A stretch of 41,699 nt of DNA from Thermoplasmata archaeon (GCA_019594305.1 JAFDTZ010000002.1:1-41699); one strand, 5' to 3'. Shown: positions 1 through 41,699, numbered from the stretch's first letter. Numbers and translations are program-made. Notes: a model not told the origin generated them from the letters alone.

Positions 1-1
1 G

Positions 2-1567
2 TTAACACCGAACGGAAATATTATTGGTAATACGATTATTGGGGCCGATCGGGGCATCCGTGTTCACTCTTCGGACTATATCACCATAGAGAACAATTTT
101 GTTAGTTCTTCGGAATACACTGGACTAGAACTCAGTGCATCTATTGGTACAATAATAAATAACAATACATTAGTAAATAATCGGGGTGGATTTTTTGCAA
201 CGTATTCTGACGAGAATATCTTCATGGAGAATAAAATCTATGATAATGAACTCCGAGGCATCGGTTTATACTATAGTAATTATAATCTCATACACGATAA
301 TCAAATTTTAGGTCACAGCACTTATGGAATAGAATTTTACGCCTCTATAGGCAATACAGTGAAAAATAATACTATCTTTGATAATGATATAGCGGGTTTC
401 AATGTGGATGTAGAACCCGGTGGAGGTTCATCTTCACGAGACAATTTGATCTACAACAACGACTTCATCGAGAACGGACAACATGTGATCAACAGAGGAG
501 ACAACCATTACTACAACGAATCAGAATCACTCGGTAATTACTGGTCGGACTACGAGGAGATGTATCCTGATGCGCAGGAGATAAACGGCATCTGGGATAC
601 GCCTTACGAAGGCGACGAAGTCGTCCCCTTTACCGACGAATATCCTCAGGTCGAACCCGGTGTACCGTACATAAACATATCGCATCCCGAAGACGGTGCG
701 GTGATCACGGAGCCGGGGCTGACGGTGAGCTGGACCGGTAGATATCGGTATGAAGAGGAATTGGAGTACGAAGTCAGGCTTAACGATGGACCGTGGGAAA
801 ACGTAGGTGTTGATACAGACTTCGACATCATCTTTTCGGAACCCGGAGATCATCTTTTCGAAGTCAGAGTTGCCAACGTTTTGACAGAACACGTGGGAGG
901 CACTGTTGAATTCACGGTCGATATCGAATCCGAGATACTCGTGAGGAACTTCACGGTCGAACCCCTGGAAGGCGTCGAGCCTTTGGAAGTCAGCATAACA
1001 GCGGAGCTGGAAAACATCGGCGACATCGACGACGATATCGTACTTCATATCGGAGAGACAGCGAACATCACTTTTTCGGTAGTCGCCGGTGAAACAGTGT
1101 ACGTAGATGAGAGCTACGTGTTCGATGCGGCCGGTACTTACACGATAGCACTGGGTGGTAGATCCGCTACGGTGACTGTAAGCCGCAGCGAACCGGAGAT
1201 ACTGGTGAATGATCTCACTGTCGAACCCCTGGAAGGCGTCGAGCCTTTAGAAGTTAGTATTACGGCAGAGCTGGAGAATGTCGGCGGTGTAGCCGGTGAA
1301 ATCTCCCTTTACATCGGTGGAGCTGTGCACGGAACGTGGACGGTCGCGGCTGGCGAAACCGTTTACATAGATGAAAGCCACGTGTTCGATGAGGCAGGCA
1401 ACTACACTATAGAGCTAGGTGATGAAAGCGCGGTGGTCGCAGTTGACGAAAAGCCTGACGACCCCGGTGCTAACACAACACTACTACTGATAATCGTGAT
1501 CGCAGCGGCAGCATCGGTTATGATCGCATCGTACTATATCCGTACCAAACGAGAAGACCAAAAGTAG
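2..1567 (+). CDS. Surface or secreted right-handed parallel beta-helix (PbH1/NosD-like) repeat protein, 5'-truncated by the window edge. It has two Ig/CARDB-like repeats and a C-terminal membrane anchor.
   Basis: The frame of the listed ORF (224..1567) stays open back to nt 2 (LTPNGNIIGNTIIGADRGIRVHSSDYITIENN...), so the gene enters from the left. It shows reiterated N-x-I-x-x-N and G-I-x-L beta-helix repeat motifs. Two 88-aa repeats follow. The C-terminus is the hydrophobic helix TLLLIIVIAAAASVMIASYYI followed by RTKREDQK. Confidence 0.6.
   Translation, partial: LTPNGNIIGNTIIGADRGIRVHSSDYITIENNFVSSSEYTGLELSASIGTIINNNTLVNNRGGFFATYSDENIFMENKIYDNELRGIGLYYSNYNLIHDNQILGHSTYGIEFYASIGNTVKNNTIFDNDIAGFNVDVEPGGGSSSRDNLIYNNDFIENGQHVINRGDNHYYNESESLGNYWSDYEEMYPDAQEINGIWDTPYEGDEVVPFTDEYPQVEPGVPYINISHPEDGAVITEPGLTVSWTGRYRYEEELEYEVRLNDGPWENVGVDTDFDIIFSEPGDHLFEVRVANVLTEHVGGTVEFTVDIESEILVRNFTVEPLEGVEPLEVSITAELENIGDIDDDIVLHIGETANITFSVVAGETVYVDESYVFDAAGTYTIALGGRSATVTVSRSEPEILVNDLTVEPLEGVEPLEVSITAELENVGGVAGEISLYIGGAVHGTWTVAAGETVYIDESHVFDEAGNYTIELGDESAVVAVDEKPDDPGANTTLLLIIVIAAAASVMIASYYIRTKREDQK
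932..1459 (+). repeat. In-frame tandem duplication (2 x 264 bp) encoding two CARDB-like domains
   Basis: Unit 1 is 932..1195 and unit 2 is 1196..1459. Both begin EILV..(F/L)TVEPLEGVEPLEVSITAELEN(I/V)G. The DNA of the first ~70 nt of each unit is nearly identical (gtcgaacccctggaaggcgtcgagccttt...). Confidence 0.85.
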
Positions 1568-1660
1568 AAAAAAACACCGTGTTCTAGAAACACATCAGAT
1601 CTATATCGCCCTTGAGGTAGCTACCGTACATCTGGTGTTACAGTACATAAAGCATCAACT

Positions 1661-2350
1661 TTAAAACAATTTTTTCTGCTCGTCCAGTTCAGGGTAGTGT
1701 ACTCTCTCCAGTGCCTCTGGCTCATCTCCGTGCCTCCCCACAGGCCACCCCTCCATCTCATCTTCAGGGTACGGTACCAGCATCTCTTTGATATCATCTT
1801 TTGATAGTCCTTCACTTAACCATCTTTTTTCAGTGGCCCGTTTCAATATCACGGGCATCCGTTTCTTTGTATTGTGTATCTCCGCCACCAGTGAGTTGGC
1901 ATCGGTGGTTATTATAGAAAAAGTATCATGGCTTTCCCACCTGTCCCATATACCGGCCATACCGAAAGGATCACCACTCTTTAACCGTAGGTAGTAGGGA
2001 TATCTTCGTCCACCGCGATGGTGCCATTCGAAGAATCCGTCGGCTATCACGATACACCTTCTCTTACGTACGGGAACCCTGAAGGAAGGCGTCTCGAATA
2101 TGTTCTCCGCCCTGGCGTTGAAAGTCATCTTCCTTATGGTTTCCGCCTTCTCCGTATCCTTTACCCAGAAAGGTATCAGCCCCCATTCGAGAGATCGTAT
2201 TTTATCTTCTTCCACCATCACCGGCATCCCAGGGAATTCAAAAGCCCATGCGTTGTAAGTCCTTTGGAACCCATCTCTGTTTGAAAATACTGCGTCGAAC
2301 CGCTTTCCAAGTTCTTCGGGTTCCTGGTTTACCGAGTAGTTGAAACACAT
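1661..2350 (-). CDS. SOS-response associated peptidase (SRAP / YedK / HMCES family; abasic-site DNA-protein crosslink)
   Basis: Motifs seen are WGLIPFW, NARAE, RRCIVIADGFFEW and H.RMPVIL. The family needs Cys at position 2, so the start is set at the internal Met of MCFNYS (2350) rather than ORF-track 2362. This also removes the overlap with the upstream gene. Confidence 0.75.
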   Translation of the reverse strand: MCFNYSVNQEPEELGKRFDAVFSNRDGFQRTYNAWAFEFPGMPVMVEEDKIRSLEWGLIPFWVKDTEKAETIRKMTFNARAENIFETPSFRVPVRKRRCIVIADGFFEWHHRGGRRYPYYLRLKSGDPFGMAGIWDRWESHDTFSIITTDANSLVAEIHNTKKRMPVILKRATEKRWLSEGLSKDDIKEMLVPYPEDEMEGWPVGRHGDEPEALERVHYPELDEQKKLF

Positions 2351-2352
2351 GT

Positions 2353-2688
2353 TCACTCGCAACAGCAGTCACAGGTTAGTTCATGAATCAACCGTATAGT
2401 CTCCTCGTCACCGTGTTTATTCCTGTATGCAAGAATTCCCGCTCGAATGACAGCATTTATCGGGCCCTCGTCAGGGTCGTACCTTTCCATGAAGTCGTTA
2501 CAGGGAAAATCGTCGCATTCGCCGCAGTGCCGCAGTCCTTTATTTTCGGTACATGTGTATGTCTTACAATCTCCCCAAAAGGGCCTGCCTTCAACCTCGG
2601 TACAGCCCTTGCAAAGTGGCTCTTTCTTCCCTTGGAACCAGTCACAGTCGTCGCAAACTATTCCGCACGGTGAGAATATATTTACCAT
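2353..2688 (-). CDS. Cysteine-rich metal-binding protein (DUF3795-like)
   Basis: The 111-aa product has many Cys arranged as CxxC and CxxxC pairs (CGIVCDDC, CKGC, CGECDDFPC) and ends in CDCCC. Its stop lies 2 nt from the SRAP start. The family assignment is from memory of Cys spacing only. Confidence 0.4.
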   Translation of the reverse strand: MVNIFSPCGIVCDDCDWFQGKKEPLCKGCTEVEGRPFWGDCKTYTCTENKGLRHCGECDDFPCNDFMERYDPDEGPINAVIRAGILAYRNKHGDEETIRLIHELTCDCCCE

Positions 2689-2752
2689 GGTATAGTTTAG
2701 ATTCTTATACGTATATAATCCTTTACATCTAGGTGATATTTCACCGCAGGTT

Positions 2753-4552
2753 TCAACCGGCCTGTATCTCTTTGCCGCCCTTTATAGCGTCGAGTAATAC
2801 TTCTCCGGCCTGGGTGTTCTTTCTTATCTTTATATAGCCGTCACTACCGACTGTAGCGGTGGTCAGATAATAACCATCTGCAAGTATATCTACGGTGTCT
2901 CCGGACATATGGGTGCCGATGTATAGCACAACTTTATCCGCCTCCTCCGAAACGTTTACGGACGTTGAGTCCGAAGAATGGTCTCGCTCTTCCAGGGCCC
3001 TAACATCGATGTCAACCCCTAGGTCGTCCTCTATGGCCCTTATCCGTTTGCCTCCGCTTCCCAGGATCGCGGGGATCTGTGATTCTTCTACATATATGGT
3101 AACTCTTTCTTCCGAATCCACATTGCACGCCACTCTACCCCGTATGTACCTCCCGATATCCTCCTCGATGAAGCGGGTGGCCAGCTCCCACAGAGGCTTC
3201 TGTTCTGCCGTCTCTTTGACAGGCATGACCACTACCTGCTCGCCATAGGAGTAAACTTCGTATTCCGTAACATCGTTTTCGAAATTCTTAACCTCGATAA
3301 CCGGTCTGGCTAGGTCCTGTTCTACCATGCCAGCCGGTACTTTAACTGTAAATGTGATATCGTAAACCTTGGCCACTTCTCCGGCGTCGACGAATATCAC
3401 CGTATCTACCACTTGGGGGACCATTCCAAGTTCTACACGTCCTATCAGCCTCTGCAGAGCGTCTATACCTCTGTTTGCATGGGTAACACCCACCATACCC
3501 ACACCAGCCAGTCGCATGTCTGCGAACACCTTAAAGTCCGGTGTCTTTCGTACTTCGTCGAATATCGTGTAATCCGGTCTAACCAGTAGAAGCAGGTCGG
3601 CGGTGTTCTCCAGCGAACCGTCGAGATCGGTGTACTGTGTGATATCGTCAGGCACCTGAAGGTCCCGGGGTTTCTCCATGGTCTTTACCACGTATTCGTT
3701 TTCCATAAGATATATGGCAACAGCCTGAGCCAGTGTACTCTTTCCCGCACCCGGGGAACCAGCCAGTAAAACACCGCGCTTTTTCTCAGTGATCCTCTTC
3801 TTAAGGGCTTCCGAAAGGCGGTAATCGTCAAGAGGTATGACTGCCACCGGTCTTGCAGCGGTTATCTCGAATCCGTCCGAAAAAGGCGGCCGGGCGATGA
3901 CTATGCGCATATCTCTAAGCTGTACCACCGTAGCTCCCCCTCTGTCCAATTCGATAAAACCGTTGGGCGCCCTTTTTGTCCTTTCGACTATCTCGTGGGC
4001 TACCTGCCTGAGTTCATTCTCATGGGATATTTGCTCGTCGATCACTTCCATCCTGAGATCCCCGGGCGTGCCTCTTTTCGCCCTGGGTTTTGTGCCTACC
4101 CGCAGATGAACCGACATAACGTCTTCCTCGAAATATTCTGATATCCATTTCACTTCTCCTTCTGACTCCGGCGGCAGATAATGGACTGCGATCCCTTTGG
4201 CCTTGGCTATCTGGGCCTGCACTATATCGCTAGTGAGCAATTCCGCTTCTTCTTCTGCCGCAAGGTCCCTGACCATGGAGTCTATCTCTCCGCTGTGTGC
4301 CATCATTATCTCTTCATAAGAAGGTCTTTCACCCTTGAACACCAGTACGAGTTTTCCTTTTTCGTGCATTTCTCTCAGTATGGCCAGCTCTTCCAGCCCG
4401 CTGATACCGGTTTCCTTTCCTTTATTTGCCTGGCCTTCCAACTCGGCTACCACGGCTTCGGAAACTATGACCTCCGTAGCTTCTACATCTTCACCCACAT
4501 GGCTTCTTACACGCCCATCGACTATAACGCTGGTATCCGGAACTATCTTCAT
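2753..4552 (-). CDS. PIN domain - P-loop ATPase - KH domain protein (archaeal PilT-family ATPase, COG1855-like)
   Basis: The N-terminus is PIN-like ([14 protein letters not shown]). A Walker A motif GSPGAGKST is present, with a Walker B-like YTIFDE. The C-terminus has a KH-like [15 protein letters not shown]. Confidence 0.7.
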
Positions 4553-4597
4553 GATTACAAATTCATCTGGGATATATAAAAATCTTTTCTGTATGCG

Positions 4598-5539
4598 TTA
4601 CCGCAGATCCGGAAGCAGTGTGACTAGGGCCCATAAAGCACCCATGATACCGATGCAGATAAAAACTACGTTCAATCCGATGAATATGAGAGAAAGGCCT
4701 ATCAACACCGGTGCAAGCGTCATCCCCACGTATTTCATCGTGTTGAATACCGCTACAACGGAGCCGGTAAGATCCGGCGGGGCTAATCGGGTGACCCGAT
4801 CATATATCGTAGGTGATACGATTCCCATGCCTATTCCGTACAAGATAAAACTGAGGCTGACCATATAGCTTCCCGTTGGCCAGTATGGTAACGTTAGGAA
4901 GCATATGCTTATGGAAGCGAATCCCAAAGATGCACGCCGTCGCCAGTTTAGATAGGTGGCGATAGAGCTGGCCTTGGCTGCAAGGATGGCAGAGAAGAAA
5001 GCCTGGCCCGCTAAGGCGATCCCACTGAATATTTCGTCGAAGCCGTGAATTTGAATTAGATACAACGGCAAATATGTCACCAGGGCGTAAAGGAAGAAAA
5101 ATAGTATCATTGAATGGATCATTATGTTACGTACTTTTTTTATCTTCAAGGTGTAAAGTAAAGAAGATGCGTACTCCCTGGCCGAACCCTTTCCTCTTTT
5201 TCTTCGATCCGGCGCATTTCCTGTCTCCGGAAGAAAAAGGTACAGTAAAACAGCCAATCCTATGGACAATCCGTAAACTGCAAAGACCAGTTTCCAGTGT
5301 ATGGAAGCTCCCAAAGTATCGATGTAATAGCCTATAACAGGAAGGCTGATGGCGGCGGCGAGAGTGTACACACTGAGTATAAGACCTATGTGCTCGGGAT
5401 GCGCATCGAAGGCCGCACCGATGGTAGGAAGTCCGGGGGCTACAAGCCCTCCGCCCATGACACCGAAGGCACCCATGATCAGAAGGATCACAACAACGAA
5501 CTTAGGAAAATTCCCTCTATCATACCTCAAAAGGCCCAC
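4598..5539 (-). CDS. MFS-type permease lacking the TM3-TM5 region (possibly decayed)
   Basis: By eye there are about 9 hydrophobic helices. TM1-TM2 are followed directly by a TM6-like helix ending LPE, then the cytoplasmic loop and a complete six-helix C-terminal half. The product is only 313 aa. Confidence 0.55.
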   Translation of the reverse strand: MGLLRYDRGNFPKFVVVILLIMGAFGVMGGGLVAPGLPTIGAAFDAHPEHIGLILSVYTLAAAISLPVIGYYIDTLGASIHWKLVFAVYGLSIGLAVLLYLFLPETGNAPDRRKRGKGSAREYASSLLYTLKIKKVRNIMIHSMILFFFLYALVTYLPLYLIQIHGFDEIFSGIALAGQAFFSAILAAKASSIATYLNWRRRASLGFASISICFLTLPYWPTGSYMVSLSFILYGIGMGIVSPTIYDRVTRLAPPDLTGSVVAVFNTMKYVGMTLAPVLIGLSLIFIGLNVVFICIGIMGALWALVTLLPDLR

Positions 5540-5731
5540 ACCTTATCTTCTGACGAATACATGTTATTAGATGTGTGAGATATTACGGAGAGAAATAAAA
5601 TTTCCTATCTGTTTCAATGACCCCGATGAACTTGATCCCCTCAGTTGAATGCTTATTATTACTGAAGAAAGCGTCATCATCGGTGAAAATTTAAATAGGC
5701 TCCTTAGTGTATCTTCCACCGAGGTAAAAAG

Positions 5732-6934
5732 ATGAATGCATTTCACACGGCCTCGGAAGATGATATACGTAAGGGAAGGACGACGGATGTATACTTCAAA
5801 AACGCCATGAAGATATTTGAGGCAAAGGGGTTGGGGGGCGAAAGTGTGGTAGCGGAATTCACAACCACATCGCTCCCGGAGGACGGAACGTGGGGTGTGT
5901 TCGTGGGCTTGGACGATGTACTCTCTCTCTTGGAAGGGCTACCGGTAGACCTCTATTCCCTCCCGGAAGGCACCATATTCAGACCCAGGGATACGCAGGG
6001 TGTGCTCACACCCGTTATGTTCCTAGAGGGTCCTTACAAAGAGTTCTGCATCTATGAAACCCCCTTGCTCGGGTTTATATGTCACCCCTCGGGCATCACC
6101 ACTAAAGCGGCCCGTGTTAAAAAAGCAGCTGGCGACGCCGGTGTAATGTCATTCGGTATTAGGAGGATGCACCCGGCCATAGCACCATCCATAGACCGCT
6201 CGGCTTACGTAGGCGGATGTGATGCTATCTCGTGTATAGCCGGGGCCGAAGAAGTGGGCGTGGAGCCCACGGGAACAATGCCCCATTCACTTACGATAAT
6301 ATTCGGATCCCCTGAAGATGCTTTTAGAGCCTACCATGAGGTGCTCCCTGAAGATATTAAACGTATAGCCTTGGTAGATACCTATCATGATGAAACTCTT
6401 GAAACCTTCATGGCATCGGAAGCCGTCGGCGATAAGTTGTACGGTGTGAGGCTTGACACGCCCTCATCCCGAAGAGGTGATTTGATCAAGATAGTACAGG
6501 AGGTAAAGTGGGAGATGGAGGTAAGAGGTATCGATGCGACTATAATCACCTCCGGTGGGATGAACGAATACAACATTCCGCCTTTAAAGAAGGCCGGTGT
6601 AACTTCTTTCGGTGTGGGTACCAGCGTTTCAAACGCGCGCACCATCAACTTTGCAATGGACATCGTTGAAAAAGAAGGAGAACCGGCTGCTAAAAGGGGT
6701 AAATTCAGCGGAAAAAAGAAAGTTTTCAGATGTCCCGAATGCCTCGCATACAAAAACCTTCCATGGAACACCACGGCCGCCCCGACTTGCACCTGCGGCG
6801 TAGAGATGGAACCGATGCTGAAAAGATACTTGAGAAAGGGCGTCCCCACTAAAGAGAGACCCCCGGTCTCCGAACTGAGGAATAAACAGCTCTTACAACT
6901 CGCAAAGGCGGAGGCACCATGGTTGGAAGGTTAA
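5732..6934 (+). CDS. pncB: Nicotinate phosphoribosyltransferase, archaeal type II PRTase with a C-terminal zinc ribbon
   Basis: The N-terminus has RTTDVYF. The length (~400 aa) and overall pattern match archaeal NAPRTase. The C-terminus reads CPEC...CTCG. The neighbouring nicotinamidase gene supports the call. GAGGT lies 7 nt upstream of the ATG. Confidence 0.7.
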   Translation: MNAFHTASEDDIRKGRTTDVYFKNAMKIFEAKGLGGESVVAEFTTTSLPEDGTWGVFVGLDDVLSLLEGLPVDLYSLPEGTIFRPRDTQGVLTPVMFLEGPYKEFCIYETPLLGFICHPSGITTKAARVKKAAGDAGVMSFGIRRMHPAIAPSIDRSAYVGGCDAISCIAGAEEVGVEPTGTMPHSLTIIFGSPEDAFRAYHEVLPEDIKRIALVDTYHDETLETFMASEAVGDKLYGVRLDTPSSRRGDLIKIVQEVKWEMEVRGIDATIITSGGMNEYNIPPLKKAGVTSFGVGTSVSNARTINFAMDIVEKEGEPAAKRGKFSGKKKVFRCPECLAYKNLPWNTTAAPTCTCGVEMEPMLKRYLRKGVPTKERPPVSELRNKQLLQLAKAEAPWLEG

Positions 6935-6967
6935 TGGCAGAAAATAAAGTAAATACATTACTAAGAG

Positions 6968-7516
6968 TTGGATAATATGGCGGTAGGAATACTGGTACTC
7001 GATATGATCACAGATTTCGTCTACGGTACATTAGCCAGCGAAGGAGCCGAAAAGATCGTACCCGAACTTGAAGAATTACTTCGTGCGGCACGGGAAAACG
7101 AGCACACGATAATCTTCTGCAGAGACAGCCATTCCAATTCTGACCCGGAGATACATCTCTGGGGTGAGCATGCGATGGCCGGTGAAGAAGGGTCACAGGT
7201 AATACCCGAATTGTCCGAGTACCACGAACTCGACGTAACTAAAAGATACTACGACGCATTCTACGAGACAGACCTACATAAGGTACTCAAAGAAAATTCT
7301 ATAGATACGGTGGTTCTAACAGGAGTATCGACGGATATCTGCGTTTTACACACGGCCGCGGGAGCCTTCTTTCGAGGACTTGACGTGATCATCGTGAGTG
7401 ATTGCACCGCGTCGTTGGGTGCGGACAGACACGAAAGTGCTCTGGAGTACATGGAGAATATGTACGGAGCCGATATAGTAGAATCAAAAGAGCTGCAAAA
7501 GGGATGGAAATCTTAA
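6968..7516 (+). CDS. pncA: Nicotinamidase / isochorismatase-family hydrolase
   Basis: Motifs seen are LVLDMITDF (catalytic Asp region), a Lys region (DVTKRYYDAF) and VVLTGVSTDICVLHTA (catalytic Cys). ORF-track start 6968 is TTG; an ATG at 6977 is an equally likely start. Confidence 0.7.
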   Translation: MDNMAVGILVLDMITDFVYGTLASEGAEKIVPELEELLRAARENEHTIIFCRDSHSNSDPEIHLWGEHAMAGEEGSQVIPELSEYHELDVTKRYYDAFYETDLHKVLKENSIDTVVLTGVSTDICVLHTAAGAFFRGLDVIIVSDCTASLGADRHESALEYMENMYGADIVESKELQKGWKS

Positions 7517-7529
7517 ATGTCCTGAGGTA

Positions 7530-8873
7530 TTACTCCAAGGGGCATTTAGTGGATGTCCATCCTTCAATTCCTCCGAGTATAACGTTCAGTTCGCTCCAAC
7601 CTTCTCTTTTTAACAAACTAGCAGCTATCATGGACCTTAGGCCGCTTCCGCAGAATATGTAGATATCTTTATCTTTCGGTATCTTGTCCTTATCTTTAGG
7701 GATATTGGTTATGTGGATATGATCCGCTCCTTCTATCTCACCACTTTCTTTCAATTCTCCCGCTCCTCGTACATCCAGTATCCAGGCTTCCTTTCCACTA
7801 TCGAGTTGACGGCAAAAGCTCTGTACGGTTATAGTGTTTACCGAACAACTCATCCTACCGGAACTGTGCCATGCCAGCATACCTCCCGAGAGAGATCCAA
7901 CCACATTGTCGTATCCGATCCGTTTTAGGTAGGTAACCGCCCTGGAGACATCTTGGCTAACAAGTATAATCGGTTTATCGTATTGTAAAAACCAACCTGC
8001 ATAGCTGGGTACTCCATTCAACCATATCGATAAGGCATCTGGTACATGGGCCGCACCGAAGCCGAGTTCGTCCCGGGTATCAAGTATTATCGATCTTTTC
8101 GCCTCTTCTTCGAACTCCGCCGGATTCATTCGTCTAAGACGTAAAGGCTCCGACGGCGTACCTTGAAGATTCATCTCTTCCATCTTTGCAAAATAAGGTG
8201 GATATTCTCTCATAAATGCAACTTTTTTGATGAATTCATCACGGTCTACCACCTGTAATTTCGGATTCCGCTCTTTTTCGATACCTACGGTTGTCCATTC
8301 TCTATCCGCTATACTCTCCCCGCAGGCGGAACCCGCGCCATGGGCGGGACAAATTATCACACCGTCGCCCAAAGGCAGTATCTTACTGAATATGGAATCA
8401 TATAATTTGGAGGCCATCTCTCTTAGCCTTTCCTTTCCGTAAAAGTCCACCCTTCCTACATCACCGGCGAAGAGTGCGTCACCGGTGAATATTATCCAGG
8501 GCTCTCCATCGAGGTCGTAAAGTAGATAACTCAAACTACCCAAGGTATGCCCCGGGGTGTGCACGGCCTCCAAGGTTAATCTGCCGACCCTCCATCTCTG
8601 TCCCTCCTTAACCAACTTCCCGTATCCGTAGTCCAGTTCTTTTTCAGTGTGCCATATTTTGGCACCGGTTCCGGTATGCAATTCATAGGAACCTATGACA
8701 TAATCTTCGTTCCTATGAGTCTCGAATATATCCGTTATTGTCATACCCTCTCTCTCCGCTATCTCGATGTAGTGTTCAACGTCCCTTCTGGGGTCGATAA
8801 CTACAGCCTGATCCCCGTCGCCGATAAGGTATGAATAGTGAGCCAAACCATCCGATTCTATTCTTTCTAACAT
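7530..8873 (-). CDS. Metallo-beta-lactamase-fold hydrolase fused to two rhodanese domains (persulfide dioxygenase / sulfurtransferase-like)
   Basis: The MBL core shows HTPGHT, GDALF and PAHG. The first rhodanese domain has no active-site Cys. The second carries the loop FCGSGLRS. Confidence 0.7.
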   Translation of the reverse strand: MLERIESDGLAHYSYLIGDGDQAVVIDPRRDVEHYIEIAEREGMTITDIFETHRNEDYVIGSYELHTGTGAKIWHTEKELDYGYGKLVKEGQRWRVGRLTLEAVHTPGHTLGSLSYLLYDLDGEPWIIFTGDALFAGDVGRVDFYGKERLREMASKLYDSIFSKILPLGDGVIICPAHGAGSACGESIADREWTTVGIEKERNPKLQVVDRDEFIKKVAFMREYPPYFAKMEEMNLQGTPSEPLRLRRMNPAEFEEEAKRSIILDTRDELGFGAAHVPDALSIWLNGVPSYAGWFLQYDKPIILVSQDVSRAVTYLKRIGYDNVVGSLSGGMLAWHSSGRMSCSVNTITVQSFCRQLDSGKEAWILDVRGAGELKESGEIEGADHIHITNIPKDKDKIPKDKDIYIFCGSGLRSMIAASLLKREGWSELNVILGGIEGWTSTKCPLE

Positions 8874-8990
8874 GGTACTTCCGCCTTATTTACGTAGCTT
8901 TAATTAACATAAAAAATTTTCTACAAAAAAATAATGTCATAAAGTGGTGTCGAATCGGCTACACGGACCAGGGTGCCGTGGTTCTTGGCT

Positions 8991-9003
8991 AAAGATATAA
9001 ATA
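8991..9003 (+). promoter_or_regulatory. Putative TATA box of msrA (leaderless-type spacing)
   Basis: The sequence aaagatataaata is centred ~30 nt upstream of the ATG at 9027, and no Shine-Dalgarno motif lies between them. Confidence 0.35.
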
Positions 9004-9026
9004 CGATCGAACCCCGGTATTTAAAG

Positions 9027-9701
9027 ATGATTTTCAATAACCCTTCGCTTATCACCGGAGACATACCGGCACTGGACAGAACTAATTTAAGTGAAACAAA
9101 GACAGCCACCTTTTCAATGGGATGTTTCTGGGGTCCCGATGCACTCTTCGGTGCACTACCGGGTGTGGTGAGGACCAGGGTGGGCTATGCGGGTGGAAAG
9201 GAAAGTTCCCCTACATACCGTAACCTGGGCGGTCATACGGAAACTATCCAGTTGGATTACTATCCCGAAGTGATAGGCTACGTCGAGCTGCTGGATACGT
9301 TCCTGAACAATCACGATGTGACCAGTAACATGTCCACACAGTATCGTTCCATGATATTTTATCACCACGAGGAACAGGCTTCACTTGCCTTCAAGACGAA
9401 GGAAGAAGATCCCTCTATGGCCACCATCATAAGGCGGTATTCGCTCTTTCACCTTGCTGAAGACTATCATCAAAAGTACCATCTATCGACGAATAGATCA
9501 CTCTATAAAGCCTTCAGAAGTATCTACCCCGAGATGAAGGATTTCGTGTACTCCACCGCGGTAGCCAGGGCCAACGGGTACGTATCCGGATACGGCGAAA
9601 TCTCCTCGGAAGGCGAGCTGGAGGCCCTGGGCCTGAACGAAACAGGCGGAAGACTGATATATGAGATATGGAGGCGGGCATCCCCGGCATGTTCCCCATG
9701 A
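9027..9701 (+). CDS. msrA: Peptide-methionine (S)-S-oxide reductase
   Basis: The GCFWG active-site motif (FSMGCFWGPDALFG) and DYHQKY are present. The start is moved from the ORF-track GTG at 8973 to the in-frame ATG at 9027, which sits ~25-30 nt downstream of a TATA-like box. Confidence 0.8.
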   Translation: MIFNNPSLITGDIPALDRTNLSETKTATFSMGCFWGPDALFGALPGVVRTRVGYAGGKESSPTYRNLGGHTETIQLDYYPEVIGYVELLDTFLNNHDVTSNMSTQYRSMIFYHHEEQASLAFKTKEEDPSMATIIRRYSLFHLAEDYHQKYHLSTNRSLYKAFRSIYPEMKDFVYSTAVARANGYVSGYGEISSEGELEALGLNETGGRLIYEIWRRASPACSP

Positions 9702-9760
9702 CCTGTTATTTCAAAACCGGAGAACATAACGTTTAAAACAAACCTGTCACATCCGTATCC

Positions 9761-10504
9761 ATGGAAGACCTGAGTGACGTCGAGGTAGTCTTTTTTGATG
9801 TGGACGGTACCCTTTTCGACCAGAGGCTAGCCCATATGATGGCCATCAAGGAGCTGTCCCGGGTATACGAACCCTTTCACGGCGTGGACGTGCAGGAGCT
9901 GGTGTCGGCCTTCAACGTGGCGGATGTGGAGGCCTTCGCTGCCTTCAAGTACGGTATTTCCCTGGATAAGCTCAGGCACGAGAGGAGCGAGAATATTTTG
10001 AGGGCTTTGAAGATAGACACCGCTCATGCAAGTGAATTAACGTCCGTATTCTACGATACCTATCCCCGGATCAATGCGGGATTCAAGGATGCGGACGGTG
10101 TGGTAAAAAAAGCACAGAAGAACCACAAGATAGGTATAATCTCCAACGGAAGCAGAGAAGTACAGTTGATGAAATTGAGAACCTTGAAATTGCGAGACCA
10201 CTTCGAGGTGATGGTTTTTTCCGAAGACCTGGGTTATCGCAAGCCCGATGAGAGAATATTCCTTCATGCGGCGGATGAAATGCAAACCGATACGAGAAAA
10301 TGTTTGTACGTGGGCGATTCCTACCGGGCGGATATATCGGGGGCAGGGAACGCGGGGATGCGCACATGCTGGATAAATCACCACGGAGAGGTGCCCGATG
10401 GGTCCAGCCCGGATATAGAGATAAAGGAGATATCTCAGCTGTTGAATTTTATGACTTCAAGAAGTGATCAAAAATGTACAAAAGACCATCCGACGAAGAA
10501 CTGA
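9761..10504 (+). CDS. HAD-superfamily hydrolase (subfamily IA-like phosphatase)
   Basis: Motif I is [10 protein letters not shown], motif II is ISNGS, and motifs III/IV are K...[16 protein letters not shown]. The TATA-like cgtttaaaacaa lies ~25 nt upstream of the ATG. Confidence 0.7.
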
Positions 10505-10905
10505 AAAAGAAGCTCACGCCCGACCAGTACGAAGTAATCCGAAACAAAGGTACCGAACCCGCCTTTAGGAACGAGTACTGGAACAATAAACGTGAAGGTA
10601 TCTACGTCGACGTGGTCTCCGGTGAACCCCTCTTTGGTTCCAAGGACAAGTACGACTCGGGATCGGGCTGGCCCAGTTTCACAAAACCACTGGTGCCGGA
10701 CAATATAGTCACCCGGAAGGAGAAGGAGTTATTCGACAACAGAACCGAGGTCAAGAGCAAACATGGTGGATCCCACCTCGGCCACCTCTTCGACGACGGT
10801 CCCTCGCCGGGTGGAAAACGTTACTGCATCAACTCTGCGGCACTTCGGTTCATCCCGAAAGAGGATATGGAAAAAGAGGGTTACGGTGAGTATATATCCG
10901 GATAG
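10474..10905 (+). CDS. msrB: Peptide-methionine (R)-S-oxide reductase, zinc-less form
   Basis: Motifs [15 protein letters not shown] and RYCINS (catalytic Cys) are present. Both CxxC zinc motifs are absent. The gene overlaps the HAD gene by 31 nt. Confidence 0.85.
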
Positions 10906-11182
10906 TATCTTCTCTACGGCGGTGGACCTCCACCGAGAATAGATCATCTCATAACGGGATTTGACGTGTGATAATGCATTATCTAACCCTATAGGATCAC
11001 ACACGTTCTAGGCATCTCCGGAGTTTCTAGGGCCGTTTTTACGACGCCTTCCGGCCATATCAACAACATCTCTGTTTACAAAATCAGATATAATCCCTTT
11101 CCATATTGCAAGACATGATTTCGGATGACGATAAACGATGTAAGATCTCACACCTAACCTTTTTCGCCCACAAGTTTTTTCG

Positions 11183-12118
11183 TCAATTGATCAAACGTCC
11201 CACAAAGAAGGCGAGTGCCACGGCTATAAAAAAAGCACTGGTCCATCCCACCACCGTCAATAGCACTTTTTTACGCGCAATATTGCCCGTGCCTGCCGCC
11301 ATCCCACTACCGATTATAGCGGTGATGATTACTTGTACAAAGGCGATGGGTACTCCTGCCATGTTCCCCGCTTGTGCCAGAATGATAACCGTGCTCAAGG
11401 TGACTATTGATCTTCTCGGACCTATATTCGAGTAATCAAAAGATATTGCATTTATCACCCTAGGAGAAAGGATCCAGCATCCGATCATCATAGTCGTCCC
11501 GCCCAGTATCAAAAGATAGATCATATCTATTTCCAACACCATCAAGGGTCCGATGGATCTTCCAACCGAATTCGCTCCGGCGTTGAAGGCCAGCAATAGT
11601 CCTAGAACGAGTATTAAGTATCTTAACCGCTTTTCACTGCCTTCATCAGGGATAACGCGTTTAACCAATAAATATAGTATGTAACCCATTACGAAACCTA
11701 TGATCGGCATAAGGAGCCAAAACATGAGGATCATATTAACCGCGTCCCACTGCACACCTATATTGAATCCCAATCCTACTCCGACGATGGCTCCCACTAC
11801 GGTGAAGGCGGTAGGCATAGGGTAATCGGTTAGAGCACTTGCAATTATCAGGGAACTCGCGATAAGTAGGATTATGAGTGCTTGCACGATACCCAAAGGT
11901 TCTCCCAATATACCGGTCCCTATGGTTTCAGTTACTCTTCTACCTTGGAATATGGCACCTAAGAGGGCAGCTAAACCCGCTAGCAGAGCCGAACGCATTA
12001 TACCTGTAGAACCACCGGAGGCAACAGGTCCGAAGACGGATGCGATAGATGAAGCTCCGATAGCTATGCTCATGAATACAGATGCGGATAGAACAGCTAA
12101 AACAAAAATCGATTCCAT
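11183..12118 (-). CDS. PiT (PHO4) family inorganic anion permease with non-canonical signature motifs
   Basis: It is a polytopic membrane protein with two internal PiT-like signatures, IGASSIASVFGPV and AGANSVGRSIGPL, in place of the canonical GANDVAN. Confidence 0.6.
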   Translation of the reverse strand: MESIFVLAVLSASVFMSIAIGASSIASVFGPVASGGSTGIMRSALLAGLAALLGAIFQGRRVTETIGTGILGEPLGIVQALIILLIASSLIIASALTDYPMPTAFTVVGAIVGVGLGFNIGVQWDAVNMILMFWLLMPIIGFVMGYILYLLVKRVIPDEGSEKRLRYLILVLGLLLAFNAGANSVGRSIGPLMVLEIDMIYLLILGGTTMMIGCWILSPRVINAISFDYSNIGPRRSIVTLSTVIILAQAGNMAGVPIAFVQVIITAIIGSGMAAGTGNIARKKVLLTVVGWTSAFFIAVALAFFVGRLIN

Positions 12119-12119
12119 T

Positions 12120-12638
12120 TTATCCTTTAACTATAGTTTTTACCTTATCACGCATAACGGAGTCCGTAAAATTGAATTTGAGCTGGCAATCCTCCTGGCT
12201 TTTGACGTACAGATTGGCAGAAAACCCCACATCATCGAAAAAATAGGGGTTGAATTTTAGCATCATATTTTCGTAAATTATCTTTTCCATCTTGCTGAAA
12301 TATTTAGCCGACCCCAAGTATAGGTCTTTGACCACCTTCGACGTTGCGGTTTTTATCTTACCGGTATCCTCACAATCGGAGATATCATCGACTTTTTTGG
12401 CTAGGCCGTTCTTTTCTAATTCGGAGATGTCCAATCTTGCACCCTCAACGGTCTTCTTTTTGATGTCCTCTTTAGAATCATCACTGCGCGGTCTCCAGTT
12501 GTGATATCTATGTACGGTTTTATCTCTAACCTCGGCTTTCTCGATAACCTTCTCGAAGCCTTTGGCAAAGCCGCAGATCTCTTCCCAATCTCCTTTCATA
12601 CTTACGCCGGAGTGAGTGAACTCGATGCCGGTCGTCAT
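12120..12638 (-). CDS. Hypothetical soluble protein, probably translationally coupled to the PiT-family permease
   Basis: The 172-aa product is charged with no recognisable motif. Its stop codon (12120-12122) lies 1 nt from the permease start (12118). It does not look like the DUF47/PhoU-like partner usually found next to pit genes. Confidence 0.4.
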   Translation of the reverse strand: MTTGIEFTHSGVSMKGDWEEICGFAKGFEKVIEKAEVRDKTVHRYHNWRPRSDDSKEDIKKKTVEGARLDISELEKNGLAKKVDDISDCEDTGKIKTATSKVVKDLYLGSAKYFSKMEKIIYENMMLKFNPYFFDDVGFSANLYVKSQEDCQLKFNFTDSVMRDKVKTIVKG

Positions 12639-12912
12639 ATTACGTCATGTTGACATATCTTGCATATATACTTTGGGGTCTATTGTGGTCAAATTAAAAA
12701 ATAGTATGTAGGAAGTGAAACCGAACAGCATATCTTTCAAGTTTTCGCAAATACGTCTGTCGCTTTTATCGATCACCATTATCATAAGGCCTTTCGGTTT
12801 GACACCCGGGCAGGTAACCATCGTGACGCCGCTATCTTCGAGTGATATCTTGATCTCGAGACAAAATCGAACAATACAAATGTTTTTCTTGTAACAATCA
12901 TATTCATGCCCC

Positions 12913-13341
12913 ATGAGATACGTGATATTGTATTGGTCGAGATACGGAAACGGTGAAAGGATCGTAAAAGAGCTTACAAAAATGTTAAAGTCGAAGGGCT
13001 CAAAAGTTGCCGTATTGAACGCAAAGGAAACCGAACCGCGCAATATACCTGATGCGGATATGTATATCTTCTCCGCTCCCGCTGAGAAGTTCACCATACC
13101 AAAGGACATGAGAAATATGATGAAGGGACTCAAGGGTATGGAGGGCAAGAAATACGGTATGATCAACACTCACGGCATGAAGAGAAACTGGCTGGGCAAG
13201 ATGGAGAAGTTGTTGTCTAAAAAAAAGATGATCAAAGTAGCCGAGATAGATTTCCGTATGGGCGACAATACGGAAAAAGGTGAAGGACTTCGGGACGGAT
13301 GGGTGAGCGAATTGAAGAGTTTTGTTACTAAAATACAATAA
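12913..13341 (+). CDS. Flavodoxin-like fold protein
   Basis: The N-terminus MRYVILYWSRYGNGERI resembles the flavodoxin phosphate-binding loop (Y-x-S-x-x-G-N-T). The size (142 aa) and alternating beta/alpha pattern also fit. Confidence 0.45.
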   Translation: MRYVILYWSRYGNGERIVKELTKMLKSKGSKVAVLNAKETEPRNIPDADMYIFSAPAEKFTIPKDMRNMMKGLKGMEGKKYGMINTHGMKRNWLGKMEKLLSKKKMIKVAEIDFRMGDNTEKGEGLRDGWVSELKSFVTKIQ

Positions 13342-13389
13342 ACTTCCTGAAGGCCATTAAAAAAAGATCCAATATAGGCTGATCACGGT

Positions 13390-14622
13390 TCAGAAATCCC
13401 AATCCGGATGAGGTATGGGGAGCCGAATCGCGTAGTCCAGTTCCTTGAGCAATGAAGGCGGCGCATGGAATTCATCGGTCATAGCCAGGGAGGAAGCGTT
13501 TCGAACGCCAAGCCACATCCTGGTGAAGGCGTTTATCGATGCCTTCAACACAGGGAGTCCCCTTCTTTTGACATGACTTATTCCGGATTCAACTCCTAGA
13601 CTTACAGTGTGATCACCCGAGAGCCCCTTCCACGGTGCATTTTTCTCCATCAATTTTTCGATGGGGTCTCGGAGTGACAGGTTGAAACGTAAAGTGGGGC
13701 CGGGACAACTGAAGGCTTCGATGCACGATTCAAGGTCCAGTATACGCATCTGCCAGTACGCGCTGCTGGTCATCTTGTTCTCGTACTTTGAATCCTTGGT
13801 GATGCGGCGATGTCTGAATGGTCTTCTCAGCATATCTTGGAAATGTATACCCGGAGGCTCCTTCATGACTATCATGTTTATCTGGTCTGATAGTGATTTC
13901 ATCACAGATATCAATTCCATGAACTGTTCCCTGTTTTGGTATGTCATCCATTGAACGATGTATTTGCTATCGTGTAGATTGTCGGCTCTGAAAAATATAT
14001 GATGCGTTAATTCGCCATCGTCATCGTAATATCCCAGGCCGAAACTATTGGTGGGCCAGATCATCTCCAATCTGGTATCGGTCTCATGATTTAAATCCAC
14101 CATACCGTGATGCTTCATACGGTTCAAGCGTGAGCGGTGTACTTTCTTCCAATCATCCTTGGTTATACGCGTTGGTGCCTTCACTAGTTTCTCCGCGATC
14201 AGAGAAGCAGGGTCAAAAAACACCCAGTTCTCGTAGCTTCCCGTCCCGTATCCTAACTGATTATAAAATCCCTGATCGAATATACCCAGGGCCGATAGGT
14301 ATGCTCCGTCGGAAACAGCTTCCGCAATGGCCTTGGCAGTGAGCTTAGCCGCCAATCCCTGCCTCCGGGCCACAGTGCTCGTCAAAACGCTGGCAACCAC
14401 TGAAAGCGGCAATTTTTTCTCTATGTAGTGTAAATCACCCTTTATAGTGGTGACATGACATTCGGGCGTTCCATGGATCTCAGCTACATAGTTACTTCCT
14501 TCAGATCCCAGTAAAATATCGAATATATCCTCCTTACCTTTATCTAGCCACCCGATCTCCTTCCAAATACGCAGAATCGCCTCTCTGTCTTTCTCCGGAT
14601 CGATGTGCCTGAGTATCGTCAT
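13390..14622 (-). CDS. Eis-like GNAT N-acetyltransferase (GNAT plus second GNAT-like plus SCP2-like C-terminal domain)
   Basis: The acetyl-CoA motif RRQGLAAKLTAKAI is present. The ~410 aa length and overall architecture are typical of Eis-family enzymes. Confidence 0.5.
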   Translation of the reverse strand: MTILRHIDPEKDREAILRIWKEIGWLDKGKEDIFDILLGSEGSNYVAEIHGTPECHVTTIKGDLHYIEKKLPLSVVASVLTSTVARRQGLAAKLTAKAIAEAVSDGAYLSALGIFDQGFYNQLGYGTGSYENWVFFDPASLIAEKLVKAPTRITKDDWKKVHRSRLNRMKHHGMVDLNHETDTRLEMIWPTNSFGLGYYDDDGELTHHIFFRADNLHDSKYIVQWMTYQNREQFMELISVMKSLSDQINMIVMKEPPGIHFQDMLRRPFRHRRITKDSKYENKMTSSAYWQMRILDLESCIEAFSCPGPTLRFNLSLRDPIEKLMEKNAPWKGLSGDHTVSLGVESGISHVKRRGLPVLKASINAFTRMWLGVRNASSLAMTDEFHAPPSLLKELDYAIRLPIPHPDWDF

Positions 14623-14657
14623 GGTTGCCGATGTTAGTATGATGTATAATAGATTTT

Positions 14658-17408
14658 TTACTCTTTAAGTTCTTTAAGTATCAACTTCTTTGCACGCTCC
14701 AGTGCAACTCCGGCTCCTTCAACTCGGTTTCCCCCTCCCTGTGCCGTCTTGGCCGTACCGCCGCCCCCGCCGTTTATCTCTTTGGCGGCTTCTCGCAACA
14801 CCTCTCCGATGTCTATTTCTATGTTATCGCTCTTGGAGAATACCAACTGTACCGTGTCAGTGACGGACGCAAGCAGTACCACTCTATCTTCCTCCGAGGT
14901 GATCCTTTCGGCGGCACCCAGCATCTCTTTTACATCTATGTCATCCAAGAGTGAAATCACGAACTCCACACCCCTTTCGACTTCCCCGGGAACCAATCGG
15001 TCAACCAAAGCGAGTGAACGATATTCCTTCAGTTTCTCAAGCTCTTTGCCGCGTTCCTTCCATTCGTTGAAGAACCTTTCAGCGGTTTCAGGTATCCTAT
15101 CCATATCCACATCGAAGGTTTCTGCGGTATCGACCAGCAATTCTTCCATATGCTGGACGTGCTCCACGGCGGCCATTCCCGCCGAGAACATCAATCTAAC
15201 GACACCATCTTGAATCCGCTGGGCACTCAGAATCTTTATCAGTCCGATCTCTCCCGTGCTGTTTACATGGGTCCCCCCGCACGCTTGGGCGTCTAAGTCG
15301 TCCACATCGGATATATGCACCACACGGATTGTATCACTGGCAGGCACGCCGCCCTGGTACAGCTCGAAACCAAACCTTTTTTCCGCCGAATCTCTGGAAA
15401 GGGTTTCCCACTCTACCGGTACATCTTGGAGCACTATCTCGTTGGCCCTGTGTTCGATCTCCTTCAGCTGTTGCCGGGTTACCCGGCGATGATGTGAGAT
15501 ATCCAGCCGGGCATTCTCGGGGCTTTTATGTGCACCTCTCTGCCATATATGTCCACCTAGTATCTCCCTGGCACTGCTGATTATAACGTGGGTAGCCGTA
15601 TGATGCCTTGTGAGGGCTTTCCTACGTTCACCATCGATAATGCACCGGACGGTCTCTCCAACCGGAATGTCACCGTCTATCTCGTGGACGACGACCCCGC
15701 CTTCTTTTCTTACATGGCGAACATCATAGGTATCGGTTTCGGTTACCAACTCACCTATGTCGCACATCTGCCCGCCTCCCTCCGGATAGAAACAGGTTCT
15801 ATCCAGGATGACGTCACTTTCTCTTGAGTAAAGGACTACGGCTTCCGAGGAACAACTGTTGGGATCCTCGTAATACAGCAGTTCCGTATCGGGAACGTTA
15901 TGATCGATTTCGAAATCTTCTTTTTCATCGGTTTCAGGGCTCTCGTGCTTTTGAGCTAATAGAACGTTAAAATCATCGGGTATCTCTACCGTAACCCCCA
16001 ATTCATCGGCCATATCTTTGATTATAGTGGGATGGATACCATGGGTGTCGTAGAATTCGATAAGGCTTTCCAATGGTATGGTCTCGCCTTCCCATCTTTT
16101 CAAAGAGCGTTTGACCAATCGTTTGCCTTTTTCAGTAGTTTCCCGATAGCGTTCTATCTCGTTTTCAAGCATGTCGAAAACAACGGAAGCCCTGGACGTG
16201 TCTATTATATCGGCAAATTTATCCATCTGTTTTTTAACTACTTTAAGTAATGAAATATTTGTATTCAATCGGTCTATGTGTCTGAGTGTGCGGCGTATCA
16301 TCAACCTTGCCAGATATCCCTCTGCCACATTTGATGGTACCACACCGTCGGTAAGCATGAATGCGATGGTTCTGCTGTGGTCTGCGATGGTATAAACCCC
16401 CCTGAGGTCGGTCAGTTGTTTCACCAATTTAGAACGCACGGGGAAGTAACCCCTTTCTTCCATGATCCTCAGCAAGTCGTCCATCAGTTCGTCGTCGGTG
16501 AAATCTTTCTTCAATCTACCTGCGAGTTTGGTGTATTCCCCCAGCATGTAACGATATTCGTGGTCGTCTAGTGGGTGTGAAATACCGCACACTTCACAGA
16601 TATAACCCACGATTTCCGGGTATATGGAGTCGTAAATGGTCGGTGCGCCGTCGGACATCCAAACGTAGCGTTCCAGGCCGTATCCGGTATCCACCACGTT
16701 AAGTGATAATGGCCTGTACGTCTCACCGTTAAGATCCACGTTACCCTTTGGATGTTTCTCCAAATTCATGAACACCAGCGTGGCGATTTCCAATCCTCGA
16801 ACGTTAACTTCAAGAGAGGGTCCGGCGTTTCCGCCGCCTATCCAGGGGTGCTCCTTATACGCGATCTCATCTTCCTCTAGCCCGAGTTCGATAAGCATCT
16901 CATGACAGTATCTGACGGTTTCATCCTTCCAGTAAACATAGTTATCTTCGGAATTGAAGGCATGATGCCCCACCATCTCGAAGCTTGTCATGTGCTTTCC
17001 CGTACGCCCTACCTCTTCCAGGTCCGGCATGCGTATGCAAGGTTGTGAAACTACAAGTGGATTTCCCGGGGGTTCAACGAGTCCCGAAGTTGCGTGGGGC
17101 TGAAAGTCGTAAATACTTGCATGAACCAAGAAAACATCATCCCTCCAGCGGGCAACAACCGGGTATCTTTCCAAAGCAGTATGACCCCTGTCCGCAAAAA
17201 AATCCAAGAAATATCTTCTCATCTCTGCCGTGGTAAATGGACGGTCGAAGGGTGAGTTATCTATGAACGCAAATTCGGTGCAGGGTGAATCCTGGCAAGT
17301 TTCCATGTCCTTATCCAGGGTCCAGAAGGCGTCGCCGCACTCCGTGCAAAGTTTACGTATGAAATTTTTTTCCTTGAAGAAATCAAGTTGATATTCGTCC
17401 TTGAACAT
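14658..17408 (-). CDS. alaS: Alanine--tRNA ligase (archaeal type)
   Basis: The start is set at MFKDEYQLDFFKEKNFIRKLCTECGDAFW (ATG at 17408). The 126 codons upstream in the ORF track are low-complexity and run through the promoter. Editing-domain motifs HHTATH and CGGTHV are present, as is a C-terminal DHHA1-like GGGGG. Confidence 0.9.
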   Translation of the reverse strand: MFKDEYQLDFFKEKNFIRKLCTECGDAFWTLDKDMETCQDSPCTEFAFIDNSPFDRPFTTAEMRRYFLDFFADRGHTALERYPVVARWRDDVFLVHASIYDFQPHATSGLVEPPGNPLVVSQPCIRMPDLEEVGRTGKHMTSFEMVGHHAFNSEDNYVYWKDETVRYCHEMLIELGLEEDEIAYKEHPWIGGGNAGPSLEVNVRGLEIATLVFMNLEKHPKGNVDLNGETYRPLSLNVVDTGYGLERYVWMSDGAPTIYDSIYPEIVGYICEVCGISHPLDDHEYRYMLGEYTKLAGRLKKDFTDDELMDDLLRIMEERGYFPVRSKLVKQLTDLRGVYTIADHSRTIAFMLTDGVVPSNVAEGYLARLMIRRTLRHIDRLNTNISLLKVVKKQMDKFADIIDTSRASVVFDMLENEIERYRETTEKGKRLVKRSLKRWEGETIPLESLIEFYDTHGIHPTIIKDMADELGVTVEIPDDFNVLLAQKHESPETDEKEDFEIDHNVPDTELLYYEDPNSCSSEAVVLYSRESDVILDRTCFYPEGGGQMCDIGELVTETDTYDVRHVRKEGGVVVHEIDGDIPVGETVRCIIDGERRKALTRHHTATHVIISSAREILGGHIWQRGAHKSPENARLDISHHRRVTRQQLKEIEHRANEIVLQDVPVEWETLSRDSAEKRFGFELYQGGVPASDTIRVVHISDVDDLDAQACGGTHVNSTGEIGLIKILSAQRIQDGVVRLMFSAGMAAVEHVQHMEELLVDTAETFDVDMDRIPETAERFFNEWKERGKELEKLKEYRSLALVDRLVPGEVERGVEFVISLLDDIDVKEMLGAAERITSEEDRVVLLASVTDTVQLVFSKSDNIEIDIGEVLREAAKEINGGGGGTAKTAQGGGNRVEGAGVALERAKKLILKELKE

Positions 17409-17429
17409 TGTAAGAATGATTTGTCTTCG

Positions 17430-17439
17430 TATATATAAA
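17430..17439 (-). promoter_or_regulatory. Putative TATA box of alaS
   Basis: The minus strand reads TTTATATATA, ending ~22 nt upstream of the alaS ATG (17408). This is leaderless-type spacing. Confidence 0.4.
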
Positions 17440-17498
17440 GCATTCGCTCTATCAGAATTTAACAAAAGAGCCTTTTTTTTGCCTTTTGTGGGCAAATG

Positions 17499-17509
17499 TT
17501 TTATATATA
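17499..17509 (+). promoter_or_regulatory. Putative TATA box of the ftsZ-secE-spt5-rpl11 cluster
   Basis: The sequence ttttatatata lies ~50 nt upstream of the ftsZ ATG. GGAGAG sits 8 nt upstream of the ATG and could act as a ribosome-binding site. Confidence 0.35.
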
Positions 17510-17556
17510 GGTAAATGTTTACTGCTATCGAATAATAATTTACGGAGAGTATATTG

Positions 17557-18660
17557 ATGGATTCGATTGTAGAAGAAGCCCTATCACGTACAACCACCCG
17601 ACGACCTAGGGAAGAGAAGGCACGAGACGTGCGTGACCTTTCTGCCGATGACCAAGAACTGCAGGAGATTCTTTCCAGCCTGAAGACCGACATAAAGATA
17701 TTCGGTGTCGGCGGAGGCGGTTCCAATACCATCGACAGAATGTCAGATGAAGGTATTTTGGGTGCAAAACTGATTGCCGCGAACACAGATGCACAGCATC
17801 TACTTACCGTTCATGCCCAGAGGAAGATATTACTCGGTAAGAGAAAGACAAGGGGCCTGGGTGCAGGAGCACTACCCCAGGTCGGCGCCGAGGCCGCCGA
17901 AGAAGCGAGAGAAGATATCAGTGCGCTTCTGGAAGGCACGGACCTAGTATTTGTAACGTGTGGTCTGGGCGGAGGTACAGGCACAGGCGCCGCACCTGTC
18001 ATCGCAGAGATAGCAAAGAATCAAGGTGCACTTACGGTAGCGGTTTGCACCACCCCCTTCAAGGCCGAAGGGGGCTCCAGGATGGAGAATGCACGTTGGG
18101 GTTTAGGCAGATTGAAAACCGTTGCGGATACCGTTATTACCATCCCAAATGACAAATTACTCGAACTGGTTCCAAGACTTTCAATCAACAGAGCTTTCAA
18201 GGTGGCCGATGAGGTATTGACCCGCTCGATCAAAGGTATAACCGAGATAGTCACTAAACCGGGCCTGGTGAATCTTGACTTCAATGATCTCAAGACGATC
18301 ATGGAGGGCGCAGGCGTCGCCATGATAGGACTCGGAGAGGACGATTCGGAAAACCGTGCGGAAAAGGCGATAGAGGAAGCTATAAATTCACCTTTGTTAG
18401 AGGTTGATATAAGCCAAGCCAACGCGGCCCTGGTAAATGTAGTGGGTGGTAATGACATGACCATATCGGAGGCCGAGAAGGTAGCGGAGATAGTGGAGAC
18501 AAAGATAGGCGATAACGCAAGGATCATCTGGGGTGCATCTGTTGAACCCACACTTGAGAAATCACTCAGGGTAATGGTGGTTATAACCGGTGTCAAATCG
18601 AAGCAGATATTCGGTCGAGAGTCCGCCTTGGGTAAGCAAAGTATACCGACTGTTGCATGA
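17557..18660 (+). CDS. ftsZ: Cell division GTPase FtsZ
   Basis: Tubulin signature motifs GVGGGGSN and GLGGGTGTGAAPV are present. The ATG at 17557 is preferred over the adjacent TTG at 17554. Confidence 0.9.
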   Translation: MDSIVEEALSRTTTRRPREEKARDVRDLSADDQELQEILSSLKTDIKIFGVGGGGSNTIDRMSDEGILGAKLIAANTDAQHLLTVHAQRKILLGKRKTRGLGAGALPQVGAEAAEEAREDISALLEGTDLVFVTCGLGGGTGTGAAPVIAEIAKNQGALTVAVCTTPFKAEGGSRMENARWGLGRLKTVADTVITIPNDKLLELVPRLSINRAFKVADEVLTRSIKGITEIVTKPGLVNLDFNDLKTIMEGAGVAMIGLGEDDSENRAEKAIEEAINSPLLEVDISQANAALVNVVGGNDMTISEAEKVAEIVETKIGDNARIIWGASVEPTLEKSLRVMVVITGVKSKQIFGRESALGKQSIPTVA

Positions 18661-18670
18661 GGTTAAGCTG

Positions 18671-18904
18671 ATGGACATATTGGAGAGATCCTGGAAGATA
18701 CAGAGGAAGATTGAGGAAAGGGCCGGTAGAGTCGGGAAAGGGAAGTACGGTCGTGTTCTGAAGATGGCCCGAAAGCCGGATTCCGAAGAATACATGAAAA
18801 CCCTTTCAATCTGCCTGATAGGTATATTGCTAATAGGCGGTATAGGTTTTCTCATATACTGGCTTTTCACGAACATCCCAAACTATCTGTCAGTGTATCT
18901 CTAA
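18671..18904 (+). CDS. secE: Preprotein translocase subunit SecE (Sec61 gamma)
   Basis: The start is set at the internal ATG 18671 (MDILER...), giving 77 aa. The conserved KYGRVLKMARKPDSEEY is followed by a single TM helix. It occupies the classical position between ftsZ and spt5. Confidence 0.75.
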   Translation: MDILERSWKIQRKIEERAGRVGKGKYGRVLKMARKPDSEEYMKTLSICLIGILLIGGIGFLIYWLFTNIPNYLSVYL

Positions 18905-18907
18905 AGA

Positions 18908-19831
18908 GTGGTGTTAAGTATGGGCCTTCTTGAAGATTTTATCGAGGAAGAGGTGAAGGTGGAGCGTAAAGATAAAAAGGTAGAGCCGATCATTGAAAAA
19001 TACGGCGGTATACATCTTGAAACCGACAGTAAGCACGAGATGGTTTCTACCAAACAGCAGGCCACTTACGAAGTAAATGTAGTAAATGATTCCTCGACGG
19101 ACCAAGACGTGATAATCGAAGTCAAATTGCTTTACAGTGCGGATATGGAACGGGGGGTTGTCTGGAAGACGGCGGTCGACGGAGAAATTATACTATCCGA
19201 CCAGGAAGAAACCTTCAGTAAAGTGGTCAGCGTACCTAACAAAGAGGAAAAAACCCTACGTATCTCTGTAGAACCGCCGCCGGGAGCTATCTACGGAGAG
19301 AAGTTTGAAGTCGTAATAGATGCCACTTCCAAGAAGGATCAATTTTTATCCGACTCGATCACATTGATCACCATCGCGAAACCTACGGTTATCGCAGTGA
19401 AAACACAGATCGGTCAGGAGAAAAACATCGCGGATTATCTCGCCGGAATTGCTAAAAGACAGAATCTAGGAATTTATTCTATATTGAGCCCTAAACCCGT
19501 TAAAGGTTATATATTCCTCGAGGTGATGAGCCCCGAGCTCATAGATGAAGCGGTCAGCGGGATGCGAAAGGTGAGGGGTGTGGTAGAAGGGGAGAGCAGC
19601 ATAGAAGAGATCGAACATTTCCTGACGCCAAAACTCGCCGTTGAAGGTATCGCAGAAGGAGATATTGTAGAGCTTTCAGCCGGTCCTTTCAAGAGTGAAA
19701 AGGCCAGGGTTATCAAGATAGACGAGGCTAACGATGAGATAACCGTGGAATTGTTCGAGGCTACAGTTCCGATACCCGTAACGGTCAGAGGTGACCATGT
19801 GAGGGTCTTGGAGAAAGAAAAGAATAGATAA
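18908..19831 (+). CDS. spt5: Transcription elongation factor Spt5 (NusG) with a ~160-aa N-terminal Ig-like extension
   Basis: Residues ~161-307 form a complete archaeal Spt5: NGN domain (VIAVKTQIGQEKNIADYL...GYIFLEV) plus KOW domain (GDIVELSAGPFKSEKARVIKID). The upstream 160 codons are in frame with no stop. The start is GTG 18908 or ATG 18920. Confidence 0.8.
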   Translation: MVLSMGLLEDFIEEEVKVERKDKKVEPIIEKYGGIHLETDSKHEMVSTKQQATYEVNVVNDSSTDQDVIIEVKLLYSADMERGVVWKTAVDGEIILSDQEETFSKVVSVPNKEEKTLRISVEPPPGAIYGEKFEVVIDATSKKDQFLSDSITLITIAKPTVIAVKTQIGQEKNIADYLAGIAKRQNLGIYSILSPKPVKGYIFLEVMSPELIDEAVSGMRKVRGVVEGESSIEEIEHFLTPKLAVEGIAEGDIVELSAGPFKSEKARVIKIDEANDEITVELFEATVPIPVTVRGDHVRVLEKEKNR

Positions 19832-19846
19832 TGGAGTTGATTTAAA

Positions 19847-20326
19847 ATGCCAACAGAGACAATCGAAGCACTTGTGGACGGTGGTGAGGCCAGTGCCGGA
19901 CCGCCTTTGGGTCCTTTACTGGGTCCTTTACAGGTAAATATAATGGAAATAATAAACGCCGTAAACGACCGGACGGCGAAGTTCAAGGGTATGAAAGTGC
20001 CCATAACCATAAATATCGATACGGGTACCAAGGAATACGATATCAAGGTGGGGATCCCGCCTACATCGGCACTCATTCTCGAAAAGCTCGGTATAGATAA
20101 AGGCAGCGGTAGCGCCCTTACTCATAAAGTAGCCGACATTAGCATAAAAGAGGCAAAGGAGGTAGCCGAGATGAAGTCCGATGACCTACTTGGAAATACT
20201 CTAAAGTCTAAGGTTAAAGAGGTCATCGGTACCTGCGTTTCCATGGGAATAACCGTCGAAGGCAAACCCCCTCGTGAGGCCCAGAAAGCCTTGGATCGTG
20301 GTGAATACGACAACCACTTCGAATAG
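19847..20326 (+). CDS. rpl11: 50S ribosomal protein L11 (uL11)
   Basis: Motifs GGEASAGPPLGPLLGPLQVN and KVGIPPTSALI are present. It occupies the conserved position after spt5. Confidence 0.9.
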   Translation: MPTETIEALVDGGEASAGPPLGPLLGPLQVNIMEIINAVNDRTAKFKGMKVPITINIDTGTKEYDIKVGIPPTSALILEKLGIDKGSGSALTHKVADISIKEAKEVAEMKSDDLLGNTLKSKVKEVIGTCVSMGITVEGKPPREAQKALDRGEYDNHFE

Positions 20327-20331
20327 GATAG

Positions 20332-21000
20332 TTAATTCAAAACTACTTTCCTAGCCTTGCCCTTCGATATCAGCACATTGGCGATATCTTCTCTAAGGGT
20401 GACTACATCTTCTTTCTTTAGGTTATAGGTTGTTTCGAGATCGACGAAAGCGGGCATGTCTTCTATAACGTGGATCAGGACCTCTCCCTTTTCCAAATCG
20501 CCGGGGGCTTCTTGAATCTCTTCTTTTTCTTGAGGTATTTTCTCAGGTTTTTTACTTTCCTGCATCTCTTGTATTTTCTCTTCTTTAGGGCTCTCTTCAT
20601 CGCTAGCTTGTCTGCGATAACCGCCGTAGAAAACCTCTTCTCTAATATTTTTTAAAAGTATCTTCATGTCGTTGAAGAATTCTCCTTCCCTATCGGTCAT
20701 CCTATCCATCTTTACTTTTTCTACACCGCTAAACTGGTGAAGGGAGGAAAGAGATATTTTTTTGATTCTCAAAATAAAGAGTCTTTCCGCTATCTTCTTC
20801 GCTTTAAAGTACTCCCTTCGAAGTCTCTCGTTCTCACTAGATGTAGACGCCCCCATATCCTCAAGTTTATCCTTTAGCTCGCTCAAATATTCTCTTAGGT
20901 TAGGGTAAAAATCCTGTTCTAGATGTGTAAGTGTTTTAGATGATTTTTCATCCTCAAGTGCGTTAAGCAATGTCTGCAACTGGAAGTCCTTCTCTGCCAT
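20332..21000 (-). CDS. GINS complex subunit (Gins51/Gins15-like) with an acidic/lysine-rich linker
   Basis: The N-terminal helical A-domain pattern is present (L..E..S..L..L..DFY ... R..KI). A small C-terminal B-domain reads VLIHVIEDMPAFVDLETTYNLKKEDVVTLREDIANVLISKGKARKV. The assignment is by pattern memory only. Confidence 0.5.
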   Translation of the reverse strand: MAEKDFQLQTLLNALEDEKSSKTLTHLEQDFYPNLREYLSELKDKLEDMGASTSSENERLRREYFKAKKIAERLFILRIKKISLSSLHQFSGVEKVKMDRMTDREGEFFNDMKILLKNIREEVFYGGYRRQASDEESPKEEKIQEMQESKKPEKIPQEKEEIQEAPGDLEKGEVLIHVIEDMPAFVDLETTYNLKKEDVVTLREDIANVLISKGKARKVVLN

Positions 21001-21066
21001 CTAATTCCTATGGGTGCACCCCGTAATATCATTTTCGGATTGCCGTTTAGATATCGGACGGTCAAT

Positions 21067-21285
21067 TCATCCGAAGCGGGTCCTGCATCGAGGGCACACG
21101 AGGGCATCTTCGTCTATATGTTTCCTACAAACCGAGCACGCATAGATAACGATTCCATCATGGTCCTCTTCCAGCATTTCGGCTCCACATTTGATACACT
21201 CGAAGTCGTCCGGGACTAGTCCTCCGCAGAAGTGGCATTCGATAAGAATATCGATATAGCCCGGGTTTTCCTCTTCATCACTCAT
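21067..21285 (-). CDS. Double zinc-ribbon protein
   Basis: The 72-aa product has four Cys pairs: CHFC, CIKC, CSVC and CPRC. Confidence 0.45.
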   Translation of the reverse strand: MSDEEENPGYIDILIECHFCGGLVPDDFECIKCGAEMLEEDHDGIVIYACSVCRKHIDEDALVCPRCRTRFG

Positions 21286-21311
21286 ATAGGATGTGAATTG
21301 TTAATACCGTA

Positions 21312-21788
21312 TTAATCCTTTTCCCCTCCGTCATTTACCGTTATCATACCCCATTTTCCCGTGGATATCTGCAGCCCGTATCCCCTGTCCTGTACGTATC
21401 CGTTTACTATTGTTACCTTGCACCCCATGACTATATCGTCACCTACTCGCTCGGTGTCGTCGTCCCAGAAAACCAACTTCACCGAACCCTTGTCGTCATC
21501 GATACGTACGTTCCTCACTTTACCTTGTCCGCCTTTACGCTGGAATGTTCGGAGAACACCCAGGTCTACGACCCTACCGGTCACGGTAGCGGCTTCACCG
21601 GGTCTAAGGTCACAGGTGTCCGTTATACTACTTTCGTTTCTCCCTTCCTCCGCTACTATGATATGTGCCACTAGATCATCGTTGAACAGTCCTCCGTACT
21701 TTTCACCTTTCAACTTTATCTCTGACAAAAAGTCTTCTTTGTCGTAGATATCCTTTACCGATTCGTAGTGTTCTTCCACGGTAGTCAT
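21312..21788 (-). CDS. Single OB-fold nucleic-acid-binding protein (short RPA/SSB-like)
   Basis: An N-terminal helical segment (GGLFNDDLVAHIIVAEEG) is typical of archaeal RPA N-termini. It is followed by an OB-fold pattern (ATVTGRVVDLGVLRTFQRKGGQGKVRNVRIDDDKGSVKLVFWDD). Confidence 0.5.
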   Translation of the reverse strand: MTTVEEHYESVKDIYDKEDFLSEIKLKGEKYGGLFNDDLVAHIIVAEEGRNESSITDTCDLRPGEAATVTGRVVDLGVLRTFQRKGGQGKVRNVRIDDDKGSVKLVFWDDDTERVGDDIVMGCKVTIVNGYVQDRGYGLQISTGKWGMITVNDGGEKD

Positions 21789-21845
21789 CAGGTGGCTAAT
21801 GAGCCCGATTACTTAAACCCTTTTGGGATTAACGTAAATACCTTA

Positions 21846-23288
<1,443 letters not shown>

Positions 23289-23453
23289 TTACCAATGTTA
23301 CACTTTTAATCAAATTTAATTCGGTGATTTGGACTCGGAAGGCAATCGTAAAACTTATTTAAAACTCGCCGTTCCACCTATTGTGGCAACATCTACAAGG
23401 ATCACGTTTCCCTCCGTGGGTCACATGGAAGTAGCTACAAGAAGGTGTTTTAT

Positions 23454-23930
23454 ATGGAAGATGAGAACTTCAACGAAGACAGTCTTAATGAGTTATTGAA
23501 TGATTACCCGCCTGAAAAAAGTTCATTGATCCCCATCCTTCAGGCAAGCCAGGATAAGTACGGTTACCTACCACGACCAGTGATGAAAACTATAGCGAAA
23601 TATCTGAGTATTCCGGTGAGTACCGTACATGGCGTTTCAACATTCTACGCACAGTTCCGATTCGAACCGATCGGCAAACACGTGGTCAAAGTGTGTCACG
23701 GTACGGCCTGCCATGTAAAGGGTGCCGATAAGATAAACGAAACCATCGAATCGAAAATAGGTGTTAAGAGCGGTGAAACCACAGAAGACGGCCTGTTCAC
23801 ACTGGAACGTGTGGCGTGTATCGGATGCTGCAGTCTAGCTCCGGTCATCATGGTCGACGGTACGGCCCACGGTAACCTTGACAGGAAAAAGGTAAAGAAG
23901 GTTATACAGTCTTACAGGGAGGGGGAATAG
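23454..23930 (+). CDS. NuoE/HydC-like [2Fe-2S] thioredoxin-fold subunit
   Basis: Cluster ligands CHGTAC....CIGCC are present, along with LIPILQ..Q..YGYLP. ATG 23454 is preferred; GTG 23445 is possible. Confidence 0.8.
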   Translation: MEDENFNEDSLNELLNDYPPEKSSLIPILQASQDKYGYLPRPVMKTIAKYLSIPVSTVHGVSTFYAQFRFEPIGKHVVKVCHGTACHVKGADKINETIESKIGVKSGETTEDGLFTLERVACIGCCSLAPVIMVDGTAHGNLDRKKVKKVIQSYREGE

Positions 23931-25688
23931 ATGCCGGAAACTAAAATTCTGATAGGTTATGCGTCCTGTGGTATAGCCGCAGGGGCCTCGGACGTAGAAC
24001 GTGCTCTCCGATCAACCATGGATGAACACGGTATCGACACGATCATACGACGGGTAGGTTGTGTGGGGATGTGCCATAACGAGCCGATAGTCGAGCTCAT
24101 AGACGAAAAGGGACATTACACCTACGGCGATCTGGAGGCGAAGGACGCGGTGAAGATAGTTACAGAGCATCTCCTGGGCGGTACGCCCTACGAAGACAAA
24201 CTTATAATCTCACCTGAAAAGCAATACGATTATTTTACAAAACAAAAGAAGATTGTGCTGCGGAACAGCGGCGTGATCGACCCCGAAGATATAGAGGACT
24301 ACATCGCCAGTGGAGGCTATGAAGGGCTAAAGAAGGCACTCGAAGTGGGTTCCGACGACGTCGTAGAAGAGATAAAGAAAAGTAAACTTAGGGGCAGAGG
24401 CGGTGCCGGATTCCCTACCGGTCTGAAATGGCAGTTTGCCAGGGACGCGAAGGCTGATAGTAAATACGTTATATGCAACGCCGACGAAGGGGACCCCGGT
24501 GCATTCATGGACCGCTCGGTGCTAGAAGGAGATCCTCATGCGGTTCTGGAGGGTATGATAATATGCGCTTTCGCCGTGGGTGCGGATAAGGGTTACATAT
24601 ACTGCAGGGCGGAGTATCCTTTAGCCATCAGAAGATTGGAGATCGGTATACGTCAGGCGGAAGAGAAAGGATTTTTAGGCGATAATATACTGGGTTCCGA
24701 ACACTCGTTCAGGATAATAATCAAGGAAGGTGCCGGTGCCTTCGTCTGCGGTGAAGAAACAGCGTTGATGCACTCCATTGAAGGCGGAAGGGGTATGCCG
24801 AGACCGAGACCCCCGTTTCCCGCGCAGAAAGGTCTTTTCGGTAAACCCACCAATATAAACAATGTTGAAACCCTTGCCAACATACCCTATATATTACGCG
24901 AGGGCGCGGAAAAATACACTGAATGCGGTACCGAGAGGAGCGGAGGCACTAAGGTGTTTGCCTTGGCGGGTAAGGTTAAACGAGGCGGACTGGTAGAGGT
25001 GCCCATAGGTACTCCTTTGAAGGATATCATATACGGTATAGGCGATGGGATAGAAGGTGACAGGGAATTCAAGGCGGTACAGCTGGGCGGTCCGTCAGGC
25101 GGCTGCCTACCTGCGGAATACCTGGATACACCTGTGGATTATGAGACCCTGACAAAGGCGGGTGCCATAATGGGTTCCGGCGGTATGATAGTGATGGATG
25201 AAATGGATTGTATGGTAAACGTAGCCCATTACTTCCTGGATTTTACCCAGAAAGAGTCCTGCGGCAAGTGCACCTTCTGCAGGGTCGGTACAAAACGCAT
25301 GCTTGAGATATTGGAACGGTTTACCCACGGTAACGGTACTTTGGATGATATAACGACCTTGGAAACCCTCGCTTCACACATCAAGGCTTACTCACTGTGC
25401 GGCCTAGGCCAGACGGCTCCGAATCCCGTACTTACAACACTAAGATACTTCCAGGACGAGTATCTTGCCCATATAGATGAAGGCCGTTGTCCGGCAAAGG
25501 TATGCAGGGACCTGATCACCTTCACCATAACCGACACATGTGTAGGATGCGGCCTCTGTATGTATGAATGCTCCGTGGATGCAATAAGCGGTGAGAAGCG
25601 TTCGAAACACGTTATCGATCAAGATGAATGTATCTCATGCGGTGCCTGTGGAGAGGTATGTCCTGTAAGTGCAGTGGAGGTGCTCTAG
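23931..25688 (+). CDS. NuoF/HydB-like FMN- and NAD(H)-binding subunit with an N-terminal 2Fe-2S domain and a C-terminal 2x[4Fe-4S] ferredoxin domain
   Basis: Motifs seen are GRGGAGFPTGLKW, ICNADEGDPGAF, the FMN site GAGAFVCGEETAL, the N3 cluster ESCGKCTFCR, and CVGCGLCMYEC plus CISCGACGEVCP. The start abuts the NuoE-like stop. Confidence 0.85.
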   Translation: MPETKILIGYASCGIAAGASDVERALRSTMDEHGIDTIIRRVGCVGMCHNEPIVELIDEKGHYTYGDLEAKDAVKIVTEHLLGGTPYEDKLIISPEKQYDYFTKQKKIVLRNSGVIDPEDIEDYIASGGYEGLKKALEVGSDDVVEEIKKSKLRGRGGAGFPTGLKWQFARDAKADSKYVICNADEGDPGAFMDRSVLEGDPHAVLEGMIICAFAVGADKGYIYCRAEYPLAIRRLEIGIRQAEEKGFLGDNILGSEHSFRIIIKEGAGAFVCGEETALMHSIEGGRGMPRPRPPFPAQKGLFGKPTNINNVETLANIPYILREGAEKYTECGTERSGGTKVFALAGKVKRGGLVEVPIGTPLKDIIYGIGDGIEGDREFKAVQLGGPSGGCLPAEYLDTPVDYETLTKAGAIMGSGGMIVMDEMDCMVNVAHYFLDFTQKESCGKCTFCRVGTKRMLEILERFTHGNGTLDDITTLETLASHIKAYSLCGLGQTAPNPVLTTLRYFQDEYLAHIDEGRCPAKVCRDLITFTITDTCVGCGLCMYECSVDAISGEKRSKHVIDQDECISCGACGEVCPVSAVEVL

Positions 25689-28532
25689 ATGACGGATTCT
25701 ACAGAGATCAAGATAAACGGTATTTCGTGCACGTGCAAACCGGACGACACCGTTCTGGACGCATGCAGAGACAACGGATTTTTCATACCTACCCTGTGTG
25801 AGATAGAGGAGATAGACCAACCCTTCGGCGGGTGCAGGGTATGTCTGGTAGAGATAACCGGTCCCAGAGGAACCATAATTACCACATCATGTGACACACC
25901 CGTTTCTCCTGAAATGGAGATAGTAACGGAATCTCCGGATATATTCGAAGGCAGAAAAACCGCTATCGAACTGTTGCTGTCCGAGCACACCGGCGATTGT
26001 GTAGCGCCCTGCTCAAGAGAATGTCCAACCAGCCTGGACGTACAGGGTTACTTAGCACACATAGCCAGCGGAAGGCCCCGTGAAGCTGTTAAACTAATAA
26101 AGCAAAAAACGCCTCTGGCTATATCGTTGGGTCGTGCGTGCTTCGCTCCTTGTGAAGAAGAATGTAGAAGAAATCTTGTGGAAGACCCCATCGCTATACG
26201 CCAGGAAAAGCAGTACGCCGCTGAAGTGGATATTCGTGATCCGTGGACCCCGGATATACCGGAGGAAACCGGTAAAAGTGTAGGTGTCGTCGGCGGAGGC
26301 CCTGCGGGTCTCACTGCAGCATATTTCCTGCGATTAAAAGGTCATAGTGTCACCATCTACGATATGATGCCCGAGCTGGGAGGTATGATGAGATACGGCA
26401 TCCCCAATTATCGGCTGCCGAAGGATCTCCTGGATCTGGAAATAAACTGGATCATCGGTCTTGGAATCGATGTAAAAACGGAGACCAAACTAGGCACCGA
26501 TTTATCCCTGAAAGAGCTCCGTCAACAACACGATGCGGTCTTCGTTACATCCGGTGCTTGGGAAAGTTGGATGGTACCCATAGAAGGGAAGGATCTTCCA
26601 CGTGTATACGGCGGCATAGACTTTTTGGTGGATGTTACGCTTGGGAAGGAAGTTTCCCTGGGTGAAAAGGTACTGGTTGTAGGATGCGGCAATACCGCTA
26701 TGGATGTCTCCCGTACCGCTAGAAGGCTTGGTAAGGACGTAACAATCGTGTACCGTCGCACATCAGATGAAGCACCGGCCTCCATCGAGGAGCGGGAAGA
26801 AGCCGAAGAAGAAGGCGTTAAGTTCATGTATCTGACCAATCCCGAAAAGATATGCGGCTGCGATGTGAACGGAGTTAGCAAAGTGGAGTGCGCTCGTATG
26901 GAACTGGGGGAACCGGATGCATCCGGCAGACCCCGCCCGGTAAAAATCGAAGGTGAACCCCTTTCGTTAGAAGCGGATAGCGTGATACTCGCCATCGGTC
27001 AATCACCCGACTTAGAGACACTTCAGAACGAAGGACTCGAGACCTCTAAATACACCATGAAGTGCGATATAAAATTCATGACAAATCTGGAAGGTGTATT
27101 CACCGCAGGCGATGCACTGATAGGGCCTTCATCAATAGTCGAATGCACCGGTCAGGCGAGAGAGGCAGCCTATGCGATCGATGCATATGTGAACGGAGAC
27201 CTGAATTCTTACGAAACCCCGGAGGACTACAAATTACCCTTCGGGTACGCCCATACGGATATCAAGTCAGAGGAAGATTTTGCCGATTGGGAAAGAATTC
27301 CTAGAGCCATGATGCCCAAACGTTCGCCGGAAGACAGAGTTAAGGATTTCGAAGTAATTGAACTCGGATTCGATAATATAACCGTGGAGGAAGAGGCGGA
27401 GAGATGCCTCGAATGCGGATGTCTTGATATATTCCAGTGTAAATTGAAGGAATATGCCTCAGTATATGGTGCCCGGCAGAATACCTATCAGGGATTCAAA
27501 CAAGACTTTGACATAGACGAATCACACCCTCATATGATCCGAGATCCGGGCAAGTGCATTCTGTGCGGTTCCTGCGTACGCACATCGGAGGAATTCGGCG
27601 AAGGTGTGGTCCAATTCGCTCAACGGGGCTTCGTAACCGTAGTTGAGCCGGCCTTCAGTGAACCTCTGGGCACCGTGGAAAGCGAACTTATAGGGACCCT
27701 CGCCGATGCATGTCCGACCGGTGCACTGGAAGAATTACCCGTTGATAAACCCGGTCCCTTCGAGCTGGAAGAACTCGTTGCTACCCATTGTGCCGGGTGC
27801 GGTATCGGCTGCCCGGTCAGTGTAATGGGCTTCGACGGGACACCTATACAACTGGTAGCCGATGATGATCCCTTGTATGGTCATCTTTGCGATAGAGGCA
27901 AATTCCACACTTTAGAAACATTTGCCGGTCTCGATTTGGAAAGTATATGCGATTACCTGAAAGACGGCCCGGTGGACATATACATGTCAGGCGATACTAC
28001 ATTGGAGGAATTGAAGTTACTGGAAGACATAGTCGGAATAACAGGAGGAAATATTTACTCACCGCATGCACCGTCGTGCATATCTACCGTGGGTCTCGAA
28101 GAACTTCTCAATACAAAAAAAGTATACATCGAAGAAGGGGCTTATGATGAAAGTCCCCTCATTAAGTTATTCGTACAACGTGCTCTGGATTCCGGTGCAG
28201 AAAAAGTGAGTAGTGCTCAGGAACTGGGAAACGGCGTAGCAGTCCTTTGTTCCCAAACTGAGAGCGATATGGAACGACGCATAGTTACACAGAGGTACGC
28301 AAACGCCGTCGGTCTTTATGGTTTATCCGTCAAGGGCGCCCCCGGTCGTAAGGTACTTCTTTACGGTCTTGACGAAGTGGATATAGATTCCTGTAGCATC
28401 TTAAAGATAAATACCGGTAACGACTGGCTGATAAAAAAAGGAACCTTCAAGAATATATTCGGCAAGGTGGTCGAACTTAATCCTGTGTCGGAGGAAGAAA
28501 ACATACTCAAAAAGATAATGGGTAAGATGTGA
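25689..28532 (+). CDS. Multidomain iron-sulfur flavoprotein. Domain order is 2Fe-2S (NuoG N-terminus-like), GltD-like FAD/NAD(P)H module, NuoG-like His/Cys 4Fe-4S clusters, molybdopterin-type 4Fe-4S domain, then a cofactor-less C-terminal stub.
   Basis: GGCRVC marks the 2Fe-2S domain. CVAPC...CP and GRACFAPCEEEC mark the GltD N-terminal clusters. GVVGGGPAGLTAA (FAD) and VVGCGNTAMD (NAD(P)H) mark the flavoprotein module. HPHMIRDPGKCILCGSCVR, CPTGAL and CAGCGIGCPV...LCDRGKF mark the later clusters. The start abuts the NuoF-like stop. Confidence 0.75.
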   Translation: MTDSTEIKINGISCTCKPDDTVLDACRDNGFFIPTLCEIEEIDQPFGGCRVCLVEITGPRGTIITTSCDTPVSPEMEIVTESPDIFEGRKTAIELLLSEHTGDCVAPCSRECPTSLDVQGYLAHIASGRPREAVKLIKQKTPLAISLGRACFAPCEEECRRNLVEDPIAIRQEKQYAAEVDIRDPWTPDIPEETGKSVGVVGGGPAGLTAAYFLRLKGHSVTIYDMMPELGGMMRYGIPNYRLPKDLLDLEINWIIGLGIDVKTETKLGTDLSLKELRQQHDAVFVTSGAWESWMVPIEGKDLPRVYGGIDFLVDVTLGKEVSLGEKVLVVGCGNTAMDVSRTARRLGKDVTIVYRRTSDEAPASIEEREEAEEEGVKFMYLTNPEKICGCDVNGVSKVECARMELGEPDASGRPRPVKIEGEPLSLEADSVILAIGQSPDLETLQNEGLETSKYTMKCDIKFMTNLEGVFTAGDALIGPSSIVECTGQAREAAYAIDAYVNGDLNSYETPEDYKLPFGYAHTDIKSEEDFADWERIPRAMMPKRSPEDRVKDFEVIELGFDNITVEEEAERCLECGCLDIFQCKLKEYASVYGARQNTYQGFKQDFDIDESHPHMIRDPGKCILCGSCVRTSEEFGEGVVQFAQRGFVTVVEPAFSEPLGTVESELIGTLADACPTGALEELPVDKPGPFELEELVATHCAGCGIGCPVSVMGFDGTPIQLVADDDPLYGHLCDRGKFHTLETFAGLDLESICDYLKDGPVDIYMSGDTTLEELKLLEDIVGITGGNIYSPHAPSCISTVGLEELLNTKKVYIEEGAYDESPLIKLFVQRALDSGAEKVSSAQELGNGVAVLCSQTESDMERRIVTQRYANAVGLYGLSVKGAPGRKVLLYGLDEVDIDSCSILKINTGNDWLIKKGTFKNIFGKVVELNPVSEEENILKKIMGKM

Positions 28533-29626
28533 ACAAAAGGTTTATCGTCCCTTCACTTATGGTCGTCATCATGGAGTTCCCCGCACAGGATCGCGAAAAA
28601 AGATATACCGACGATAAAGGTCTCGTAACTACATGGACGGGCGAAGAGCTGTTAGACGGCAGGCTTGAAAAGAGTTTTACAGCGATATTGCGAACAACCG
28701 GATGTTCCTGGTCACGTCAGAGCGGGTGCACCATGTGCGGGTACCATACGGCATCGAACCCCACTATAAAACCTGAAGCATTACTAACTCAGCTTGAAGA
28801 AGCGCTGTCACGATACGATGGTCAAAAGGTGGTTAAGATATACACCTCGGGAAGCTTTCTCGATGAGAGAGAGATACCGGTAGAGGTGGCGACTGCCATC
28901 CTGAGACGATTCAAAGCTAAAAGAATAATTGTCGAATCCCGGCCGGAGTACGTGAACAAAGACGTACTGGATACATACTCGGCACATGGAGTCCAACTCG
29001 AGATCGCGATCGGTTTGGAATCTTCGAAGGATTTCGTTCTCAAGAACTGTATAAACAAGGGATTTTCAGTAAAAGATTACCGGGATGCAAGGGACATAAT
29101 ATTTTCAGAAGGATGTTATCTGAGAACGTACCTCCTCTTGAAACCCCCTTTCCTTACGGAACTAGAAGCTATAGAGGACCTTACATCATCCATTTCAACG
29201 GTTTCACACCCACAAAATATCGTTTCCATCAACCCGCTTAACGTTCAAAAGGATACACTTGTAGAGAGATTGTGGTATCGAAATCAATATCGTCCACCTT
29301 GGATATGGTCTCTCTTTGAGGCGATTTTGTCGTCAGATAAAGTAAGTCATGTGGTCATCTCAAAGGCGGGTCTCGGTTCTAAACGCGGAGCTCACAATTG
29401 CAGCAATTGTGATGAGGAACTGATCAAAGTGATAGACAAATTCAATATTAGCCAAGATTACAGTATATTGGAGGAGAGTTTTTCGATATGTGATTGCACG
29501 GAAAAATGGTCTTCCCAAAAGGATATCGAACCGCTACTTCATCATAGAGGTTCGATTGAAATACTAAGCGATAGATACGCTGGATATATCGGTGTGCCTC
29601 ATCATTATCATCCGCGCAATAGATAA
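28529..29626 (+). CDS. Radical SAM protein of the archaeal TIGR01210/COG1244 type (RaSEA-like, archaeosine biosynthesis)
   Basis: The cluster motif TGCSWSRQSGCTMCGY and the ~350 aa length fit this family. The start is uncertain: GTG 28529 overlaps the upstream stop, and ATGs at 28559 and 28571 are alternatives. The 3' end overlaps nusA convergently. Confidence 0.5.
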   Translation: MNKRFIVPSLMVVIMEFPAQDREKRYTDDKGLVTTWTGEELLDGRLEKSFTAILRTTGCSWSRQSGCTMCGYHTASNPTIKPEALLTQLEEALSRYDGQKVVKIYTSGSFLDEREIPVEVATAILRRFKAKRIIVESRPEYVNKDVLDTYSAHGVQLEIAIGLESSKDFVLKNCINKGFSVKDYRDARDIIFSEGCYLRTYLLLKPPFLTELEAIEDLTSSISTVSHPQNIVSINPLNVQKDTLVERLWYRNQYRPPWIWSLFEAILSSDKVSHVVISKAGLGSKRGAHNCSNCDEELIKVIDKFNISQDYSILEESFSICDCTEKWSSQKDIEPLLHHRGSIEILSDRYAGYIGVPHHYHPRNR

Positions 29627-29989
29627 ATTACGTCCTTTTTTACCTATGGCACGTGCCTTATTCTCTGGCTTTACTTCCACTGTACCATGTTTCACGCCGT
29701 TCTTATCCATAATATCGATGTTTCGTACACCGTAGCTGTAAAAGATATTTGTAAGCAGTCTTTTCGGATCCTCAGCATACTCTATTACGTGTACATTACG
29801 GCCGATCTTCCCACTCACGTTGGTAACGTTCTTACCGCCCTTACCTATGGCTTTTTCTATCTCCCCCGTTTTTACAAGGAAGATTACCTTTTCAGGGATA
29901 TCTATACAGTCTACAACCTTTGCACCTGTCATGTCTTCAAAAAGTGACAGATATCTAAGGGTTTTTTCGGTGAATTTTATATCATCCAT
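29564..29989 (-). CDS. nusA: Archaeal NusA-like transcription termination factor (two KH domains)
   Basis: GxxG KH motifs IGKGGKNV and IGKKGRNL are present. The product is 141 aa and sits in the conserved position after rpl30e. Confidence 0.85.
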   Translation of the reverse strand: MDDIKFTEKTLRYLSLFEDMTGAKVVDCIDIPEKVIFLVKTGEIEKAIGKGGKNVTNVSGKIGRNVHVIEYAEDPKRLLTNIFYSYGVRNIDIMDKNGVKHGTVEVKPENKARAIGKKGRNLSIARMIMMRHTDISSVSIA

Positions 29990-29992
29990 GTA

Positions 29993-30280
29993 TCAACCCT
30001 CTATTAGAGATAGTATGTTTGATTCTCCGGGTTCGATCACTGCTAAGGCTGAGATAGAGAACGGTTTTCCCGCCATCGAGCCTAGCTCATGACCATTTCC
30101 CCGGTATGCGTGTATATTTACCTTTTTATACCTTTTTCTCTTCAACTCCTTTTCCGGGCAGTTATCGGCTACTACTATCAACTTTGCCTCTCCTTTTTTC
30201 GCCGCACTCTTCACTTCTTTCACTCCGAAAACCGTCTTACCGGTATTCACAGCGATCCTTATTGCTCTATTTACGTCCAT
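29993..30280 (-). CDS. rpl30e: 50S ribosomal protein L30e
   Basis: Motifs GKTVFGVKEV, KLIVVADNCP and ELGSMAGKPF are present. It sits in the conserved operon position. Confidence 0.85.
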   Translation of the reverse strand: MDVNRAIRIAVNTGKTVFGVKEVKSAAKKGEAKLIVVADNCPEKELKRKRYKKVNIHAYRGNGHELGSMAGKPFSISALAVIEPGESNILSLIEG

Positions 30281-30319
30281 CTTTGCACCTCGGGTTGTTT
30301 ACATATATCGTAACTTGAT

Positions 30320-34427
<4,108 letters not shown>

Positions 34428-34431
<4 letters not shown>

Positions 34432-37400
34432 TTTAAATCCTCCAGTTGTAATCTCATTGTAACTCCCAGGGAACGGAGTTCGTCCATCAACAATTTGAAA
34501 GCGTAACTCGTCTGGATCTTGTGCACGTTAGAGCGTTCACCGCAAACCGGACATCTCAACTCTCCGTTACTATCTAACATTGCCACATGCCCACACTCCT
34601 CTTTTCCGCACACGTACTCCGTTGTTCCGTCCGATTGGTCAAGTAATCTATCCTTGATTACCATCGCGGCACCATGCCCTATCAAACAGTCACGTTCCAT
34701 CTCACCGAATCTTAAACCGCCTTGACGAGATCGTCCTTCGGTAGGTTGTCTGGTCAGTATCTGTACAGGCCCCCTCGAACGCATGTGAAGTTTACCGGAA
34801 ACCATGTGGTGAAGTTTTTGATAATAGATAACGCCCACAAAGATCTCCGCCTGTAGCAGCTTTCCGGATCTACCGTCATAAAGCACTTCGGTACCGTTGT
34901 GCTTGAATCCCGAATCCGTTAGGGCCTTCCGTAGTGATCTTTCCTTTTCACCACTGAAGGGTGTTCCATCAACGAACCGTCCTTCCAAAGAGCCTACTTT
35001 ACCTCCCAGCATCTCTAAAACATGGCCGATGGTCATCCTTGACGGAATCGCGTGGGGGTTTAGAATAAGATCCGGGACCAGACCATTTTCTGTGAAGGGC
35101 AGGTCTTCGGGTTCGACAAGTTTTCCAATTACTCCTTTCTGACCATGTCTCGAGGCGAACTTGTCCCCGAGTTCGGGCACTCGTTGATCCCTCACCTTAG
35201 CCTTAACAACCCTACTTCCGTCTGAGGATTCGGTGAGCATTATGGAGTCGACCCATCCCTTTTCCCTGGGCCTTACTATCTTGGACGTTTCCCTTCTCTT
35301 TTGGGGCGCCATGAAATCGGTATCCTCTTCAAGGAAACGAGGCGGTGAGGTCTTTCCTACAAGAACATCTCCTCCGTTGACCTTTACCTCGGGACTGATG
35401 ACCCCGTCTTCATCCAGATGTTGGTAAAATTGGTCGCTCCTTGCACCTCTAACGTCGGGATCCGGTATCTCAAAGTGGTCTTCCTGACCTCCCGGATACC
35501 TTCTCTCCTCGGTGGTATATGTTCTAAAGAAGGTAGACCTACCCAATCCTCTGTCGATGGATCCGCGATTGAATATCAGAGCGTCTTCCATATTGTATCC
35601 GTGGTATGACATTACCGCTACCACGAAGTTCTGGCCCGCAGGACGATCATTGTAATTAACAAAATCCATGGATTTTGTTTGTAGTAACGATATATGTGGG
35701 TAATGAAGTAGATGTTCTCTTGTGTCCGGCCGTCCTCTGTAATTTGAAGAAGGTAGACCCAGAGATTGCTTCATCATATTCGAGCCCATGGTGCAGCGAG
35801 GTGCGGCGTTATGGGGCGCATATGGAATGAGGCCCGCTGCGGCACCCATGACCAATACAGGGTCCAGCTCGAGATGTGTATGTTTTTTATTCAGCTTCAA
35901 GGTACCTTTCATCTCCTTTCCGCATGTTTTACATTTTAACTTAGCGTCATCTCCACTGCCGATATTTTTCCATACTATGTCTGTTACAGAGAGCGGTTTG
36001 TCGCACCCGGTACAGCTATCAGGTATTTCGAAAGGCTCCATAGCTATGTAAGTATCTTCTTCTTCCTCGGTGTCCATCCATTCCATGACACCTTTATCAA
36101 AAAGATCCTTAACTCCCATCTTATCTTCGGACAGTTTTTTCATCATATCCGATGTCAGCTTCAGTTTACCATCTTCAACGATGAGAAGCGGTCTCCTGAC
36201 CCGACCTTCGTCAGAATTTATGATGACCTCGTTCATTTTGTCATCGTATCTTGCATTGACCTGGTCCGACAGGTCGCCTCCTCTTCTTTTCTTTCTTATT
36301 TTAGCTACGAAATCGACGGGGTCTTCGACAACACCTACGATATCCCCGTTGAGATATACTTTTACCACATTCTTATCACTTTCGCCTATGTTTTCCAATC
36401 CGATATCGTAGAGTATCCAAAGTACGTCGTTGGGTTCGGCACCTCTGGAAACATCGATGATAAGTGCCGACGTCTTAACCAGGCCGCAGTTCTGCCCTTC
36501 GGGGGTTTCATTCGGGCACAACCGTCCCCATTGGGTCGGGTGCAGCTCTCTTGCTTCAAAGTGTGGCTGACTCCGAGATAAGGGCGATTTCACACGCCTT
36601 AGATGGCTGATCGAACTCATGTTTGTAGTTCTGTCCAGCAGTTGAGATATGCCAGTGCGTCCGCCGACCCAATTTCCCGTTGCCATAGCGTGCTGTATCT
36701 TGTTGGACAAAAGGTCCGGTCTAATGGATGAGTGCAGGCGTATCTCGCCTTTCTTAGAGTAATTTCTTTCAAGTTGATATTTTAGGTCTTTGAGGAGGTT
36801 GACTATTGAAACCCGGAAAAGGTCACCTATAAGGTCACCGGCAAGTTTTATACGCTTGTTAGCATAGTGATCCTTATCGTCGGGAGTTCTCTTACCTATA
36901 GCTAGTTCCAGTATGCCTCGCGCCATACGGCATAGGAAGACCGCCTTTTTGATCCTAGCTTCCTCGTCGTCACCTAGGTGCGGAAGAAGAGATCTATCCA
37001 ACATGGAATCTATCTTTCTCTTTCGGTATTCCTCCGCCTGGCCTTGTGCAAACTTCCTTTCAAGGTATGTTATGGCATCTTCTTGTTCGTAAACGCCGTT
37101 TTGAGAGAATTCATCTTCCTCTTCGCACATCTCTATGTTTGCCATCACTATGCTTATCATATCCTCTTCGGTGACTACGGTCTCGAAGATGTCTTCGTTA
37201 CTATCAAGACCAAGTGCCTTTATAAGAATTATGAGTGGTATGTACCCTCTCGTTCCAGGCACTGAAACCCGGATCAAACCATCACGCTTCTTCTCCATCA
37301 CCGTAAGGGCACGATATCCGTGTTTATGTGAGAATATTTTAACCACTTCCATCTTGCGGCCGTACCTTTCCACTATCTCGCACATGATACGGTTGGATGC

Positions 37401-38048
37401 CATGTCTTCCACGGCCATAAGGTTCCTCTCGGTGCCGTTGATGATGAAATACCCCATGGGGTCCACAGGGTCTTCACTAAGCATGACAAGCTTGTCCTTG
37501 TAGGTGTGTGAATCATATTCTTTGCTTTCAATGTCCGTATCCAGGATTTCTTCCATGGTATTGTCGATGTTCATGGGGTTGAGGTTACATCTCTTGGAAC
37601 CGATCATTATGGGTATCTTACCTATGGTTAACCACTCGGGCTCTCTTTCTATATCATCTTCAATAACACTAAAACAGAGTTCCATGTCCCCTTCGTAAGA
37701 AAAATCTCTAAGTCGAGCCTCCATGGGCGTTAATCGATGCCTGGAACCGCTGGCCTCCAGTATAGTAGGTCTATTCAATCTGATAGTATTTTCGGAGTTC
37801 GGGTCTATCTGCCCGTCCTCGGTTCTTTTTCGACCTACCCGTATCCTTATGTCCCTTCCATCAACCTTTTCGGGGTCAAGCTTGATAATACCCCAATTAA
37901 CGTCGTTATAGCCTATGCGGACATTATCCAAAATCTTTTGCGCTCTATTGTTCGGATTGTCTGCCGTAGGTATAAAGTTATTATAGGATGCCAGGTGGTG
38001 GCTGACTATGCTTATCTCTTTAAAGAAAGCATCTACTAATTCTCTCAT
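34428..38048 (-). CDS. rpoB: DNA-directed RNA polymerase subunit B (unsplit)
   Basis: Motifs GYFIINGTE, SRHGQKG, GEMERD and the C-terminal zinc motif CG..ECGH...CPVCG are present. A single 1206-aa ORF spans what is split into B''/B' in methanogens and halophiles. Confidence 0.95.
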
Positions 38049-38070
38049 TTTTTCTTCACGTCCTTTTGTC

Positions 38071-38328
38071 TCATTCTCTCTCTACAACCAAACGATATGC
38101 CTTCGATATGCCTGCGGTTTTGCTTATTCTGTCTATCTGGATTAATCGGCCCTTCTTAATATCTCCGTGTTTTTCGATAAGCTGTTTAAGTGCGGGATCC
38201 GCTTTAAGTATTTTCGGTAGCTGATCCTTTCTAGCGTCCAGTTTTTCCAATATCTCTTCCTCATCTTCTTCGGGAACGAGATGGTGTACGGGTACTAAGG
38301 CATGTTTCATCACGTTCAGGCTACCCAT
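38071..38328 (-). CDS. rpoH: DNA-directed RNA polymerase subunit H (Rpb5-like)
   Basis: Motifs HALVPVHHLV, LPKI and the C-terminal GRLIQIDR...AYRLVV are present. It is the first gene of the rpo operon. The start is 38328 or the Met at 38310. Confidence 0.85.
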   Translation of the reverse strand: MGSLNVMKHALVPVHHLVPEEDEEEILEKLDARKDQLPKILKADPALKQLIEKHGDIKKGRLIQIDRISKTAGISKAYRLVVERE

Positions 38329-38446
38329 GTTGTGCCCCCATTTCTTATTTTATAACTATCCATAATGCATTCTCTCCATATGTCGGCATCTATATTTAAC
38401 AACCATCTTACCAAGGCGGTACATGCCCAAGTGGGCCTGTGGGGAT

Positions 38447-38475
38447 TTTCGGGACACCCCTGATAGGTTATCCTA
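38447..38475 (-). other. Putative T-loop intron of tRNA-Lys (~29 nt; after position 57 or 58)
   Basis: The insert TAGGATAACCTATCAGGGGTGTCCCGAAA lies between TTCGA and AT of a TTCGAAT T-loop. It contains the internal hairpin TAGG-ATAA-CCTA. Confidence 0.6.
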
Positions 38476-38518
38476 TCGAACCCCAGACCACCTGGTTAAA
38501 AGCCAGATGCTCTATCCA

Positions 38519-38548
38519 GGGAAAAAGCCTATTTGCCCTCTCCTACCT
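38519..38548 (-). other. Putative D-loop intron of tRNA-Lys (~30 nt; junction ambiguous by 3 nt)
   Basis: The insert AGGTAGGAGAGGGCAAATAGGCTTTTTCCC lies between D-loop AGCC and TGGATA. Because AGG and TGG flank it, the boundaries could shift to 38516..38545. Confidence 0.6.
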
Positions 38549-38604
38549 GGCTGAGCTACAGGCCCGTGGTTTACGCAAGCGGTCTAGTTTCTAAATGTAT
38601 GTAC

Positions 38605-38612
38605 TATTTAAA
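38605..38612 (-). promoter_or_regulatory. Putative TATA box for tRNA-Lys (and possibly the downstream rpo operon)
   Basis: The minus strand reads TTTAAATA about 40 nt upstream of the tRNA 5' end. Confidence 0.3.
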
Positions 38613-38682
38613 AGTTCCCCACCAAAGAGCCTTTAAAACTCCTTTTTAGTGTAAATACTTTGACAATAAGTACTTAAGCAAA

Positions 38683-38692
38683 CTATATATAG
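38683..38692 (+). promoter_or_regulatory. Putative TATA box of the C11 peptidase gene
   Basis: The sequence ctatatatag ends ~22 nt upstream of the ATG at 38714. This is leaderless-type spacing. Confidence 0.35.
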
Positions 38693-38713
38693 CTTATTTA
38701 AAGTAAAATCTCC

Positions 38714-40480
38714 ATGCGTAGAACCGCGACTATAACTATCACTATTGTCATCCTTATCTCCGTAGTTATCACCGTTTCCGGCGTTGAAGATACTTCGGGC
38801 AGTGAATGGACTTTGATGTTCTATATGGGCGGTAGCGGGGATCTGAGTGATTTTGTTGAAAGTGATTTGGAAGAGTTACGGGCGGCTTCACCGGGTGATA
38901 GTGTTTCCGTGGTCGTCCTCGCCGACCAGAAGGAGGAAGGAGATAGCAGATTACTTGAAGTAGCCGGTGATGAATTCATACATATTCCACTCAGTACGGT
39001 AAATTCATCATGGGTCGACGAAGTGGATATGTCTGACCCACAGACGCTAAGCGATTTCGTCAGGTGGACGAAACAAAATTACGGATCCGAGAGATACCTA
39101 CTCAACCTATGGGGGCACGGTCATGGTTGGAGGGGCATGTCAATGGAGGGATCCGCTCAACTGCTGACTTTAGGAGAGATGAACGAGGCACTCGACGGGC
39201 TATACTTCGATATAATAGGTTTTGATTCGTGTACCATGGGTATGTTCGAGGTGTATTATGAACTTAGAGGGCGCAGTGGTATAATAATCGCATCTGAAAA
39301 GGAGGAACCCATCGCGGGCTGGCCCTATACTGATATACTGAATGCCCTAAAGGACGATCCCGGTATTTCTCCGGCAGACTTCGCGACGGTGATAGTGGAT
39401 AAGTTCGTTGATTGGGGTGCTAACCACAGCAGTGTATCAACAACCCTTACCGCGGTGGACACTATGCAATTGCCCATAATGGAGTTGGATCACTACTCGA
39501 CGGAACTCGGTCTGGCTCTCCCCTTTTATCATGACGAAGTAAGACTGGCATGGGATGAAACCGAAGTGTACCAACCATCGCCTAATCCCAGAGATCTATA
39601 TCATTTTACTATGAACGTGCACCATAATGTGAATTCCCACCGTCTGAGACGATCTGGAATCCGGCTGCGTGAAGCCATAAATGCTAGTGTGACGGCCCAT
39701 AGGGTCCACTCGCTTGAAAACGACCCAGCGGAGAATGCCCATGGTATAGGGATATATTTTCCTTCCGAATCTATCCTAAGTGGTTATGAGGACACAGAAT
39801 TCGCCGAGCTCGAATGGAGTACATGGCTGAAACGCTTTATAGATCCGCCCAGGATGATATCTAACACCGGGTTCGAGATGGATATTATCGTTAAAGAAGG
39901 CTCAATGGATATCGATTTATCTCATCATCTATCCGGTGCGATCGTTAATATAGACATCGTACAGGATGAAGCTCTTTACCAACGAGATACTTTCCGGATG
40001 GATCAGACGTCACTCGAGTTTTTCGGACTGGGAGATTTTTCGGTGGAAGGGTATCTGGTCTACAGAGACGGGATAGTTTCTCATATCGTTGAAGAGGTCA
40101 AGTTGAACAGTTCTTTCGTTATAAGCGGTTTTATCGTATCTCAAGATGATATCATAATTAAAATACACAATCAGCGTACGGCCTCTTGGCACAATTTCAC
40201 AGCTTCCCCGGGAAACTACTCCACACATCTGAGCGTACCGTATTTTTGTGCGGAGGGCGATACTCTCCATATTACATACACCATGGGTAATATACTGGTT
40301 AGCAGAGAGGCGGTAGTGTCGGGCCGGGGTGCGGTAGTGGACGTCACCATGGAGGGTAGTGCACCGTCTTTACCTCTTTGGGTTATATCAACGCTCCTAT
40401 TTGCCGTCTTTTTGGTGCTTATATCATATATAAAAAGAAAGAGAAGGTCTATAATCTCCGAAGATTCAAGTACGTCCTAG
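38714..40480 (+). CDS. Extracellular clostripain-like cysteine peptidase (family C11) with an N-terminal signal/anchor and a C-terminal TM anchor
   Basis: The N-terminal hydrophobic segment is ITITIVILISVVITV. WTLMFYMGGSGDL is present. The catalytic His region is NLWGHGHGW and the catalytic Cys region is GFDSCTMGMFEV. The C-terminal helix LWVISTLLFAVFLVLISYI is followed by KRKRR. Confidence 0.75.
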   Translation: MRRTATITITIVILISVVITVSGVEDTSGSEWTLMFYMGGSGDLSDFVESDLEELRAASPGDSVSVVVLADQKEEGDSRLLEVAGDEFIHIPLSTVNSSWVDEVDMSDPQTLSDFVRWTKQNYGSERYLLNLWGHGHGWRGMSMEGSAQLLTLGEMNEALDGLYFDIIGFDSCTMGMFEVYYELRGRSGIIIASEKEEPIAGWPYTDILNALKDDPGISPADFATVIVDKFVDWGANHSSVSTTLTAVDTMQLPIMELDHYSTELGLALPFYHDEVRLAWDETEVYQPSPNPRDLYHFTMNVHHNVNSHRLRRSGIRLREAINASVTAHRVHSLENDPAENAHGIGIYFPSESILSGYEDTEFAELEWSTWLKRFIDPPRMISNTGFEMDIIVKEGSMDIDLSHHLSGAIVNIDIVQDEALYQRDTFRMDQTSLEFFGLGDFSVEGYLVYRDGIVSHIVEEVKLNSSFVISGFIVSQDDIIIKIHNQRTASWHNFTASPGNYSTHLSVPYFCAEGDTLHITYTMGNILVSREAVVSGRGAVVDVTMEGSAPSLPLWVISTLLFAVFLVLISYIKRKRRSIISEDSSTS

Positions 40481-40684
40481 GATACGTTTTACCGCTTCCT
40501 CGTTAGAGATACGTTTTTTGTATGCCAGTTTTCTCACTTCGCTCATCATATTGATATACCTAACATAACCATCCTTTCCCTTTTCTTTATCGCTGATAGT
40601 CCTGGCCAGTGCCTTGTTGAAGCGTTCATGCGATCTTTTCGCTCTCAAAGCATCTTCGAGATATTTTTTTTCCTGTTTATCCAT
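40466..40684 (-). CDS. Small basic hypothetical protein (72 aa)
   Basis: The ATG at 40684 (MDKQEKKYLEDALRAKRSHERF...) is preferred over the upstream GTG at 40696. The product looks helical and Lys/Arg-rich, with no recognisable family. Its 3' end overlaps the peptidase gene convergently by 15 nt. Confidence 0.35.
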   Translation of the reverse strand: MDKQEKKYLEDALRAKRSHERFNKALARTISDKEKGKDGYVRYINMMSEVRKLAYKKRISNEEAVKRILGRT

Positions 40685-40849
40685 GTTAAACCGCACATCT
40701 CAATTTATTATCGAAGTTAAACCTTTCGTGTATTTCAGACGAAAAAATATTTAGCCTCTGCAATCTTCACATGTTAAACCGCTCATATACGCGGGCAATC
40801 ACCAGAACGAGTTCCGATTTGCCCTCAGAAGTCGTAACAACTCCTTCTT

Positions 40850-41015
40850 GCGGGGGTAGCGCAGGAATCTTCGATTCCTCCAACACGCAAATTGTATCCA
40901 CAATTTGCGGGTCAACGTGGAAAGGAATTTCCACTAACCCGCTTAACTCGCTCAAACTATTTCGCTCCTCAAGCGGGGGTAGCGCAGGAATTAAAAATTC
41001 CTCCTAACTCCCCGC
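40850..41015 (+). repeat. Hairpin-rich array carrying two 19-nt copies of a motif whose first 11 nt equal the 5' end of the downstream tRNA-Leu
   Basis: GCGGGGGTAGCGCAGGAAT occurs at 40850-40868 and 40973-40991, each capped by a hairpin (AGGAAT-CTTCG-ATTCCT and AGGAATT-AAA-AATTCCT) followed by CC. Between the copies are a 10-bp hairpin (40886-40909) and a 6+7-bp hairpin with a GGAA loop (40907-40942). GCGGGGGTAGC occurs again at 41036, the tRNA 5' end. Confidence 0.6.
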
Positions 41016-41035
41016 TTTCTCATTCGCATTCGAAG

Positions 41036-41120
41036 CGCGGGGGTAGCCAAGCATGGCCAACGGCGATAGACTCAAGATCTATTCCCATAGGGGTCCGAGG
41101 GTTCAAATCCCTTCCCCCGC
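41036..41120 (+). tRNA. tRNA-Leu (anticodon CAA), class II with a long variable arm, no intron; CCA is not encoded
   Basis: The sequence parses as GCGGGGG-TA-GCCAAGCATGGCCAACGGC-G-ATAGA-CTCAAGA-TCTAT-TCCCATAGGGGTC-(C)GAGGG-TTCAAAT-CCCTT-CCCCCGC-A. Confidence 0.9.
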
Positions 41121-41133
41121 ATTATTTTATTTT
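41121..41133 (+). terminator. Oligo-T tract immediately after tRNA-Leu
   Basis: The sequence ttattttattttt directly follows the discriminator base. Archaeal RNAP terminates at T-runs. A GGGG...CCCC hairpin plus ctttttc follows at ~41144-41171. Confidence 0.35.
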
Positions 41134-41478
41134 TAATGAAATAAAAGGGGGGCGTTAGTCCCCTGCACTTTTTCTATTTCAAGCGTAGCAAGAAATGAAA
41201 AAGTGGGAGGAGCGAACGGAGTGAGTTCCGGAAGCATTTTTTTACTTTCCGAATGTATCGAATAAACAATAAACTCGGTCGATGATAGTCCTATGAATAG
41301 TTCCATATCGCATAGAGGGCAGGGAACATTTGCACGGTCATACAAGTGTTAATATAAATATTCGCATAAAATATCGGTAACATTACCGAAACTCTTATAT
41401 ATATATATATCATATTAACCCTTTGTAAATGTGACGAATATAAAACCCGAAGAAAAACGAAAAAGAGAGGATGAGAAA

Positions 41479-41699
41479 TGGACAAAGAAATAGAAACAAA
41501 AATAATTACTCTGATGGCTGCCTTTATGATGATCTTGGTTTCGCTGTCAATCGGAGTGGTAACTGGGCAAGAAAATGACGTGTGTGAAGATATTGTACTT
41601 GTTGAACTGTATGGAATAAGCGAAGAAGTCGTCTTTAACATTTTTGACGATTTAAACGTTGATCTCATAGAGCACTATGATAACGCTGTCTTGGTCGAA
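41479..41699 (+). CDS. 5' part of a secreted protein (signal peptide followed by a possible protease pro-domain); it runs off the right edge
   Basis: The ATG at 41479 is preceded by agaggatga. The translation MDKEIETKIITLMAAFMMILVSLSIGVVTGQENDVCEDIVLVELYGISEEVVFNIFDDLNVDLIEHYDNAVLVE is open to the window end. It is absent from the ORF track, probably because no stop codon is reached. Confidence 0.4.

Follow-up and report, generated by a model that had tools for sequence, protein, structure and literature searches.

A real tRNA-Lys gene with introns at two unusual places, the D-loop and the T-loop, was confirmed at positions 38432..38565 of the window (the whole 41,699-nt stretch of Thermoplasmata DNA that was analysed) by its exon/intron anatomy, the geometry of its bulge-helix-bulge (BHB) splice motifs, covariation, synteny, and the match of its predicted product to intronless alleles. 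Judged from the sequence and its relatives, it is very probably a functional, single-locus Thermoplasmata tRNA-Lys(UUU) with its own TATA-type promoter, whose precursor of at least 134 nt would carry two introns predicted to be protein-spliced at BHB motifs. The parts of the gene are as follows.

38432..38565, minus strand: complete tRNA-Lys(UUU) gene, 134 nt, three exons and two introns (sequence reading, parser, BHB scan, and ARAGORN on the spliced 74-mer)
38545..38565, minus strand: exon 1, 21 nt, tRNA nucleotides 1-20, with acceptor 5' strand GGGCCTG, U8 A9, D-stem GCTC and D-loop AGCCAGGT
38514..38544, minus strand: intron 1, 31 nt, at position 20/21 in the D-loop, AGGAGAGGGCAAATAGGCTTTTTCCCTGGAT, relaxed HBh' (BHB scan, MFE fold, covariation)
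38475..38513, minus strand: exon 2, 39 nt, tRNA nucleotides 21-59, with A21, D-stem 3' strand GAGC and anticodon arm TCTGG-CTTTTAA-CCAGG
within 38475..38513, minus strand: rest of exon 2, with variable loop TGGTC, T-stem 5' strand TGGGG and T-loop TTCGAT
38498..38500, minus strand: anticodon TTT (Lys) in an uninterrupted 7-nt loop CTTTTAA (sequence reading, ARAGORN)
38446..38474, minus strand: intron 2, 29 nt, at position 59/60 in the T-loop, AGGATAACCTATCAGGGGTGTCCCGAAAA, strict hBHBh' (top match of the BHB scan, MFE fold, covariation)
38432..38445, minus strand: exon 3, 14 nt, with U60, T-stem 3' strand CCCCA, acceptor 3' strand CAGGCCC and discriminator A73

Read along the minus strand from 38565 to 38432, the gene runs GGGCCTG-TA-GCTC-AGCCAGGT-(31 nt)-A-GAGC-A-TCTGG-CTTTTAA-CCAGG-TGGTC-TGGGG-TTCGAT-(29 nt)-T-CCCCA-CAGGCCC-A. 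Removal of the introns leaves exons of 21+39+14 = 74 nt, and all 74 exon nucleotides form a perfect cloverleaf, with discriminator A and with each of the stems that the first-pass annotation had claimed (7-bp acceptor, 4-bp D stem, 5-bp anticodon stem, 5-bp T stem) found in the sequence. A 3'-terminal CCA is not encoded in the gene. Sequence reading found no intron at position 37/38 and an intact anticodon loop, and exon 1 matches the beginning of intronless orthologs, L075 among them, without a single difference.

The unspliced gene escaped the tRNA finders that we applied. The same annotation had described a 134-nt minus-strand tRNA-Lys(UUU) that folds into a cloverleaf only once its two inserts are removed; in line with this, ARAGORN called no tRNA in the 134-mer, whether its intron option was on or off, and called tRNA-Lys(ttt) in the 74-mer spliced in silico. 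On the whole window, both ARAGORN and Rfam (at gathering thresholds and at E <= 1) reported only the tRNA-Leu(CAA) at 41037-41121, and the Rfam tRNA model scored 38400-38600 at 12.9 bits (E = 5.1), matching the middle exon only. A custom scan for T-arm and acceptor sequences likewise gave the Lys and Leu genes as the only credible tRNA matches in the window. The tRNA-Leu(CAA), the sole other tRNA there, is intronless. Among the orthologs described below, ARAGORN called the intronless genes as tRNA-Lys(ttt) at the syntenic spot and none of the intron-bearing genes tested, so that ARAGORN and the general Rfam tRNA model missed every intron-bearing copy on which they were tried.

The tRNA-Lys gene lies directly upstream of an RNA polymerase operon and is preceded by a TATA-box-like element.

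38605..38613, minus strand: TATA-box-like element TTTTAAATA, whose end lies 40 nt before the mature 5' end, with purine-rich GGGGAAC in front of it
38071..38328, minus strand: rpoH, 85 aa, first gene of the RNA polymerase operon, directly downstream of tRNA-Lys (ORF translation, RpoH-like motif HALVPVHHLVPEE...QLPKI)

Downstream of the tRNA-Lys gene follow rpoH, an unsplit rpoB (1206 aa), rpoA', rpoA'' and NusA, of which rpoB, rpoA' and rpoA'' were identified by Pfam; AlaRS, FtsZ, Spt5 and L11 are also encoded nearby. Although not part of the tRNA, rpoH served as the synteny anchor for locating orthologous tRNA genes. The element 40-48 nt upstream, as TTTAAATA or TTTATATA, is present in the window and in its relatives (L001-L008, L034, L068 and others), and from its sequence and placement TTTTAAATA is the probable promoter of the tRNA-Lys gene. 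Within a collection of species-representative genomes, the RpoB relatives were all Thermoplasmata MAGs, the best being 92% identical; identity was 72-79% to soda-lake and hypersaline MAGs, including Ca. Natronoplasma and Ca. Halarchaeoplasma, and ~62% to Methanomassiliicoccales. Exact-protein look-ups of RpoB and of the C11 peptidase returned no record.

The first-pass annotation could not confirm a BHB motif at either junction; scanning and folding found one at both, strict (hBHBh') in the T-loop and relaxed (HBh') in the D-loop. The scan covered all pairs of 5' and 3' sites in the gene and looked for a 4-bp helix H and two 3-nt bulges, with the cut after the second bulge nucleotide. Its best match across the gene was the T-loop intron. 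There, TTCG (38480..38477), which is U54-G57, pairs over 4/4 bp with CGAA (38451..38448) near the 3' end of the intron; the 5-bp T stem forms the outer helix h, the intron helix h' has 5 bp, and the bulges are A58 U59/A and A A/U60 (the slash marking the cut), leaving a mature T-loop TTCGATT (UUCGAUU as RNA). In the D-loop intron, CCAG (38550..38547) pairs over 4/4 bp with CTGG (38519..38516) beside a 9-bp h'. Its 5' bulge is G19 U20/A, and its 3' bulge, A U/A21, lies opposite the unpaired A14 G15, resulting in a 2x3 internal loop closed by the D stem. Splicing at 20/21 leaves the D-loop AGCCAGGTA (AGCCAGGUA as RNA). Under strict hBHBh' rules (h and h' of at least 2 bp closing both bulges, with nothing opposite), the T-loop intron qualifies and the D-loop intron does not, its strict h being 0; we classed it as relaxed HBh' because A14 and G15 face the 3' bulge and the outer helix h is absent. 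The same was true of all 37 parsed D introns, including that of the window (strict h = 0, with A14 and G15 opposite the 3' bulge each time), and because h is missing in the same way in every one of them, the relaxed form is a conserved property of this intron and not a sign of decay. All 37 parsed T introns, again counting the window's, had h = 5.

Folding gave different degrees of energetic support to the two arms. The D arm folded at -19.8 kcal/mol (z = -2.86), with the HBh' structure returned as the MFE. The MFE of the T arm reproduced the hBHBh' motif exactly, at an energy (-17.7 kcal/mol, z = -0.75) no more stable than that of shuffled sequence, and because of this low z the T-arm motif is supported by geometry together with covariation and comparative data, not by energy. 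Both motifs are present in the global MFE fold of the 134-mer, and since they co-exist there, no obligatory splicing order is implied.

As a chance baseline, ~3.8 million candidate site pairs on both strands of the window yielded 29 strict hBHBh' and 24 relaxed (2-nt offset) matches, among them both junctions that restore the ortholog-verified mature sequence. BHB-like geometry alone is thus not rare in 83 kb, but its occurrence by chance at both of two independently fixed junctions is very unlikely. The same cut rule, after the second bulge nucleotide, also puts the anticodon-loop introns of the orthologs at the canonical 37/38. Introns of the group I or group II self-splicing kind were considered and rejected; their cores need ~200 nt or more, and the inserts measure only 31 and 29 nt. 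Rfam intron families gave no match in the window or at the locus.

To place these junctions in a comparative frame, 80 related Thermoplasmata loci were fetched, and the tRNA-Lys(UUU) gene upstream of rpoH-rpoB was dissected in 68 of them, one being 5'-truncated. Across these 68 orthologs and the window, the gene occurs with D and T introns (28, or 27 without the window), with no intron (16), with three introns at 20/21, 37/38 and 59/60 (13), with D and anticodon introns (4), with the D intron only (3), and with the T intron only (5). The intronless orthologs are 74-nt genes with D-loop AGC[C/T]AGGTA and T-loop TTCGAAT (TTCGATT in L042). In the sub-clade L003/L034/L068, which is close to the window, precisely the predicted 20/21 intron is missing and the D-loop reads AGCCAGGTA. 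The predicted spliced product therefore agrees exactly with natural intronless alleles, which are in effect already spliced and so confirm 20/21 and 59/60 as the junctions, to the exclusion of alternative registers.

This bears on a reading in which the same gene is spliced elsewhere, either as AGCC/30 nt/TGGATA together with TTCGA/29 nt/AT or with a 29-nt register in the D-loop, resulting in a tRNA of 75-76 nt. ARAGORN also accepted the 75-mer implied by the first-pass annotation, and the 29-nt D-loop register was likewise among the BHB-scan matches. Moreover, the MFE draws a 5-bp central helix with the bulge U-A-G, which leaves the D-loop register thermodynamically ambiguous by one base. Yet only at 20/21 and 59/60 do all orthologs obey the BHB rule of a 4-bp H cut after the second bulge nucleotide, only these sites reproduce the D-loop AGCYAGGTA and T-loop TTCGAAT of the intronless alleles, and in the orthologs of CTAG type other registers yield sequences never found in intronless genes. 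We consider this reading very improbable. An AGCC/GGCT central helix for the D intron was rejected along with the other registers, each of which violates the BHB rule, lacks conservation or fails to yield the intronless alleles. The first-pass annotation had thus rightly placed the introns in the D-loop and the T-loop, but the sites it gave (AGCC/TGGATA and TTCGA/AT) are a few bases away from the real junctions at 20/21 and 59/60.

The distribution of the introns points to an old, inherited pair. D introns have common ends (AGGA...UCCC plus H) in the window clade and in the Methanomassiliicoccales, and in a rough RpoB neighbour-joining tree, which we used qualitatively as it contains a few misplaced long branches whose longest locus ORF is probably not rpoB, intron-bearing clades lie on both sides of intronless clades. 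Because of these shared ends and this arrangement, we infer that the intron pair is old and heritable in Thermoplasmata and was precisely lost, repeatedly, in several sub-lineages. The first-pass annotation had considered such introns unusual for a euryarchaeal-type genome; published statistics agree (see below), but within Thermoplasmata this gene commonly bears introns, which makes them a lineage trait. No known RNA families were found inside the long introns of L074 and L009.

Covariation of the splice motifs was examined in fixed-register alignments of 33 distinct sequences for the D motif (A1) and 34 for the T motif (A2). In the D motif, 94.8% of cells were paired, compared to 79.1 +/- 1.1% after shuffling (reached in 0/500 shuffles) and 26-47% with slid partners. 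Double-sided changes affected 3/4 H pairs and 6/6 h' pairs, and H occurred as CCAG/CUGG, CUAG/CUAG, GUCG/CGAU, GUAG/CUAC and CCCG/CGGG. The T motif showed 92.0% paired cells against 77.8% in shuffled alignments (0/500) and 33-69% in slid ones, with covariation of 5/5 h' and 2/5 T-stem pairs. Covariation scores of 0.438 (D) and 0.436 (T) were likewise reached by none of 500 shuffles (0.150 and 0.159), and the slid controls did not exceed 0.171. BHB geometry, covariation across ~33 distinct homologous copies per motif, and the natural intronless alleles together bear out the earlier proposal of two non-canonical BHB-type introns with none at 37/38.

The first-pass annotation had also named a decayed pseudogene as the alternative, that is, a former tRNA-Lys which took up two random insertions and from which a functional tRNA is no longer made. 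That ARAGORN and Rfam do not recognise the locus would fit such decay. The conservation of the gene refutes it, as compensatory changes keep the BHB helices while the intron sequences diverge, the insert positions are both conserved across dozens of species-level genomes, the exons retain their perfect cloverleaf, and the promoter element persists as well; a pseudogene would not be expected to keep flawless exons and intron helices over divergence this deep, with RpoB identities down to ~55-60%. Taken together, covariation and the conserved insert positions, exons and promoter element effectively exclude a pseudogene, and we regard it as extremely unlikely.

A working tRNA-Lys(UUU) gene could be matured by the ordinary archaeal route. 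In archaea, EndA does not depend on the mature domain of the tRNA to recognise a BHB motif; the exons are joined by RtcB-type ligation, the ends are processed by RNase P and RNase Z, and a CCA is attached. From this established knowledge we infer the enzymes and the order of steps for tRNA-Lys. In the precursor, the hBHBh' motif would arise from a helix between T-loop nucleotides 54-57 (UUCG) and CGAA at the 3' end of intron 2, a helix stacked on the T stem; the HBh' motif would likewise be formed by D-loop nucleotides 16-18 (CCAG) and CUGG at the 3' end of intron 1, beside the 9-bp intron hairpin. EndA would then cleave each 3-nt bulge behind its second nucleotide, which places the cuts at 20/21 and 59/60; an RtcB-type ligase would link the three exons, RNase P and RNase Z would trim the ends, and a CCA-adding enzyme would supply the CCA. 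The tRNA predicted to result has 74 nt, and its D- and T-loops read AGCCAGGUA and UUCGAUU. Neither an EndA nor an RtcB gene is encoded in the 41.7-kb window.

How an EndA would handle the two introns depends on its type. Published work has alpha4 and alpha'2 EndAs cutting strict BHB motifs only, and holds that relaxed HBh' and hBH motifs necessitate loop-bearing (alpha-beta)2 or epsilon2 enzymes (PMC3488258; PMC5829648). By these criteria, the strict T-loop intron should be cleavable by any archaeal EndA type. Cleavage of relaxed motifs has been associated with the L1/L2/L3 loops of EndA, and the alpha'2 enzyme of A. fulgidus cut an analogous HBh' intron in the D-loop of a Methanopyrus kandleri tRNA inefficiently (PMC5829648). 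We searched for the EndAs of this lineage. A search with the M. jannaschii EndA (query identical to PDB 1A79 over the chain's 171 residues) returned mostly alpha4 enzymes. The best 120 of 3275 matches to an EndA profile contained Methanomassiliicoccales and Thermoplasmata enzymes, one of them tied to the genome of locus L041, and no EndA assignable to the haloalkaliphilic clade nearest the window. The L041 enzyme from this profile search, P0185, is a 351-aa 'tRNA-intron lyase [Thermoplasmata archaeon]' encoded on CP070751.1, the chromosome that carries L041, where the tRNA-Lys has three introns including an HBh' D-loop intron; RpoB of L041 is ~62% identical to that of the window. P0185 is a single chain with two N+C units, the second with an intact Tyr/His/Lys triad and the first without the Tyr and His, and by its sequence is of alpha'2-type architecture. 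When aligned with the M. jannaschii, A. fulgidus, S. tokodaii and ARMAN-2 enzymes, P0185 showed no insertions at the L1/L2 and L3 sites, and the same held for P0121; the aligned loop-bearing EndAs have +11 (S. tokodaii) and +7 (ARMAN-2) residues at the L1/L2 site, and ARMAN-2 carries NNEWI at the L3 site. The broad-specificity endonuclease that the first-pass annotation had called for thus concerns the D-loop intron at most, and even there the requirement was not borne out in the L041 genome, where at least one EndA, a loop-less alpha'2 enzyme, accompanies a three-intron tRNA-Lys. A relaxed D-loop intron beside such an enzyme, as seen in this one three-intron relative, is a puzzle, if a modest one.

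Another reading is that the inserts are retained, as an expanded tRNA-like RNA, or that only the T intron is removed efficiently and the D insert slowly or conditionally, the alpha'2 EndA of the lineage handling relaxed motifs poorly. The D-loop motif indeed has no helix h, the EndA of the L041 genome is without the known broad-specificity loops, and in published assays a closely similar D-loop HBh' intron was a poor substrate for loop-less enzymes (PMC5829648). However, M. kandleri matures its D-loop-intron tRNA in vivo although its EndA has no such loop and is a poor cutter in vitro (PMC5829648). A 31-nt D-loop hairpin would moreover destroy the tertiary interaction of G18/G19 with the T-loop that is required of an elongator tRNA. 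What covaries or stays constant is the 4-bp H and 3-nt bulge geometry recognised by EndA, not mere hairpin stability, and precise loss of the intron in sub-clades gives a canonical D-loop. Retention or partial removal thus seems highly unlikely to us, and accurate removal of both introns is the preferred reading.

In kind, this is a known archaeal intron, and both positions are already documented in other archaea. The closest parallel to the D-loop intron is the pre-tRNA-Glu(UUC) of M. kandleri, which carries a relaxed HBh' intron at 20b/21 and a canonical 37/38 intron (Kaneta et al. 2018, PMC5829648). Both are multi-intron tRNAs of a euryarchaeal-grade host with a D-loop intron at essentially the same position and of the same HBh' type, with the 5' site in a proper bulge beside the intron helix and the exon-side helix absent, and in both the EndA has no specificity loop (here that of the Thermoplasmata relative L041). 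They differ in the tRNA (Lys here, Glu in M. kandleri), in the second intron (59/60 here, canonical 37/38 there) and in the enzyme, which is an (alpha-beta)2 heterotetramer in M. kandleri and a fused alpha'2-type in the Thermoplasmata relative; furthermore, the M. kandleri case concerns a single species, whereas the tRNA-Lys arrangement is conserved across a class. The 59/60 position is identical to that of the T-loop intron in pre-tRNA-Cys(GCA) of ARMAN-2 (Ca. Micrarchaeum acidiphilum) (Fujishima et al. 2011, PMC3239211; Hirata et al. 2012, PMC3488258). The ARMAN-2 intron, however, is a relaxed hBH that needs the ASL loop of the epsilon2 enzyme, and that of the window a strict hBHBh' with the T stem as h. 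In Thermoproteales, tRNA genes with two or three BHB introns at non-canonical positions have been reported (Sugahara et al. 2008, as cited; PMC8450103). Those genes share with the present one multiple non-canonical BHB introns to which ordinary tRNA finders are blind, but most tRNA genes are affected there and EndA is an (alpha-beta)2 enzyme with a Crenarchaea-specific loop, in contrast to the one gene family documented here and the alpha'2 EndA of the lineage member tested.

Published surveys make such genes rare in euryarchaea. Table S7 of tRNAscan-SE 2.0, covering 144 euryarchaeal genomes and 6970 tRNA genes, counts 25 non-canonical introns and 7 two-intron genes but no three-intron euryarchaeal genes, three-intron forms being reported in Thermoproteales alone (PMC8450103). 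For the Methanomassiliicoccales, it lists 3 genomes with 6 non-canonical introns and one two-intron gene (PMC8450103). This row concerns the same class, but it gives counts only, without gene identity, positions, motif type or evolutionary analysis. Its single two-intron gene may well be this tRNA-Lys(UUU), because the Methanomassiliicoccus loci L026 and L028 carry the D+T form. A 2014 review names multi-intron tRNAs in Crenarchaeota, Nanoarchaeum, M. kandleri, M. thermautotrophicus, Korarchaeum and ARMAN, with Thermoplasmata unlisted (PMC4033280), and a comparative-genomics paper on Methanomassiliicoccales leaves tRNA introns unmentioned. Multi-intron tRNAs are therefore rare in the published euryarchaeal surveys and essentially undescribed for Thermoplasmata. 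In the literature searched, there also seems to be no account of the conservation across the class, of the three-intron forms, or of a loop-less alpha'2 EndA occurring with such introns.

The gene is unsurprising in kind. It serves as a useful warning for annotation, and it is a manageable system for testing how EndA chooses its substrates and how tRNA introns are gained and lost over time. Because both ARAGORN and Rfam miss the intron-bearing gene, Thermoplasmata genomes and MAGs annotated with them will seem to lack the lysine tRNA that decodes AAA, a false absence which distorts statistics of tRNA complement and completeness. With 0, 1, 2 and 3 introns in one orthologous gene of a single class, and with precise losses, the locus offers a clean natural series for the study of intron gain and loss. 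That at least one genome combines a relaxed D-loop motif with an alpha'2 EndA lacking the loops is also a direct, testable challenge to the model of EndA/intron co-evolution. It is possible, although we lean against it, that Thermoplasmata in which a loop-less alpha'2 enzyme is the only recognisable EndA depend on accurate removal of the HBh' intron from what is probably their sole tRNA-Lys(UUU), and that in many cases they excise one or two more introns from this precursor. If true, relaxed motifs would be recognised by a mechanism outside the current 'specificity loop' model, for which the D stem and the A14/G15/A21 tertiary core acting as a surrogate helix h, or an unknown cofactor, would be possible candidates, and the co-evolution rule that alpha'2 and alpha4 enzymes go with strict BHB motifs only would fail for a whole archaeal class.

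A tRNA-Lys(UUU) ortholog carrying three introns, at positions 20/21, 37/38 and 59/60, was found in 13 Methanomassiliicoccales-like genomes, one of the loci being truncated at its 5' end. In a tRNAscan-SE 2.0 survey, Thermoproteales were the only group with three-intron tRNA genes (PMC8450103).

Three-intron tRNA-Lys(UUU) orthologs (locus, position)
L014, L018, L019, L020, L024, L032, L039, L023, L025, L029, L041, L066: about 2370-2700 in each locus
L009: 1-240, 5'-truncated

The genome of one of these loci, L041, encodes an alpha'2-type tRNA splicing endonuclease (EndA) of 351 aa, composed of two units; the catalytic triad is complete in unit 2. We searched this protein for the loop insertions known from broad-specificity enzymes (L1/CSL, L2/ASL and L3), none of which was present.

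L081 3001-4056 (region CP070751.1 548040-549095): EndA, 351 aa

Within the window, a bulge-helix-bulge-like palindrome on the plus strand (5718-5762; central helix of 4 bp, outer helices h and h' of 5-7 each, three neighbouring registers) formally qualifies as an EndA substrate. It spans the start of a phosphoribosyltransferase-like ORF (5732-6934) and is probably an ordinary hairpin. A strong hairpin (40972-41018, plus strand; -23.9 kcal/mol, z = -3.86) lies directly upstream of tRNA-Leu(CAA), and its opening 11 nt (GCGGGGGTAGC) are a copy of the 5' end of this tRNA at 41037; it could represent a fragment derived from a tRNA, a leader structure or a scar left by integration.

The tRNA-Lys genes also differed at single positions. 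The discriminator is A73 (38432) in the window and some of its closest relatives (orthologs L001-L004, L006 and L034), whereas G73 is found in most of the remaining Thermoplasmata orthologs. At position 59, the window, L001 and L002 have U, and the other genes have A.

Two orthologs have unusually long introns, namely an AT-rich D-loop intron of 155 nt in L074 (2320-2548) and a T-loop intron of approximately 88 nt in L009 (about 120-215); neither contained a match to an Rfam family. In a sub-clade near the window, the D-loop intron is precisely gone, leaving AGCCAGGTA, and the T-loop intron is retained.

tRNA-Lys genes lacking the D-loop intron and keeping the T-loop intron
L003: 2535-2636
L034: 2535-2638
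L068: 2549-2650

The gene of this sub-clade thereby represents a 'spliced allele' that occurs naturally, and it is evidence of clean intron loss.
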